Below, piece after piece: positions 1 through 64,000 of a stretch of DNA of 64,000 nucleotides; position 1 is the stretch's first letter; the number at the start of each line of letters is the position of its first letter. The notes under the pieces are model-generated. The model worked only from the letters and a program-made list of their open reading frames with translations. It was not told the origin of the DNA and ran no database searches. Source of the stretch: a bacterium (GTDB lineage: Bacteria; Planctomycetota; Phycisphaerae; Phycisphaerales; UBA1924). The stretch spans positions 10,567 through 74,566 of the forward strand of contig JBKDDT010000014.1 in NCBI GenBank assembly GCA_046339895.1, written 5' to 3'. The translations under genes were made by a program, and so were the position numbers.

Positions 1-1182
1 TTTGCGTTGCCGACGACGGCGCAGGAGTGGGAGAAGTTTGATGTGATGATGTTGGGGGACGTGCAGCCCGGGGTGCTGACGCCCGAGCAGATGTTGCAGG
101 TGCGTGCGCGTGTGGCGGTGGGTGGTGCGGGTTTGATCTGGATCGCGGGGGAGTCGGCGGTGCCGCAGGGTTGGGCGGGGACGCCGATGGCGGATTTGCT
201 GCCGATGGTTGTCAGCAGTGAGCGTCCGGCGGTGTGGGAGCAGGACGTGGTGATGCGTCCGACGGCGTTGGCGGAGAAGTTGGGTGTGCTGCGTCTGGGT
301 GATCGGCAGGAGGGTGGTGGTTTTTGGCCTGCGCAGATCGGTGATCCTGGCTCGGGGTGGTCGCGGCTGCGGTGGGCGCAGCGGTTGGATGCCGGGAGGC
401 TCAAGCCGGCGGCGGAGGTTTTGGCCGAGGCGCACCCGGTGGAGGGTGGGGGTGCGCCTTCGCCGTTGGTGGTAACGATGCGGTACGGTGCCGGGCGGGT
501 GGTGTATATCGGCACTGATGAGGTGTGGCGGTATCGGTACGGGCAGGGTGAGGGGTATGTGGAGCGGTTTTATTTGCAGCTGGTTCGGCTGCTGGGTCGG
601 GAGTCGGTGGGTCGTGCGGGCAAGGGGGCGGTGATGCAGATCACGCCGGGGCGTGCGGAGGTGGGCAAGGGTGCGCGGGTGTCGGTGGAGTTGGTCGATC
701 AGGTGCTGGCCGAGGGCGCGCCTGGGGTGTTAACGGCGCGGCTGAGGCGCGTGGCGGGTGCGGGTGAGGAGGCGGGGGTGCCGATGGATGTGCCGTTGCG
801 GCCAGATGGTGGTAGTGGGCGGAAGGTGTATGTCGGCACGTGGGTGCCTGTGCAGGCGGGCGCGTATGTGGGTGAGGTGGTCGGTTCGGTTTTGGAGGGG
901 CAGGGCGTTGGGGCGTCGGCGGAGGTGTTTTTGGCGGGTGATGAGCTGCGCCGGCCGGAGGGGGATGCAGCGGCGTTGGCGAAGTTGGCGGAGTTGACGG
1001 GTGGGCAGGTGTTGACGGCCGAGGGGCTTGGGAGGTTGAGCCAGACGCTGCCCAGGCGTGAGATCAAGGTGGTAACGGTGGGCAAGGAGCAGACGTTGTG
1101 GGACCGGGGGTTGTGGGTGGTGGTGCTGGTGGTGCTGCTGGGTTGCGAGTGGTCGCTGCGGCGGTTGTTCAGGCTGACGTGA
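1..1182 (+). CDS. C-terminal part of a membrane-anchored GATase1-like protein (COG5426-like, MoxR/Bat-type operon member); 5' end outside window
   Basis: Frame is open from the window edge (ORF track 7..1182). The FDVMMLGDV...GGAGLIWIAGE segment resembles class-I glutamine-amidotransferase-like domains of uncharacterised membrane proteins. A single C-terminal TM helix (LWVVVLVVLLGCEW) precedes the stop. A DUF4175-like gene follows. Family assignment is from memory. Confidence 0.5.
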   Translation, partial: FALPTTAQEWEKFDVMMLGDVQPGVLTPEQMLQVRARVAVGGAGLIWIAGESAVPQGWAGTPMADLLPMVVSSERPAVWEQDVVMRPTALAEKLGVLRLGDRQEGGGFWPAQIGDPGSGWSRLRWAQRLDAGRLKPAAEVLAEAHPVEGGGAPSPLVVTMRYGAGRVVYIGTDEVWRYRYGQGEGYVERFYLQLVRLLGRESVGRAGKGAVMQITPGRAEVGKGARVSVELVDQVLAEGAPGVLTARLRRVAGAGEEAGVPMDVPLRPDGGSGRKVYVGTWVPVQAGAYVGEVVGSVLEGQGVGASAEVFLAGDELRRPEGDAAALAKLAELTGGQVLTAEGLGRLSQTLPRREIKVVTVGKEQTLWDRGLWVVVLVVLLGCEWSLRRLFRLT

Positions 1183-1211
1183 TGGTGTGTGTTTAGGATT
1201 TGGTGTGATGT

Positions 1212-4200
1212 ATGGATGAGGCCGGGACCAGAGCGTCGGGGCGGGGTGGTGGGGGTGGTTTTGCGCGCTTTGGGTGGGTGGTGCGGTGGATGCGTGGGTT
1301 GCTCTTGGTCGAGCGCGGGGGGTGGATTGCAGTGGGGTTGTTTGCGGCGTTGGGGGCGTTGATTTTGACGGACTATGCGTTGCACTTGCCGGTGTGGGCG
1401 CGGGTGATTTGGCTTGCGGTGGGGACGGTTGGAGTGGGTGTGTTGTTGTGGGTTCGGCTGCGGCCGGTGGTGCGGTTCAGGCCGGATGTGGAGCAGTTGG
1501 CGCTGTTGGTGGAGGGGACGGCTGGTGGTCGAGCGGGTGGTTTGTCTGGGGTTTTGGCGTCGGGCGTGGGGTTGGAGCGGGTGGGTGGCGGTGAGGGGGT
1601 GGTTCGTCGTGCGGCCGAGGGGCTGGGGAGGTTGGGGATCGGGGGCGTGGTCAACCCGCGTGGTGCGGTGGTGGCGGTGGTGGGTGTGGTGGTGAGCGCG
1701 GCGATGGGTGTGGCGGCGTTGGCGGCGGCGCCGACGTTGACGTTGATCGGTGTGCAGCGGGCGTTGTTGCCGTGGACGACGGCGCAGTGGCCCAAGCGGC
1801 AGGACGTGCGGGACGTAACGGGTGTGCGTGTGCATCCGCTGGGGCAGGCGTTGCCGTTGCGTGCGGCGATGGTGCGTGGGCCCGAGCCGGGGGAGGCGGA
1901 TGTAACGGTGTGGTACCGGGTGGTGGGCGCGCGGGGGAGCACGCCGTGGCGGCAGGTTGGGGCGGCGTACCAGGGGCGGAGCGTGGCGGTGCCGATGCGG
2001 GACGAACTGGACACGATGCGTAGCCCGAGCGGGCCGTTGTTTGAGCGATTGCTTGAGCCTGGGTCGCTGGTTGTTGACGCGTCGGAGCCTGGTGGTGGGG
2101 GTGTGTTGCAGTACCGGTTTGATTCGGGGCAGGACGGGACGGAGACGGCGGAGATCAAACTGGTGCCGCCGCCTGCGATTGTGAGTGCTGAGGGGAGAGT
2201 TGAGCCGCCCGCGTATGCGAAGGGGTTGGCTGCGCGGAAGGTGGAGATGGGGCCTGGGACCGATGAGCGTGCGGTTGTGGGTGGTGTGCTGCCTGGGTCG
2301 CGTGTGGTGCTGGCGTTGAAGTTCAACAAGGTGGTGGGGGATCCTGCGTCGGCGGTGGGGGAGCGGCTGGGGGGTGATGTTGCGGGGGTTTTAGGGGCGG
2401 GTGGGAGTGTGCGCGGTGGTGGTGATGCGTGGGAGCTGCAGTGGGTGCATCGGGGGACGGTGCGTGTGTTGCCCAGGCCTGTAGATGAGGGTGGGTTGAC
2501 GGTGATTGGTGAGCCTGCGTATCGGTTTGAGTTGCGTGAGGACAAGCCTGCCGAGGGTGTGGTGGCCGAGCCTGGGCAGGATGTGGAGGTGTTGGCGACT
2601 GCGACGGTGGGCGTAGCCGGGCAGGGGCGTGATGATGTGGGGCTGGAGTGGGCGGCGTTGCGTGTGCAGGTGGCTCGGCGGGTGGGAGGCTCGGGTGGTG
2701 AGATGGAGCCGGTGGGGCAGTGGAAGGAGCTGGCGCGTGCGGAGGGTGGGGGGCTCAGCGCGGAGGTCTCGGCGGAGTTGTCGCTGGGTGAACTGGGTGT
2801 GCAGGGTGGTGATGAGGTGCGCGTCGTGGTCGTGGCGCAGGACGGCTTTGAGCTTGATGGTGCCCGGCATGGGGAGGGAAGGTCGCCGGTGCGGAAGATT
2901 CGGGTGATTACGGCCGAGCAGATGCTCGAGCAGTTGTGGGGTGAGCTTGGGGGAGTGCGGCGTTCGGCGCAGCGGCTTGGGGAGCAGCAGTTGGAACTGG
3001 CCGAGCGGACGGGCAAGGGTGCCGACGCGGCAGAGGCGGCACGGCGGCAGCCTGAGATCAGCGAACAGGTGGTGCGTGCGCAGGAGTCGATGGCGCGGGT
3101 GGAGCGTCGCCAGCGAGACAACGGGTTGGGCGATGAGGAACTGGCCGAGGTTCTGCGGCAGGGGCGGGCGTTGGCGCAGCGGGCGCGGGAGGAGTCGGAC
3201 GCGGCAGGGCAGGGTGCGGCGCGGGCGCAGCGTGCGCAGGAGGCCGGGGAGAAGGCGCAGGCCGATGCGGCGCGTGCGGAGGTGGCGCGTGCGCAGGAGC
3301 GGGCGACGAGCACGCTGGACGAGCTGGCGGGTGTGCTGGACCGTGGGCAGGACACCTGGGCGGCGCGGCGGTCGGTGCAGAAGTTGATACGCGAGCAGCA
3401 GGGGCTGCGTGCGCAGGCGGAGAAGTTGGCAGAGCAGACGCTGGGCAAGACGCCCGAGGAACTCTCGGCGGAGTTGCGGCAGCAGATCGGGGAGCTGGCC
3501 GGCCAGCAGGAGCAGTTGGCCAAGCGGGCCGACGAGGCATTTACGAAGTTGCAAGAGCGTGCCAGGGGAGTGGCCAAGAGTGATCCGTTGGCGGCCGAGA
3601 GTTTGGAGCAGGCGGCCAAGCAGGGGCGGGCCAGCGGCGCTGGGGAGCAGATGCAGCAGGCGGCGCGGAGCCTGCGGCGGAACCAGCAGCAGGCGGGGCA
3701 GCAGAGCCAGAAGCAGGCGGAGAAGGCGCTGCAGGGTGTGCTCGATCAGCTGCGCGACCAGGCCAAGACGCGCGACGCGGTGCTGCGGCGTGAGATGGCC
3801 TCGCTGGCCGAGGCGATTGGTGCGCTGGTGGCGAGGCAGCAGGAGCAGATCGGTGCGCTGGAGGGTGCAATGGTCGTTGGGGGTGCGGCGGTTGCGGCTC
3901 TGGATGGTGCGCAGATACGCCTGAACAGCAGCACGATGGCCGCGGCGCAGCAGGCGCGCCAGGCGGGGCGGGAGGGTCGGCAGGTTGCTCGGCTGCTTGA
4001 TGAGGCCGGCAAGGAGCAGGTGGCGGCGGTCAGCGCATTGCGGCGCAAGCCCGAGCCGGATGGGGAGGGGGCGATGGCGGCCCAGCGTGCCGCGCTGCTG
4101 AAGTTGCAGGAGGCCAAGGGTGAGGCGGAGAGGCAGCAGGAGCAGGCCGAGGGTCGGGAGCAGCGTCGCCAGCGCGAGCAGTTGCGGCGTGCGTACCAGG

Positions 4201-4796
4201 GCCACCTGCTCGAGCAGAGGCAGGTACGCACCGAGGGGGCGGGGTTGATCGGTGTGGAACTGGACCGGCGCGGGAGGGCGCGTGGGCGTGCGCTGGCGGA
4301 TCGGCAGCAAGCGCTGGCCGGTGCGCTGGCAAAGTTGCTGGAGCAGACGGCTGGGCTGCGCGAGGCGACGATGTTTGCCCTTGCGCACGAGCGGCTGGAC
4401 GCGGCGATGCGGCTGGCGGGCGGGGAACTGGCGTTGGAGCGTGTGCCGGTCAGCGCGGGCAGGCACCTGGCGACGGCGGAGGGTGTTCTGCGGCAGTTGG
4501 TCGATGCGCTCGAGGAGCCGCAGCAGGAGAACGCCTTCCGCGAGAACGAGCAGGGGCAGGGTGGTGGCGGGGGTGGTGGGCAGCAGGGTGGGAAGCAGCC
4601 TTTGCTGCCGCCGATTGCGGAGTTGAGGTTGCTCAAGGGGATGCAGCAGGAGGCTCTGGAGTTAACGCGGCAGGCGGAGGGTGGGGTCGATGGGGCGACG
4701 GGTGCGGAGGCGGCAAAGTTGCAGGAGATGCTGGCGGGCAAGGCCGATGAACTGCTCAAGGCGATGGAGAAGAAGGAGGGTGGCGGAGGGCAGTAG
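1212..4796 (+). CDS. Large membrane-anchored coiled-coil protein, DUF4175/TIGR02302-like
   Basis: 1194-aa ORF starting at ATG 1212. N-terminal TM helices (WIAVGLFAALGALILTDYALHLP, VIWLAVGTVGVGVLLWV). Very long Q/A/E/R-rich coiled-coil C-terminal half ending in a Gly-rich tract. Its position right after the GATase1-like membrane protein matches MoxR/DUF58/Bat-type operons. Confidence 0.6.
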   Translation: MDEAGTRASGRGGGGGFARFGWVVRWMRGLLLVERGGWIAVGLFAALGALILTDYALHLPVWARVIWLAVGTVGVGVLLWVRLRPVVRFRPDVEQLALLVEGTAGGRAGGLSGVLASGVGLERVGGGEGVVRRAAEGLGRLGIGGVVNPRGAVVAVVGVVVSAAMGVAALAAAPTLTLIGVQRALLPWTTAQWPKRQDVRDVTGVRVHPLGQALPLRAAMVRGPEPGEADVTVWYRVVGARGSTPWRQVGAAYQGRSVAVPMRDELDTMRSPSGPLFERLLEPGSLVVDASEPGGGGVLQYRFDSGQDGTETAEIKLVPPPAIVSAEGRVEPPAYAKGLAARKVEMGPGTDERAVVGGVLPGSRVVLALKFNKVVGDPASAVGERLGGDVAGVLGAGGSVRGGGDAWELQWVHRGTVRVLPRPVDEGGLTVIGEPAYRFELREDKPAEGVVAEPGQDVEVLATATVGVAGQGRDDVGLEWAALRVQVARRVGGSGGEMEPVGQWKELARAEGGGLSAEVSAELSLGELGVQGGDEVRVVVVAQDGFELDGARHGEGRSPVRKIRVITAEQMLEQLWGELGGVRRSAQRLGEQQLELAERTGKGADAAEAARRQPEISEQVVRAQESMARVERRQRDNGLGDEELAEVLRQGRALAQRAREESDAAGQGAARAQRAQEAGEKAQADAARAEVARAQERATSTLDELAGVLDRGQDTWAARRSVQKLIREQQGLRAQAEKLAEQTLGKTPEELSAELRQQIGELAGQQEQLAKRADEAFTKLQERARGVAKSDPLAAESLEQAAKQGRASGAGEQMQQAARSLRRNQQQAGQQSQKQAEKALQGVLDQLRDQAKTRDAVLRREMASLAEAIGALVARQQEQIGALEGAMVVGGAAVAALDGAQIRLNSSTMAAAQQARQAGREGRQVARLLDEAGKEQVAAVSALRRKPEPDGEGAMAAQRAALLKLQEAKGEAERQQEQAEGREQRRQREQLRRAYQGHLLEQRQVRTEGAGLIGVELDRRGRARGRALADRQQALAGALAKLLEQTAGLREATMFALAHERLDAAMRLAGGELALERVPVSAGRHLATAEGVLRQLVDALEEPQQENAFRENEQGQGGGGGGGQQGGKQPLLPPIAELRLLKGMQQEALELTRQAEGGVDGATGAEAAKLQEMLAGKADELLKAMEKKEGGGGQ

Positions 4797-4848
4797 GTGG
4801 CAACCGGGGTGGTGTGTGGGCGTATGAAGTGGTGGGGGTTTGTGGAGG

Positions 4849-5589
4849 ATGGTTGTGGTGCGATTGCCGGCGGTTATTTTGGGAGTGTGGGTGTGGGTGG
4901 GTGCGGCGGGCGCGGAGCCTGAGGTGGTGCCGCCGCCTGCACCGGCGGCGGCACCGGCAGTGGCACCGGCGCCGGCGGTGTCGCCGACGTCGTTGGATGA
5001 GGCGCTCGGGTTGAGCAAGCCTGTGCCTAATGCGGGTGCTGCGGCGGGGGGCACGGGGGTGGTGGAGCCGGGGCGGGAGAAGCTCGATGCGCTGCTGAAG
5101 CAGGAGCAGCCGGAGGATGATGAGTTTAAGCAGGCGCTTGGGTTGATGCGGCAGTCGGCGGGCCGGCTGCGTGATGCCGGGGACACTTCGCTGGCGACGC
5201 AGCGTGTGCAGCAGGAGGCGATCGATAAGCTCGATCAGTTGATCGCCAAGGCCAAGAAGCAGCAGCAGAAGCAGAAGTCATCGTCGAGTTCCGGCTCGCA
5301 GGGTGAGCAGCAGAAGGAGCAGCAGCAGGGTGCGTCCCAGCCCAAGCAGGCGGAGGGGAGCCAGGGTGAGCGTCGCGGGCAGGACAGGGACAGCCGGGAG
5401 AACGCCGAGGCCCCCAGCAAGCGTGATGTGTCGATGAGGCCGGCGTTGGAGTCAGCGCGGGCGGCGTGGGGGAACCTGCCCGAGCGGCTGCGGCAGAGCC
5501 TGCTGCAAGGGGCGGGTGATACTTTTAGCAAGGAGTATCAGCGGTTGACGGAGGAGTATTACAAGAGGTTGGGGGAGCAGGCGGAGTGA
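4849..5589 (+). CDS. Secreted low-complexity protein (hypothetical)
   Basis: ATG 4849 (ORF track TTG 4840) is followed by a signal-peptide-like VVVRLPAVILGVWVWVGAAGA. Then an A/P-rich linker, a K/Q/E/S-rich stretch and the tail FSKEYQRLTEEYYKRL. Co-directional, about 50 nt after the previous gene. Confidence 0.5.
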   Translation: MVVVRLPAVILGVWVWVGAAGAEPEVVPPPAPAAAPAVAPAPAVSPTSLDEALGLSKPVPNAGAAAGGTGVVEPGREKLDALLKQEQPEDDEFKQALGLMRQSAGRLRDAGDTSLATQRVQQEAIDKLDQLIAKAKKQQQKQKSSSSSGSQGEQQKEQQQGASQPKQAEGSQGERRGQDRDSRENAEAPSKRDVSMRPALESARAAWGNLPERLRQSLLQGAGDTFSKEYQRLTEEYYKRLGEQAE

Positions 5590-5617
5590 TTGGGGCAGTG
5601 GTCCAGGGCCGCGTGTG

Positions 5618-5703
5618 GTGAGTTGCGAAGTTAGAAAGTTACAAAGTGGCAGAGTGGTAAAGATATTTGACCTTTGGTCATTTGCTGATTTGGAAATGTA
5701 TCC
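5618..5703. repeat. Low-GC degenerate octamer/heptamer arrays
   Basis: agttagaa-agttacaa-agtggcag-agtggtaa, then tcatttgctgatttggaaatg. The latter resembles the right arm at 47292-47319. Confidence 0.55.
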
Positions 5704-5759
5704 AACCCCACCCCTGCGCCTGCCCGCCCAAACGTCCTGGGGGAGGGGTTCGTGATGCG
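5702..5759 (+). repeat. GC-rich palindromic (REP-like) repeat, copy 1
   Basis: ccaaccccacccctgcgcctgcccgcccaaacgtcctgggggaggggttcgtgatgcg. aaccccacccc / ggggaggggtt form a stem. Confidence 0.75.
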
Positions 5760-5771
5760 ACCTAGTCTGCG

Positions 5772-7097
5772 CTATTCGACCGCCGAGAGGACAGCGGCGG
5801 CGTTCTGACCTGCCAGTGAGGACGTGGCGACGAGGACGTGTTTGAGTTTCATCGCTTGCGTCGGCGCGGGGCCGGCGTTGAGGGTCTTTGGGTGGCCGGT
5901 GTTGATGCGGGCGGGGAGGGTTTGGTGTTTAACGACCATCGCGGCGACGACGGCGAGCAGGCCCCCGTTGCCCGCGGCGGTGTTGCCGATTGAGGGGCCG
6001 ATGGTTACGACCGGGACGCTCGGCGTTCGGGTGCCGAGCAGTTGCGCTAGCGCTAGGCCTTCGCCGGCGTCGACGCCTGGGACCCCGGAGCCGAGGAGGA
6101 CGACGGCGTCGATGGCGTCGGGTGTGAGTTTCGCGTCGGCGATGGCGTTGTCGATGGCGGCGAGGAAGCCCTCGTCGATCGAGAGAGCACCTTGGGGTGG
6201 CCGGCGTGGTGAGTGGCCTGCGCCGGTGCCTGAGACTTTGGCCCAGATGGTGGCGTTGCGCTGGCGGGCGGCGTGCTCCTCTTCGAGGATGAGGATGCCC
6301 GCGCCCTCGCCGATGATGCCGCCTGGGGAGTTGGTGTCAAAGGGTTGGATGAACGCGCCGCCGTCGGTGCAGGTGCCGGTTTCGCCTGCGCGGCCGGCGA
6401 ACTGCATGCGGAGGAGGCCCATGAGGTTGAGTTTGCTCTCGGCCGAGCCGCTGAAGCAGGCGTCGGCGTCGCCTCGTTCGATGACGCGTGCGCTCTCGCC
6501 GAGGCAGAGCAGGCCTGAGGCCTCGGCACAGGTGATGGTGTTGCTGGGGCCTTCGCAGCCGTGGATGATGGTTACGTGGCATGCGAGCATGTTGGGGAGG
6601 TATTTGAGCATCCAGAGGGGGGTGAGGTTTTCCATCCCTTGTTCGCCCCAGATCGGGAGGCTGACGTTGCCGAGGGTGTCGCGTGCGGTGGCGAAGGCGG
6701 CGCTGAGTTCATCGCTATCGGCGGCGATGAGGCCCGCGCCGATGTGGCACCCGACGCGGCCGGTGGGGTAGGTCATGCCTTCGGTGGCGTCCTCGGGCAA
6801 CACGCCGCGGGTGATGAGGTGGGCGGAGTCTGCGGCTTCCTTTGCGGCGGCGACGGCGAGCTCGATGTCGCGTGCCATGACCTTGGTGGCTTTGCGGTAG
6901 TGCTTGGGTACGAAGTCTTTGATGGAGAAGGGCTCGGGGACTTCGCCGGCGAGTTTGCAGGCGAAGCCCGTGGCGTCAAAGCGTGTGATGGGCTTGAGCG
7001 CGCTGCGGCCCGCGCAGAGGCCTTGCCAGAGCGGGGCTGTGCCGACGCCCAAGGCGCTGACGGCACCGAGGCCTGTGATGACGACGGGTCGGGGCAT
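5772..7097 (-). CDS. Beta-ketoacyl-ACP synthase family protein (KAS I/II fold, divergent)
   Basis: 441-aa ORF. The N-terminus MPRPVVITGLGAVSALG and the core NMLACHVTIIHGCEGPSNTITCAEASG align by eye with the FabF/FabB active-site Cys region. The C-terminal catalytic motifs look substituted (see finding). Confidence 0.8.
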   Translation of the reverse strand: MPRPVVITGLGAVSALGVGTAPLWQGLCAGRSALKPITRFDATGFACKLAGEVPEPFSIKDFVPKHYRKATKVMARDIELAVAAAKEAADSAHLITRGVLPEDATEGMTYPTGRVGCHIGAGLIAADSDELSAAFATARDTLGNVSLPIWGEQGMENLTPLWMLKYLPNMLACHVTIIHGCEGPSNTITCAEASGLLCLGESARVIERGDADACFSGSAESKLNLMGLLRMQFAGRAGETGTCTDGGAFIQPFDTNSPGGIIGEGAGILILEEEHAARQRNATIWAKVSGTGAGHSPRRPPQGALSIDEGFLAAIDNAIADAKLTPDAIDAVVLLGSGVPGVDAGEGLALAQLLGTRTPSVPVVTIGPSIGNTAAGNGGLLAVVAAMVVKHQTLPARINTGHPKTLNAGPAPTQAMKLKHVLVATSSLAGQNAAAVLSAVE

Positions 7098-7136
7098 GGG
7101 CGATGGTACGTGCGGCGGGGCGGGTGTGGTGGGGGG

Positions 7137-7964
7137 TTAGGGTTCGGGCAGGAGGTCCATGAGTTCGACGACCTGTTGGGGTGTGAGCTCTTCGGGTCGT
7201 TGCTCGGGGCGGATGCCAGGTGGGAGGGAGGTGGAGCGGCCGAGGGTTGTGCCGAGTTGTTTTCGGCGTTGGCTGAAGAGGCGGTGGCAAAGCTCGGCGA
7301 GTCGGCGTGGGTCGCGTGTGAGGGGGTCGGGGCGGCGTTCGAGCAGGACCATCGCGCTGGTAACCTTTGGGCGGGGCCAGAAGCAGGCGGGGTCGAGCTT
7401 GGCCAGGATGTGGGGTGTTGCGAGGGCTTGGACGAGGATCGAGAGCAGGCCGTAGTCGGGGGTGGCGGGTTGAGCCGTCAGGCGGTCGGCGACCTCGCGC
7501 TGGATGGTCGCGGCGATGAGCGAGCAGCGCGGGTGGTCGATGAGGAGTGTCAGGATGAGCGGTGTGGCGGCGTTGTAGGGGAGGTTGGCAACGAGCTTGA
7601 ACGGTTCGTCGCCGATGGCGTTGGCGACGGCGTTGTTGAGGCGCTTGCCCAGGGCGAGGCAGTCGCCTTGGACGAGGCGGAAGCGTTCGGCGTGGCCTTG
7701 GGAGGTGATGCGGTCGGCCAGGAGGGAGGCGAGGTTGGTGTCCATCTCGCAGGCGAGGACGCGGCAGCCTTGGGCCAGGAGGGCCTCGGTGAGTGTGCCG
7801 GTGCCAGGGCCGACTTCGAGGATCAGTTCGCCGGGTTTGAGGTTGGCGGCGGTGAGGAGTTTGGCGAGCAGGTTGTGGTCGATGAGGAAGTTTTGCCCCA
7901 GCGCGTGGCGCGGCCGCAGGCCCCGTTCGGCGAGCATGGCCTTGATCTCAGAGAGGGTCTGCAC
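7137..7964 (-). CDS. rsmA: 16S rRNA (adenine1518/1519-N6)-dimethyltransferase
   Basis: LRPRHALGQNFLIDHNLL N-terminal motif, SAM-binding EVGPGTGTLT, and the NLPYN motif. 275 aa. Confidence 0.9.
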   Translation of the reverse strand: MQTLSEIKAMLAERGLRPRHALGQNFLIDHNLLAKLLTAANLKPGELILEVGPGTGTLTEALLAQGCRVLACEMDTNLASLLADRITSQGHAERFRLVQGDCLALGKRLNNAVANAIGDEPFKLVANLPYNAATPLILTLLIDHPRCSLIAATIQREVADRLTAQPATPDYGLLSILVQALATPHILAKLDPACFWPRPKVTSAMVLLERRPDPLTRDPRRLAELCHRLFSQRRKQLGTTLGRSTSLPPGIRPEQRPEELTPQQVVELMDLLPEP

Positions 7965-8239
7965 GCGGGCACGGTAGGAGGGTGGGTTGAAAACCTGACG
8001 CTTGGGTTTGATGATCGTGAACGATTCGGCTACGCTCGCCTCTGGTTGGTCTGGCGAGTCGTTGGGCTGGCGTCCGGTTGGGATTGGTCGTTGTTTCGGG
8101 TGTGGTATCCGAACGAAAGGTGAATCGCTTGCTTACGGGTCTGGTTGCAGCACTGGCGTCGGGGCCGATTGGGTCTGCATCGCTGGCTTTGGCCGGGCAG
8201 GAGGGGCACGCGGCGGCGGGGGCGGGGGCGGTCAGGACC

Positions 8240-10348
8240 ATGCAGAGCGTGCCTGGGCAGCTGTGGGTCTGGTTGATCCCCGGGCTGCCCATGCTGGCGG
8301 CAGTAGTGGCGGTCCTCTGTGCGATGTTGCGGGTGCGGAGCAAGTTCCCGGCTTATTTCACGGTGCTCTGCCTTGCCGGGGCGTTTGGCGTTACGCTCTG
8401 GATGTTTTTGCAGTTGCAGCAGGGTGGGCCGGGTGCGTATTGGGTGGTGCACCTGTTTGACTGGATCAACTTTAGCTGGCTGCCCGGCAAGGAGTTTGTT
8501 GCCAACTTTTCGCTCTACATCGACCCCTTGACGTGCCTGTGGATGCTGTTTGTTACCGGGTTGGCCGCGTGCATTGCGCTCTATGCAAGTGAGTACATGA
8601 GCCACGACCTGGGGGCGGGGTACTGCCGATTTTTCTTTGCCTTTGGGCTTTTCGTCTTCAGCATGGCCTGCCTGGTGATGGGGGACAACTTGCTGATGCT
8701 GTACCTGGGGTGGGAGGGTGTGGGGCTGTGCTCGTACCTGCTCATCGGGTACTTCTATCAAAAACCCGCGGCGGTGGCGGCGGCAAAGAAGGCGTTCATC
8801 GTCAACCGGATCGGCGACCTGGGCCTGGCCCTGGCCATCATGCTGATCTTTGTCAAGTTTGGCACCATCGAGTATGCCAAGCTCTGGCCCCTGGTGCAGG
8901 GGTATGTGGACCTGGCGCTGGCCGGGCACTTTGACCAGATCCCCATGAGCGTGCAGGCGATCGCGTACCTGTTGATCGTCGCGGCGTTTGGCAAGTCGGC
9001 GCAGTTGCCGTTGTATGTCTGGCTCCCCGACGCGATGGAGGGGCCCACGCCGGTGTCGGCGTTGATCCACGCGGCAACGATGGTCACGGCGGGCGTCTAC
9101 CTGATCGCGCGGATGATGCCGATCTTCCAGGCCAGCGAGCACGCGCTGTGGATCGTCGCGTGGGTCGGTGGTTTGACCGCGCTGCTGGCGGCGACGATCG
9201 CGATGGCGCAGTTTGATATCAAGCGGATCATGGCGTATAGCACGGTGAGCCAGCTGGGGTTCATGTTTGCTGGCCTTGGGGTGCTCACGAGCACGGGCGC
9301 GGCGTTCCATGTCTTTACGCACGCGTTCTTCAAGGCGACGCTCTTCCTGGCCTGCGGTGCGGTGATGCACGGCTTTGCCGGGCAGCTAGATTTGCGCAAA
9401 CTCTCGGGCGTGGCGTGGATGAAGGGGTGGGGGATCGTCGGCGCGGCGATGCTCGTCGGGTGCGTGAATCTGGCGGGCGTGCCGTTCACGGCTGGGTTTT
9501 TTAGCAAGGACATGATCCTGGCGCAGGCGTATGGGCACGAGGGGTTCAGGCCGCTGGCGATCGTGCTGCTGTTTACCGCGCTGCTGACGGCGTACTACAC
9601 GTTCCGGGTTTTCTTCAGGGTGTTTGTGGGGCCCAAGAGCTTTGAGCCGGGCGATGAGGTGCACGGGCATGACGACGGGCATGGGGACGCGCACGGGCAC
9701 GGGGATGACCATGGCAAGGGCCACGACCACTCCCAGAACAAGGGGCATCCGCACGGTGGCTTTGTGCCACACGCGCCGGGGTGGGCGATCAATACGGTGC
9801 TGGCGTTGCTAGCCGTCGCCTCGATCGCGGCGGCCTATGCCTATCCGACGCACTTTGTCGAGAACCTTGTGAACAACTCGACGGCACGGGTTGCCCATGC
9901 CAGCGGCGCGCACGGCGGGGGCCACGGCGGGCACGATGAGATCCTCGGTTACGACCTGCACACGGCGATGTACGTCATCTCGGGCACCATCGCGGTGCTG
10001 GGCATCGGGATTGCCTTTGTGCTGCACTATGCCGGCCGCAAGACCGCGGCGGTGAGCCTGGCCGATGCGGTCAAACTCGGGGCCATCCAGCGGTGGGCGC
10101 AGCACAAGTGGTATGTCGATGAGTTTTACGACATCACGATCCGGCTGCCACTGAAGTTCTTGGCCTATGTGCTGAGTTTCATCGACAAGTTCCTGGTCGA
10201 TGGGCTGGTGAACTTGGCTGGGTTGATCCCGAGGTGGATTGGCTCCCGGCTGAGGCCGACGCAGTCGGGGGAGCTGCACGGGTACGCGGTGGGGATGGCG
10301 ATTGGCATCTCGACGATCGGTCTGGTGGCGTTGTGGGTGTTGTGGTGA
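8240..10348 (+). CDS. nuoL: NADH-quinone oxidoreductase subunit L
   Basis: ATG 8240 gives MQSVPGQLWVWLIPGLPMLAAV, a typical NuoL start. ORF track start 8078 adds 54 non-conserved codons. WLPDAMEGPTPVSALIHAATMVTAGVYL motif. Long C-terminal lateral-helix region (KWYVDEFYD...). Confidence 0.9.
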   Translation: MQSVPGQLWVWLIPGLPMLAAVVAVLCAMLRVRSKFPAYFTVLCLAGAFGVTLWMFLQLQQGGPGAYWVVHLFDWINFSWLPGKEFVANFSLYIDPLTCLWMLFVTGLAACIALYASEYMSHDLGAGYCRFFFAFGLFVFSMACLVMGDNLLMLYLGWEGVGLCSYLLIGYFYQKPAAVAAAKKAFIVNRIGDLGLALAIMLIFVKFGTIEYAKLWPLVQGYVDLALAGHFDQIPMSVQAIAYLLIVAAFGKSAQLPLYVWLPDAMEGPTPVSALIHAATMVTAGVYLIARMMPIFQASEHALWIVAWVGGLTALLAATIAMAQFDIKRIMAYSTVSQLGFMFAGLGVLTSTGAAFHVFTHAFFKATLFLACGAVMHGFAGQLDLRKLSGVAWMKGWGIVGAAMLVGCVNLAGVPFTAGFFSKDMILAQAYGHEGFRPLAIVLLFTALLTAYYTFRVFFRVFVGPKSFEPGDEVHGHDDGHGDAHGHGDDHGKGHDHSQNKGHPHGGFVPHAPGWAINTVLALLAVASIAAAYAYPTHFVENLVNNSTARVAHASGAHGGGHGGHDEILGYDLHTAMYVISGTIAVLGIGIAFVLHYAGRKTAAVSLADAVKLGAIQRWAQHKWYVDEFYDITIRLPLKFLAYVLSFIDKFLVDGLVNLAGLIPRWIGSRLRPTQSGELHGYAVGMAIGISTIGLVALWVLW

Positions 10349-10396
10349 GTTGGTGGAATTTGTACGGACGGCCCTTTGTAGTGAGTTTGTAAACGC

Positions 10397-12133
10397 ATGT
10401 TGCTTGCACTGATATTCATCCCGATCGTGGCCGCGGCGTTGATCCCGCTGCTGGGCAAGCGGCAGGTCTTCTGGCTCGCGCTGGTCGGGACGCTGGTGCC
10501 GCTGGGCATCGGGCTGGTGATGCTGCTGGGGATGGGCGTTGATTGGCGCTCGCTGACGGGTGATGTCTTCACGCGGAGCATCCCGTGGATGCCCGAGTTG
10601 GGGCTGACGTTCAAGCTGGGTGTTGATGCCGTGAGCGGGTCGCTGATCTTGCTGACGCTGCTGCTCGGGCCGATCTGCGTGCTCTGCTCGAAGTCGGCGA
10701 TCACCGAGCGTGTGCGGACGTACTACGGGTGGCTGCTGGTGCTGCAGGGTGCGATGGTGGGGGTGTTTGCCGCACGGGATTTGGTGCTGTTTTACATCGC
10801 CTTTGAGTTCACGCTGATACCGATGTTCGTGCTCATCACGCTCTTTGGGAGCACCAACCGGCGTGCGGCGGGGATCAAGTTTTTCTTGTACACATTCACC
10901 GGCTCGATCATCGCGCTGGCCGGGTTGGTGTACATCGCGTGGTTCAACGCGACGAAGATCCAGCCCGGGGCGTTTGCCGGGGCGGGGGCATGGACGTTTG
11001 ACCTAGCGACGCTGCAGTCCGCGGCTAGGACGATCCCCCCGGGCACGCAGTGGTGGCTCTTCCTGGCCCTGATGCTCGGCTTTGCCGTCAAGGTCCCGTT
11101 GTTCCCGCTGCACACCTGGCTGCCCTTGGCGCACACCGAGGCTCCCACGGCCGGGTCGGTCGTGCTGGCCGGGGTGCTGCTGAAGCTTGGGACGTACGCG
11201 ATCTATGCCCTGGCGATCCCGATGCTGCCGGCCGGGGCGGTGCAGTTTGCCCCGGTGGTGGCGGTGCTGGCGATCATCGGGTTTGTCGCCATCGGGCTGG
11301 TCTGCTGGGTGCAGACGGACGTCAAAAAGTTGGTCGCGTATTCGTCGGTGGCCCACTTGGGCGTCTGCATGCTCGGGATGTTCGCGCTCAACCCCACGGG
11401 GTTCAAGGGTGCAGTCCTCTACATGCTCAACCACGGCCTGAGCACCGGCGCGCTCTTCCTGTGCATCGGGATGATGTACGAACGCTACCACACCCGCTCG
11501 ATGCTCGAAATCGGCGGCCTGGCCAAGAAGATGCCTGTGTGGGCGACGTTCGTCGTCTTCTTTGCGATGGCCAGCGTGGGGCTGCCGGGGCTCAACGGGT
11601 TTGTCAGCGAGTTCCTCTGCCTGCTGGGGGCCTGGCAGGCGAGCGATACGTGGCTGGCCGGGGGGTTCGTCGGCGGCACGCCCGGGGTGCTCGGGCCGGT
11701 GTACGTCGGCATCGCCGTGGTGGGGATGGTTGTCGGTGCGATCTACACGCTGCAACTGGTCGGCAAGATGGTCTTTGGCCCGCTCAAAACCCCGCATGGG
11801 GATGACCACGGGCATGGCCACGCTCACGCCCCGCACGCGGCCGCTGGCGAGCACGTCTGGCTGCCCACAGACCTGAACGCGCGGGAGATCATCACGCTGC
11901 TGCCGCTGGCGGCGCTCTGCCTGGCGCTCGGGTTGTTCCCCAAGCCGTTGTTGCAGGCCTTTGATTACTCGGCACAGCGGACGTATTCGATCGTCAACGA
12001 GGCACGCGAGCAGGTTCGGCTGCAGCAGGTCGATGCCCCGATCCCCCCGCTCGGGCCGGCGTCCACGCCCAGCGACCCGCCAGGGGCGCGCCCGTCTGGC
12101 ACAGGCCAGGGCAAGCCGGAGGTGCACCAGTGA
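10397..12133 (+). CDS. nuoM: NADH-quinone oxidoreductase subunit M
   Basis: ATG 10397. LHTWLPLAHTEAPTAGSVVLAGVLLKLGTY antiporter-like motif. Polytopic membrane protein, 48 nt after nuoL. Confidence 0.9.
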   Translation: MLLALIFIPIVAAALIPLLGKRQVFWLALVGTLVPLGIGLVMLLGMGVDWRSLTGDVFTRSIPWMPELGLTFKLGVDAVSGSLILLTLLLGPICVLCSKSAITERVRTYYGWLLVLQGAMVGVFAARDLVLFYIAFEFTLIPMFVLITLFGSTNRRAAGIKFFLYTFTGSIIALAGLVYIAWFNATKIQPGAFAGAGAWTFDLATLQSAARTIPPGTQWWLFLALMLGFAVKVPLFPLHTWLPLAHTEAPTAGSVVLAGVLLKLGTYAIYALAIPMLPAGAVQFAPVVAVLAIIGFVAIGLVCWVQTDVKKLVAYSSVAHLGVCMLGMFALNPTGFKGAVLYMLNHGLSTGALFLCIGMMYERYHTRSMLEIGGLAKKMPVWATFVVFFAMASVGLPGLNGFVSEFLCLLGAWQASDTWLAGGFVGGTPGVLGPVYVGIAVVGMVVGAIYTLQLVGKMVFGPLKTPHGDDHGHGHAHAPHAAAGEHVWLPTDLNAREIITLLPLAALCLALGLFPKPLLQAFDYSAQRTYSIVNEAREQVRLQQVDAPIPPLGPASTPSDPPGARPSGTGQGKPEVHQ

Positions 12134-13821
12134 CTGAGAAGTTGGCCACGCTCTGGCCTGAGATCATCCTGTTCACGTGCGCGTGTGTGGTGATGCTGCT
12201 GGGGTTGTCCGAGCGTCTGGGCGTTCGCCGGCTGTGCGCGCCCGTCAGCGCGGCGGGTTTGCTCATCGCCGGGCTCGTTGCCTTTTACAAAACCCCCGTT
12301 GACCCCGCAGCGATGCTGCCGAACTTGCCGGTCTTTGGCAAGGTGCTTGCTGCGGGTATTGGGCTCTTGATCCTGGGGCTGCTCACGGGCATCCCCGATC
12401 GCGACTATGAGGCCCGCGTCGCCCAGGGGCGGACGCGCTTTGACCCCAAGCGGACGATCCGCTCGGAGTTTTACGCCTTCTTCCTCTTTTCGATCACGGG
12501 CCTGATGCTCTGCGCGGGGGCGACGAACCTGATCTGGCTCTTCCTGGCCCTTGAGCTGACCAGCCTGCCGACGTATGTGATGGTGGCGCTGAGCACGCAG
12601 CGGGATAAGTCCCTCGAAGCGGCGGTGAAGTACTTCTTCCTCGGCGCGATGGCCGCGGCTGTTTTCCTCTTCGGGTTCGTCCTCCTCTACGGCGCGACCG
12701 GGAGTGTCGAGCTGGCCCAGATCGGCGCGACGCTCCGCCATCAGGCGAGCGTGGAGGGCGGGATCAACCCGATCGCCCTGGCCGGGTTGGTGCTGGGGAT
12801 CCTCGGGCTGTGCTTCAAGATCGCCGCTGTGCCGATGCATTTTTACACGCCGGATGTGTATCAGGGCGCGGCCAGCCCTGTGGCGGGGCTGCTGGCGTTT
12901 GTCCCCAAGGCCGCGGGGTTCTTCGCGCTCATGCTGCTGCTGACAGCACCCGGCTGGGGTTGGATGCAGCCCGGCGGGCCGGGGGGCGGGCACGGCGCGT
13001 TGCCGACACCGATCGGTGAGATCTTGGCGATCATCGCCGTGGCGAGCATGACCCTCGGCAACGTGCTGGCGATCATGCAGACGAGCGTCAAGCGTCTGCT
13101 GGCGTATTCGTCGATCGCGCACTCGGGGTACATGCTCGTGGCGCTGCTGGCCGGGCCGGGCAGGCCTGGGACACTCTTGCCTGAGAACGGTTTCTCGGCG
13201 ATTTTGTTCTACCTGCTCAGTTACGGGCTGACAAGCACCGCCGCGTTCGCGGTGCTGGCGCTGCTGGAACGCAAGGGGCCCGACGGGCAGGTGCACGAGG
13301 CCGACAACTTTGCCGATATCCGCGGCCTTCGCAAGAAACACCCCGCACTGGCGTGGGTGCTGGCGCTGTCGGCGCTCGGGCTGATGGGCTTCCCGCCGCT
13401 GCTCGGCTTCTTTGCCAAGCTCCCGCTCTTTGCCAGCGGCCTGGCCGGGGGGCATTTGGTGCTGGTGGTGATCTTGGGGTTGAACAGCGCGGTGGCAGCG
13501 TTCTATTACCTGCGCATCGTCTCGGCGGCGCTGCTCGAATCGCCCGACGCGTCGGGGCACGCCGAGGGCATGGTCCAGACACCCTTCCGAGGCCGGGCAC
13601 TGGCCGGGTATGTTGGCGTGCTGGCGATGGTGGTGTTGCCACTCTTGTCGGCAGGGAGTTTCTTGCACGTTACCCCGGCGTCGTGGGCGAGCTTCGGCGG
13701 CACGTACAAGGGCGTCGCCCCGCTGGCGATCGCGCCCCGCATGCCCTCGCCCGCCACGCCCATGGGTGCCGCACCCACCGGCGAGGGCCCGATGAGCGAG
13801 GATGCCCCTGCACGCCGGTAG
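12130..13821 (+). CDS. nuoN: NADH-quinone oxidoreductase subunit N
   Basis: GTG 12130 overlaps the nuoM stop (GTGA). PMHFYTPDVYQGAASPVAGLLAFVPKAAGF motif. Polytopic membrane protein with a ~70-aa low-complexity tail. Confidence 0.9.
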   Translation: MTEKLATLWPEIILFTCACVVMLLGLSERLGVRRLCAPVSAAGLLIAGLVAFYKTPVDPAAMLPNLPVFGKVLAAGIGLLILGLLTGIPDRDYEARVAQGRTRFDPKRTIRSEFYAFFLFSITGLMLCAGATNLIWLFLALELTSLPTYVMVALSTQRDKSLEAAVKYFFLGAMAAAVFLFGFVLLYGATGSVELAQIGATLRHQASVEGGINPIALAGLVLGILGLCFKIAAVPMHFYTPDVYQGAASPVAGLLAFVPKAAGFFALMLLLTAPGWGWMQPGGPGGGHGALPTPIGEILAIIAVASMTLGNVLAIMQTSVKRLLAYSSIAHSGYMLVALLAGPGRPGTLLPENGFSAILFYLLSYGLTSTAAFAVLALLERKGPDGQVHEADNFADIRGLRKKHPALAWVLALSALGLMGFPPLLGFFAKLPLFASGLAGGHLVLVVILGLNSAVAAFYYLRIVSAALLESPDASGHAEGMVQTPFRGRALAGYVGVLAMVVLPLLSAGSFLHVTPASWASFGGTYKGVAPLAIAPRMPSPATPMGAAPTGEGPMSEDAPARR

Positions 13822-13858
13822 CCGGTTGCAACCAGCGCGTCTGCGTACGATCTCGCCC

Positions 13859-14401
13859 ATGCGTCAGGTCATCCTCATCACCACCGGCGGGACGATCGAA
13901 AAAACCTACGACGAGCAGAGCGGCACGCTCGACAACCGCCGATCGATCGTCCGCAGGATGCTCCGCCGATTGCGGTTAGAAGACACGGCCGTCTCGACCA
14001 TCGAACTACTCAGCAAAGACTCCCTGGACATGACCGACGACGACCGCGCACGCGTCCTCGAAACCGTCGCGGCACAGGCCGGCCGAAACCCCCCGGCAGG
14101 GATCGTCATCCTCCACGGCACCGACACGCTCGCACAGACCGGCCAACTGCTCTACACAGGCCTGCAACACCTGACCGTGCCGGTGATCCTGACCGGTGCG
14201 ATGCGCCCCTACGAGATGACACGCAGCGACGCGCTGCAGAACCTGACAGAGGCACTCCTGGCGGCAAGCATCCTGCCAGCGGGCGTGTACTGCGTCGGCC
14301 ACGGGCGGGCGCTGGCCTTCCCCGGCGTGCACAAGGACCGGGTGCGGGGGACGTTTGTGCGGGGGGATGGGCAACCGGCAATGGGCAACCGGCAATCGTG
14401 A
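13859..14401 (+). CDS. Asparaginase/glutaminase N-terminal-domain protein (short, ~180 aa)
   Basis: ATG 13859 gives MRQVILITTGGTIEKTY (catalytic TGGTI motif), followed by ILHGTDTL. Only the N-domain length of a type I asparaginase is present. The last six codons (PAMGNRQS) lie in a tandem repeat. Confidence 0.65.
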   Translation: MRQVILITTGGTIEKTYDEQSGTLDNRRSIVRRMLRRLRLEDTAVSTIELLSKDSLDMTDDDRARVLETVAAQAGRNPPAGIVILHGTDTLAQTGQLLYTGLQHLTVPVILTGAMRPYEMTRSDALQNLTEALLAASILPAGVYCVGHGRALAFPGVHKDRVRGTFVRGDGQPAMGNRQS

Positions 14402-14491
14402 AATGCAGAAGTCAGACCCCGGAAGAAACAGACGCCAACGCACACCCCGCCGCGCCTATTGCCCATTGCCTACTCCCGATTGCCTATCCCC
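14367..14491. repeat. Heptamer-array hairpin element (GGCAAYN units), copy A
   Basis: Left: tandem 14-mer gggcaaccggcaat x2 (14368-14395). Right: cctattgcccattgcctactcccgattgcctatcc. 14377-14388 (ggcaatgggcaa) is perfectly complementary to 14459-14470 (ttgcccattgcc). Confidence 0.75.
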
Positions 14492-14960
14492 CAACCATCT
14501 CCCCCAACAAACCCCGCCACTCCGCATACACATACGGCACGGCGAACCTGTCGTGCAACGCCCGCAGGTCCAGCGTCAGCCGTTCGTACAGCTCGTGCTG
14601 CCACTCTTGCGATGAGCGGTCGCAGAAGTACAGCCGGCACCCCAAGGGCTTGCTGGCGTGCACGCCGCAGAGGTTTGCGACTTGGTACGGGCAACCCCCG
14701 GCTCGCAGCGCGGCGTCGATGCGCTCGCGTGCCGGGGCGCCGGCGCGGGTGAGCGTGTACGCCGCCTCCAGGCCCGTGCAATAGAGCAGGTGCCCGGTCT
14801 TGATGAAGTTGCAGCACCGCCCGCTCGCCCAGCACGACGGGGCACGGAGTTTGATCGCCGACGTGGCATCGGCGTAGATTTTTTCCAGTGCGCCCGCAAC
14901 CGGCCCGTCGCGCACGGCGGCAAACCAAGCGTCGCGGGCAAGTCGTGCGGGAGAGTCCAC
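14484..14960 (-). CDS. YkgJ/UPF0153-type cysteine-cluster (zinc/iron-chelating) protein
   Basis: The C-terminal ~130 aa of ORF 14484..15428 carry Cys clusters (SCWASGRCCNF, CPYQVANLCGVH, CRLYFC). The upstream part of that ORF overlaps the aminotransferase gene. No ATG is available, so the start is set at in-frame GTG 14960 and is uncertain. Confidence 0.55.
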   Translation of the reverse strand: MDSPARLARDAWFAAVRDGPVAGALEKIYADATSAIKLRAPSCWASGRCCNFIKTGHLLYCTGLEAAYTLTRAGAPARERIDAALRAGGCPYQVANLCGVHASKPLGCRLYFCDRSSQEWQHELYERLTLDLRALHDRFAVPYVYAEWRGLLGEMVGG

Positions 14961-14995
14961 CGGTGCGTGAGCGTATGCCCACGCCCGCGCCCCGC

Positions 14996-16024
14996 TCACC
15001 GACCTGCGCTGTCGAGCCAACGCTCCCACAACTGGCGCAGCGCGTGTGCCACCGGGCCGGGTTGGCCGCTGCCGATCTGCCGGCCCTCCACCCTCGACAC
15101 GGGCAGCACGCCCCACGATGAGTTCGTCAGCAGCACTTCGTCGGCCTCCAGCACGTCGCTGATCGTCAGCGGCCCGCGCCTGGCGCGGAGGTTGGCCAGC
15201 CCCGCGTGCGCCGACACGCCCAGCGAGATCCAGTCCAGAACCCGTGCGCGCGTAACCCCCGGCAGCACGCAACTCGGGATCATCCCCGCCGGCATTGGCG
15301 GTGGTGTGGCTTCCTGTTCGGGGTCGTCGGATGCTGGTGGTGGGCCATCGGCACCGAACGGTTCCTCCCCGCGTGCGGCGGGGGTTGTCGCCAGGCCATC
15401 CTTGATGACCACCGCGTTGCTCACGCAACCGCCGGCTAGGTGGTTGGTGATATCAAAGACGAGCGCTTCAGCCGCACCCTTGATGCCCGCGGTCTGCAAC
15501 GCACGCAACCGCCACCAGTAGTTGAGCGTCTTGTGCGACTCGAGCGGGTTGAACGGGTTCGCCCGCGCATCAGCCAGGCAGACGAGGACGCCCTCATCGA
15601 GCATCTGTCCCGGGTAACTCGTCGCCGGCTGCGCGACGATCAGGATCGTCGGCTCGATCGCCGAGCGCTGCGCGGGCTGCCCCGCCGAGCCCCGCGCTGC
15701 CAGGTTCAGGTCCCCGCCCGTAACCGTCAGCCGAACGCGCGCACGCGGCAAGTTGCTGCGCAGGACGGTGGCCAGCACAGCCTCGGCCAGCGCGGCCGCA
15801 CGCAGCCCGGGCCACAGGCCCGTCTGTGCCGCCGAGGTCGCCAGGCGATCGATGTGTGCGTCCAGGTCAATGACCCACGCCGAGGGATCGCCATCGCCGC
15901 GCGTGCGAACCCCACCGAGCATGGTCTCAAAGAGCCCGACGGCGTGCTGAAGCCCGGCGTCCAGCGCCGAGACCTTGGCATCGCCCGCCTCAACAAACCG
16001 CCCATTGCAGAAGACCGTCGCCAT
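14996..16024 (-). CDS. Class IV aminotransferase (IlvE/PabC/Dat family)
   Basis: MATVFCNGRFVEAGDAKVSALDAGLQHAVGLFETM N-terminus typical of fold-type IV PLP enzymes. 342 aa with a P/E-rich ~30-aa insertion (GEEPFGADGPPPASDDPEQEATPPP). Confidence 0.8.
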   Translation of the reverse strand: MATVFCNGRFVEAGDAKVSALDAGLQHAVGLFETMLGGVRTRGDGDPSAWVIDLDAHIDRLATSAAQTGLWPGLRAAALAEAVLATVLRSNLPRARVRLTVTGGDLNLAARGSAGQPAQRSAIEPTILIVAQPATSYPGQMLDEGVLVCLADARANPFNPLESHKTLNYWWRLRALQTAGIKGAAEALVFDITNHLAGGCVSNAVVIKDGLATTPAARGEEPFGADGPPPASDDPEQEATPPPMPAGMIPSCVLPGVTRARVLDWISLGVSAHAGLANLRARRGPLTISDVLEADEVLLTNSSWGVLPVSRVEGRQIGSGQPGPVAHALRQLWERWLDSAGR

Positions 16025-16326
16025 GCCGGGAGGTTAGCAAGCGGGGGTAGGTCGGCTCTCCGAGCCGACCATCATGGGCCGTGCGTCAGGACCATCAGGA
16101 GGCAAGAGAGTTTGTACTCCACAGGTCCAGAGGGGCCAGTGGGCAAATCACTCACAGAACTGAGCAGTAGAGGTTTGTACAGTCGTAAATCGGGGTTGGA
16201 TTCGGGGAGGCCTTCGGCCCCGGGAGGGCCGCGGGGTGTAGCCAAGCATGGAGCCCGCGCTTTGGCGGGCGCAACCCGTGGCGATGTGAACCACACCCAG
16301 CCACACCCAGCCTCTCCTCCGCGTCC

Positions 16327-16361
16327 CTTGGCCAACCCCCGCCCCCTCCGCGAACCTCTTC
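16327..16361. repeat. Partial REP-like copy (left half plus cgcgaacctcttc tail)
   Basis: cttggccaacccccgccccctccgcgaacctcttc. Shares cttggccaacccc with copy 2 and cgccccctc.ccgcgaacctcttct with 45486-45515. Confidence 0.5.
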
Positions 16362-16389
16362 TTTCAGGTGCTCGCGCAAGAAGTTCGTT

Positions 16390-18057
16390 TCAGTGCGTCT
16401 TCCGCAGCCGGCCTGTTGGGATGTTCAACTGCCCGCGGTACTTCGCCACCGTCCGCCGGGCGATGTCGAAGCCCTTGGCCTTGAGCGCCTCGGCCAGCGC
16501 GTCGTCGCTCAGCGGGTCGGCCTTGTTCTCATTGTCAACGATCTCCGTCAGCGCGGCCTTGATCGCCTCCCAACTCACCTCTTCACCCGTGTCCGTCGTC
16601 GTTCCACCCGTGAAAAACTTCCGCAGCGGCACCACCCCACGCGGGGTCTGGATCCACTTCTCCGCCACCGCCCGGCTAACCGTCGCAACATGGATCCCCA
16701 GCTGCTCGGCCACCTTCGTCATCGGCAACGGCTTGATCGACTGCGGCCCATAGTCAAAGAACTCACGCTGCGCCGCCACCACCGCCTCGAGCACACGCAA
16801 GAGCGTCCGCTTGCGCTGGGCGATCGCGTCGATCAAAAACGCCGCGTTTCCTAGGTTGGTTTTGAGGAACTCGCGTGTAACCTTCGGCGCGCTCTTGTCG
16901 CGTGCCAGCAGGGCATACTCCTGGTTGATCCGCAGGTTCGGCAGCCGGCGGTCGTTGAGGTACGCAACGTACCGGTCCTGCCCCGAGTCATACTCGACGA
17001 TCCCATCGGGGATGATCCCCGCCACCGGCCGCGTGGAGAGCTCGCGCCCCGGCGCAAGCTTCAGCCGGCGGAGCATCGTGATCCCACCCTTGAGGTCGTC
17101 GATCCTGATGCCGAGCTTGCCGGCGATCTTGGGCAAGCGGTTGGCCATCAGGTCGTCCAGGTGCGCATCGACGATCGCGCGGGCCAACTCCCACTGTGGC
17201 ATCTCATCGGCCTGGGCGTCGGCCTGCCGGGCGTCGATCTGCAACAGCAGGCACTCGCGCATGTCCCGCGCGCCCAGCCCCGGCGGCTCCAGCAGCAACT
17301 GGATCGCCTGCAACCCCCGCCCCAGCTCCTCCGGCGTCGCCCCACGCCCTTGCACATCGGCGATCGTCCCCAGCGGCGTACGCAGGTAACCGTCCTCTTC
17401 GATGTACGGTATCAACACCTCCCCCAACGCACGCACGTCCGGCTTCACGTCCGCGTACCGCCACTGCTCGAAGAGTTGGTCGGTAAAGTGCTCCGCATGC
17501 GCGGCATGATTCGCCAACGCCCCCGACTTCCCATCCGGATCAGCATTCGGGTTCGTCGAAGGCTCATACTCCCTCTCACCCTGACCCTCGCCCTCCGCGT
17601 CGCGCGTGAAACGCTCGCTCTGGTTGTCGTTCTCCGCCGCGTCGGGGTGGTCATGCTCGAAACTCTCCAGACGCTCAAAGTCATCCTCCCCCGACCGGTC
17701 CCCCATCTGGATGGGGACCTCCTCGCTGGTCATCTCACCGTCGTCAAGCGTGGGTGTGAACGAGTCGTCGTTGTCGGCGATGGTGTCCTCGTTACCATCC
17801 CCACCCGAGTCCCCGCCGCTCTCGCCCCCACCCTCAACGCTGGTCTGCCCCTCATCGCTGCCGGCCTGTGTGCTCTGGGCGTCCGCATCGCTCTGGTTCT
17901 CAACCACCTCCAGCGTCGCGTTGCTCTCAAGTTCCTGGTCGATGCGTTCCTGGAGCTCGGCCAGGTTCATCTGGAGGATCTCCATCGACTGGATCATGTG
18001 CGGCGCCAGCTTCATGTGCTGGCCCATCTTCATGAACTGTGAGGTGTCAAATCGCAT
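16390..18057 (-). CDS. rpoN: RNA polymerase sigma-54 factor
   Basis: Region I MKLAPHMIQSMEILQMNLAELQERI, an acidic region II, then a C-terminal HTH and RpoN box (ARRTVAKYRGQLNIP). Confidence 0.92.
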   Translation of the reverse strand: MRFDTSQFMKMGQHMKLAPHMIQSMEILQMNLAELQERIDQELESNATLEVVENQSDADAQSTQAGSDEGQTSVEGGGESGGDSGGDGNEDTIADNDDSFTPTLDDGEMTSEEVPIQMGDRSGEDDFERLESFEHDHPDAAENDNQSERFTRDAEGEGQGEREYEPSTNPNADPDGKSGALANHAAHAEHFTDQLFEQWRYADVKPDVRALGEVLIPYIEEDGYLRTPLGTIADVQGRGATPEELGRGLQAIQLLLEPPGLGARDMRECLLLQIDARQADAQADEMPQWELARAIVDAHLDDLMANRLPKIAGKLGIRIDDLKGGITMLRRLKLAPGRELSTRPVAGIIPDGIVEYDSGQDRYVAYLNDRRLPNLRINQEYALLARDKSAPKVTREFLKTNLGNAAFLIDAIAQRKRTLLRVLEAVVAAQREFFDYGPQSIKPLPMTKVAEQLGIHVATVSRAVAEKWIQTPRGVVPLRKFFTGGTTTDTGEEVSWEAIKAALTEIVDNENKADPLSDDALAEALKAKGFDIARRTVAKYRGQLNIPTGRLRKTH

Positions 18058-18111
18058 GGGCGGGCAGTCGGTCGGTAGAGTGCTCGGTCGTGGTGTGCGT
18101 GGTGTGCTTGC

Positions 18112-18924
18112 TCAGATCGCTGTCCGCCCGGAGATCGCCTCGGCCAGAACCCCCTTGGGCGCCAGCTGCAGCGGCGCCCCCGCCGGCAGGCCCCGAGCAA
18201 GCCTCGTGATCTTGATCCTCGGGTTGATCGCGTTCACCTGCGCCATCAGGTACAGCGACGTGCCGTCACCTTCCAGCGTCGGGTTCAGCCCCAGGATCAC
18301 CTCGGCCACAGCCTGCCCCTGCGCGTTCTGCGCGGCGTCTGTGATCCGCGCAAGAAGTTCCGCGACCGTCAGGCTCTCTGGCCCGATCCCGTCCATCGGC
18401 GCCAGGCACCCCAGCAGCACGTGGTAGACCCCCCGGTACGTCCCGGTGCTCTCTAAGGCCAGCAGGTCGCGTGGCTGCTCGACGACCAGCACCGTCGCCG
18501 GGTCGCGCTTGGCGTCAGCACAGATCGAGCAGACCTTTGACTCCGTCAGGTTCGCGCACACATCGCAGTTGCGGATCGAGGCCTTGACGCCCCCGATGGC
18601 GTGCGCCAGCGCCTGTGCCGTCTGTCCCGGGGCCTTGAGCAGGTGCAGCGCCAAACGCTCGGCACTCCGCCGGCCTATTCCGGGCAGGCGTGCGAGTTCA
18701 TCGATCAACGCCGAGACCGGTGCCGGGTACCCCAGGCTCCGGCTCGGATCAATAAACCCCTGCGCACGCCTGGGCGGGGTCTGCGCACGCCCGGCTCCCT
18801 GCGCAGCACCCGAGCCGGCAGGCCGTGCGACAGGGCTGGGCTGGCCGGGTGAACTCGCGGTACTGGGGGTCGTGTTTGGCACCTCACTATGGTAGATCGT
18901 CCCGGCACCGCTCTTGCTGAACAA
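18112..18924 (-). CDS. recR: Recombination protein RecR (start uncertain)
   Basis: HhH LIDELARLPGIGRRSAERLALHLL, C4 zinc finger CDVCANLTESKVCSIC, Toprim VLVVEQPRDLLALE. ATG 18924 gives a ~70-aa low-complexity N-terminal extension. In-frame CTG/TTG starts near 18720 would give a canonical length. Confidence 0.85.
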   Translation of the reverse strand: MFSKSGAGTIYHSEVPNTTPSTASSPGQPSPVARPAGSGAAQGAGRAQTPPRRAQGFIDPSRSLGYPAPVSALIDELARLPGIGRRSAERLALHLLKAPGQTAQALAHAIGGVKASIRNCDVCANLTESKVCSICADAKRDPATVLVVEQPRDLLALESTGTYRGVYHVLLGCLAPMDGIGPESLTVAELLARITDAAQNAQGQAVAEVILGLNPTLEGDGTSLYLMAQVNAINPRIKITRLARGLPAGAPLQLAPKGVLAEAISGRTAI

Positions 18925-19383
18925 ACAAACACCGATTATCTTCTCAATACCCCGCCCGTCGCCCGGCTACACGCCCGCCCAGCACCCCCACCTCGCCAAC
19001 CACGCGGCAGAAAAAATTTACCCCCCCGCCTCCGGCACGCAAAATCGGCAAATCACGCCACCCTCCCGCCCCCGGCACAATGCACCGGCAACACACCGCC
19101 GGCGTCCTCTTGCCGCCGGGTGCCGTCATCCTCCCAACGATTCCCCCATGGTTGCGCATGTTTTTGGGTTTGTGCAACCCTTGGCCCAACCCGTGCGGAA
19201 AGATCGCTCCTACCGGTCAGGCCCTTGCCGCCGGGAGCAGACCAAGGGCCACCGGGACGTAGACCAAGGGTTTGTCCGGTGAAAAGTTCGGGGGTCCGGT
19301 TTGCTTTCTGGGCTTAGGCCCGTTATCTTCCGACCTTGCACGGGCCGGGGAGATGTTCCGCCCGCTGTCCACGGAGCCATCGC

Positions 19384-22300
19384 ATGCGCGTCTTTGCCGA
19401 TCGTTCAGCCAGCACCTTGATCCTCACCGGCGCAGTGGCCCTTGCGAGCGCGTGTACCTTGAATCTACCGGCGGCCCTCGCCTCGGCTGCGGGCAGCGCA
19501 AAGAAAGTTGTCTTTGCCGACGCACCCACCCTCGCGCAGGCAAGCGAACTGATCCAGGCCAACAAACTCATCGAGGCCAAGAGCATCATCGAGAGCCTCC
19601 TGCTCAGCCCCGCGACAAGCCAGGGCGACCGCAACGCCGCCGGCGCCTTGCTGCAGATGGTCAACGCCCGCATCAGCACCGCCAACCCGATCGACCTGAG
19701 CCTCCAGCGCGCCACCCTCGCCCTGGCGAACGACGACCTCCGCCAGGCCGAGCGCCAGGCCAGCGCGGTCCTGACCGTCCCCTCGGCCAGCGCCGAGTGG
19801 AAGGCCAAGGCCCAGGAGGTCCTCGACGCCGTCGCCAAGCGCAAGGCCTCACTCCAGGGCCAAGTCCCCGCCGTGCTCGACAAGGCGCAGAACGACTTCA
19901 ACGCCGGGCGATTCGCCGACGCACGCTCGGGTGTCGAGACGCTCAACAAGTGGGGCCTGCAACCCGCCGAGGCCGACCAGGCCCGACTTGATGCCCTGCA
20001 ACTGAAGATCGTCGAGATCGCCAAGATCAGCGGCGGGGCGATCACCGACGGCGGCATCACCACCAGCCCTGCACCCACCCCGGCCAGCAACACAGATTCG
20101 GGCGTCCGCCTCGTCAAGGATCAGACCATCGCGCCCCCCGCTGGGGCCACCACCAATGCTCCTGCCCCGGCACTGCCCGCAGCCTCCCCCCAGCCCTTCT
20201 ACCCCGCCGACAAAGAGCAGGTCGCAAAGGCCTCCACCCCCCGCATCTCCGAAGGTGGCACGGCCATGACCGGCACCGTCGAGCAGGCCGCCCCCGCCGC
20301 TGCTCCCGCACCCGCCGGGGCCCACGCACCCGCCCCGGCCCCCGAGGCGGCCCCGGCACCCCAGCAGCCCGAGCAACTCGACCTCGTCGCCCTCGCCCTC
20401 CGTGCCGAGGCCCAGCGGTCCCTCTTCGAAGCCGACCAGAGTTATGACGGTGGTCGCTACGCCGAGGCGGCACGCAAGTATGAGTCCGTCCTGGCCGGTC
20501 AACGCCAGTACCTCTCCCCCGAGGACATCGCCCGCGCCGAGCAGCGTCTGGCCCAGGCCCGCGTCCGCCTGCAAAGCCCCACCGGCGGCACGCTCGAGCA
20601 GAGCGTCGAGCAGAACTTCACCCTCGTGCGCGAAAAGACGATCGCCGAGTTTGAGAACGCGCTGACCGAAGCGCAGTCGGCCCTCAAAGCCGGCAACGCC
20701 GACCGCGCGGCGACCCTCGCCGTGGGCGCACAGCTCACGCTCGACCGCGCGCGGACGTACTTCTCCCAAGCCGAGTACGACAAACTCTCCGACCGCGCCT
20801 CGGCCCTCAAGGCCGACATCAGCAAAGAGGCCGACGCCATCGCCACACGCAACCGCGCCGAGAGCGAGGCCAAGGCCGGGCAGGTCGCCAAGAAGGCCGA
20901 GCAAGACCTGCGTGCGGCTAAGGAACGCCGCATCAGCGACAGCATCGCCCGCATCCGCGCGCTCCAGCGCGAGCAGAAGTACGAAGAGGCCCAGGAGATC
21001 GTCGCCCAGGTCCTCTTCATGGACCCGGTCAACCCCTCGGCCCTGCTGCTGCGGGACATCATCTCTGATGTGATCGCCTTCCGCCGGGCCGACGAAATCG
21101 GCCGACGCAAACGCGTCGGGATGCAGAGCCTCAAGATCGAGAACCGCGAGGCGACGGTCCCCCCGACCGAACTGGTCACGTATCCCACAGACTGGCCCCA
21201 GCTGACAATGATGCGCACCGGCGCAGGGGGCTACTACGAGACCCCGGCTAACCGTGCCGCGATCGCCAGCCTCGAAGGCACACGCATCCCCGTGCAGTTC
21301 AACGGCGTGCCCCTGGGCAACGCCCTGGCCTATATCGGCAAGTCCGCCGGGGTCGACATCGACCCGGACTGGCGCAGCCTGGCGACCATCGGGGTCTCGG
21401 CCCAGACGCCCATCACGATGAACTTCAACGCCGACCAGCCGGCTAAGCAGGTGCTCGAAAAGGTCATCTCCCGCCTGAGCGCCGACAAGTTCGCCCGTGC
21501 CGACTTTGCCATCAAGAACGGGATCGTCGAGGTTGGCTCGGCTGACTCGATCAAGCAGCAGACGGTCGTCGAGCACTATCCCATCACCGACCTGCTGGCC
21601 GTCGCACCCGACTATGCCGATGTGCCCGAGACGGACCTGTCCAAGATCGTCAAGAGCCAGGCCCGCCGGGCCGAGGGCGTCGGGCGCGAGACGCGCGACC
21701 CCTTCGCCATCAAGGCCGAGGGCCGCAACAAGAGCACCGGCGACCGCCGTGAACGCGTCCGCGCACTGGTGCAGATGATCCAGCAGAACATCGACGCCGA
21801 CAGCTGGCGCGACAACGGCGGGGACACCGGCACGATCATGGAGCTCAACTCCGTGCTCGTCATCACCGCCACGCCCCGCAACCACCGCGAGATCACGGGC
21901 CTGCTCAGCCGCCTACGCGAAATCCGTCAGACACAGATCAACGTCGAGACCCGCTTCCTCCTCGTCAACCAGGACTTCTTCGAGCAGATCAGCTTCGACC
22001 TGGATGTCTACTTCAACAACAACGGCAACCAGGTCCAGAACGCCCGCCAGCTCGACCCGAACGTCCGCGCCAGCGACTTCTTCGCCTTCCCCAGCAACCA
22101 GTACCTCCGCCGCACGCTCGACTCGAATCTCTACGGCATCACCGCCGGCGGCAACCGCACCACCGTTACCCCCTTCATCTCAGGCGGGCAGGGCAACCAA
22201 CCAGGCGCCAACCCCCCAATCGACTTTGGCCTCCAGCAGACGCCCCCCCGCGGGTGGTCCCCCATCGGCGTTTCACAAAACTCCGGCAGACTCGCCGAGG

Positions 22301-23049
22301 GCCTCACCCCCTCGACCAACACCTTCGTCTCGGGCCTCCTTGCCGCGTCTCCCGCCCTCGGCATCGCCGGCACGTACATGGACGACATCCAGGTCGACTT
22401 CCTCATCAAGGCCACACAGGCCGACCGCCGGACCATTACCCTCAACGCACCACGACTGACGTTCACCAACGGCCAGATCGCCAACGTCGTCGTCGGCACC
22501 CAACGTGGGTTCGTCTCGGACCTGGAGATCGTCACCGGCGAGAGCGCCGTTGGCTTTGACCCCACGCCCGACTCCATCGCCGACGGCGTGACGCTCCTGG
22601 TCGAGGGTGTCGCCTCCGCAGACCGCCGCTATGTCACCCTCAACGTCGAGGCCGGCGTCTCGACTATCCAGGAACTGGTCAACTTTCCCGTCTCGGCCAC
22701 CGCAGGCACCCGCGTCGTAACCAGCGACACCGTCGGCGGCCCAGGCTCGGTCTCTAGCAGCGTCCAGCTCCCGCTGCTCAACGTCAGCCAGGTCAACACC
22801 ACCGTAACCGTGCCCGACCAGGGCACCATCCTCCTCGGCGGCCAACGCCTCAGCACCGAACTGCAGATCGAGACCGGCGTCCCCGTCCTGAGCAAAATCC
22901 CCGTCATCAACCGCTTCTTCACCAACCGCATCGAGTCCCGACAGGACGCAACCCTCCTCATCCTCCTCAAGCCCACCGTCCTGGTCCAGTCCGAGCAGGA
23001 AGAACGCTTCTTCCCCGGCCTCAACGACGCACTCCGCAGCGGGAACTAA
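19384..23049 (+). CDS. Giant secretin-family outer-membrane channel protein (GspD/PilQ-like C-terminus)
   Basis: ATG 19384 gives the signal peptide MRVFADRSASTLILTGAVALASA. The C-terminal ~450 aa show secretin N-domain patterns (LVITATPRNHREITGLLSRLREIR) and a secretin core ending VPVLSKIPVINRFFTNRIESRQDATLLILLKPTVL. The N-terminal ~750 aa is helical/TPR-like with an A/P-rich linker. Confidence 0.8.
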   Translation: MRVFADRSASTLILTGAVALASACTLNLPAALASAAGSAKKVVFADAPTLAQASELIQANKLIEAKSIIESLLLSPATSQGDRNAAGALLQMVNARISTANPIDLSLQRATLALANDDLRQAERQASAVLTVPSASAEWKAKAQEVLDAVAKRKASLQGQVPAVLDKAQNDFNAGRFADARSGVETLNKWGLQPAEADQARLDALQLKIVEIAKISGGAITDGGITTSPAPTPASNTDSGVRLVKDQTIAPPAGATTNAPAPALPAASPQPFYPADKEQVAKASTPRISEGGTAMTGTVEQAAPAAAPAPAGAHAPAPAPEAAPAPQQPEQLDLVALALRAEAQRSLFEADQSYDGGRYAEAARKYESVLAGQRQYLSPEDIARAEQRLAQARVRLQSPTGGTLEQSVEQNFTLVREKTIAEFENALTEAQSALKAGNADRAATLAVGAQLTLDRARTYFSQAEYDKLSDRASALKADISKEADAIATRNRAESEAKAGQVAKKAEQDLRAAKERRISDSIARIRALQREQKYEEAQEIVAQVLFMDPVNPSALLLRDIISDVIAFRRADEIGRRKRVGMQSLKIENREATVPPTELVTYPTDWPQLTMMRTGAGGYYETPANRAAIASLEGTRIPVQFNGVPLGNALAYIGKSAGVDIDPDWRSLATIGVSAQTPITMNFNADQPAKQVLEKVISRLSADKFARADFAIKNGIVEVGSADSIKQQTVVEHYPITDLLAVAPDYADVPETDLSKIVKSQARRAEGVGRETRDPFAIKAEGRNKSTGDRRERVRALVQMIQQNIDADSWRDNGGDTGTIMELNSVLVITATPRNHREITGLLSRLREIRQTQINVETRFLLVNQDFFEQISFDLDVYFNNNGNQVQNARQLDPNVRASDFFAFPSNQYLRRTLDSNLYGITAGGNRTTVTPFISGGQGNQPGANPPIDFGLQQTPPRGWSPIGVSQNSGRLAEGLTPSTNTFVSGLLAASPALGIAGTYMDDIQVDFLIKATQADRRTITLNAPRLTFTNGQIANVVVGTQRGFVSDLEIVTGESAVGFDPTPDSIADGVTLLVEGVASADRRYVTLNVEAGVSTIQELVNFPVSATAGTRVVTSDTVGGPGSVSSSVQLPLLNVSQVNTTVTVPDQGTILLGGQRLSTELQIETGVPVLSKIPVINRFFTNRIESRQDATLLILLKPTVLVQSEQEERFFPGLNDALRSGN

Positions 23050-23091
23050 TACCAGCAACCCGCCACGCAGTCATCCACAAGCATGATCCCA

Positions 23092-23125
23092 GCGGGCGCC
23101 CACCAACGGGCGCCCGTTTTCTTTC
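23092..23125 (+). terminator. Rho-independent terminator after the secretin gene
   Basis: cgggcgccc (23092-23100) / accaac loop / gggcgcccg (23107-23115): perfect 9-bp GC stem followed by ttttctttcc. Confidence 0.7.
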
Positions 23126-23173
23126 CCCAACCACGCCCGTGATCCCGCCCCCGACGGCTCTACCATCGCTGCC

Positions 23174-24139
23174 GTGACCGACCGCCTCTTGCATCTCGTC
23201 GAGCGACTCGCCGGCTACCAGTGGTGGCAGGTCCTCGTCGAGCTCGCGGTCATCTGGATCGTCGTCTGGGTCGTCGTCCGCCTTGTCCAGGGCACACGCG
23301 CCGCCGGCGCGCTCAAGAGCGCGTTCCTCCTCATCGTCATTGCCGCACTGGTCGTCCGCATCCTCGGCCAGCACGAGTCCTTCGCACGCCTGACGTTTGT
23401 CTTCAACGCCATCTTTGCCGTCGCGGCCGTCGGGCTGATCGTCATCTTCCAGCCCGAGCTTCGCCGGGGGCTTATCCGCCTGGGCGAGTCCCCCATCTTC
23501 GGGCGCAAGATCGAGGTCGCCACCGAGACCGTCGACGCCGTCAGCGAGGCCGCCGCCTATCTGAGCAAGGCCCGCTTCGGGGGCCTGATCGTCGTCGAGC
23601 GCTCGACCCCGCTCAAGGGACTGGCCGAGGGTGGCACGCTCATCGATGCGCACGTCTCCAGCCGGCTGCTGCAGACGATCTTCTTCCCAGGCTCGGCGTT
23701 GCACGACCTGGCCGTGCTCATCAAGGACGACCGCATCAAGGCCGCCGGCGTCCAGCTCCCCCTGGCCAACGCCGAGGACACACCCGACGCCACCCTCGGC
23801 TCACGACACCGCGCCGCCCTGGGCATCAGCAACGAGAGCGACGCACTCGTCGTCGTCGTCAGCGAAGAGACCGGCACCATCACCCTCGCCGAGCGCGGCG
23901 AGCTGACCCGCGGCCTCAACGAGGCCGAACTTCGCGGCCTCCTGCTCCTCAAACTCAACGAGGGCCTCGTAACAGCCGTGCAAGAGGAACCCGAAAACGT
24001 CGTCGAGGCCGAAAAAGAGCCACACCCCGACGCCGACGACCCCTCCACAGAACATCATCACCACCCATCAACCACCGACGACCCCGACGCCACCGCCCCC
24101 ATTGACCGGGCGCAGACCACCCGGGAGGGCCGCCCATGA
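23174..24139 (+). CDS. cdaA: Diadenylate cyclase CdaA
   Basis: GTG start. Three N-terminal TM helices. DAC domain motifs GGLIVVERSTPL, LHDLAVLIKDDRI, LGSRHRAALGISNESDALVVVVSEETGTI. Acidic, His-rich C-terminal tail. Confidence 0.9.
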   Translation: MTDRLLHLVERLAGYQWWQVLVELAVIWIVVWVVVRLVQGTRAAGALKSAFLLIVIAALVVRILGQHESFARLTFVFNAIFAVAAVGLIVIFQPELRRGLIRLGESPIFGRKIEVATETVDAVSEAAAYLSKARFGGLIVVERSTPLKGLAEGGTLIDAHVSSRLLQTIFFPGSALHDLAVLIKDDRIKAAGVQLPLANAEDTPDATLGSRHRAALGISNESDALVVVVSEETGTITLAERGELTRGLNEAELRGLLLLKLNEGLVTAVQEEPENVVEAEKEPHPDADDPSTEHHHHPSTTDDPDATAPIDRAQTTREGRP

Positions 24140-24528
24140 GCCGCCTCAAGTCCTTCGGCGTCGTAACGCTCGTAACCATCCTCATCTGGCTTTGGGCCGA
24201 GGCCTCGATCGTCTCCGACCCCGCCCGCGCCGGCAACCAGGAACTCCTGCTCGAAAACGTCCCCGTCCTCATCGCCTGCACCCCGGCAACGGCCAAGGCC
24301 TTTGACCTCCAGCCCCAGACGCCCCTGCTCGGCCCCATCCGCGTCCGTGGCACGCGCCAAGCAATCGACGCCATCCGCAACGCGCACGCCTCCCCACGCA
24401 TCCTCGTCGAGATCAACGACGCCGCACCCGGCCTGCTCGTCGTCCCCGGCGAGATCTCCCCCTCCTGGCTGGGCCTGACCGTCGTTGGCCCCCCGATCAA
24501 GGTCGTCATCCAAGTTACCGGGCGGTAG
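24136..24528 (+). CDS. cdaR: CdaR-like regulator (single YbbR-like domain)
   Basis: The ATG overlaps the cdaA stop (ATGA). N-terminal TM anchor (FGVVTLVTILIWLWA) plus one beta-rich YbbR-like pattern (IRVRG...ILVEIND...VVIQV). Position after cdaA matches cdaA-cdaR operons. Confidence 0.55.
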   Translation: MSRLKSFGVVTLVTILIWLWAEASIVSDPARAGNQELLLENVPVLIACTPATAKAFDLQPQTPLLGPIRVRGTRQAIDAIRNAHASPRILVEINDAAPGLLVVPGEISPSWLGLTVVGPPIKVVIQVTGR

Positions 24529-24577
24529 CAACCCCCGCCCCACCGGCGCCCTGCCCAACCGCGCTTACAGTTGCCCA

Positions 24578-24970
24578 ATGCCCAACCCCGTCCCGGTGAT
24601 CCTGCTCGCCGCTCTTGTACTCCCCGGGTGCGCAAGCCCCGAGATGGGCCAGGGCTTTGACGCAACCGACGGCAGTTCGCGCATCGGGGCCATCACCGCC
24701 GTGGCTCGAACCAACGACACGCTCGATCTCCCAAAGGTCGCCGACGCCCTCAACGACAACGACCCTGCCGTACGCGTTGCCGCGATTGCCACGCTCCGCC
24801 AAATGACCGGCACCGACCTCGGCTACAACCCTTGGGCCTCCCCCCAAGACCGCCAAGACGCACCCCAAAAGTTCAAGGCCTATTTCAACGTGCACCCCCA
24901 GGCCCAAACCGGTGGGGATAATCACGCCATCACACCCCAACCTCCCGCCACTCAAGCCCTCAACCCCTAA
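24578..24970 (+). CDS. Lipoprotein with HEAT-like repeat (hypothetical)
   Basis: ATG 24578 gives MPNPVPVILLAALVLPGC (lipobox). HEAT-like DPAVRVAAIATLRQMTG. ORF track start 24485 overlaps cdaR. Confidence 0.5.
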   Translation: MPNPVPVILLAALVLPGCASPEMGQGFDATDGSSRIGAITAVARTNDTLDLPKVADALNDNDPAVRVAAIATLRQMTGTDLGYNPWASPQDRQDAPQKFKAYFNVHPQAQTGGDNHAITPQPPATQALNP

Positions 24971-24979
24971 GAAGCACCG

Positions 24980-25465
24980 ATGTCGGCAGAGCAACCCCAC
25001 GTCCGGCTGGAGATCCTCAGCAACCCGCTGCTCAACTGCGGCGCACGCGAGATGGTCGCCAGCATGTCCAGACGCATGGGCTTTGCCGAGGACGCCGCCT
25101 GCCAGATCGCACTGGCCGTTGACGAGGCCCTCTGCAACATCGAACGCCACGGCTACGACCGCCAGACCGACCGACCCATCTGGCTCTCACTGCACGCCAT
25201 CGGGGGTCTGGCCCAGAACGGCACCTCCTCCAGCCCCACCGAAGGCCTCAAAATCGTCATCGAAGACGAAGCGCAACAAATCGACCCCAACCTCATCAAG
25301 AGCCGCCCGCTCGACGAGATCCGCCCCGGCGGCCTCGGCGTACACATCATCCGCGAGGTGATGGACGAGGTCATCTACGAGCAGCGACCCAACTCGGGCA
25401 TGCGCCTGACCATGATCAAAATGCGCAACCCACAGCGCAAGAAAGACAGCGGAGGCCCCTCATGA
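24980..25465 (+). CDS. Anti-sigma-factor-type serine kinase (RsbW/SpoIIAB-like HATPase)
   Basis: VDEALCNIERHGYD (N-box-like) and RPGGLGVHIIREVMDEVIYE (G-box) motifs. 161 aa, 9 nt after the lipoprotein gene. Confidence 0.8.
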   Translation: MSAEQPHVRLEILSNPLLNCGAREMVASMSRRMGFAEDAACQIALAVDEALCNIERHGYDRQTDRPIWLSLHAIGGLAQNGTSSSPTEGLKIVIEDEAQQIDPNLIKSRPLDEIRPGGLGVHIIREVMDEVIYEQRPNSGMRLTMIKMRNPQRKKDSGGPS

Positions 25466-25812
25466 GCGACTCGGCCCTGACCATCATCTCACGAGTCGAG
25501 GGGAACGCGACCATCGTCTCACCAGCCGGGGACATCGACCTCAACGGGGCACCCGCCTTCAAGTCGCAACTGCGCACCATCCAGAGCGCACTCAAGCCCG
25601 GCGGGCGATTGGTCCTTGACCTCTCGGCCGTGCCCTACATGGACAGCTCGGGCCTGGCCACCATCATCGAGAGCATGCAGGCCGCACGCCGGCAGTCCTT
25701 CAAACTCATCCTCTGCGGCCTGACCCCCCGCGTCCGCGCGATCTTCGAGATTGCAAAGTTGCACACGGTGTTTACGATAAAGGGCACGTTGGCCGAGGCG
25801 CTGGCTGCGTGA
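25462..25812 (+). CDS. STAS-domain anti-sigma-factor antagonist (RsbV/SpoIIAA-like)
   Basis: LDLSAVPYMDSSGLATIIE contains the phosphorylatable Ser context (DSSG). 116 aa. The start overlaps the kinase stop (ATGA). Confidence 0.85.
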   Translation: MSDSALTIISRVEGNATIVSPAGDIDLNGAPAFKSQLRTIQSALKPGGRLVLDLSAVPYMDSSGLATIIESMQAARRQSFKLILCGLTPRVRAIFEIAKLHTVFTIKGTLAEALAA

Positions 25813-25820
25813 GGGCGGGT

Positions 25821-25918
25821 AGGAGAGGCAATAGGCAATAGGCAATGGGCAATAGGCGCAGCAGCCTGTGCCTTGGCCAAGCACCCACGCGCCGATTGCC
25901 TATTCCCCATTCCCCATG
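25821..25918. repeat. Heptamer-array hairpin element (GGCAATR units), copy B
   Basis: aggagaggcaataggcaataggcaatgggcaataggcg ... cgccgattgcctattccccattccccatgg. Core 25848-25859 pairs with 25889-25900 at 11/12. Outward pairing continues with periodic mismatches. Confidence 0.75.
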
Positions 25919-26093
25919 GCCTGTCCCGAACACCCAAACCTTCCCCGCATGGGCCGGCCTGCGTGGATCGACTAGAATCTAGGCCTGTCGTGCCGCACGT
26001 GCGGCCCGGGTCGTCCGGGGCTTGCCCCGCGCCCGGCGTGACCAGCGATGCTCGCTGATCCGCACGCCAGCAGACGTCTTCACGAGCCGTCCC

Positions 26094-27800
26094 ATGGAAC
26101 CCACAACCAACACCGCCACACCATCCACCACCAGCGCGCCCCACAGCGATGCACCCGATGCACCCGCGACTCCCGCCCCCCAGAGCGAGGCCAAGAGCCT
26201 AGGGCATACCGCAGGTGAGCACGCCCAGAACCCCGGCACGATGGAGGGGAACCTCAAGGGCCTGCCCGCCATCGCCAAGGCCGAGGTCATACGTGCCGAG
26301 GGCGGCCCCGGCGGTGATCGTGGCGGGGACCGTGGCTCGCGCCCGCCCCGCTTGGGTGACCGCAAACGCGACCCCAAGCAGCCGATGGACCTGGGCGAGA
26401 AAGCGCCCAACACCAAAGAGATGCTCGCCAAGATGAACCGCGACTCGGCCGGCGCCACCAGCGACCCGACCCTCGACGCCGAGATCGAGGCGATGATGAA
26501 AGACGCCGCGGCACAGGAGATGCCCCGCGGCAAACGCGAGGTCAAACCCATCGGCGGCGTGCGTTCCTCGGGCATCCGCGGCCCACGCAAGATCGAGTCC
26601 GCACGCGAGCACCGCACCGGCAAGGTCGTCAGCGTCGGGCCCAGCGATATCTTCGTCGAGTTCGGCCCCAAAGAGCTCGGGGTCGTCCCGCGTACGCAGT
26701 ACCCCGACGACCAGCTCCCCGTCGTCGGTGCCGAGCTTGAACTGGTCGTCGACCGCTTCGAGGCCGCCGAGAGCCTCTTTATCTGCTCGCGCCCAGGCCA
26801 GGTCGTCAAGGCCAAGTGGGAGCTGCTCGAGCCGGGTCAGGTCGTCGAGGCGCGCGTAACGGGCGTCAACAAGGGTGGCCTGGAGCTGGAGGTCTGCGAG
26901 CACCGCGCGTTCATGCCCGCCAGCCAGGCGAGCCTCGACCGCGTCGCCGATCTTTCGGTCTTCATCGGCGAGAAGTTCCCGTGCGTCGTTGTGCGCGTCG
27001 AACGCACAGGCCTGGGGAACATCGTCCTGAGCCGGCGCGACATGCTTGCGCAGGAGCGCAAGGAGAAGGCCGCGAAACTCAAGGAGAGCCTGCAAGAGGG
27101 CGCGGTCCTTGACGGCATCGTCCGCAAGATCATGCCCTTCGGCGCGTTCATCGACATTGGGGGCATTGATGGGCTTTGCCACATCAGCGACATGACCTAC
27201 GACCGCGTGATGCCCAGCGAGCGGAACGTCGAGAAGTACGTCAAGGCCGGCGAGTCGGTGCGTGTGCAAGTGCTCAAGGCCGACCTGGAGAACAACAAGA
27301 TCAGCCTGGGGATGAAGCAGCTCGCCGCCGACCCTTTCGCCACGGCCGTCAGCGACGTGTCCGAGGGTGCCGACGTAACCGGGCGTGTGGTGCGTGTAGC
27401 CGAGTTTGGCGCGTTCATCCAGATCGCTCCAGGCGTCGACGGGCTGGTGCACATCAGCGAGGTCAGCCGTAAGCGGATCGGGAAGGTCGAGGAGGTCCTC
27501 AAGGTTGATCAGGTGGTGACCGCACGGGTGCTGAAGATCGACCCGACGACTCGGAAGATCAGCCTGAGCCTCAAGGTGCTCCAGGCCGAGGAACCGCCCG
27601 CGCCGGGCAGCCGCGAGGCGGTGATGAGCGAGAAGCGTGCCGCACGCGACAAGGCGGCTCAGGACCGGCTCAAGGAAATCCAGAAGGAAACCCCCGAGCT
27701 CCGCCGGCAGCGTGAGAAGTTCCGCAACAAGCAGCTCACCGGCGGCTTCGGCAAGGGGATGGAGTTCCTCGGCGGTGGGCTGGGGGATCTGAAGTTGTAG
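26094..27800 (+). CDS. rpsA: 30S ribosomal protein S1
   Basis: ATG 26094. ~100-aa low-complexity N-terminal extension, then repeated S1 domains (GKVVSVGPSDIFVEFG, VEARVTGVNKGGLELEV, LDGIVRKIMPFGAFIDIGGIDGLCHISD, VTGRVVRVAEFGAFIQIAPGVDGLVHISE). Confidence 0.9.
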   Translation: MEPTTNTATPSTTSAPHSDAPDAPATPAPQSEAKSLGHTAGEHAQNPGTMEGNLKGLPAIAKAEVIRAEGGPGGDRGGDRGSRPPRLGDRKRDPKQPMDLGEKAPNTKEMLAKMNRDSAGATSDPTLDAEIEAMMKDAAAQEMPRGKREVKPIGGVRSSGIRGPRKIESAREHRTGKVVSVGPSDIFVEFGPKELGVVPRTQYPDDQLPVVGAELELVVDRFEAAESLFICSRPGQVVKAKWELLEPGQVVEARVTGVNKGGLELEVCEHRAFMPASQASLDRVADLSVFIGEKFPCVVVRVERTGLGNIVLSRRDMLAQERKEKAAKLKESLQEGAVLDGIVRKIMPFGAFIDIGGIDGLCHISDMTYDRVMPSERNVEKYVKAGESVRVQVLKADLENNKISLGMKQLAADPFATAVSDVSEGADVTGRVVRVAEFGAFIQIAPGVDGLVHISEVSRKRIGKVEEVLKVDQVVTARVLKIDPTTRKISLSLKVLQAEEPPAPGSREAVMSEKRAARDKAAQDRLKEIQKETPELRRQREKFRNKQLTGGFGKGMEFLGGGLGDLKL

Positions 27801-27830
27801 GTTTGAGGGGTGAGGTGTTAGGTTCTAGGG
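27801..27830. repeat. GGTGAGN/GGTTNNAGGG degenerate array, left boundary of the rpsA/PP2C spacer
   Basis: gtttgaggggtgaggtgttaggttctaggg. tgaggggtgag (27804-27814) is the exact reverse complement of 28190-28200. Confidence 0.6.
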
Positions 27831-27839
27831 TTGATTCAG

Positions 27840-27892
27840 GACCCCTCCCCCAGAACGTTTTGGCGGGAGGGGCAGCGGTGGGGTTGGCCAAG
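27840..27892 (-). repeat. GC-rich palindromic (REP-like) repeat, copy 2 (inverted)
   Basis: The reverse complement reads cttggccaaccccaccgctgcccctcccgccaaaacgttctgggggaggggtc, nearly colinear with copy 1. Confidence 0.75.
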
Positions 27893-28189
27893 CCCTCGAA
27901 GCCCGATCGTCGATCGGTACAACGTAAGTTTTCGCATCGCCGCGTCTGACAAACCGCGTGCCAGAATCGGCTCATCACCGCTTCATTGCGCGCAGTTATC
28001 GCGCAAACATATGGATATGCGCCACGATGGCCCACACGCCTGGCCGAGGGGTTGGGCATACCTGTGCATCCTCTGCCGACTGGACGCCTGTAAAGCCCGG
28101 CAAACCACCGCCGTGGGGGTGGGCGCAACTGCGCGGGGATCGGGGTCGGTGCGCGCAAATTGAAACCTATGCCACAAAAACAAAAACCG

Positions 28190-28218
28190 CTCACCCCTCA
28201 CCACTCACCACTCACCAC
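28190..28218. repeat. CTCACCA heptamer array, right boundary of the rpsA/PP2C spacer
   Basis: ctcacccctcaccactcaccactcaccac, about four heptamer units. Confidence 0.65.
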
Positions 28219-28224
28219 AGGTCG

Positions 28225-29988
28225 CTACTTCACCCGCAGGACCACCAGCGTGATGTCATCGTTGGCCACGCGGACGCCAGCGAACTGGCGGATGGTCCAC
28301 ATGAGTTTCTCGACGATCTCGCTGGCCGTCGCGTCGGGCTTGTTCTGCATGAGCAGTGCGACGGCCTCGATGACACGGGTGCGTGTGAAGCGGTTGGAGG
28401 CGAAGTCTGCGGCATCGGTCAGCCCGTCGGTGTAGACGACCAGCACGTCGCCGGGGGTGAGCTTCTCGCGCCCGACGTGGTACTGCTGTCCTGGGTCGAT
28501 GGCCAGGGCCATGTCGTAGGTCGTCAGCTCGCGTACCTCGGCACGGGCGTTGCGGAGTGAGAACAGCAGAGCCGGGTCGTGCCCGGCGGCGGTGTAGGTA
28601 ACCGTCAGCGTCTCGGGGCAGACCAGGCCCGACCACATCGTGATGAACTCGCTTTCGAGTGTGTCGCGCACGGCCGAGGCGTTGACGCGGGCGATCACCT
28701 CGTTGAGGGCGTGGCCCGAGGCGGCAAAGGCACGCACGCTGGCACGCACCGAGCTCATGATCAGCGCGGCGGGGACACCCTTGCCTACCACGTCGCCCAC
28801 AACCACCGCCAGTTTGCCGCCGGACTCGAAGAGGTCGTAGAAGTCGCCGCCCAGGTCGAAACTCGGGACATACTTGGCCGCGATGTCAAAGGGTGAAAAG
28901 ACCGGGAGCGTGCGCGGGAGCATGCGCCTTTGCACGTCCGCGGCCAGGCGGAGCTGGCGGCGCATCTTCTCGTCCTGGGAGCGCAACTGCCTCAGGCGTG
29001 CGTGGGCCAGCGCCATGGCGGCGTGGTCGGCGATCGAGCGGAGGAGGTTTTTTTGGTTGTCCGTCAGTTCCCTGGGCGTGCGCGAGTAGAGGCGGATCAA
29101 CCCCGAGGCGCGTCCGGCGAAGATCAGGCCCGTGCTGACGAGGCTGACGATCCCCTCGGCCTGGGCGCGCGAGGCGTCAGCGATGCGCGGGTCGCTGGTG
29201 ATGTCCCCCACCGCGACGACCTCGCCACGGAGTGCGGCTTGGCGGAGCTGCCCGTCGATGGACAGGGGTGAACTCTCGGCTAGCCACTGCTGCGACAGCC
29301 CGCGGGTTGCCTTGTGGCGCAGCACCGGCTCGCTGCCGGGTGTCAGCGGGTCGTCCAGGACGCTGATGCTCCCGGCGTCCATCTTGAGCACATCCAGGGC
29401 CAGGTCGAGGGCGGCGAGCAGGAGTTTGTCGGGGTCGTCGGCCTTGACGAGCAGGGAGGAGAGTCGGAACAGCGCGTCGAGTGAATCGACGCGTTGGCGC
29501 ATGAGCAGCGCGCCTTCGATGTACTCGACGGCGGTGGATGCCAGGATGGTTACAGCACGCTCGAGGGCCCGGCGGGCGGTGGGGTCGGCGGCGCCCCAGT
29601 CGGCGGGCATGGCCAGGGTGCCCACGTCGCCGATGCTGGTGCGGACGGGCGCGATGAAGAGAGTTTCTTCGTCGGCGGGCTGGCGGTTGACCAGGGCGTA
29701 GGCGCGGGCCCGGCCGGGGGTTTCGGGGACGCTGCGCCAGCGTGCCTGCCCGTCGCCTGGGACGATGACTTGGCCGTCGGCATCGCGGAGCCAGACGGGG
29801 ACGCCGCTCATGCGTGTGAGTTCATCGCACATGCGGGCGAGGGAGCCGTCGGTGAGGAAGTCGCGCACGGATAGCCCGACCTCACCCTGGGTGGTCTGGG
29901 CGGGGTCGATGGGGGGAGTCTGCATGGCCGCCGGGAGCCCGGCACGGGGTTCGATCATCGCGTCAGGCTCGTACGTCTGGAGGTCCAT
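28225..29988 (-). CDS. GAF-domain PP2C/SpoIIE-family serine phosphatase (RsbU-like)
   Basis: 587 aa. N-terminal GAF-like regions, then a SpoIIE domain (GGDFYDLF, VVGDVVGKGVPAALIMS, VVYTDGLTDA). Confidence 0.85.
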   Translation of the reverse strand: MDLQTYEPDAMIEPRAGLPAAMQTPPIDPAQTTQGEVGLSVRDFLTDGSLARMCDELTRMSGVPVWLRDADGQVIVPGDGQARWRSVPETPGRARAYALVNRQPADEETLFIAPVRTSIGDVGTLAMPADWGAADPTARRALERAVTILASTAVEYIEGALLMRQRVDSLDALFRLSSLLVKADDPDKLLLAALDLALDVLKMDAGSISVLDDPLTPGSEPVLRHKATRGLSQQWLAESSPLSIDGQLRQAALRGEVVAVGDITSDPRIADASRAQAEGIVSLVSTGLIFAGRASGLIRLYSRTPRELTDNQKNLLRSIADHAAMALAHARLRQLRSQDEKMRRQLRLAADVQRRMLPRTLPVFSPFDIAAKYVPSFDLGGDFYDLFESGGKLAVVVGDVVGKGVPAALIMSSVRASVRAFAASGHALNEVIARVNASAVRDTLESEFITMWSGLVCPETLTVTYTAAGHDPALLFSLRNARAEVRELTTYDMALAIDPGQQYHVGREKLTPGDVLVVYTDGLTDAADFASNRFTRTRVIEAVALLMQNKPDATASEIVEKLMWTIRQFAGVRVANDDITLVVLRVK

Positions 29989-30208
29989 ATCCTATCAAAA
30001 TACAAACAAAAAATCAAAAGCGGCCATTCCGAGGGGGTCTTCTTGCCCATTCTTCCATCAGTTCGTGCCATCCGCATCTTTGGATTACGAACATAGTGCG
30101 AATATGGGAGATTCATCATAGGCAGAAGTGCTGAGGTGGAGGGGGGGGGTGAGGGGGATTGTTGGGCCTTTGCCGACGCTTGGTGTGCGAGGGCGATACC
30201 CTTTGGCG

Positions 30209-30709
30209 ATGATGGCGTTGCCTGATTTACCGACTGCGGGGGGTTCGAGCGTTGAGGTGCTTGATCCTGGGGGTGTGTTGTCTGCGGCGGATGTTGGGTG
30301 GTTGGTGGGTCGGACGGCGGAGGCGTTGGGCGTGCTGGGTGCGGGGGGGAGTGTTTCGGTGAAGGTGGTTGGGGATGTGGAGATGGCCGGGGCACACGGG
30401 CGGTGGTTGGGGGTGGCCGAGACGACCGACGTGCTGACGTTTGACTTGGGGAGCGACCCGGCTGTTGGGGGGGTGCATGCTGATATGTTGGTCTGCTTTG
30501 AGCAGGCCAAGCGGGAGGGTGCCCAGCGTGGGCATGAGGCTCGGCAGGAACTGTTGCTGTACATTATCCACGGCATCTTGCACTGCCTTGGGCACGACGA
30601 CCAGGACGAGGCGGGGTATGTGAGGATGCACGCGGAGGAGGACCGGGTGCTGCGGGCGATGGGGGTGGGGATGACCTTTGCCCGCCCAGCGGGCGGGGGT
30701 GGAGCATGA
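30209..30709 (+). CDS. ybeY: rRNA maturation endoribonuclease YbeY
   Basis: HGILHCLGHDD zinc motif. ATG 30209 was chosen (ORF track GTG 30128). Confidence 0.85.
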   Translation: MMALPDLPTAGGSSVEVLDPGGVLSAADVGWLVGRTAEALGVLGAGGSVSVKVVGDVEMAGAHGRWLGVAETTDVLTFDLGSDPAVGGVHADMLVCFEQAKREGAQRGHEARQELLLYIIHGILHCLGHDDQDEAGYVRMHAEEDRVLRAMGVGMTFARPAGGGGA

Positions 30710-32061
30710 TGGCCGTGGCGCCTTGGCTGGTGTGGATTGGTGTTGGCCTGACGATTTTGTCGGCGTTCGTGAGCACGTTGTTGTTGGCGTTGACGATCGT
30801 GCCGAGGGCGGCGGTGGAGGAACTAGCCGAGAAGGTGGGGAAGCCTGCGTTGGTGCGTCGTGCGTCGGTGGTGATGACCGACTGGGTGGGGCATGCGCGG
30901 GCGTTGTGGTTGGTGCGGATCGTTATTGACCTGTGTGCGGCGTGGTGCGCGGTTGTGTATGTGGCGTATGTGCGTTCGGGTGGGTTGGCGCCGACGTGGG
31001 TCGATGCGTTGATCGGGCTGACGGCGACGGGCGTGGTGCTGTGGGTGGCGACGGGGGTGGTGCCGCTGGCGGTGGCGCAGCATGCCGGGGCGCGGGTGCT
31101 GGTTGGGCGGGCTGGGTTTATCCGTGGGGTGCACCTGCTGAGCGGCCCGGTTGCGGTGGTTGGGCGGTTTGCCGATGAGGTGGTGCGCCGGCTGGTGGGT
31201 GTGGAGCGGAAGGGTGCCGAGGAGCAGGTGGAGCAGGAGTTGATGACGGTGGTGGAGGAGGCGGAGGCGTCGGGCGCGTTGGACGGGCAGGAGGCGGAGA
31301 TGCTCGCGAGCGTGATGCGTTTTGGGGGGTTAAATGTCGCGCAGATCATGACGCCCAGGACGGACGTGGAGGCGATCGAGCTGACGAGTGATTTGGGTGC
31401 GGTGATCCGTGCGGTCCGGCAGGTGAAGCACTCGCGGATACCGGTCTATGAGGGGAGCCTGGATTCGGTCGTTGGGATTTTCTATGTCAAGGACCTGATG
31501 ATGTGGCTGGGTGGTGAGGGGAAGGTCAAGGGCGCGCCGTTTAACCTGCGCGACCTGTTGCGGCCGGCGATCTTTGTGCCCGAGACCAAGACGATCCGCG
31601 ACCTGCTGCGGGAGTTGATGGAGAAGAAGGTGCACATCGCGCTGGTGGCCGATGAGTATGGGGGTACGGCGGGGCTGGTTACGATCGAGGACATCGTCGA
31701 GGAGATCTTTGGGGATATCAAGGATGAGTATGAGGCGCCGACGCCCGAGGCGCCCGACGCGGTGGTGAAACTCGATGAGCGGACGGCGGAGCTGGACGCG
31801 GCGGCGCGGATCGATGACGTCAATGAACTCATCGAGCCGCTGGGTGTGCAGTTGCCGGCCAGTGAGGATTATGACACGGTGGGTGGGTTTGTGATGACGA
31901 CGCTGGGGCGGATTCCCTCGGCGGGAGAGCACTTCACGCACCGGGGGATGCACCTGACGATCCTGGAGGCGAAGCCGACGCGGGTGGTGAAGGTGAAGCT
32001 GCGTGTGCGGGACGAGGCGGCGATCGAGGCCGAGGGCGAGCCAGCGCGGGAGTACCGGTGA
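30706..32061 (+). CDS. CNNM/CorC-HlyC family transporter-associated protein (DUF21-CBS-CorC_HlyC)
   Basis: The start overlaps the ybeY stop. TM DUF21 region, CBS pair, and IALVADEYGGTAGLVTIEDIVEEIFGDI. ybeY-corC synteny is common. Confidence 0.85.
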   Translation: MMAVAPWLVWIGVGLTILSAFVSTLLLALTIVPRAAVEELAEKVGKPALVRRASVVMTDWVGHARALWLVRIVIDLCAAWCAVVYVAYVRSGGLAPTWVDALIGLTATGVVLWVATGVVPLAVAQHAGARVLVGRAGFIRGVHLLSGPVAVVGRFADEVVRRLVGVERKGAEEQVEQELMTVVEEAEASGALDGQEAEMLASVMRFGGLNVAQIMTPRTDVEAIELTSDLGAVIRAVRQVKHSRIPVYEGSLDSVVGIFYVKDLMMWLGGEGKVKGAPFNLRDLLRPAIFVPETKTIRDLLRELMEKKVHIALVADEYGGTAGLVTIEDIVEEIFGDIKDEYEAPTPEAPDAVVKLDERTAELDAAARIDDVNELIEPLGVQLPASEDYDTVGGFVMTTLGRIPSAGEHFTHRGMHLTILEAKPTRVVKVKLRVRDEAAIEAEGEPAREYR

Positions 32062-32089
32062 AGCAGAGAAACTACTTGGCGAGCAGGGC

Positions 32090-33274
32090 TTGATCGACCT
32101 GGACAACAACGCGACGACGCGGCCGGCGCCGGAGGTTGTCGTGGCGATGGCGCGGTGCATGCAGGAGGCGTGGCAGAACCCTTCGAGCGTGCACAGGGGT
32201 GGGCAGGAGGCGCGTCGGCTTGTTGAGTTGGCGCGCGTCAGCGTTGCGGGGTTGATCGGGGCGAAGCCGAGGGAGGTTACATTTACCAGTGGTGGAACCG
32301 AGTCGATCGACCTGGCGATCCGCGGGACGGTGGGGCGGCTGGCGCTTGGCGGAGAGGGGGTGCCGGTGTTGGTAACGACGGGTGTTGAGCACAGCGCGGT
32401 GGGTGGGTTGGTTGAGGAGTTGGTCAAGCAAGGCGCGTGCACTCGGCGGCTGCTGGCGGTGGATGGGGACGGTCGGGTTCGGATGGAGGGGGCGCGGCAG
32501 GTGATCAGCGGCGCGGCGATCGTGAGCGTGCAGTGGGCGAACAACGAGACGGGGGTGATCCAGCCGATCGGTGAGATTGCGGCGTTGTGCAGGGAGGCGG
32601 GTGCGACGCTGCACTGCGATGGGACGCAGTGGGTGGGGAAGATGCCGACGGATGTGAGGGAGAGCGGGGTGGATTTGTTGACCTTCTCGCCGCATAAGTT
32701 TCATGGTCCCAAGGGTGTTGGTGTGCTGTGGCAGCGTGCGGGTGTGCAGTTACGGCCGGTGCTGATGGGGACGCAGGAGCAGGGCCGGCGTGGCGGGACG
32801 GAGAACGTGCCGGGGATTGTGGGTGCGGGTGTGGCGGCGGGGTTGGCGCGGGAGTTTTTGGCCGAGGGTGGGTTGCGTGTGCGACTGGGGGAGATGCGTG
32901 ATGCGTTTGAGCGGCGGGTGGTGGAGCTGACGGGGGTGGTTACGCCTGGGGTGCGGGTGAACTCGGCGGGTTCGGCGAGGTTGTGGAACACGAGCAACAT
33001 TGCGTTTGCGGGGCTGGAGGCGGAGGCATTGCTGTTGGCGCTGAGCGAGCGTGGGGTGCTGGCCTCGGCAGGTGCGGCGTGCAGCTCGGGTTCGCTGGAG
33101 CCAAGCCCTGTGCTGCTGGCGATGGGGATCGAGCCGAGGGCGGCGCACGGGAGTATCCGGTTTTCGATCAGCCGGGATACGACCTGGGAGGAGTTAGAGC
33201 GTGCGGCGGGGATAATCGCGGAGTGTGTGGGGAGGTTGGCAGGGGTGATGGGGTGGATGGGCAATAGGCAATAG
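32090..33274 (+). CDS. Cysteine desulfurase (class V aminotransferase, NifS/IscS-like)
   Basis: TTG 32090 gives MIDLDNNATTRP, a canonical N-terminus. ORF track start 32003 would overlap corC. PLP-lysine context FSPHKFHGPKGVG. The C-terminal WMGNRQ tail and the stop lie inside a repeat arm. Confidence 0.85.
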   Translation: MIDLDNNATTRPAPEVVVAMARCMQEAWQNPSSVHRGGQEARRLVELARVSVAGLIGAKPREVTFTSGGTESIDLAIRGTVGRLALGGEGVPVLVTTGVEHSAVGGLVEELVKQGACTRRLLAVDGDGRVRMEGARQVISGAAIVSVQWANNETGVIQPIGEIAALCREAGATLHCDGTQWVGKMPTDVRESGVDLLTFSPHKFHGPKGVGVLWQRAGVQLRPVLMGTQEQGRRGGTENVPGIVGAGVAAGLAREFLAEGGLRVRLGEMRDAFERRVVELTGVVTPGVRVNSAGSARLWNTSNIAFAGLEAEALLLALSERGVLASAGAACSSGSLEPSPVLLAMGIEPRAAHGSIRFSISRDTTWEELERAAGIIAECVGRLAGVMGWMGNRQ

Positions 33275-33345
33275 GCAAGAGGCGCGGTTGGTTTGTGCGG
33301 TGCCGGATGACTGGTTGCGTCTGTTGCCTATTGCCTCTGTTGGGC
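33259..33345. repeat. Heptamer-array hairpin element (GGCAATA units), copy C
   Basis: 33266-33285 is complementary to 33317-33336 at 18/20 (hand count), with a 31-nt loop. The stops of both convergent genes lie in the arms. Confidence 0.8.
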
Positions 33346-33945
33346 ATTCTCGATCGTTGCCGCTAAGCTCCTGGCTTGCGTTACGAGTTTTCCCGCTTCG
33401 TTGATGACTGAAGCTCGGCGGGTTTGGTCGGTGAGCAAGGGTGCGTTTACCAGCACGTTGCAGAGGCTTGCGCGAGCGGCGGCCTCGGCGAGTACTGCGG
33501 CGATTTTCAGGTCGCTGGCGAGGTGCTTGTTGGTGATGTTTGTGAGGTTGGCGCAGAGGGTTGCTAGTTCGACGCTGAGGTGGAGTGTGCGTAGAGGGAC
33601 GTTGAGGGCGTGCTCGATGGCGGCGGGGAGGTCGCTGGCGCGTTGGGGGTTGTCTGGGGGGAGGCGTTGGAGTGTGTTGAGGTTGGCGTAGGCGTGGGCG
33701 TCTTCGTCGCCGAGGGCGAGGAAGTGGGTGGTGGTGGTAGTGAGGTGTTGCTGGGCTTGTTGGAGGGGGTGTTGGTGGGCTGAGAGGTCTTTGCGGTTGA
33801 GGGAGTAGGAGACGACCATGTTTGCGAGAGCAGCGGCGAGCGCGCCGGTGGTGGCGGCGATTGCGCCGCCGCCTGGGGTTGGGGATTTGCTGGCCGTGGC
33901 TTGGAGGAGGGCGTTGAGGGGCATTTCGCTGAGGGTCGTGGTCAT
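33328..33945 (-). CDS. Cyclodeaminase/cyclohydrolase family protein (FTCD C-terminal-like)
   Basis: ASKSPTPGGGAIAATTGALAAALANMV motif. ATG 33945 (MTTTLSEMPLNALL) was chosen; ORF track start is 34008. The stop lies inside a repeat arm. Confidence 0.7.
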   Translation of the reverse strand: MTTTLSEMPLNALLQATASKSPTPGGGAIAATTGALAAALANMVVSYSLNRKDLSAHQHPLQQAQQHLTTTTTHFLALGDEDAHAYANLNTLQRLPPDNPQRASDLPAAIEHALNVPLRTLHLSVELATLCANLTNITNKHLASDLKIAAVLAEAAARASLCNVLVNAPLLTDQTRRASVINEAGKLVTQARSLAATIENAQQRQ

Positions 33946-34019
33946 GGGGAGCTCGGGGGGTTGCATGGGGGTATTGGATGATTGGCGTGCCGGGGGAGCG
34001 TCGCCCATACCATGCAGGG

Positions 34020-35624
34020 ATGTCTACCTTTTATGTAACGACGCCGATCTACTACGTCAACGACCGCCCGCACATTGGGCACTGCTATACCACGTGCGTG
34101 GCGGATGTCGCGGCGCGTTTTGCGCGGCTGATGGGGCTGGAGACGTACTTTTTGACGGGGACCGACGAGCACGCCGACAAGGTGATAGCCAAGGCGGTTG
34201 AGAACCGGCTGACCGAGCAGCAGTGGGTGGACCAGTGCGCGGGTGAGTTTGTGCGGGCGTTTGCGCTGTTGGGGTTTTCGCAGGACGTGTTTTATCGCAC
34301 CAGTGATCCGCAGCACAAGGCGTTGGCGCAGCGGTACATTAAGAAACTTTTGGATCAAGGGGATGTCTACTTGGGGGATTACGTCGGGTGGTATGACCCG
34401 TCGCAGGATGAGTATTTGACTGAGACGCTTGCCAAGGAGCACAACTACCAAAGCCCGGTCACGGGCAAGGCGTTGGAGAAGCGGACGGAGAAGAACTATT
34501 TTTTTCGCTTGAGCAAGTATCAGGACGCCTTAGCGGCGTATATCGCTGAGCACGAGGAGTTTATATTGCCGTTGGCGAGGCGGAACGAGGTGCTCGGCCG
34601 GCTGAAGGATGGTTTGCAGGACGTGCCGGTGAGTCGTGCGCTGAAGGCAGGGGAGAGCACGTGGGGGGTGTTGATGCCTGGGGACCCGAGCCACCGGGTG
34701 TATGTGTGGATTGAGGCGTTGTGCAACTATCTGACGGCGGTTGACACGGCGGGGAAGCGGCACCTTTGGCCGGCAGCGGTGCACCTGATGGCCAAGGACA
34801 TTTTGTGGTTCCACGCGGTGATATGGCCGGCGATGCTGATGGCGTTAGGTCAGGGGCAGCCCAAGACGGTGTATGCGCACGCGTACTGGGTGCGTGAGGG
34901 TCGGAAGATGAGCAAGTCTTTGGGGAACTTTGTTGATATCGACGTGATTGAGCGGTATGTGGGCGTGTTTGGTGCTGATGCGTTGCGGTATTACTTGATC
35001 ACGCAGGGGCCGCAGGGTGTGAGCGATGCGGACTTTTCGCACGGGCGGTTTATCGAGACGTACAACGCCGAGCTTGCCAATGGGATTGGGAATGCGACGA
35101 GCCGGGTTGGGAACATGATCGACAAGTACTTTGGTGGTCGCGTGCCCGGGCATGGGGGCGTGGGTGTGCTGTCGGGTCTGGAGCAGTTTGACTGGCCGGT
35201 GTTGACGGCGACGGCGGTGCGGAGCGCGGTTGCGAGGTTTGGGGAGTTGGACTTGGCGGGCGCGACGTATGAGGGGATCGCGCTGGTGCGGAAGGTGGAT
35301 GCGTACATCAACGCGACGGAGCCGTTTAAGATTGCGAAGAAGTTGGAAGCGGAGCCGGGGTTGAAGGATCGGCTTGGGGCGATTTTGTACCACTGTGCGG
35401 AGGCTTTGCGTGTGGCGACGTTGCTGTTGACGCCGGCGATGCCGGTGAAGATGGGGCAGTTGCAGCGGACTTGGAACTGCGTGCCGGCGGGTGGAGTTAC
35501 GCTGTCGCAGCTTGCGGACTGGCACGGCCCGCACGCATTGGTGCCCGGGCAGGGTCTGACCAAGGGTGAGGTGCTGTTCATGCGGGCGGACCCGGGGGCT
35601 GCGTGGCCGCCGGTGGGGGGGTGA
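34020..35624 (+). CDS. metG: Methionine--tRNA ligase
   Basis: ATG 34020 gives MSTFYVTTPIYYVNDRPHIGH (HIGH motif). KMSKS motif (GRKMSKSLGN). 534 aa. Confidence 0.92.
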   Translation: MSTFYVTTPIYYVNDRPHIGHCYTTCVADVAARFARLMGLETYFLTGTDEHADKVIAKAVENRLTEQQWVDQCAGEFVRAFALLGFSQDVFYRTSDPQHKALAQRYIKKLLDQGDVYLGDYVGWYDPSQDEYLTETLAKEHNYQSPVTGKALEKRTEKNYFFRLSKYQDALAAYIAEHEEFILPLARRNEVLGRLKDGLQDVPVSRALKAGESTWGVLMPGDPSHRVYVWIEALCNYLTAVDTAGKRHLWPAAVHLMAKDILWFHAVIWPAMLMALGQGQPKTVYAHAYWVREGRKMSKSLGNFVDIDVIERYVGVFGADALRYYLITQGPQGVSDADFSHGRFIETYNAELANGIGNATSRVGNMIDKYFGGRVPGHGGVGVLSGLEQFDWPVLTATAVRSAVARFGELDLAGATYEGIALVRKVDAYINATEPFKIAKKLEAEPGLKDRLGAILYHCAEALRVATLLLTPAMPVKMGQLQRTWNCVPAGGVTLSQLADWHGPHALVPGQGLTKGEVLFMRADPGAAWPPVGG

Positions 35625-35729
35625 GTATGCGGGTATTTGGGGGCTTTTTGCCGGGTTTTTTGAGTTGGGATTGGCGGCGGGGTTTGTGGATGCTACCGTC
35701 GGGCTGCCACTATTTTGGAGGAACGGCCT

Positions 35730-37322
35730 ATGGCACTGACGATCGACCCGGGGACACAGGTTTTACTTGCACGCGACAGCAATCAGGCGTTGGGGTTGGG
35801 GCGGTTTGCGGTGGATTTCATGGGTGAGCAGGGTGGGAGGTTGCCGGCCAAGCCCGCGGGCGGCGGGCCTGGTGCGGCGGTGGTGGAGCGTACGAACTTA
35901 TTCTTTGTGGATTCGGTGCTGTGCGGGTTATCCGCGTTGGCGTTGGGGACCAATGCGCCGACGATTTTGCGTGAGGAAGCGCTTGGGTATGCGTGCGCGC
36001 CCGGGGGTGTGGGTGATATGCGGCTGGGTGGGGTGCCGGTGTTTGGGAGCAGGCAGCCGGTGTTTGTTGAGAAGGCGGTGGCGGCCAACTGCAGCGCGGT
36101 GCGGGAGTGGGATAGTAATGGGACGAACTTTGGGTATAACCCGGCGTACGGGCACACAGCCGGGGAGTTTGGGCATAATGATTTTTATCCTGTGGCTGTT
36201 GCGGCGGCGCAGCAGGTGGGGCGTGATGGGGCGTTTGCGGTGCGGGGGATGATTTTGCTCGATGAGATTCGCGGTCGGCTGGCGGAGGTTTTTAGCCTCA
36301 AGACGTACAAGATCGACCACGTGCTGCACGGGGCGATCGCCAGTGCGGCGACGTATGGGGCGATGGTGGGGGCGACGCCCGAGCAGATTGAGCATGCGAT
36401 TGGGATGGTTGTGGCGCACCACGTGCCTTTTAGAGCGATCCGGTATGGGAAGCAGTTGTCTGATAGCAAGGGTGCGTCGGCGGCGATCAGCACGGAGGCG
36501 GCGATCGTGTGCACGCGGCGTGCGATGCGGGGGTTTGTGGGTCCCAAGGATATTTTCCGTAATGCCGAGGGTGTGTTTTGTTTGTTCGAGAAGCCTGCGA
36601 ACAAGGGCGAAAGCCCGTTTGACCTTGTGCTGAGCCGGGCGGGCAGCGCGTTCGCGGTGATGGGGATGCACTTTAAGCTTGGGCTGTATGAGCACCAGAG
36701 CGCGGGAGCGATCCAGGCGTTGCTGAACATTTTGGCGCGCAGCCCGGGGCTGCTGGACAAGGGTGGGCGGGGGATTAGGAAGATCAAGGTGGTGGCGTAT
36801 GAGCCGGCGTACCACATTATCGGGGACCCGGCCAAGCGCGACCCGCGCACGCGGCAGAGCGCCGACCACAGCATGGTGTATATCTTGGCGACGCTGCTGC
36901 GTAAGGCGATTGAGCACAAGACGGCCGACTGGGCGGCGTTGATGCTGATGCCGCGGGACTACAGCGAGCAGGCGATCTTCAACAGTACGACGAGGCAGTT
37001 GATCGACCGGATCGAGTTCACGCACGGCGGGGCGGAGTATGACGCGAAGTATCCGGAGGGGATTCCGACGAGCGTGGTGATCACCGATGAGTTGGGGAAC
37101 CAGCACGATTCGGGGCTGGTGATGTTCCCGGCAGGGCACGCGCGGAACACGACGGCGGACTTGAAGAAACTGCTGGCGCACAAGTTCAACTTGCTGGCGG
37201 CGCTCGCGTCTGATGAGCCCAAGGGTGTGATCGCGCGGTTTGGGGATTTGCACAACAAGAGTGCCGAGCAGGTGGGGGGGTTGTACGACTTTGTGATCGC
37301 CCGGCGTGGGAAGATTGATTGA
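35730..37322 (+). CDS. MmgE/PrpD family protein (2-methylcitrate dehydratase-like)
   Basis: ATG 35730 is preceded by GGAGG. ~530 aa with overall resemblance to PrpD-family proteins (from memory). Function not resolved. Confidence 0.75.
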
Positions 37323-37392
37323 GCGGGTGGGGGCGGGCGCGCTCCTAGGATGGGTCAGCCAGGCCGGTGTGCCTGGGAAAGAGGAGTTTCTG

Positions 37393-38547
37393 ATGGCGAC
37401 TGCTATGGTTTCACCGGTTGCGGGGCTGAATGGGCACGGTGCCGGGTCAATTAACGTGCGTGGGGTTTTGGGCAAGACGGCTGACGGGCTGTTGGGGCAC
37501 GCCGCGAGGGTTGGGCGGGAGCATTTGCATGTGCCGGGGCCTGACTTTGTGGAGCGTGTGTTTTCGCAGAGCGACCGCCCGGTGCCCGTGCTGCGGAACT
37601 TTCAGACGATCTTGAACACGGGCCGGCTAGCGGGGACGGGGTATGTGTCGATTTTGCCGGTGGACCAGGGGATTGAGCACTCGGCGGGTGCGAGCTTTGC
37701 GCCGAACCCGGCGTACTTTGACCCGGAGAACATCGTGAAGTTGGCGATCGATGGGGGTTGCAACGCGGTGGCGAGCACGATCGGGGTGCTGGGCTCGGTG
37801 GCGCGGAAGTATGCGCACAAGATACCGTTTTTGGTCAAGTTCAACCACAACGAGATGCTGACAAGCCCGAATATTTTCAGGCAGAGTTATTTCGGGAGCA
37901 TCAAGCAGTGTTACGAGATGGGGGCGGTGGCGGTTGGGGCGACGGTTTATTTCGGCAGCGAGACCTCGCGTGAGGAGATTCGCTACGTGAGCGATATGTT
38001 TGAGCAGGCGCATTCGTATGGGATGGTTACGGTGCTGTGGTGCTACACGCGGTCGAACTCGTTTAAGGTCAAGGGTGCCGACGGAAAGAGCACGGATTAC
38101 CACTCTAGTGCGGACCTGACGGGGCAGGCGAACCACCTGGGGGCGACGATCAAGGCGGACATCATCAAGCAGAAGTTGCCGACGAACAACGGTGGTTACG
38201 CGGCGTTGAACTCGGGTGGATCGTCGTACGGCAAGTGGGACAAGCGTGTGTACACGGAGTTGTGCGGCAGCGACGAGGCCGGGCACGGCGGGCACCCGAT
38301 TGATTTGTGCCGGTACCAGGTGCTCAACAACTACATGGGGCGTGTGCCGTTGATTAATTCGGGTGGTGAGAGCAAGGGCGCGGGGGACCTTGAGGAGGCC
38401 GTCGCTACGGCGGTGGTGAACAAGCGTGCGGGTGGGATGGGTTTGATCTCGGGTCGGAAGGCGTTCCAGAAGCCGATGGTTGAGGGGGTGAAGTTGCTGC
38501 ACGCGGTGCAGGATGTGTATTTGGATAAGGGTGTGACGATTGCGTGA
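37393..38547 (+). CDS. fbaB: Class I fructose-bisphosphate aldolase (DeoC/LacD-type, FbaB-like)
   Basis: ATG 37393. [45 protein letters not shown] matches the FbaB/DhnA-type aldolase N-terminal region. ~385 aa. Confidence 0.8.
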
Positions 38548-38589
38548 GCGGGGCGGAGCGGGGGGTGTGCCCGTGCCGAGGAGGTGCGA

Positions 38590-38892
38590 ATGTCCCAGCC
38601 GACCGACCTCACTAGCATCGAAGTGATCGACGAGCCTGTTGCCGAGATTTTGCGGAGCAAGACCGCCGGTGAGCGTCTGGCGATGTGCTTCCGCGGCGCC
38701 GCCTTCGCCAAGATGATCGTCGAATCTGGCGTCCGGCACTCGAACCCGGCGTGGGACACAGCACTTGTGAACCAAGAAGTCCTCCGGCGGATGCAACTTG
38801 GATCAGCGGGCTGGCCCGTCGGGCACAACTCCGGCCAGCAGATCAATCTTTGTGAGGGACTCTCATCAAGCCAAGCACACTTGCGGTGTTGA
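38590..38892 (+). CDS. Small hypothetical protein in a lower-GC patch
   Basis: ATG 38590 with GAGG 5 nt upstream. 100 aa. The first ~65 aa look helical (LRSKTAGERLAMCFRGAAFAKMIVESGVRHSNPAWDTALVNQEVLRRM) and the remainder looks non-coding-like. No family recognised with confidence. Confidence 0.3.
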   Translation: MSQPTDLTSIEVIDEPVAEILRSKTAGERLAMCFRGAAFAKMIVESGVRHSNPAWDTALVNQEVLRRMQLGSAGWPVGHNSGQQINLCEGLSSSQAHLRC

Positions 38893-38962
38893 TCTTTCGC
38901 CTGGTCGGTCAAGAGCATTGGCCAGGGTCGTCGAGCTTCCCCCGCATATCCTACCTACTGGC

Positions 38963-39790
38963 ATGAGTACACCCACCCCCGAGGGCGACCGACCACCACT
39001 GCCGGATGTGGTACAAAGCCAACAGCCCGAGCCGCCCGCGCTCACACCGGTGGGGTTGGTCCGGAAGCTCGGACCGGTCGGAATCTTGGCCGTGATATGG
39101 ACGGCTGGGCCGCCGTTGTGCTCGATACCGCTGTTTGCGTATATGCCGACGATTAGCGCGTGGCTGCGTTCGCATGATGGGATGGGGGTGGCGATCTTTA
39201 CGGGTGTGTTTGCGTTGCTGGCCGGGGTGGGGTTGCTGCCGACGTATGCGCAGTCGGCGTTGGGTGGTTTTGCGTTTGGGTGGCAGATTGGGATTCCGGC
39301 GGCGTTGGGGGGTTTTGCGGGGGCGTCGGTGATTGGGTATTGGATCGCACGAGCGGCGTCGGGTGAGCGTGTGATGCAGCTGATTGATGGGAACCCGCGT
39401 GCACGTGCCGTGCGTGATGCGTTGGTGCGCGATAAGCAGGCGGGGGGGACGTGGGTGTCGACGATGTGGATGGTGGCGTTGTTTCGGCTGCCGCCGAACT
39501 CACCGTTTGCGTTGTCGAACCTTGCGATGGCGGCGGCGCGGGTGCCGTTTGGACCGTTTGTGGTTGGGACGGTTTTGGGGATGGCTCCGCGTACGGGCGT
39601 GGCAGTGGTGATCGGGTCGCTGGTTGACGGGGCGATGACGGGCGAGGCACTGGACGATGCCGCGCCGCGGTGGGTGTGGGGTGTGGGGATCGGGGTGTCG
39701 TTGTTGATCTTTTTGTTTATCGGCAACTTGGGCAAGCGTGCCGTGGAGAGGGTTACGCGGCAGGAGGGTGGTGGGGGTGGTGTGGTTTGA
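38963..39790 (+). CDS. TVP38/TMEM64 (DedA-related, SNARE-associated) family membrane protein
   Basis: ATG 38963. Polytopic membrane protein with LLAGVGLLPTYAQSALGGFAFGW...GASVIGYWIAR, as in the PF09335 family. Confidence 0.75.
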   Translation: MSTPTPEGDRPPLPDVVQSQQPEPPALTPVGLVRKLGPVGILAVIWTAGPPLCSIPLFAYMPTISAWLRSHDGMGVAIFTGVFALLAGVGLLPTYAQSALGGFAFGWQIGIPAALGGFAGASVIGYWIARAASGERVMQLIDGNPRARAVRDALVRDKQAGGTWVSTMWMVALFRLPPNSPFALSNLAMAAARVPFGPFVVGTVLGMAPRTGVAVVIGSLVDGAMTGEALDDAAPRWVWGVGIGVSLLIFLFIGNLGKRAVERVTRQEGGGGGVV

Positions 39791-39842
39791 GGACTGGGTG
39801 TGATCTATGGATCGCTGGAGCAGATCGAGCGTTGGAAGAGGT

Positions 39843-39887
39843 CAACGCCACCGCTGCCCCTCGCCTCGGGTGAGGGGTTCGATGCGG
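39843..39887 (+). repeat. GC-rich palindromic (REP-like) repeat, copy 3 (shorter)
   Basis: caacgccaccgctgcccctcgcctcgggtgaggggttcgatgcgg. Shares ccaccgctgcccctc with copy 2 and gaggggttcg.gatgcg with copy 1. Confidence 0.65.
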
Positions 39888-39906
39888 GGAAGAATGGGGA
39901 TGTTTG

Positions 39907-40389
39907 TTACTCGCCGTATTTGGGGAGGTCGGCCTCGCCGAGGAGGCGGTATTCCTTGCGGCGGAGGATTTGTGCGGCGAGGGTGAGGTCGTCGACGGCG
40001 AGTGCGAGTGCGGCGATGCCTGCGGACCATCCGGTGAGGGGGTAGGAGAAGCGTATGGAGAGTTCGGCGCGGAGGAGGTGTTCACACATGCCGGTGATGG
40101 TGTGCCCGGCGTCGAGGCAGACGACCAGGACCTCGCTTTCCATGAACGGGAGGTTGTGCTCGTGCAGGATCAGTCGAGCGGCGGCGGCGTTGTTGGGGAT
40201 GATTCGTATGACGGCGTGGTCTGAGGCCTCGTGGACGGCCATGGCGCAGAGGCGGACCATGTTGTCGTCGAAGCCCTTGGTCATTTCGTGCATTTTGCCG
40301 ACGCGGTTGGGCATGAAGATGGAGAACTGAGTTACGCTTGGGGAGGCGTAGCCGCGGGCGGTCTCGGTGGGTGTGGGGGCCTGAGACAT
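39907..40389 (-). CDS. ACT-domain (amino-acid-binding) protein
   Basis: 160 aa. VTQFSIFMPNRVGKMHEMTKGF and a second half VLVVCLDAGHTITGMCEHLL resemble tandem ACT-like halves. Confidence 0.6.
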   Translation of the reverse strand: MSQAPTPTETARGYASPSVTQFSIFMPNRVGKMHEMTKGFDDNMVRLCAMAVHEASDHAVIRIIPNNAAAARLILHEHNLPFMESEVLVVCLDAGHTITGMCEHLLRAELSIRFSYPLTGWSAGIAALALAVDDLTLAAQILRRKEYRLLGEADLPKYGE

Positions 40390-40426
40390 GGGTATGTGAG
40401 GGTAGGTAGGTGGGTGGGGTTGGTGG

Positions 40427-41794
40427 TTAGGGGGTGATGGTGTCGAGTTGGGCGTCGATCTGGCCGCGTGTCTGGGTGTTGTTGTCGAGGTCTTTGAGGG
40501 TTAGTTCGGAGGTGCTCTCGATGATGAGGGCGTAGCGTGCGTCGGCGTCGGCGGCATCTTTGAGGAGTTTGCCGATGTTTTTGGTGGCCTTGTAGCTGCG
40601 GCGTGCGTTGAGGCCCATTCGGCGGAGGCGGGCGAGGAGGTTGGGGACGAGTGCGTCGGCCTCGGGTGTGCCGTTGGAGAGGACGAAGGCGTCGGTGCGG
40701 AGGCCGAGGTCGCGGGAGATTTTCTGATCGGTGGGGATGAGGCCTTTGTCCTGTAGGATGAGGGAGAGGACGACGTCGCCCATGCCAAAGCCGACGGCGG
40801 GTGTGGGTGGGCCGGCGAAGGTCTCGATGAGTTTGTCGTATCGTCCGCCGCCTGCGACGGCGCGTTCGTTGTCGACGATGACCTCGAAGACCATGCCGGT
40901 GTAGTAGGCGAGTCCGCGTGCGACGTTGAGGTCGAGTGTGCACCAGTCGGCGATGCCGGCGTTTTGGAGGGCTTGTTCGAGGGCGGTGATGGGGTGTGCG
41001 ATGGAGGGCAGGGCGGTGGTGCCGTGGGGGAGGTTGGCGAGTTCTTGGGCGATGGTGGTGGGCGTTGCGCCGTTGCGTGCGCGTGGCCTGCAGAGGAACT
41101 GGTGGAAGTCGGGGAAGTCTCCTTGGGGGAGGCCGAACTCGAAGGCTTGGTTTTCGAGTGCCTGGTTGTCGAGTTTTTCGCGTCGGTCGAGGAGGATGAA
41201 GGCGGCGTCCATGTGCTCGTCGGGTACGCTGCAGGCGCGGAGGATGTCGGCCAGGACGCCGCGGTGGTTGAAGCGGACGGAGCAGTCGGCTGGTGTGAGG
41301 CCGAGGGTTGCCAGGAGGTCAACGCAGCAGGCGATGGACTCGACGTCTGCGCGTGTGTGGTCGTCGTCGGCGAGGATGTCGCAGTTCCACTGGAGGAACT
41401 CGCGGAGCCGGCCTCGTTGCTGGCGTTCGGCGCGGAAGCAGGAGCTTTGCCAGAACCACTTGGTGGGCTTGGGCAGTTGGCCTGCGCGAGCGGCGTACAT
41501 GCGTGCGAGTGTGGGTGTGAACTCTGGGCGGAGGGCGTAGGGGGCGTGGCCGGCGGTGGCTTGGGCACGTTGTGCGTCGTCCTTGCCGCTGAAGGCTTGG
41601 AAGATTTCCGAGAGGATGCCGGGGCCGCTTTTAATGGCGTAGAGGTGGGTATGCTCGAAGGTCGGGCCGTCGATCTCGTCAAAGCCGTGGCGGATGGAGG
41701 TTTTTCGCCAGGCGTTTTCGATGTATCGTCTGCGAGCGAGGTCGAGCGGGTAGAAGTCTCGCGTGCCGGGCGGTCGCTGGATCGGTTCGGGCAT
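40427..41794 (-). CDS. hisS: Histidine--tRNA ligase
   Basis: PPGTRDFYP motif, class II core (FRAERQQRGRLREF), C-terminal anticodon-binding domain. 455 aa. Confidence 0.92.
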   Translation of the reverse strand: MPEPIQRPPGTRDFYPLDLARRRYIENAWRKTSIRHGFDEIDGPTFEHTHLYAIKSGPGILSEIFQAFSGKDDAQRAQATAGHAPYALRPEFTPTLARMYAARAGQLPKPTKWFWQSSCFRAERQQRGRLREFLQWNCDILADDDHTRADVESIACCVDLLATLGLTPADCSVRFNHRGVLADILRACSVPDEHMDAAFILLDRREKLDNQALENQAFEFGLPQGDFPDFHQFLCRPRARNGATPTTIAQELANLPHGTTALPSIAHPITALEQALQNAGIADWCTLDLNVARGLAYYTGMVFEVIVDNERAVAGGGRYDKLIETFAGPPTPAVGFGMGDVVLSLILQDKGLIPTDQKISRDLGLRTDAFVLSNGTPEADALVPNLLARLRRMGLNARRSYKATKNIGKLLKDAADADARYALIIESTSELTLKDLDNNTQTRGQIDAQLDTITP

Positions 41795-41812
41795 GGGTGA
41801 GGCTCTGCGGGC

Positions 41813-42145
41813 TTACCGGCGTGGGGTGCGTGCGTAGTTGTGCTTGGTGGTGGGAGTGGGGGTGGTGGTGGGGGTTTGTATTTCGATGCGTTCGACGCGT
41901 GTGGCGAACCAGCCTTTGTCGCCGCGTTCGGCGTCGTAGGCGACTTGGCTGGAGTCTTTGAGGACGCGGAAGCCCTCGCCGGTGATGCGTGTGTAGTGGG
42001 CGAAGATGTCCTGGCCTTCTGGGCCGACGATGAAGCCGAAGCCTTTTTTGGGATCGAACCACTTGACGGCGCCGTGCGCGTTGGTGATGGAGTTGGGTGT
42101 GATGATGGGGTTGTGGTTGCCGGGGGTTGGGTCGGTTGCACTCAT
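41813..42145 (-). CDS. Cold-shock domain protein
   Basis: ATG 42145. KWFDPKKGFGFI (RNP-1) and DIFAHY (RNP-2). ~25-aa N-terminal and ~25-aa C-terminal extensions. ~230-nt upstream leader. Confidence 0.85.
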   Translation of the reverse strand: MSATDPTPGNHNPIITPNSITNAHGAVKWFDPKKGFGFIVGPEGQDIFAHYTRITGEGFRVLKDSSQVAYDAERGDKGWFATRVERIEIQTPTTTPTPTTKHNYARTPRR

Positions 42146-42374
42146 GGGCGATCTCCAGTCGGTGTGCACGCGTGGTGTGGGTGCGATTGGTGCAAGAGCC
42201 GGTGAAAGAGTGGAAACGGCGGGTTTTGCGTGCCGAGTGTGTATGGGAGCATACACGATGGATGGGTGTGGGAGTTGCTGCTGGGAGAAGATTGTGTGGG
42301 GGGGTTAGGGAGCTTTGGGGGGGGGTGGTTAGCGGGGCTGAACGGGCGCCCTGGCGATCTCGATGGTGGAGGGG

Positions 42375-42408
42375 TTTAGAAAACCGCCGCCCGGGTAGGC
42401 GGCGGTTG
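42375..42408 (-). terminator. Rho-independent terminator after pnp
   Basis: On the minus strand: aaccgccgcc-tacccg-ggcggcggtt (10-bp stem) followed by ttttct. Lies 30 nt after the pnp stop. Confidence 0.65.
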
Positions 42409-42437
42409 GAGGGATTAGGTTTGTATTCGGAAGAGGG

Positions 42438-44630
42438 TTAGTTAACTGGAGCGGGTGCAGGGGCCTGTGCGCCGAGCGGGGCTGCGGCAGCGGCGGCGTC
42501 GTCGCGCATGGCGGCTTTGCGGGAGAGTTTGATGCGTCCTTGCTCGTCGACGAGGATGACCTTGACCTTGACGACATCGCCGACGCGGACGACCTCGCCG
42601 ACGGTTTTGACGAAGCCGTCGGCGAGTTCGGAGATGTGGCACATGCCGTCGGTGCCTGGAGCGAGTTCGATGAAGGCGCCGAAGTCTTTGGTGCTGACGA
42701 CTTTTCCTGTGTAGACGGCACCGACCTTGATTTCTTCGCAGAGGGCCTCGATCTCGCCGCGTGCCATGGCGATGGTTTCGCCGTTGGGGGAGGCGAGCGT
42801 GACGGTGCCGTCGTCTTCGACGTCGATGGAGATGCCGTAGCGCTCTTGGAGGGAGCGGATGGTCTTGCCACCTGGGCCGATGAGTTTGCCGATTTTTTCG
42901 GGGTTGATTTTGATGGTGACCAGTCGTGGGGCGTGGACGCTGATGTCTGGGCGTGGCTTGGCGATGATGCGTTCCATGATGTCGATGATTTCGAGGCGTC
43001 CCTGCTTGGCCTGCTGGAAGATGCGTTCGACTTGTTCGAGGACGAGGCCGCGGGCCTTGAGGTCGAGCTGGATGCCGGTGATGCCGCTGCGTGTGCCGGA
43101 GACCTTGAAGTCCATATCGCCGAAGAAGTCTTCCTCGCCGATGATGTCGGTGACGAAGACTTCGTTGTTGCCGTGGTCGTCGGTGAAGCGTCCGACGGAG
43201 ATGCCTGCACAGATGGCCTTGATGGGGACGCCGGCGTCCATGAGCGCGAGGCAGCCGCCGCAGACGGAGGCCATGCTGGACGAGCCGTTGGACTCGGTGA
43301 TATCGCTGACGACGCGGATGGTGTAGGGGAACTCTTCGGGGCTTGGGAGGATGGCCAGGAGGCTGCGTTCGGCGAGAGCGCCGTGTCCGATTTCTCGGCG
43401 ACCTGGGGCCATGATGCGTTTGACTTCCCCGGTGCTAAAGGGTGGGAAGTTGTAGTGGAGCATGAACTTTTTGGAGTATTCGGGGAGGAGGCCGTCGACG
43501 ATTTGTTCGTCTTTGCCGGTGCCGAGGGTTACGGAGATGAGCGACTGGGTTTCGCCGCGTTGGAAGAAGGCGGAGCCGTGTGTTCGAGCGAAGATGCCGA
43601 CCTCGCCTGTGATGGGTCGGATTTCGGTGGGGCCTCGTCCGTCGGCGCGGGCTTTGTTGAGTGCGATAAGCCTGCGGGTGACTTTTTCTTCGAGGCGTTT
43701 GAAGGCGTCCTTGGCGAGCAGGCGAGCTTTGTTGGAGTCGGCGAACTGGGCGTAGGTGCCGTCGGTCTTGACGGGGAAGTGTGTGTCGAGGACCTCTTTT
43801 CGGAGGGCGTCGACGGCGTTGTTGCGGTCTTGCTTGCCCTTGATGGTGCGGGCCTGGACCATTTTGGCCTCGGCGGCGGCGGCGACCTTTGCGGTGATCT
43901 CGGGGGTGGGCAGATAGATGTCGCCGATGACTTTGGGGACGCCGGCCTTGGCTTGGAGCTCGGCGATGAGTGAGAGGAGTTCATCGATGTGGGTCTGGCC
44001 GAACTTGATGGCGGCAAGGACGTCGGCCTCGGGGAGCTCGGCTGCGCCGACCTCGATCATGTTCAGGCCGTCTTTGTGCCCGGACAGGACGAGGTCAAGG
44101 TCGCTGAACTCCATCTGGCTCTGGGTGGGGTTGCAGACGAACTGGGGGCCGTTGTCGGTGTAGACGCGTGCAACGCGGATGGTGGCGATGGGGCCCTCGA
44201 AGGGGACATCGCTGATGGCGAGCGCGGCGGAGGCGGCGGTGCCGGCGAGGACGTCGGCATCGTTCTCGGCGTCGTGGCTCATGACGAAGCACTGGACGAG
44301 GACCTCGTCGTAGTATCCATCGGGGAAGAGCGGCCTGATCGGGCGGTCGATCATGCGCATGGTGAGGGTTTCTTTTTCGCTCGGGGGGCCTTCGCGCTTC
44401 TTAAAGCCGCCCGGGAACTTGCCGGCAGCGCTGGTGCGTTCGCGGTAATCGATGGTCAGGCCGAGGAAGTCGGGGAGCTCGTTGCGTGCCTTGCCGCGGA
44501 CGACGGCGGCGAGGACGGTGGTGCCGCCGAAGGTGAGGACGACGGCGGCATTGGCGAGTTTGGCGACCTTGCCGGTTTCGATGGTGAGTGTTCGCCCGGC
44601 GAACTGGCGTGAGAGAGCGATATGTGGCAT
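42438..44630 (-). CDS. pnp: Polyribonucleotide nucleotidyltransferase (PNPase)
   Basis: 730 aa. Two RNase PH domains, KH (IGKLIGPGGKTIRSL) and S1 (GKVVSTKDFGAFIELAPGTDGMCHISE). Confidence 0.95.
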   Translation of the reverse strand: MPHIALSRQFAGRTLTIETGKVAKLANAAVVLTFGGTTVLAAVVRGKARNELPDFLGLTIDYRERTSAAGKFPGGFKKREGPPSEKETLTMRMIDRPIRPLFPDGYYDEVLVQCFVMSHDAENDADVLAGTAASAALAISDVPFEGPIATIRVARVYTDNGPQFVCNPTQSQMEFSDLDLVLSGHKDGLNMIEVGAAELPEADVLAAIKFGQTHIDELLSLIAELQAKAGVPKVIGDIYLPTPEITAKVAAAAEAKMVQARTIKGKQDRNNAVDALRKEVLDTHFPVKTDGTYAQFADSNKARLLAKDAFKRLEEKVTRRLIALNKARADGRGPTEIRPITGEVGIFARTHGSAFFQRGETQSLISVTLGTGKDEQIVDGLLPEYSKKFMLHYNFPPFSTGEVKRIMAPGRREIGHGALAERSLLAILPSPEEFPYTIRVVSDITESNGSSSMASVCGGCLALMDAGVPIKAICAGISVGRFTDDHGNNEVFVTDIIGEEDFFGDMDFKVSGTRSGITGIQLDLKARGLVLEQVERIFQQAKQGRLEIIDIMERIIAKPRPDISVHAPRLVTIKINPEKIGKLIGPGGKTIRSLQERYGISIDVEDDGTVTLASPNGETIAMARGEIEALCEEIKVGAVYTGKVVSTKDFGAFIELAPGTDGMCHISELADGFVKTVGEVVRVGDVVKVKVILVDEQGRIKLSRKAAMRDDAAAAAAPLGAQAPAPAPVN

Positions 44631-44763
44631 GAGAGGAGCCCTTGTGCAAGAGGCGCGTGGGGGGCCGGTTTTTTGTGGGCCGACTTGGTGCGCCTGCGAG
44701 CCTGGTCAGGCACGCCGTGCGGGCATCGCGCGCATGGGCGTGGGGGCTATTGCCATTGCCAGG

Positions 44764-44816
44764 GGCAGGAGACACGGAGCGTCGGGCGTGTTGCCGGGCG
44801 ATCGGTGTCCTCTGCC
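44764..44816 (-). promoter_or_regulatory. Long imperfect hairpin in the pnp 5' leader
   Basis: ggcaggagacac (44764-44775) pairs with gtgtcctctgcc (44805-44816): 10 Watson-Crick pairs, 1 GU and 1 mismatch by hand. Located between the rpsO terminator and the pnp start. Confidence 0.35.
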
Positions 44817-44922
44817 ACGGATTTGGCGGTGGCCCCGGTTGTTGTGGTTGCGGGCGCGTTGCCTGCAACTCAAATGCGCCTGGCCGCGGTTTGGGCGGCC
44901 TGGGGCGAGGTGTTGTGTGGGC

Positions 44923-44957
44923 AGAAAGAAACAAGCCCGCGATGTTGGCGCGGGCTT
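44923..44957 (-). terminator. Terminator/attenuator hairpin between rpsO and pnp
   Basis: On the minus strand: aagcccgcg-ccaacat-cgcgggctt followed by gtttctttct. Lies 10 nt after the rpsO stop. Confidence 0.7.
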
Positions 44958-44967
44958 GCGGGGGGAC

Positions 44968-45237
44968 TTACTTGCGGAGGCCGAGTTTGGCGATGAGGTC
45001 GAGGTAGCGGGAGCGGTCGGCGATGGCGAGGTACTTGAGCAGGCGGTTGCGCTTGGCGGCCATCATGACGAGGCCACGACGGCTGTGGAAGTCTTTTTTA
45101 TGGGCTTTGAGGTGCTCGGCCAGGTCGTTGATGCGCTCGGTGAGCAGCGCGATCTGCACAGCCGGGGAGCCGGTGTCGGTGGTGGAGGTCTGGAAGTTTT
45201 TGATCAACGTGGTCTTCTGCTCTGCGCTGCTGGGCAT
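44968..45237 (-). CDS. rpsO: 30S ribosomal protein S15
   Basis: 89 aa. [35 protein letters not shown]. Upstream of pnp, as in many bacteria. Confidence 0.95.
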
Positions 45238-45383
45238 GGATCAATCCTTACGGGCCTCTGGCCCTGCTCTAGTTGGTGGGGATGATAGCACCGGGGGTGG
45301 GTGGGGGCAAGGTGGTTGGGGGTGGTCGGACGCGAACATTTGCCGTATGTGGGGCGGGCGGAGGGACGCGGAGTAAAGAATTG

Positions 45384-45409
45384 GGCAGGAGTGGCAAAGT
45401 GGCAAACTG
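45384..45409. repeat. AGTGGCAA octamer array
   Basis: ggcaggagtggcaaagtggcaaactg. Same unit as 5646-5661 and the single aagtggcaaa at 57708-57717. Confidence 0.5.
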
Positions 45410-45485
45410 TGCCGGTGCGAGAGGTATTGAACTGAATCAGGCATTTGGAGGCATGCCTCTGTCTTGCGTGGCGTCATTGCGCTTG

Positions 45486-45515
45486 CCTCCGCCCCCTCTC
45501 CGCGAACCTCTTCTC
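45486..45515. repeat. Partial REP-like copy
   Basis: cctccgccccctctccgcgaacctcttctc, near-identical to 16338-16361. Confidence 0.5.
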
Positions 45516-45705
45516 TTTGCCGGGCGGGGGTGATGAGGGGCCACTATACTGGGGGCTTGTTGACTTGCTGTGCCTTTGATTTGGGCGTTGTGCCTGCCCC
45601 CGTTCTGTTGCCTTACACCATGGTCTTGGCGGTTGCCCGGCAGGTGGGCAGGCCCTGACGCAGCACCGATCTGTTTCCCTGCGACCATCGAACCGAGGAG
45701 TAATC

Positions 45706-46836
45706 ATGCCCATCCGCACGGCGTATACGGCGAAGATTGAATACCTGCAGATCCTTGACGAGGAGGGGAAGTTGGACGCCTCGCTGACGGCGCCCGGGAC
45801 GCCGGGGATATTGACTGATCAGCAGGTGTTGCACTTGTACCAGCGGATGATGGAGTGTCGGCAGCTTGATGAGATTGCGTTTAAGTTGCAGCGGTCTGGG
45901 CGGATGCACACGTACCCGCAGAACAAGGGTCAGGAGGCGTGCGCGTTGGGTTCTGGGTTTGCGATGCGTGCGGGTGTGGACTGGATCGTGCCGTGCTATC
46001 GGGAGAACGCGGCGATGTTCATGCACGGGGTGCCGATGGCGAGCGTGCTGCTGTATTGGTCGGGCGATGAGCGTGGGAACCAGTTCCCGCCGGGTGTGCA
46101 GGTGACGCCGATCGCGGTGCCGATCGGTACACAGATGCTGCACGCGACGGGGATTGCATGGGCGGCAAAGATGCGTCGTGAGGACCGTGTGGTGATCACG
46201 TACTTTGGGGACGGGGCGACGAGCGAGGGGGATTTTCATGAGGCGATGAACTTTGCGACGGTGTTCAATGTGCCGTGCATTTTCTTTTGCCAGAATAATC
46301 AGTGGGCGATCAGCGTGCCGCGTGAGAGCCAGATGGCCAGCGAGACGATTGCGCAGAAGGGCTTGGCGTATGGGGCGCAGGTGCAGCAGGTGGACGGGAA
46401 TGATTTGTTTGCGGTGTACAAGGCGGTGTACGACGCGCGTGAGCGTGCGCGTGCGGGCGGGGGTGTTACGCTGATCGAGTGCATTACGTACCGGCTGGCC
46501 GACCACACGACGGCCGACGACGCGCGGCGGTACCGTGACCAGAACGAGGTGGAGGCCTGGCGGAGCAAGGACCCGATGATCCGCGTGCGTTTGTACCTTG
46601 AGAGCAAGGGCCTGTGGGACGCCGGCAAGCAGAAGGCCGAGCAGGAGCGAGCGGAGGTGATGGTCAAGGAGGTTGTCGACAAGGTGCTCAACTGGCCTGC
46701 GCCCAAGCGGGAGGAGATGTTTGATCATCTGTATGCGGAGATGCCTGCGCTGCTGCGGCAGCAGCGTGATAGTTGGGCGACGCACTCGCTGGGCACGAGC
46801 ATGCAGGCGGGTTTGCAGGCTCAGACGGTCAAATAG
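45706..46836 (+). CDS. pdhA: 2-oxoacid (pyruvate/acetoin/BCKA-type) dehydrogenase E1 component alpha subunit
   Basis: ATG 45706 with GAGGAG upstream. TPP motif YFGDGATSEGDFHEAMNFA. The stop TAG lies inside the left heptamer arm. Confidence 0.85.
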   Translation: MPIRTAYTAKIEYLQILDEEGKLDASLTAPGTPGILTDQQVLHLYQRMMECRQLDEIAFKLQRSGRMHTYPQNKGQEACALGSGFAMRAGVDWIVPCYRENAAMFMHGVPMASVLLYWSGDERGNQFPPGVQVTPIAVPIGTQMLHATGIAWAAKMRREDRVVITYFGDGATSEGDFHEAMNFATVFNVPCIFFCQNNQWAISVPRESQMASETIAQKGLAYGAQVQQVDGNDLFAVYKAVYDARERARAGGGVTLIECITYRLADHTTADDARRYRDQNEVEAWRSKDPMIRVRLYLESKGLWDAGKQKAEQERAEVMVKEVVDKVLNWPAPKREEMFDHLYAEMPALLRQQRDSWATHSLGTSMQAGLQAQTVK

Positions 46837-46849
46837 CAAATGGCAAATG
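46830..46849. repeat. Left arm of the long-range stem around the four-helix-bundle gene (GCAAATN heptamers)
   Basis: caaatagcaaatggcaaatg. Complementary to 47292-47311 at 19/20 positions (hand count). Contains the pdhA stop TAG. Confidence 0.85.
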
Positions 46850-46865
46850 AGATAGGAGATAGGTT

Positions 46866-47237
46866 TTGGGGCGGATCAAGGTTGAACTGCTGACGCGGGT
46901 GGAGGCTTTCTCGGATCGCATCGTGGATGTCGTGGATGTCGTGGAAGTCTTGGAGAAGCATGGTCGTTCCAGGCGCATCATCGATCAGATCACCGGCAGT
47001 GGAACGTCAGTTGGGGCGAATATATTTGAGGCGGACGAGGCCCTGAGCCGGGCCGACTTCTGCAAGACGATCGGGATTGTCCTTAAGGAGCTCAATGAGA
47101 CTCGATTCTGGATACGGATGATTTCCCGCCGCAAGTGGCTGCCCGCGGCACGATTGGGGCCGCTCCAGGCCGAGTCCGACGAACTCCGTCGCATCCTGGG
47201 CACGATCCTGACTCGCAGCCGCCAAAGACCAGACTGA
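46866..47237 (+). CDS. Four-helix-bundle protein (23S rRNA intervening-sequence protein / Avd-like family, TIGR02436/PF05635-like)
   Basis: TTG 46866 with AGGAG at 46854-46858. SGTSVGANIFEADEALSRADFCKTIGIVLKELNETRFWIRMI matches the family signature S.GANI.EA...S..DF..K..I..KE..ET..WL. 123 aa. Lower GC than the flanks. Confidence 0.85.
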   Translation: MGRIKVELLTRVEAFSDRIVDVVDVVEVLEKHGRSRRIIDQITGSGTSVGANIFEADEALSRADFCKTIGIVLKELNETRFWIRMISRRKWLPAARLGPLQAESDELRRILGTILTRSRQRPD

Positions 47238-47291
47238 CAGTCGCCACTCAACTTACTGATCTGATCACCGCCGCCCGTCCACATCAACGAA

Positions 47292-47319
47292 CATTTGCGA
47301 TTTGCTATTTGCGATTTGG
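47292..47319. repeat. Right arm of the long-range stem (reverse-complement GCAAATN heptamers)
   Basis: catttgcgatttgctatttgcgatttgg. Its reverse complement is ccaaatcgcaaatagcaaatcgcaaatg. Confidence 0.85.
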
Positions 47320-47338
47320 CCCTTTCCTGGAACCTCCC

Positions 47339-48313
47339 ATGCCTCAGATGACCTTAGTGCAAGCGATCACCACCGCCCTGGACCAGGAGATGGCGCGCGA
47401 CCCTCGCGTGGTCTGTCTGGGGGAGGACGTTGGCGTCAACGGGGGCGTTTTCCGGGTGACCGAGGGGTTGCAGAAGAAGTACGGGCCGGAGCGGGTGATT
47501 GATACGCCGTTGTCGGAGTCGGGGATCATCGGCTCATCGATCGGGCTGGCGATCGCGGGGATGAGGCCGGTGCCTGAGATTCAGTTTGAGGGTTTTTTGG
47601 GTCCTGCGTACGACCAGTTGGTCAACCATGCGGCGCGGTTCCGCAACCGGACGCGTGGTGCGTTCACGGTGCCGATGGTGGTGCGTGTGCCGTGGGGCGG
47701 TGGGATTCACGCGCCGGAGTTTCACTCGGATTCTCCGGAGTCGATTTATGCGCACAGCCCTGGGCTGAAGGTGGTGTGCCCGAGCACGCCGTATGACGCT
47801 AAGGGGCTGTTGATCAGCGCGATTCGCGACCCTGACCCTGTGATCTTCTTTGAGCCAAAGCGTGTCTATCGCAGTTACCGCGAGGAGGTTCCCGAGGAGG
47901 AATACACCATCGAGATTGGCAAGGCGAAGGTGGTGGCCGAGGGCAGCGACCTGACGGTTGTTACGTGGGGTGCGAGTGTGTTCCAGTGTTTGGGTGCGCT
48001 GGACATGCTGCCTGAGGACGTGAGCGTGGAGTTGATTGATCTGCGGACGATCCACCCGCTGGACCTTGGGACGATCGCTGGGAGCGTGCAGAAGACGGGT
48101 CGGTGCGTGATCGTGCAGGAGGCTCCGCGGACGGCGAGCATGTCCAGCGAGATCTCGTCGCTTGTGCAGGAAACCTGCTTCCTGCACCTCAAAGCCCCCG
48201 TCCAGCGCGTTACCGGCTTTGACACCATCATGCCCTACGCCAAGCTCGAACTTGAGTATTTGCCGGATGCGAAGCGCATCGCCGAGGCCGTCGTGGCGAC
48301 GCTGGCGTACTGA
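47339..48313 (+). CDS. pdhB: 2-oxoacid dehydrogenase E1 component beta subunit
   Basis: ATG 47339 gives MPQMTLVQAITTALDQEMARDPRVVCLGEDVGVNGGVFRVT, a typical E1-beta N-terminus. ORF track start 47135 runs through the upstream cassette. Confidence 0.88.
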   Translation: MPQMTLVQAITTALDQEMARDPRVVCLGEDVGVNGGVFRVTEGLQKKYGPERVIDTPLSESGIIGSSIGLAIAGMRPVPEIQFEGFLGPAYDQLVNHAARFRNRTRGAFTVPMVVRVPWGGGIHAPEFHSDSPESIYAHSPGLKVVCPSTPYDAKGLLISAIRDPDPVIFFEPKRVYRSYREEVPEEEYTIEIGKAKVVAEGSDLTVVTWGASVFQCLGALDMLPEDVSVELIDLRTIHPLDLGTIAGSVQKTGRCVIVQEAPRTASMSSEISSLVQETCFLHLKAPVQRVTGFDTIMPYAKLELEYLPDAKRIAEAVVATLAY

Positions 48314-49310
48314 TAAGCAGAGTGGCCGAGGTTTGGGGGCCGATTTCAGGGCCGAGTGTCGCAAGCCACCTGACATCTTCGGGTTGTGCGCCCGCGCCGG
48401 GTTGACTCCGATTCAACACGGCAGACGGCTTCCGCCGCCGCAACACGGCCCTTACACAACCTTGACCGATGCTCAACTGCCCTTCAGCGTGGCCAACCCC
48501 CTTTCGGTGCCCGTGCTGCCCACCGGCACGGCGTTGCCGATCAACAGCGACACCAACTGCGCGTGGCTGAACGCCTATCCCTTCGGCGACCTGCCCGACT
48601 TCAACGTCGGCACCGCGCAGTACCAGTGGGCCGCCCAGCAGCTGGCCGACGCCCGGGCCGCCGGGCAGATCATCTTCGTGCAGTGGCACCACACGCCGCT
48701 CTCGCGTGGTATCCACGGCACCAACGTGACGAGCAACCAGTCGGGTGAGGCCATGCGGATCTACCTGCCGCTGCTCGAGCAGTTCCGTGTCGCTGGTGTC
48801 TTCACAGGCCACTCCGAAGTCGCCGAGCGGTCGTTCTTCGACTTCGATAGCGATGGCTATGGCATCAACCTCTGGGACGTGGGCATGGCCGGCGACGGCC
48901 TCCGCGGCGTCGAGGATGCGCCGGGCTTTGTCAGTGGGGGCATCACCGCGTGGCGAAACAACCTGGCCAACCCCGAGGGGCAGAGCTGGCGCCCCAACCC
49001 CTTCAGCCAGTGGACGGCCGACCAAAGCGAGGCCGAGATGTGGAACGGCACGCAGCTGCTCTCGGGCGGCAAGCACTACGGCTTCCTGGAGGTCAATCTG
49101 ACGCCGCTGACCGAGGGCCGCTATCGCGTGGAGTTCCAGCCGTGGCACAACTTCCCGCTCAACGCCAGCGACGCCGGCTATACCGTTATCGGGAGCGAGC
49201 TGCGTGTTACAGGCTTTGACACGATCATGCCGTGTGCGAAGCTGGAGCTGGAGTATCTGCCAGAATCCAAGGGGATCGCGGCGGCGATCGTGCTTACGCT
49301 GGGGTACTGA
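48314..49310 (+). pseudogene. Remnant: truncated metallophosphoesterase (C-terminal half) fused in frame to a diverged copy of the pdhB 3' end
   Basis: Part of ORF 48162..49310. GTAQYQWAAQQLADARAAGQIIFVQWHHTPLS and FTGHSEVAERS resemble the late motifs of calcineurin-like/purple-acid-type phosphoesterases. The N-terminal metal-binding motifs and an ATG start are absent. The last 35 codons (49203-49310) parallel pdhB 48206-48313. Confidence 0.45.
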
Positions 49311-49320
49311 GAAGTGATGG

Positions 49321-50523
49321 GTGATGAGCCATAAGCGACGAGAGAAGATTGTTGATATGAGTAAAGGGAAGAAGAAAGTGGCCAAGAGAGGTGCGGCGCG
49401 TCGGAAGGCCGCCGTGGGCATCGACCTGCCGGCGTTGCGGAAGCAGATTGATGCGATCGACCACCGGCTTGTCGAGCTGCTCAACGCGCGGTCGCGATTT
49501 GTTGTCGAGGTGGGGCGTTACAAGCAAGCGAACAACATCCCGATCTATGCCCCGCACCGCGAGCAGGAGGTGCTCGCGCGAGTGCTTGCGCACAACGATG
49601 GGCCGCTGGGGGATCGGACGATCGAGGGGGTGTACCGGGAGTTGATGTCCGGGTCGTTCGCGCTGGAGAGGCCCTTGTCGATCGGGTTTCTTGGGCCCGC
49701 GGGCAGTTACAGCCACCTGGCGGCGGTCAAGCAGTTTGGGTCGTCGGTGGCGTTTGAGGATTTGCACGAGATCGGCGGGGTGTTTACGGAGGTCGAGCGT
49801 GCGCACGTGGATTATGGGATCGTGCCGATCGAGAACTCGATCCATGGGAGTGTTACGGAGACGCTGGATTCGTTTGCACGCCGGGCCGGGCACGTGCATG
49901 TGTATGCGGAGGTGCAGCTGGACGTTCGGCACGCGCTGCTGGCGAACTGCCAGCCGAGCGCGGTGGAGCGGATCTATAGCAAGCCGGAGGTTTTTAGCCA
50001 GTGCCGGTCGTGGCTGGCGACGCAGTATCCGCGGGCCGAGCAGGTGGCGGTGGCGTCGAGTTCGCGTGCGGTGCAGATGGTGGCCGAGGAGTCGAAGTTG
50101 CCGGCCGGGAAGCGGACGAGCGCGGCGATCGGGAGCACTTTGGCCGGGGAGTTGTACGGGGTGAACATCCTGTTTGAGGGGATTCAGGACGAGCCGAACA
50201 ACATTACGCGGTTTGTGGTTATTAGCCGGGTTCGTGCGCAGGCGGCGGGCGGGGGCAATGACAAGACGAGTTTGATGTTCACGACATTGAACAAGCCTGG
50301 CGCGCTGGTGAAGGTGCTGGGGGATTTTCATGCCGCGGGGGTGAACCTGACGCACATCGACAAGCGGCCGAGCCGGCGGGACAACTGGACGTATACGTTT
50401 TTTATTGATGCCGAGGGGCACGAGAGTGATGGGAAGATGCAGCGTGCGCTCTCGCGTGCGCGGAAGCACTGCAAGGAGTTGCAGGTGCTGGGCAGTTACC
50501 CAAGGTCGCGGCGGATTTTGTAA
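49321..50523 (+). CDS. pheA: Bifunctional chorismate mutase / prephenate dehydratase (P-protein)
   Basis: CM domain (IDAIDHRLVELLNARSRFVVEVGRYK), PDT domain (IGFLGPAGSYSH), ACT domain (TSLMFTTLNKPGALVKVL). The start may be ATG 49324 or 49357. Confidence 0.88.
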   Translation: MMSHKRREKIVDMSKGKKKVAKRGAARRKAAVGIDLPALRKQIDAIDHRLVELLNARSRFVVEVGRYKQANNIPIYAPHREQEVLARVLAHNDGPLGDRTIEGVYRELMSGSFALERPLSIGFLGPAGSYSHLAAVKQFGSSVAFEDLHEIGGVFTEVERAHVDYGIVPIENSIHGSVTETLDSFARRAGHVHVYAEVQLDVRHALLANCQPSAVERIYSKPEVFSQCRSWLATQYPRAEQVAVASSSRAVQMVAEESKLPAGKRTSAAIGSTLAGELYGVNILFEGIQDEPNNITRFVVISRVRAQAAGGGNDKTSLMFTTLNKPGALVKVLGDFHAAGVNLTHIDKRPSRRDNWTYTFFIDAEGHESDGKMQRALSRARKHCKELQVLGSYPRSRRIL

Positions 50524-50598
50524 ACGCTGGTGTGGGTCGTGGGGGATTGAGAGATTGTTTGAGAAGTCTGGGGCCAGTGCCACTGTTGATACAGTCGA

Positions 50599-52092
<1,494 letters not shown>

Positions 52093-52160
52093 ACGGAATC
52101 TCCAAACTTGCTGTCCCCACAAGGAGTGTGGGGGTACTTAGCGGATGGTACCCTCTGGCC

Positions 52161-53348
52161 GTGCGGATTGCCCTGTTTACGGACACCCTGGGTGATGTCA
52201 ACGGCGTTGCGCGGTTTGTGCGTGGTGTGGCGGCGGAGGCGTTGGCAAGCGGGCGCGAGTTGACGGTGTTGACGAGCACGCGCACGGCGGTGCCGGGGGA
52301 GGGGAACATCCTCAATGTGCCCCCGAGGTGGGCGGTGCCGATGCCGGGGTATCGGCAGATCGAGTTGGTGTGGGTGCCCAGGGGGAGGTTGCTGGAGGGC
52401 GCGGCACGTTTGGGCCCGACTGTTGTGCATGCCTCCACGCCCGGGCCGGTGGGGATGCTTGGGCGGGGGTTTGCGCGGGCGAACGGGCTGCCCCTGGTGG
52501 GGACGTACCACACCGACTTTCCTGCGTATATCGAGCACCTGTTTGGGAACGAGGGGCTGACGGGCTTGGCGGGTGCGTTTATGCGGTGGTTCTATCGCCC
52601 GTTTGACATGGTGCTGACGCGCTCGGGGGATTGTGCCAATCGTGCCCAGGGGGTGGGGATACCTCGGCAACGGCTGCGGGCGTTGCGCCCGGGGATCGAC
52701 CTGGGGGCCTTTGACGTGGGGGAGGCCGAGCGTGGTGGGGCTGGGTTCTGGGGGGGGTATGCGGGTGTTCGAGCGGGGGCGGTCAAGTGCTTGTATGTGG
52801 GGCGTGTGAGCGTGGAGAAGAACCTGCCGCTGTTGGCGCGGGCGTGGCCGGGGATTGTGCGCGGCGCGGCCGGGCGGGGGATCGATGCGCAGTTGATCGT
52901 GGTGGGTGACGGGCCGTATTTGCCGACGATGCGGCGGGAGTTGGCGGGGACGGGGGTGGGTGCGTCGGCGGTTTTTCTGGGCTTTCGGCACGGGGTAGAA
53001 CTGGCGCGGTTGTATCGTGGTGCGGACTTGTTTTTGTTCCCCTCGTGCACGGACACGCTCGGGCAGGTGGTGATGGAGGCGCAGGCGAGCGGGCTGCCGG
53101 TGGTGGTTACCCCGGTGGGCGGGCCGCGCGAGGTGATCGTGGAGGGCAGGACCGGGGTGGTTGTGCCCGCGAGCGAGCAGGCGTGGGTGGAGGCTGTCCT
53201 TGGCCTGCTGGGGGATGCGGGCAGGCGTGCGGCGATGTCTGAAGCCTCGCGCCAGTGGATGCGTGGGCACACATTGAAGGCAAGTTTCCAGGACTTCTGG
53301 TCTGCACACCAGGAGGTCTGCAACCGCCTGGCGCCCACCACTTCATAA
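52161..53348 (+). CDS. Glycosyltransferase family 4 (GT-B)
   Basis: GTG 52161 (VRIALFTDTLGDVNGVARF). C-terminal E-x7-E region (FPSCTDTLGQVVMEAQASGLPVV). Confidence 0.8.
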   Translation: MRIALFTDTLGDVNGVARFVRGVAAEALASGRELTVLTSTRTAVPGEGNILNVPPRWAVPMPGYRQIELVWVPRGRLLEGAARLGPTVVHASTPGPVGMLGRGFARANGLPLVGTYHTDFPAYIEHLFGNEGLTGLAGAFMRWFYRPFDMVLTRSGDCANRAQGVGIPRQRLRALRPGIDLGAFDVGEAERGGAGFWGGYAGVRAGAVKCLYVGRVSVEKNLPLLARAWPGIVRGAAGRGIDAQLIVVGDGPYLPTMRRELAGTGVGASAVFLGFRHGVELARLYRGADLFLFPSCTDTLGQVVMEAQASGLPVVVTPVGGPREVIVEGRTGVVVPASEQAWVEAVLGLLGDAGRRAAMSEASRQWMRGHTLKASFQDFWSAHQEVCNRLAPTTS

Positions 53349-53368
53349 GCCCGCACGCACGCCTAATG

Positions 53369-53399
53369 CGCCGATTGCCTGTTCCCTATTGCCTCTGCC
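53369..53399. repeat. Solo right-arm copy of the heptamer element
   Basis: cgccgattgcctgttccctattgcctctgcc closely resembles the right arms at 25889-25918 and 33317-33345. No left partner was seen within 100 nt. Confidence 0.55.
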
Positions 53400-53405
53400 T
53401 GACCA

Positions 53406-53942
53406 CTACCACCCGCTGCGCATCTCCGCAACGATGTCCTTAGCCAGTTGCTGCACGGCTTGGTCCTCGCCGGTCTGGATCAGCTCACCCCCCTGGCGTG
53501 CGGGGACAAAAGCGCGTCCGACCGAGAAGTTCTTCCGGCTCATCAGCACGCGACCGCGGCGGGTATCGGTCCAGGCAAAGTCGACCGTGATGCTCACGGC
53601 AGACTCAGCGGCCAGGCCCGTCTGCTGGTCGGTAAAGAGCGTCGAGAGGTTGACGGTGCGGATTGTTCCCGTCAGCAGCGTCTGCGATTGGGCGCGGTCA
53701 ACGATGGCGTAGGGGGTTTGCTTGCGGATCTCCGCGGCGATCGACTCGTTGAGTTTACCGGCCATGCGGGGGTAGAACGTGTCGTTCTGGAAGATCGGCA
53801 CGGCGATGGTCTGCACGTCCTGGCGGAATGCGGGGGAGAAGGAATAGCCCTGGCTCGGGTCGGTAGAACAGCCCGTCATAGGCAAAGAGCCGGCCATGAC
53901 CGATGCACCCAACGCGGCTGAGCAGAGACAAAGCCTTGACAC
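53406..53942 (-). CDS. Lipoprotein, LptE-like
   Basis: Lipobox (LPMTGC). TIAVPIFQNDTFYPRMAGKLNESIAAEI and ADxxLxGxI-like QTLLTGTIRTV patterns recall LptE. Immediately downstream of the TPR lipoprotein. Confidence 0.45.
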   Translation of the reverse strand: MSRLCLCSAALGASVMAGSLPMTGCSTDPSQGYSFSPAFRQDVQTIAVPIFQNDTFYPRMAGKLNESIAAEIRKQTPYAIVDRAQSQTLLTGTIRTVNLSTLFTDQQTGLAAESAVSITVDFAWTDTRRGRVLMSRKNFSVGRAFVPARQGGELIQTGEDQAVQQLAKDIVAEMRSGW

Positions 53943-55135
53943 TAGTTGTCGCCTTTCGGACTATCGCCGGGGGGTTGGGTGGGGGGTGCTGGCACAGGTG
54001 TGGGCGCCCCGGTTGCGGCGGCTTTTTCTGCACCGGTCTGGACAAGCCAGTTGCGCTCTTGCAGTTGGGCCAGTGCCCGTTGGCCCGCGCCGGTCTGGGG
54101 GTACTTTCGGACCAGGCGATTGAGGACCAGGCGGGCGGACTCGAGTTCTTCGCGGCGGATGTACCAGTTGGCGGTCTCGAGCATCTGCTCGGCGTTGCTC
54201 TCGTCGATGCGGCTCAGGAGCGTTGCGTCTAGGCCTAGGAGTTCGGCCTGGGCGGGATAGTCGTTCTGGAAGCGGTCGATCAGGGCCTTGCTGTCCAGGA
54301 GTTTGGTCGAGTCGTAGCGTGGGCCTTTGAACTGCCCGAGGTTGCTGAAGATCTGGCGTTGGCGTGCACGCATGGCGTAGGCGCTGCGGGGGTGGTTCTG
54401 CTGGAAGAGCTCGTAGGCGATAGCCGCGCTCTCCAGGTCGCTGGTGCGGTAGTAGTAATCGGCCAGTTCGATCCCCGCGCGCTCGGCCAGGCGGGAGCCT
54501 GGGAGGCGTTCGTGGACGCGGAGGAGGAGCTCTTCGCCGACCTTCTCGGCGTTGACCCAGCGGATGCCGAGCATCTTGCGGCGTGTGCCGTTGAGGTAGG
54601 TGGTGGCGATGTCCAACTCGCGTGAGACGGCCGTTACATACTCGGGTGAACTCGGGAAGCTCTTGATGAGCATCTCATAGTCAAAGAGTGCTTCATACTC
54701 GTTGCCCCCCGCGGCCGTCGCGTCAGCACGCAGGAGGTAGGCCTGGGGGAGCAGGGCGTTGCTGGTCTGCTCGTTGGACTTGATCCACTTGTCGATCGTC
54801 GAGTACGCGGCATCGGGCTGGTCTTGCGCAAGTTCGCGCTTGGCTTTAGCGAGCACGGCCTCATCGCCCTCCGTCGGGGGTGTACCCGTGGCCGACCATG
54901 AACCAGCGGTGTCCAGGGAATAGGTGGTGCTGGTGCGTCCGGCTGAACTGGCCGGGGGCTGCTCGGGCTGCTTCATCAGTGCCAACGGGTCGGGCAGTGG
55001 ACCATCGCTGCCTGCTTTCCCCGAGCCAGAGCACCCGGCAAGAAGCCCGGCTGCAAGGGCGGCGAGGGCAAAGAAGCCTTGGGCCGCCAGTGCCGAGTCT
55101 TTGCAGATCGCTGATGTCCTGCCTGGTCGTGCCAT
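53942..55135 (-). CDS. TPR-repeat lipoprotein, BamD/YfiO-like
   Basis: ATG 55135 gives a signal peptide with lipobox (LLAGCSG). TPR-like repeats throughout. ORF track start 55237 overlaps the divergent promoter region. Confidence 0.45.
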   Translation of the reverse strand: MARPGRTSAICKDSALAAQGFFALAALAAGLLAGCSGSGKAGSDGPLPDPLALMKQPEQPPASSAGRTSTTYSLDTAGSWSATGTPPTEGDEAVLAKAKRELAQDQPDAAYSTIDKWIKSNEQTSNALLPQAYLLRADATAAGGNEYEALFDYEMLIKSFPSSPEYVTAVSRELDIATTYLNGTRRKMLGIRWVNAEKVGEELLLRVHERLPGSRLAERAGIELADYYYRTSDLESAAIAYELFQQNHPRSAYAMRARQRQIFSNLGQFKGPRYDSTKLLDSKALIDRFQNDYPAQAELLGLDATLLSRIDESNAEQMLETANWYIRREELESARLVLNRLVRKYPQTGAGQRALAQLQERNWLVQTGAEKAAATGAPTPVPAPPTQPPGDSPKGDN

Positions 55136-55224
55136 CGCAGGAGGGTAGCAAAGCCCCGGGCCCCGTGCCTGGCCCGCTCTGGCCCGTGGGTTCTCTGGGC
55201 GTGGCCATCGGCGTATTGTGGGGT

Positions 55225-56178
55225 ATGAGCGGTGCAAGCATGGAAATCCGACTACGGCACGCGGAGATGCACATCCACAAGCCAGCCGAGCCGGCGACGG
55301 CGACGGTGGTCAAAAACGAGGCGTGCACCGCTGGGAAAAAGGCGGCGGGGTTTGTCCGCCACATCGAACTGGACTTGTCGGGGACCGGCCTAGTTGGCAA
55401 GTGCATCCCGGGCCAGAGCCTGGGCATCCTCGCCCCAGGGGTGGATGGGAACGGCAGGCCGCACAAGCCGAGGTTGTATTCGTTGGCCAGCCCGACGCGT
55501 GGCGAGGATGGGCACGGTGCCGTGCATGCGTTGACGGTCAAGCGGCTGATCGACGAGAACCCCGCGGACAACTCGTTGTTTCTCGGAGTGGCGAGCAACT
55601 ATCTGTGCGGGTTGGGTGTGGGGAGCAAGGTGCAGGTGAGCGGGCCGAGCGGGAAGCGGTTTGTGCTGCCCGTCGATGCCGGGGCGCACGACTTTGTCTT
55701 TATCGCCACGGGCACAGGGATCGCCCCCTTCCGGGGGATGCTGATGGATTTGTTTGCGGCTGGATACAAGGGTGAGATCACACTGATCATGGGTTCGCCG
55801 TACGCCACCGACCTGCTCTACCACGGGCAGTTGGCGCAGCTGGCGCAAGAGCACGCGAACTTCCACTACCGCACAGCCATCAGCCGGGAGGCCAACGCCC
55901 CGCACGGGAAGATGTACGTGCAAGACCGCCTGGCCGCGGAGTGGCCCGTGCTTGAGGCGCAGTTTGCCTCTGGGCGAGCGCTGGTGTATATCTGCGGGAT
56001 CGCGGGGATGGAACTGGGGGTGTTTCAGCAGTTGGCGCGTGCGCTAGGGCCGGGGGTGTTGGAGCAGTATCTGGAGCTGGACCCAGAGGCCGCCGGGAAT
56101 ATTGATGGGTGGACGCGTGCGATGATCCACCGGCAGGTCAGGCCCACGCGGCGTGTCTTTCTGGAGGTCTACGCCTAA
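55225..56178 (+). CDS. Ferredoxin--NADP+ reductase (plant-type FNR family)
   Basis: ATG 55225. RLYSLASP FAD-binding motif and ATGTGIAPFRG NADP motif. ORF track start 54880 is antisense overlap. Confidence 0.8.
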   Translation: MSGASMEIRLRHAEMHIHKPAEPATATVVKNEACTAGKKAAGFVRHIELDLSGTGLVGKCIPGQSLGILAPGVDGNGRPHKPRLYSLASPTRGEDGHGAVHALTVKRLIDENPADNSLFLGVASNYLCGLGVGSKVQVSGPSGKRFVLPVDAGAHDFVFIATGTGIAPFRGMLMDLFAAGYKGEITLIMGSPYATDLLYHGQLAQLAQEHANFHYRTAISREANAPHGKMYVQDRLAAEWPVLEAQFASGRALVYICGIAGMELGVFQQLARALGPGVLEQYLELDPEAAGNIDGWTRAMIHRQVRPTRRVFLEVYA

Positions 56179-56212
56179 GGCGTAGCTCGGCGTTGGCCTG
56201 CGACCGCTCACG

Positions 56213-57661
56213 ATGCCCAAACGCGAACGCAAAAACCCGCGCGATGACCGGAGCAAACGGAAGGACCCGTTGATCGGGCCGGGGGGGAAGGTCGATCCGG
56301 GCGCGCTCTTCCGCGCCGCGAAGGCGGCCGGGACGGCCGCCCCACCAAATTCTCGGACGGCCGCCCCACATCATCCTGCTGCGGTCGCCCCACCTATGCC
56401 ACCTGCAGAGTTGGCACAAACGGATGCCGATTTGGGTGATGATGACGTTGTGCCCGTGCAATCTGCGGCTCGGCAGCGAGTCCTCTTCACACTGCAAAAG
56501 GACCTGGACAAGCGCCTGGACAAGTACCTGGTCGACCGGATCACGTTTATGAGCCGGGCAAAGCTCCAGCAGTTGATCGATGACGGCGGCGTACGCGTCA
56601 ACGACCGCCTGGCCAAGGCGAGCACCAACCTTCGCCTAGGGGATGTTGTCGAGGTGATGATCGAGGCGCCCCCGGCTGAGGACGTGCCGCCGGAGGACAT
56701 CCCGCTGGACGTGCTCTTTGAGGATGAGCACATCATCGTGCTCAACAAGTCGGCAGACATCATCGTCCACCCGGCGCGGTCGCACCTGTCAGGGACGCTC
56801 ATCAACGCGTTGGCTTTTCACTTCCGCCACCGCTCGGGGACGGGCGGTGCCCTCTCGGCGGTGGGCAAGGAGTTTGCACGCCCCGGCGTCGTCCACCGCC
56901 TGGACCGGCAGACTTCCGGGGCGATCATCTTTGCCAAGACCGACCAGGCGCACTGGAAACTCGGGCACCAGTTCGAGCATCGGCAGACCGACAAGCGGTA
57001 TGTTGCCTTTGTGCACGGGTATGTCGAGCCTCCCATCGATGCCATCGACGAGCCGATCGGCCCGCACCCCTCGCGCGAGAAGGGGCACCGCGAGAAGCAG
57101 GTCATCCGCCACGACCACCTGGGCAAGGATGCGTTGACGATTTATCGTGTGCTTGGGCGATATTGCTCGGCACCTGCGCGCGGGCTGGGCAAGCACGACC
57201 TGGCCGGGCCTAAGCCTGCGCTGGTCAAGGGGTGGGCGAGCACCCCTCCCCAGGCGGTTGCGTTGCGGGCTGCTATTGCACCGCAGGCCACGCCGTCGGC
57301 GGATCGTCCCGGCCCGCTGCTGTCGGCGGATTCGCCGTGGGTGAGCCTCGTCGAGGTGGAACTCAAGACCGGGCGTACGCACCAGATTCGGGTGCACATG
57401 CAGCACCGCCTGCACCCGTTGCTGGCCGACGACATGTACCAGGGGCGCGTGATCTCTGCCGGCAAGGCTGGGCCGGGGATCGGTCGCGTCGCCCTGCACG
57501 CGGCGATCTTGAAGGTGCGCCACCCGATCACGGATGTGCCGATGGTCTTCCACGCCCCCCTGCCGGCGGACCTGAGCGCACTGCTGGTGCAACTGCGCCG
57601 GGGTGCGCTCTGTGATGAACTCGATCCCCCGCCGGCGGGGACAATGTGGAAACTCCCGTAG
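56213..57661 (+). CDS. rluD: RluA-family 23S rRNA pseudouridine synthase (RluD-like)
   Basis: S4 domain (LDKYLVDRITFMSRAKLQQLIDDGGVRVN). Catalytic HRLDRQTSGAIIFAKT. N-terminal basic extension and an internal ~60-aa insertion. Confidence 0.85.
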   Translation: MPKRERKNPRDDRSKRKDPLIGPGGKVDPGALFRAAKAAGTAAPPNSRTAAPHHPAAVAPPMPPAELAQTDADLGDDDVVPVQSAARQRVLFTLQKDLDKRLDKYLVDRITFMSRAKLQQLIDDGGVRVNDRLAKASTNLRLGDVVEVMIEAPPAEDVPPEDIPLDVLFEDEHIIVLNKSADIIVHPARSHLSGTLINALAFHFRHRSGTGGALSAVGKEFARPGVVHRLDRQTSGAIIFAKTDQAHWKLGHQFEHRQTDKRYVAFVHGYVEPPIDAIDEPIGPHPSREKGHREKQVIRHDHLGKDALTIYRVLGRYCSAPARGLGKHDLAGPKPALVKGWASTPPQAVALRAAIAPQATPSADRPGPLLSADSPWVSLVEVELKTGRTHQIRVHMQHRLHPLLADDMYQGRVISAGKAGPGIGRVALHAAILKVRHPITDVPMVFHAPLPADLSALLVQLRRGALCDELDPPPAGTMWKLP

Positions 57662-57713
57662 CAGTGGGGGGGAGTTGCATGGATCAGCACGGAGTGTCGT
57701 GCGTCCGAAGTGG

Positions 57714-57768
57714 CAAACCCTACCCCTGCCGCTCCCCTGTACATCCCCTTGGGGGAGGGGTTCTGCGC
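57714..57768 (+). repeat. GC-rich palindromic (REP-like) repeat, copy 4
   Basis: caaaccctacccctgccgctcccctgtacatccccttgggggaggggttctgcgc. Confidence 0.7.
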
Positions 57769-57789
57769 AAGAGATAACGGGGAACCGTA

Positions 57790-58359
57790 TTACGACCTGC
57801 CCGCTTCGCTGCCTTGGCGTGTGTTCTGCCAGACTGCGGCGATCAGCGTGATGACGACCAGCACCGCCAGTGTGATCAGCACCCTGCTGGCCGTGGGGTG
57901 GTCGGCGTCAAAGGCGAGGCGGAACTCCTGGGCCTGGACGTTCTGCCCTGCGCCAGCGGCGTCCCAGTACTTCCGCAGGTTTGCGCCCATCCTGGGTTGC
58001 AAGACCAGCAGGTGGTAACTGAGCAGCATCAGGCTCGCGCCCAGGCCGGCGATCCAGACGATCGCCACCCGCCCGGCACGGATCGCTAGGGCACGGCACA
58101 CGCCGAGCATGGCAAGTGTGAGTAGTGCCGTGCCGGCCAGGATCAGCTGGGCGATGTCGGTGATGAGGAAAATCTTGTTGGCCACGCGCCCGCCGACGAG
58201 CCTCCAGTGCTCGCCGGTGTATGTCGAGAGGGCGGGGACCTGGGCCTGCAAGTCTTTGACGGTTGGGAAGATGACCGCCGCGGCACCCCCGGCCATGAGC
58301 AGTGCCCCGGCCCAGAGGCCCAGCACGCACAGGTGGATCGTTGTCAGCACTCGTGTCAT
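57790..58359 (-). CDS. Four-TM membrane protein (DUF4149-like, hypothetical)
   Basis: ATG 58359. Four predicted hydrophobic helices. Downstream of lpxB on the same strand. Confidence 0.5.
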   Translation of the reverse strand: MTRVLTTIHLCVLGLWAGALLMAGGAAAVIFPTVKDLQAQVPALSTYTGEHWRLVGGRVANKIFLITDIAQLILAGTALLTLAMLGVCRALAIRAGRVAIVWIAGLGASLMLLSYHLLVLQPRMGANLRKYWDAAGAGQNVQAQEFRLAFDADHPTASRVLITLAVLVVITLIAAVWQNTRQGSEAGRS

Positions 58360-58402
58360 GGGCGATCGTACCGCGCACAAGCACCCCGCCCGGTGCCGGG
58401 CT

Positions 58403-59590
58403 TCACCGCAGCCCGATGACCTGCTCGATGCTCTCGGCGGCGAGGGGCCCGCACGCCTTGCCGTCGAACTTGCCGATGATCTCGCGCAGGCCTGCTCGCT
58501 GTGCGTCGGCGTAGCCGGGCTGTCGCATCAGGCGGTAGGCGCCGACCGTCAGGGCGTGCCCATCGCCGAAGTGGGGTGCCAGTTCTGGTACCACGGCACG
58601 GTTGGCGATCAGGTTCGGGAGCGTGAAGTACGCCGTCTTGAAGACCCAACGCCCGAAAAGGCCATACGGGACGCGGAGTGCGGGGCTGGCGGGGTAGAAG
58701 GTAACCATCGGCTTGATCTGCCTGGCGACCTGGAGCGTTACGGTGCCGCTGGCGACGAGGGCGAAGTCGCACCACGCGATTGCCGCGTCGGTGTTCCCGG
58801 AGACGACGTAGACGTTCTCTGGCCAGCCCCCGAGTTCGTTGGCAATGCGGTGGAGTTGGTCTTGGACCATCTCGTGCACCACGGGCACCACGCCCATGGC
58901 CTGGGGGAAGTCCTGGCGGAGGCGTTTGTAGGCGTCGATGAGCAGGGGCCAGCAGCGTTCGATCTCGCCTGGGCGTGAGCCGGGCATGAGGGCAACGCTG
59001 GGCGAGCCACGGGGCCAGGCCCCGACCAGCCTGGCGAGGGCCGTGGTATCAACGGGGGCGTTGAAGAGTGGGTGCCCGATGAAGCGTGCAGGCACCTTTC
59101 GGGACAAGAACCAGGACTCCTCGAAGGGAAGGACGCACAGGACCAGGTCGGTCAAGGCACGGAGTTTTTTGATCCGACCTTCCCGCCAGGCCCACAGTTG
59201 CGGGGCGACCATGTGCACGACGCGCCCGCCGCGTGCCTTGACCATCCGGCAGATTGGGAAGTTGGCATCCGGCGAGTCGACGGGCACGTGCGCTGCGATG
59301 CGGGCTGTGTCCAGCCACTCCTCGATCCGCCGGTTGATGCGCACATGCTCGATGATCTTGCGGATGCCAGGCACGCCCATGACGCCTTCGTCGGTCGTTC
59401 GCTCGATGAGTGTGGCACCCGCGCGGGCCATTTTCGGGCCGCCCCAGGCGTAGATGGGCAGGTAGGGGTTGCGGGCGCGGAGTTCTTTGATGACGATCGA
59501 GGCGTGGTCGTCGCCTGAAGGCTCAAAGGCGGTGAAGAGCACGCCCGGGCGCAACGTGGGCGCCAGCGAGTTGGTCGAGCGCAAGGGCAC
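58403..59590 (-). CDS. lpxB: Lipid-A-disaccharide synthase
   Basis: FTAFEPSGDDHASIVIKELR...IYAWGGPKMARAGATLIE N-terminal pattern of LpxB. 395 aa. Confidence 0.9.
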   Translation of the reverse strand: MPLRSTNSLAPTLRPGVLFTAFEPSGDDHASIVIKELRARNPYLPIYAWGGPKMARAGATLIERTTDEGVMGVPGIRKIIEHVRINRRIEEWLDTARIAAHVPVDSPDANFPICRMVKARGGRVVHMVAPQLWAWREGRIKKLRALTDLVLCVLPFEESWFLSRKVPARFIGHPLFNAPVDTTALARLVGAWPRGSPSVALMPGSRPGEIERCWPLLIDAYKRLRQDFPQAMGVVPVVHEMVQDQLHRIANELGGWPENVYVVSGNTDAAIAWCDFALVASGTVTLQVARQIKPMVTFYPASPALRVPYGLFGRWVFKTAYFTLPNLIANRAVVPELAPHFGDGHALTVGAYRLMRQPGYADAQRAGLREIIGKFDGKACGPLAAESIEQVIGLR

Positions 59591-59617
59591 GGGTGGATTG
59601 TTGCACGGCTGCGAGCG

Positions 59618-59839
59618 TCAGGCCGCGTTCTTCTTGGAGTCGCCCGGCTTCTTGGGATCGGCGGGCTTCTTGGCCTCGGGTGGCTTTTTATTTTCGAGGG
59701 GATTCTCGCCGGCGGCGGGGATTTTGATATTGGTGCCGCAGTTTCGGCAGCGGACGGTCTTCCCGCGCGCGGCACTGGGCACCCCAAGCACACGCCGGCA
59801 CGTCAGACTTGGGCACATGATGCGGACGGTCTCATCCAT
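59618..59839 (-). CDS. Small zinc-ribbon protein with K/P-rich tail (hypothetical)
   Basis: ATG 59839 (MDETVRIMCPSLTC...VRCRNCG gives CxxxxC...CxxC), then a lysine/proline-rich tail. 27 nt upstream of lpxB. Confidence 0.45.
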   Translation of the reverse strand: MDETVRIMCPSLTCRRVLGVPSAARGKTVRCRNCGTNIKIPAAGENPLENKKPPEAKKPADPKKPGDSKKNAA

Positions 59840-60044
59840 TTCGGTGGTCCCGAATAGCAAGGCGGAAGCTCAAGGTTTGGTAACCCTACAGATGATGCAT
59901 CGACGCACGGGGGCGCAAACTTGATGCCCACACCGGCCGGGGGCGGCGCAAGGGGCAAAGCGCCCCCTTTCTCGGACCACCGGCAGGCCACGCTCGACCA
60001 GGACCCGTACCATCGCCCAAGCCCCTGCCGGGCCTGAGAAGCAC

Positions 60045-61421
60045 ATGCACACCAAAACCCCCCCAACCCCCTCGCCCAGCACAAACCCTGCCGCCGCGGC
60101 CACACCCCGGGCCGCGTCTGGCGTCGTTGTCGTCGGGTTGCAGTGGGGGGATGAGGGCAAGGGGAAGATCGTCGATCTGCTCGCCGATGGGCACGACGCC
60201 GTGGTCCGGTACAACGGCGGTGCGAATGCCGGGCACTCGGTGGTGATCGCGGGCGAACGGTTTGCCCTGCACCTGATCCCCTCAGGCATCTTGCACGCGG
60301 GCAAGCCGGCGGTAATTGGCAACGGCGTCGTCATCGACCCCGACTGGCTCGCCCGCGAGCTGGACACGCTGCACGCGCGGGGGATCGACACCTCGGGGCT
60401 GGTGATCTCCGACCGTGCCCACATCGTCATGCCCTGGCACAAGGCCGAGGACGAACTCCGCGAACGGTGGCTGAGCCAGGGGTCGCTCGAACCGATCGGC
60501 ACCACCAAGCGGGGGATCGGCCCGTGTTATGCGGACAAGGCGCTGCGAGGCTCGGCGATCCGTATGGGGGACCTTCTGCGCCCGGAGGTTCTAGCCGAGC
60601 GGCTGCCGTCGATCTGCAAACTCAAGAGCGCGATGCTCGGTGCCGTGGCAATCGGCGACAGCGTGAGCACGAGCTTTGACCCTGAGGCGATAGGGGAGTT
60701 GTGCGGGCGTTGGCGGGGGCGGTTTGAGCCGTATATCCGTGATACGAGCGCGATGCTGCTGGGGCTGGTCGATGCGCGCCGGCCGATCCTCTTTGAGGGG
60801 GCCAACGCGACGCTCTTGGATGTTGACCACGGGACGTACCCGTACGTAACGAGCAGTTCGTGTGCGAGTCAGGGTGCCGCGACGGGCGCTGGTGTGCCGA
60901 TGTCGGCCATCACCGGGGTGCTGGGGATTATGAAGGCCTACAGCACACGCGTCGGGGGGGGGCCGCTGCCGACGGAACTGCTGGGCACGCCCGCCGACCG
61001 CGCCATCGGCGACGCCATCCGCCAGCGCGGGCGGGAGTTTGGGACCACCACCGGGCGGCCGAGGCGTGTGGGGTGGCTGGACCTGGTAGCCGTGCGGTAT
61101 TCCGCGAGGCTGAATGGTTGCACGGGCCTAGCCGTGATGCTTTTGGACGTGCTCGGGGGCGAGCCGGTGCTGCGCGTCTGCACCGGCTACAAACTTGGCG
61201 GCAAGCAGATCGACCACCTTCCCCCTGATGCATCGCTGCTGGCCAAGTGCGTGCCGGTGTATACGGAGGTGCCCGGCTTTGGGGATATCACCGCTGCGCG
61301 TGCGCTGGCCGACCTGCCCGCGCCGGCGCGGGCGTATCTCGACCTCATCGAGAAACACGTCGGCGTGCCGGTGCGGCATGTTTCCGTCGGCCCCGACCGC
61401 GCCCAGACCATCACCGTCTGA
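60045..61421 (+). CDS. purA: Adenylosuccinate synthase
   Basis: VVVGLQWGDEGKGKIVD P-loop, GIGPCYADK, TTGRPRRVGWLD motifs. ~25-aa N-terminal extension. Confidence 0.93.
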   Translation: MHTKTPPTPSPSTNPAAAATPRAASGVVVVGLQWGDEGKGKIVDLLADGHDAVVRYNGGANAGHSVVIAGERFALHLIPSGILHAGKPAVIGNGVVIDPDWLARELDTLHARGIDTSGLVISDRAHIVMPWHKAEDELRERWLSQGSLEPIGTTKRGIGPCYADKALRGSAIRMGDLLRPEVLAERLPSICKLKSAMLGAVAIGDSVSTSFDPEAIGELCGRWRGRFEPYIRDTSAMLLGLVDARRPILFEGANATLLDVDHGTYPYVTSSSCASQGAATGAGVPMSAITGVLGIMKAYSTRVGGGPLPTELLGTPADRAIGDAIRQRGREFGTTTGRPRRVGWLDLVAVRYSARLNGCTGLAVMLLDVLGGEPVLRVCTGYKLGGKQIDHLPPDASLLAKCVPVYTEVPGFGDITAARALADLPAPARAYLDLIEKHVGVPVRHVSVGPDRAQTITV

Positions 61422-61444
61422 AGCACCACCATTCGGCACCACCC

Positions 61445-62314
61445 ATGCCCTTCGCACGCCTCGGCAAACTCCTCTGGCCTACCAAGGCCTCCCACGCGGG
61501 ACGGTCGCTTGCCGACGACGCCGACGCCCGCGCCGCCGCGGCGGTGATCAAGGACCGCAACCCCAAGGCGGACCCGCTGGGGCGTATTCCCGACGTGCAC
61601 CCGCGTGCGCTGCCCAGGCACATCGCGATCATCATGGACGGCAACGGGCGCTGGGCGACCCGGCGTGGGCTGCCAAGGGCCCTGGGGCACCGGGCGGGGG
61701 CCAAGGCGGTGCGGGTGATCATCGAAGAGATCGGCAAACTAGGCATCGAGTTTGTTACGCTCTACAGCTTCTCGATGGAGAACTGGAAGCGTCCCGCCGA
61801 CGAGGTGCAAGCGCTGATGAAGCTTTATAACGAGCAGGTCGATCTGCAGCGTGATGAGTTTATGACCAACAACATCCGCTTCCTGCAGATCGGCCGGCGC
61901 GAGGGGCTGCCCGAGGAGTGCCTGCGCCGGCGCGACGATCTGGTCGCCCTGACCAAGAACAACACTGCCGGCACGCTGGTCCTGGCCGTCAACTACGGCA
62001 GCCGGGCCGAGATCACCGATGCCGTGCGCCGCATCGCCACCGGTGTGCAGGCGGGCCAGATCACACCCGAGCAGATCGACGAGGCGATGGTCGCCGAGAA
62101 CCTTGACACGGCGGGGATACCCGACCCGGACCTGCTCATCCGCACAGCCGGGGAGATGCGCCTGAGCAACTATCTGCTCTGGCAACTCAGTTATGCCGAG
62201 CTCTACGTTACCGGCACGCTCTGGCCCGACTTTGGCCCCGATGACCTGCACCAAGCCGTGCGCCAGTATGCCCAGCGCGACCGGCGATTCGGTGGGATCA
62301 AGGAAAGCCGGTAG
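61445..62314 (+). CDS. uppS: Isoprenyl transferase (undecaprenyl-diphosphate synthase)
   Basis: ATG 61445. HIAIIMDGNGRWA and RTAGEMRLSNYLLWQLSYAELY motifs. ORF track start 61247 overlaps purA. Confidence 0.9.
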   Translation: MPFARLGKLLWPTKASHAGRSLADDADARAAAAVIKDRNPKADPLGRIPDVHPRALPRHIAIIMDGNGRWATRRGLPRALGHRAGAKAVRVIIEEIGKLGIEFVTLYSFSMENWKRPADEVQALMKLYNEQVDLQRDEFMTNNIRFLQIGRREGLPEECLRRRDDLVALTKNNTAGTLVLAVNYGSRAEITDAVRRIATGVQAGQITPEQIDEAMVAENLDTAGIPDPDLLIRTAGEMRLSNYLLWQLSYAELYVTGTLWPDFGPDDLHQAVRQYAQRDRRFGGIKESR

Positions 62315-62350
62315 TCTGCCCCATCACGCTGGCACGCCCCCCAAGTGCGG

Positions 62351-63424
62351 CTAGGGCGATCCCGCGGGCGGCGCGGGTGGTTGGGGCGCAGGATCGGCCG
62401 GGGGCTCTGCGGGTGGTGCCGCAGGGGTTTCAACCGGCACCTCCGCGGGTGCAGGCACCGGCTTCTCCAGGCGTTTGCCCAGTTTGGTGATCGAATCGAC
62501 GCGCACGCGACCGGCCGTGTCGATGCCCCAGGCACGTGGGTCATCCGGCTCGCGGGCGGAGAGAGTCAACTCCAGGACCGTCTCCCTGGCGCTGATCGTG
62601 GCGGTCAGGCTTATGGGCCTGAGCGTTTTGCTATCGACCAGCAGTTTCGCCGGCCCGTGCCGGCCTTGCCCTGTCAGCGTGATCGCGTCGCCGGGTGTGT
62701 TGATGCGTGTCGTCGCGGAGGTCCAGGTGATATCCGGCGTGTAGGGTGTCAACACCGGCAGCGCCCCGCCGGGCGCAAACTCCGCCAGCGCCAGCGGGAG
62801 CGCGGGCACCGGGCCGATCACGCGTGCGAGTGCCACCAGCAAGGGCTCAACTGTTTCCGTCGGTGCTGGTTCACCGTCGGGCGTGGTTGGTGGAGTAAGT
62901 GTGGTTTGGAAGTAGCATGTGGGGTTGGAGGTCATGGCCGCGGTCAACTCCCGGCCATGGATGTAGAGGCGGAGCTGCCCGAGTTCAACCGCGGCGATCA
63001 GCACCGGCGCAGGAACCTCGGCTGGGTCTGTTGGCTGAGCGGGTGGCTCGACGCCAGGCTCGTTGATGCCGGGTGCTTCGGGCTCGGTGGGCCCCGGCGT
63101 GGGGGTGGGTGCTGGAGTGGGTGCTGGCGTGTGTGCCCGGGTGTGTGCTGGTGGGGGGTTTTCGAGGGCGATCTTGACGACGATCGTCCCCTGCTGAGCA
63201 GTGCGCCCAGGCTCACGCAAGGCGACCGTGATCCGGTCGGCCGTCGGCTCGCCCCGGTATGCCTCAGCCATGTCGCGGAAGACCGCCTCGACGGGCAGCG
63301 ATACCGGCTCGACGGCAGGCTTGGCCGGCTGGGCGGGCCGCGCGGCGGGGCGCGCTGCCGCAGCAGCAATCCCCAGGGTCATCGCAAGCAGCAGGGCCTT
63401 TAGCATCTTCATGGCATTGCTCAC
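62351..63424 (-). CDS. Secreted proline-rich protein (hypothetical)
   Basis: Signal peptide MKMLKALLLAMTLGIAAAAA. Two beta-rich segments separated by a P/T/A-rich linker, then a P/A-rich tail. The start overlaps the folK stop. Confidence 0.55.
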   Translation of the reverse strand: MSNAMKMLKALLLAMTLGIAAAAARPAARPAQPAKPAVEPVSLPVEAVFRDMAEAYRGEPTADRITVALREPGRTAQQGTIVVKIALENPPPAHTRAHTPAPTPAPTPTPGPTEPEAPGINEPGVEPPAQPTDPAEVPAPVLIAAVELGQLRLYIHGRELTAAMTSNPTCYFQTTLTPPTTPDGEPAPTETVEPLLVALARVIGPVPALPLALAEFAPGGALPVLTPYTPDITWTSATTRINTPGDAITLTGQGRHGPAKLLVDSKTLRPISLTATISARETVLELTLSAREPDDPRAWGIDTAGRVRVDSITKLGKRLEKPVPAPAEVPVETPAAPPAEPPADPAPQPPAPPAGSP

Positions 63425-63987
63425 GGGCTGGATCGTACTTCCCCCGACCGCCCGGGGATCGGGGGCACAAAGACCCGCACGCTCCCCGGCAGGGCCGCCG
63501 CCCGCGCCAGTGCTCGCAGTTCCCGCACGCTCCGCCCCCAGACGGGAACAGAGTGCTCGGGGATCAACTCGCCCAGGGGCTCCAGGACGAACAGACGCTC
63601 ACCGAGCCGGGGGTGGGGGAGCGTCAAGCCCGGCGTGCGGACAACCTGCTCGCCCACCAGCAGCAGATCAAGGTCGATCGTCCTGGGGTGCCCGTGCGCC
63701 TGCCCGGCGCGGTCGCGACCGAGCGATCGCTCGATGTCCATTAGCGCCCCGAGCATCGCATCAGGCCCAATCCCATCCGCCGCCACGCCCACGGCCACCG
63801 CGTTGAGGTACGCACCGCCCAGCACGGGCGCACCCGGCATCACCGCGACCGGCTCGGTCTCGTAGACACCGCTCACCCGTAAGCCGCTCACAACCCCTAT
63901 TCCCTGCAAGGCCAGGCACGCACGCGCAATGTGCCCGGCACGGTCCCCGAGGTTTGACCCCAGCGCGATGGCAACAACTTCAAGCAC
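63421..63987 (-). CDS. folK: 2-amino-4-hydroxy-6-hydroxymethyldihydropteridine diphosphokinase
   Basis: GTG start. VAIALGSNLGDR, YETEPV, PRTIDLDLLL and LTLPHPRLGERLFVLEPL motifs. Confidence 0.85.
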   Translation of the reverse strand: MLEVVAIALGSNLGDRAGHIARACLALQGIGVVSGLRVSGVYETEPVAVMPGAPVLGGAYLNAVAVGVAADGIGPDAMLGALMDIERSLGRDRAGQAHGHPRTIDLDLLLVGEQVVRTPGLTLPHPRLGERLFVLEPLGELIPEHSVPVWGRSVRELRALARAAALPGSVRVFVPPIPGRSGEVRSSP

Positions 63988-64000
63988 GGCGGCACTGTAG

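Follow-up and report, generated by a model that had tools for sequence, protein, structure and literature searches.

Intercistronic RNase III sites and REP/BIME-type hairpins are known from phage T7 early mRNA and from E. coli malEFG. Stems that enclose a gene are known from ribosomal RNA; the 23S rRNA intervening sequence (IVS) of Coxiella has a 28-bp terminal stem that is cut by RNase III, and contains GACAGAT heptamers in a number that varies between strains (PMC4990558). Tandem heptamers have also been described as intergenic repeats, namely the cyanobacterial STRR, GGGGA(C/T)T arrays, and the GGGAATC arrays of Xanthomonas with 70-75 convergent pairs (PMC4692102). At the locus described here, a gene is enclosed by heptamer arrays within an operon for pyruvate dehydrogenase.

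In the window analysed, a 64-kb stretch of DNA, the genes encoding the E1 alpha subunit (pdhA, 45706-46836; PF00676, 4.1e-82; TIGR03181, 2.2e-139) and the E1 beta subunit (pdhB, 47339-48313; PF02779, Transket_pyr; PF02780, Transketolase_C) lie on the forward strand, on either side of a cassette at 46830-47319. The match of pdhB to the PDH E1 beta subfamily model NF006667.0 (PRK09212.1; E=1.7e-92) scores 309.8 bits, slightly below the curated cut-off of 321. The left (5') arm of the cassette, 46830-46849, consists of three GCAAATN-type heptamers (CAAATAG, CAAATGG and CAAATG), and the right (3') arm is an array of NATTTGC heptamers at 47292-47319. The inverted repeat (pair I2) joins 46830-46849 (CAAATAGCAAATGGCAAATG) to 47292-47311 (CATTTGCGATTTGCTATTTG) over 20 nt, of which 19/20 (95%) are complementary, with 442 nt between them; the right array is one unit longer than this partner segment and reaches 47319. 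The motif GCAAATNGCAAAT, with at most one mismatch, occurs five times in the window, every time in one of the two arms, against 0.08 copies expected from shuffles. The first-pass annotation, made from the sequence alone, had described two heptamer arrays complementary at 19 of 20 positions around 442 nt, and had placed the pdhA stop codon within the left arm, the pdhB start after the right arm and the whole in a region of lower GC; each of these observations stands, the dip in GC being a modest one (0.545-0.56 in the cassette, ~0.62-0.65 in the flanks). The stop codon (TAG, 46834-46836) and the final codons of pdhA are provided by the first left-arm heptamer (GTCAAATAG); in E1alpha genes that have a cassette, the arm also encodes the terminus, ..VK*, and L106, a relative with no cassette, has a different terminus. 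The pdhB ATG at 47339 lies 19-27 nt 3' of the right array and is preceded by GGAACCTCCC. A scan of the window with Rfam gave no family at threshold, rRNA included, and a promoter and terminator scan gave no promoter-like or terminator-like site within the cassette.

The expected pairing of the arms is found in both the MFE and the centroid folds of 46800-47340, and likewise in those of strain L186. The fold of the entire 541 nt has a z-score of -0.56, which is not significant, and no more is to be expected of so long a coding sequence; whole-cassette z-scores were not significant in general and are uninformative for a mostly coding RNA of 520-540 nt, and arm-only duplex energies with cross-locus controls were used. 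The window stem is one of the weaker ones, being 20 bp long and A/U-rich with a duplex energy of -27 to -31 kcal/mol, and this weakness is attributable to the loss of two units: in near-identical strains the left arm has two extra units (a 14-nt indel), and the right arm shows a one-unit (7-nt) copy-number polymorphism. Array unit number changes by slippage.

The sole sizeable sense ORF between the arms, at 46866-47237, encodes 123 amino acids from a TTG start, and a Shine-Dalgarno-like AGGAG (46854-46858) is found in the loop, directly after the left arm and 7 nt upstream of this start, as first annotated. The product begins MGR, as its homologues do. It had been assigned to the four-helix-bundle (4HB) or 23S-IVS protein family by eye, and matches to PF05635 (E=1.3e-14; 54.7 bits, cut-off 33.8) and TIGR02436 (E=2e-18; 66.6 bits, cut-off 24) indicate a clear member of that family (S23p, 23S rRNA IVS protein), which comprises 11,551 clusters at 50% identity and whose profile also matches PDB entry 2RLD (E=6.8e-26). 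An AF2 monomer model (pLDDT 90.2) has helices at residues 6-31, 36-57, 62-88 and 94-119, and Foldseek matches it to 2RLD (TM 0.78/0.88), 2GSC (TM 0.74/0.81) and the Avd structure 4DWL (TM 0.65/0.73); the predicted fold is thus an up-down four-helix bundle like those of 2RLD and 2GSC. The 2RLD structure contains five chains, and the crystallised family members are given as pentamers (Lin 2006, as cited in PMC4990558). Within the ORF, a 9-nt tandem repeat (TCGTGGATG x3; 46921-46954, direct-repeat family D1) adds VDV relative to the closest homologues, a 3-aa insertion in the alignment with P0001. In close ortholog pairs dN/dS is 0.01-0.16, pointing to purifying selection on the ORF and thus to a functional 4HB protein.

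The inverted-arm arrangement is not due to chance. Among about 100 other genomes about 90 further loci have the stem-enclosed 4HB design, and of 79 related Phycisphaerales loci 74 have the 4HB gene between inverted arrays of 7-8-nt tandem units whose score exceeds the 99th percentile of shuffles. The median inverted-repeat score of 19 compares with 8 for cross-locus arms, 7 when the arms are compared directly and 8 when the segments are taken 1.5 kb away; the median arm duplex energy is -50 kcal/mol, compared with -24 when arms of different loci are paired and -19 when arms are shuffled. Of 148 arms, 141 have a period of 7 or 8 nt, and the median arm length is 33 nt (~4-5 units). The unit depends on the locus (GCAAAT, GCAGAT, GCACAT, AGCGAAA, GGACAGT and others), the two arms of a locus match, and cassettes within one genome are mutually orthogonal, with arms that do not cross-pair.

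The placement of the arms relative to the neighbouring genes is equally regular. Both neighbours are on the 4HB strand at 66/74 loci (the other eight are not co-oriented), and the median spacings are -1.5 nt between the upstream stop codon and the beginning of the left arm, 19.5 nt between the left arm and the 4HB start, and 11 nt between the end of the right arm and the start of the downstream gene; the arms precisely abut the stop codon and the Shine-Dalgarno (SD) sequence at 58-61 of 66 loci. Several junctions recur: E1beta|E2 (31 loci), E1alpha|E1beta (12), CysC|CysQ (5) and M50|SecA (5), and the gene order E1alpha-4HB-E1beta is also that of the P0004 locus (GCA_041445565.1). The same arm architecture surrounds 4HB genes on plasmids of Cyanobacteriota, Bacteroidota, Spirochaetota, Chloroflexota and Bacillota, some of which are not co-oriented with their neighbours, for example one between cas2 and cas1; a search of a phage collection gave two unannotated matches only. 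A purine/A-rich 5' arm, considered as a rule for the family, holds in Phycisphaerales and is contradicted by Gloeocapsa (L183) and Chlorohelix (L180).

On balance we think it probable, though far from assured, that 46830-47319 belongs to a class of IVS-type cassettes, in which a promoterless 4HB gene is carried in sense in the loop of an inverted-array stem, within the intercistronic spacer of an operon, and which would act by looping and RNase III cleavage. The cassette would be co-transcribed with pdhA and pdhB, and the predicted pairing of the arms would bring the pdhA stop at the 5' base of the stem beside the pdhB ribosome-binding region at its 3' base; with the 470-nt insert looped out, the insertion would be non-polar. 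By analogy, duplexes of 20-40 bp are the type of substrate on which RNase III acts in the homologous IVS of 23S rRNA, and at 20 bp in the window and a median of 33 at other loci the duplexes have a length compatible with this enzyme; cleavage within the arms would yield a monocistronic 4HB mRNA with its own SD and leave the flanking cistrons intact. Any ribosome that reads as far as the pdhA stop has to open the stem at its base, which counts against this reading.

Pairing of the arms could also matter in DNA. On this reading, which we regard as unlikely but serious, the inverted arrays belong to a mobile DNA cassette as its ends or as hairpins, acting as substrates for recombination or replication slippage or as cruciform or single-strand hairpins recognised by a host enzyme, with no role in the mRNA, and the sense orientation follows from the need of a promoterless ORF for read-through. 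The complementarity is indeed strand-symmetric: arm mismatches comprise 89 G:U and 67 A:C, an excess that is not significant, and the duplex energies of sense and antisense strands do not differ (41 vs 33 loci, p=0.4), so that selection or homogenisation of the pairing could operate on the DNA, and by these two comparisons RNA-level and DNA-level pairing appear not to be separable. In close orthologues, changes at the variable position of the unit are uncompensated, and the covariation of arms between loci may therefore reflect co-inheritance of arm and cassette rather than stepwise compensation.

The history of the junctions bears on the same alternative. A relative whose E1beta is 98.4% identical lacks the entire arm-ORF-arm unit, and other relatives have ORF-less array hairpins at the same junction (z = -4.1, -2.9 and -4.8); arms, SD and ORF come and go as a single unit. 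Such joint gain and loss, the occupation of several junctions, a 4HB protein tree that is sorted by site only in part, and whole-unit indels typical for SSR slippage would all suit a DNA element. The earlier suggestion of a mobile cassette is supported in a weak form, as a cassette that is gained and lost, and the proposed inspection of the junction in relatives has yielded both cassette-free and ORF-less forms. However, no transposase, integrase or reverse transcriptase is found nearby, and copies in one genome differ in their unit and do not cross-pair, leaving no common end for an enzyme to recognise. Between the occupied locus L077 and L106, the cassette-free relative with 98.4% identical E1beta, one segment has been exchanged for another instead of being cleanly inserted, and no target-site duplication is seen, L106 being an imperfect empty site owing to an unrelated spacer of 135 nt. 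The closest 4HB homologues are always at the same site, which argues for mostly vertical descent, and the precise abutment on stop codon and SD would be needless for a function in DNA. We also considered whether the arms were pre-existing spacer hairpins that the ORF invaded: the L077/L106 pair, in which the arms lie within the indel, gives this no support, while the ORF-less hairpins at the same junction make it conceivable in general. Further genomic copies of the arms are not needed for the cassette idea, since arms are cassette-specific and units differ within a genome.

The units might instead be iterated RNA or DNA sites to which a host factor or the 4HB protein, as a pentamer, binds, with autoregulation or control of the flanking operon as the outcome and the symmetry providing two platforms rather than a duplex; we hold this to be rather improbable. 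Regular tandem units (~4-5 in a median arm of 33 nt) and a protein family crystallised as pentamers would suit such binding, as would the conservation of the arms above that of 4-fold degenerate sites, the clustering of mismatches at one variable position per unit, and a unit type that follows the 4HB protein clade. This last correlation is equally explained by common descent, however, and the match of arms within a locus is far above that between loci, which binding sites alone do not need. ORF-less hairpins occur at the same junction without a 4HB gene, and another ORF-less array hairpin lies elsewhere in the window at 25823-25916. Moreover, Avd reportedly binds nucleic acids without sequence specificity.

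Very doubtful, in our estimate, is a (semi-)autonomous element that spreads through its own excised stem-loop RNA: the Avd-like 4HB protein would bring a reverse transcriptase or polymerase of the cell to the hairpin, the arrays would be copied in telomere fashion from a short template, and the copy would be integrated in hairpin loops or transcribed intercistronic spacers, making rRNA IVSs, STRRs, Xanthomonas pairs and operon cassettes products of one hitherto unrecognised mobility system. Copying from a short template would explain the concerted evolution of all units in both arms. That the arrays are ordinary slippage-prone SSRs which accumulate in spacers and pair without function is hardly credible, for although unit number is polymorphic among strains and heptameric SSRs are over-represented in some genomes (PMC4692102), the inverted pairing is locus-specific at 74/79 loci with direct and displaced controls at background, arm conservation exceeds that of 4-fold sites, and the arrangement occurs in six phyla and in rRNA IVSs.

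If the IVS-type reading is right, bacterial intervening sequences extend beyond rRNA; in at least six phyla the ORF-in-heptamer-stem design lies between cistrons, in housekeeping operons as well as in defence operons, and this bears on the 30-year-old question of the origin of rRNA IVSs and the role of the IVS ORF. We know of no function for the 4HB family outside diversity-generating retroelements (DGRs); the fixed cis-architecture offers an experimental handle on it, through the arms, RNase III and binding of the arms by the protein. Heptameric intergenic repeats such as the STRR and the Xanthomonas GGGAATC pairs are thereby tied to a gene family. Should the stem neutralise polarity, the cassette would show a way in which nature adds a gene to an operon with its neighbours undisturbed. 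A literature search that covered few subscription journals gave no account of 4HB genes between inverted heptamer arrays in mRNA operons, so that the operon-lodged design, which is widespread, is apparently undescribed.

Among known systems, integron cassettes and MITEs share with the window cassette a small promoterless ORF or short element, imperfect inverted repeats, sense insertion downstream of a promoter and strain-variable presence. Integron cassettes have an integrase/attI context and a single attC, whereas here there is no integrase or attI and the repeat is on both sides of the ORF; compared with MITE-type elements, the cassette has no transposase, no target-site duplication was seen, and the ends differ between copies. 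Intercistronic stems of the T7/malEFG type resemble it as possible processing sites or decay barriers that set the relative expression of flanking genes, but are local hairpins with no gene in the loop and no tandem heptamers.

The heptameric intergenic arrays come closer: they too have 7-nt tandem units in spacers of co-oriented genes, near the upstream ORF, at conserved genomic positions and often as inverted pairs capable of forming a stem-loop (PMC4692102), and the arms around the 4HB genes of Nostoc, Dolichospermum and Euhalothece are STRR-type heptamer arrays. The published repeats were described as SSRs that form G-quadruplexes, lack an ORF and have a single unit in each genome, whereas here the unit is cassette-specific and mostly not G-rich; that paper does not connect them with a 4HB gene in the loop, and the terms "S23" and "hypothetical protein" are absent from it. 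The Avd proteins of DGRs (4DWL, 8UB7) are alike in fold (TM 0.65/0.73) and have ~120 aa, although the window protein is much closer in sequence and structure to the non-DGR proteins 2RLD and 2GSC. No reverse transcriptase domain was found among the genes called within +/-10 kb and no TR/VR-like pair was seen, there being no long direct repeat in 46500-47700 beyond short chance matches, and the neighbours are those of a metabolic operon; the first-pass annotation was right to exclude a DGR.

The closest counterpart is the 23S rRNA IVS of Coxiella burnetii and Leptospira (PMC4990558). The host transcript differs, being a polycistronic mRNA (pdhA-pdhB) here, with no rRNA in the window, and a 23S rRNA helix (H9, H25 or H45) for the IVS, and the arms adjoin a stop codon and a ribosome-binding site where those of the IVS extend an rRNA helix. 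The ORF is under strong purifying selection here and its SD is kept in the loop, whereas in Coxiella the ORF is degenerating and processing takes the SD away; cleavage by RNase III has been shown for the Coxiella IVS and is a proposal for the window cassette. The two nevertheless share the protein family, an ORF in the loop of a terminal-inverted-repeat stem (28 bp in Coxiella, 20 bp here), transcription in sense with the host RNA (presumed here), and ORF-less versions. The first reading of the locus as the stem-loop-with-ORF of rRNA IVSs lodged in an operon has gained strength from the ~90 further loci and from the Coxiella IVS stem itself, whose 5' arm has GACAGAT x3, likewise an array of tandem heptamers of strain-variable number.

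The cassette in the window lies between pdhA (E1alpha; 45706-46836) and pdhB (E1beta), and its anatomy is as the first-pass annotation had described it. Two inverted arms of 20 nt (left, 46830-46849; right, 47292-47311) are 95% complementary and 442 nt apart, and they enclose an ORF (46866-47237) with a TTG start and AGGAG 7 nt upstream; the TAG stop of pdhA falls inside the left arm and the pdhB ATG is at 47339. The arms are indeed arrays of GCAAATN heptamers: with at most one mismatch the motif GCAAATNGCAAAT occurs five times in the 64 kb, in the arms only (0.08 expected). Local GC is lower as claimed (~0.55 in the cassette vs 0.62-0.65 in the flanks), and the arms are base-paired in both the MFE and the centroid structures. 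The assignment of the ORF to the four-helix-bundle (4HB) family was borne out by profile searches, with PF05635 (E=1.3e-14) and TIGR02436 (E=2e-18) both over their curated cut-offs. Structure prediction gives a four-helix bundle with high confidence (pLDDT 90.2), nearest to the S23p-family structures 2RLD and 2GSC, with Avd, the accessory protein of diversity-generating retroelements (DGRs), more distant; consistent with the earlier statement that this is not a DGR, there is no reverse transcriptase among the genes called within +/-10 kb. No rRNA or any other Rfam family reached threshold anywhere in the window, nor were promoter-like or terminator-like sites found inside its cassette. A 9-nt tandem repeat within the ORF (46921-46954; TCGTGGATG x3) adds VDV relative to the homologous protein P0001 (97% identical), so slippage acts not only on the arms but also within the 4HB gene.

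The exact 4HB protein is also found, in identical gene order, in Phycisphaerales-type MAGs, and homologues of 65-69% identity (L007 and L009) likewise lie between inverted arrays, whose units are GCAAAT/GGCCAAAT. Scanning a single genome for each species gave 80 loci, nearly all from Phycisphaerales; 79 had enough flank for the best inverted repeat to be sought, matching the 130 nt ahead of the ORF with the 220 nt that follow it. This repeat exceeded the 99th percentile of shuffles in 74/79 loci. Its median score is 19, whereas matching arms across loci gives 8, testing direct instead of inverted repeats gives 7, and taking segments 1.5 kb away gives 8. Median arm length is 33 nt, with 86% Watson-Crick pairing, and a 7- or 8-nt period is present in 141 of the 148 arms. 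Units vary by locus (GCAAATN, GGCCAAAT, GCAGATN, GCACATN, CAGCACA, GTTCAAA, CGCGCCAA, GTGGAAA, GGACAGT, AGCGAAA, ACGCTAAA and others), yet within any locus both arms agree. Arm duplexes have a median predicted energy of -50 kcal/mol, where cross-locus pairs reach -24 and shuffled arms -19, and cassettes sharing one genome show no cross-pairing between their arms. Close orthologues carry changes at the variable position of the unit that the other arm does not compensate, and the agreement of arms across loci may therefore be due in part to co-inheritance.

Placement in operons is equally regular. The neighbours on both sides share the 4HB strand in 66/74 loci. Measured from the last base of the upstream stop codon, the left arm starts at a median of -1.5 nt (58/66 within +/-20 nt), and that stop is frequently the TAG of an AAATAGC unit. 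From the end of the right arm to the downstream start the median distance is 11 nt (61/66 within -8 to +30 nt). The cassette thus exactly fills the intercistronic spacer, with a median of 19.5 nt between left arm and 4HB start, and paired arms would place the upstream stop beside the downstream ribosome-binding region. The same junctions, between functionally coupled genes, are used repeatedly: E1beta|E2 (31 loci), E1alpha|E1beta (12, the window counted), APS kinase|CysQ-like phosphatase and M50-like peptidase|SecA (5 each), AMP-binding enzyme|transaldolase (2) and the 5' side of one shared ATP-citrate-lyase-like gene (2); the remainder are singletons.

The 4HB ORF evolves under purifying selection (dN/dS 0.01-0.16 in the closest pairs). 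The arms are under selection too, their conservation exceeding that of 4-fold degenerate sites in the ORF; between L016 and L017 arm identity is 0.93-0.96, a figure possibly inflated by repeat register, vs 0.42 at 4-fold sites. Whole units distinguish near-identical strains: the left arm in the window is two units (14 nt) short and the right arm varies by one unit, in line with Coxiella, whose strains are reported to vary in heptamer number (PMC4990558). The nearest homologue of each cassette is always at the same junction, indicating mainly vertical descent. Cassettes are nevertheless gained and lost as a unit: L077, with a cassette, and L106, without 4HB, share E1beta at 98.4% identity and differ by a replaced segment running from ~5 codons ahead of the E1alpha stop to the E1beta ATG. 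The arms, which supply the ..VK* end of E1alpha, are thus part of that unit.

The first-pass annotation had proposed a search for empty sites in relatives: many metagenomic relatives of pdhB have short empty E1alpha|E1beta spacers (-1 to ~130 nt), and one, L119, carries a cassette. ORF-less hairpins of inverted 7-10-nt arrays occupy this spacer in L130 (z=-4.1), L134 (z=-2.9) and L122 (z=-4.8); L138 also has arrays there, with a fold that is not significantly stable (z = -0.54). E1beta is 96.6% identical between L134 and L138, and their ORF-less tandem arrays differ in unit (GTTGTGG/CCACAAC vs GCGGATT), with a significantly stable hairpin in L134 only; array sequence turnover is quick among such close relatives. 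In other lineages the junction is taken up by unrelated small ORFs that lack inverted arms: a ~88-aa family starting MLVKxxDxKGK (L121, L124, L135, L137, L139, L146, L150; no Pfam match for L121 and L137, the two members tested), a DUF5615/PIN-like gene (L143) and lipoprotein-like ORFs (L108, L114, L129). The pdhA|pdhB junction appears to be an insertion hot spot for small genes.

Beyond Planctomycetota, tblastn on a plasmid collection returned 31 records, and 16 loci were inspected. Most of these 4HB genes have co-oriented genes on both sides, at junctions such as RND adaptor|permease, helicase|methylase, DISARM drmD|PglX, DUF1156|HEPN, hsdS|hsdR and csx2|cas1, and ~12/16 are surrounded by inverted heptamer arrays. 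Arms consist of CAAGTCG/ACTTGCG in Nostoc ATCC 53789 (>35 units downstream), AATTCAA x4 in N. flagelliforme (a perfect 30-nt repeat), AGGTCGG in N. punctiforme, TAATTCG x4 in Dolichospermum (a perfect 31-nt repeat), CAGTNAC-type units/TGGTCAC x13 in Euhalothece and GTGGAAA over >80 nt in Treponema; Anabaena, Planktothrix, Gloeocapsa, Chlorohelix, Chondrinema and Monoglobus also have them. A purine-rich 5' arm, the rule in Phycisphaerales, is not universal, being broken by L183 and L180. Defence operons repeatedly house the plasmid gene (L172, L174, L175, L178, L180-L184), their contexts being csx2|cas1, cas2|cas1 (where 4HB is antisense), helicase|methylase, DISARM drmD|PglX, DUF1156|Swt1-HEPN and hsdS|hsdR; the flanks of L172 are ~37-nt direct repeats, not inverted heptamers. 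In L171 (1609-1920; Nostoc sp. ATCC 53789 pNsp_b) the 3' arm has >35 tandem ACTTGCG units vs ~4 in the 5' arm, an extreme asymmetry that suggests runaway slippage.

Other repeats were seen in the window. The last 113 nt of pdhB (48205-48317) recur 997 nt downstream (49202-49314; 77% identity) as the C-terminus of a 273-aa ORF (48489-49310) with no Pfam match; close strains (L186) have the duplicate and lack a 628-nt segment (window 48450-49077), leaving an ORF of 136 aa. Another spacer contains an ORF-less hairpin (25823-25916) of inverted heptamer arrays, composed of AGGCAAT x4, a 36-nt loop and GATTGCCT ATTCCCC ATTCCCC; its fold scores z = -2.9 on the minus strand and a weaker z = -1.1 on the plus strand. 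A solitary CTCACCA-type array of ~4 units (28190-28218) adjoins the end of a minus-strand ORF, with no inverted partner seen nearby.

We lean slightly towards reading the element as an IVS-type cassette that acts on the transcript. Operon and cassette would be transcribed together, and the long-range stem, if it pairs in vivo, would loop out the insert and keep the flanking cistrons adjacent, from which we infer an effect on their coupling. RNase III would probably accept the arm duplex as a substrate. Cleavage inside the arms would spare both the stop codon of the upstream gene and the Shine-Dalgarno sequence of the downstream one, and the 4HB Shine-Dalgarno sequence would be retained, so that excision would harm none of the three genes. 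Two tests on the arms for sense-strand RNA pairing gave no signal, which counts against action on the transcript, as do the uncompensated changes in close orthologues. A cassette mobile at the DNA level seems unlikely, and marginally less probable still is that the iterated arm units are binding sites for the 4HB protein, presumably a pentamer. That the arms are neutral simple-sequence repeats is very improbable. These explanations and the transcript-level reading are not mutually exclusive.

The cassette was classed as neither DGR, IS, MITE nor integron cassette. Its ORF has the tested features of the S23p/4HB family, and in its working it may be likened to the 23S rRNA intervening sequences (IVSs), although it lacks their defining location inside 23S rRNA. 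The Coxiella IVS has a 28-bp terminal stem cleaved by RNase III, and three GACAGAT heptamers precede its S23p start (PMC4990558). Heptameric intergenic repeats, including 70-75 convergent pairs, are described from Xanthomonas and Nostoc with no gene linked (PMC4692102), and a Flavobacterium columnare paper lists gmk-4HB-nadD in a supposed phage region; in the literature searched, cassettes of this architecture were not described from mRNA operons. A fixed cis-structure is now attached to a very large family of unknown function (4HB, 11,551 clusters), and this family is linked to heptameric repeats in cyanobacteria and xanthomonads that had lacked an explanation. It appears that the rRNA IVSs are a special form of a more general arrangement, the operon cassette.
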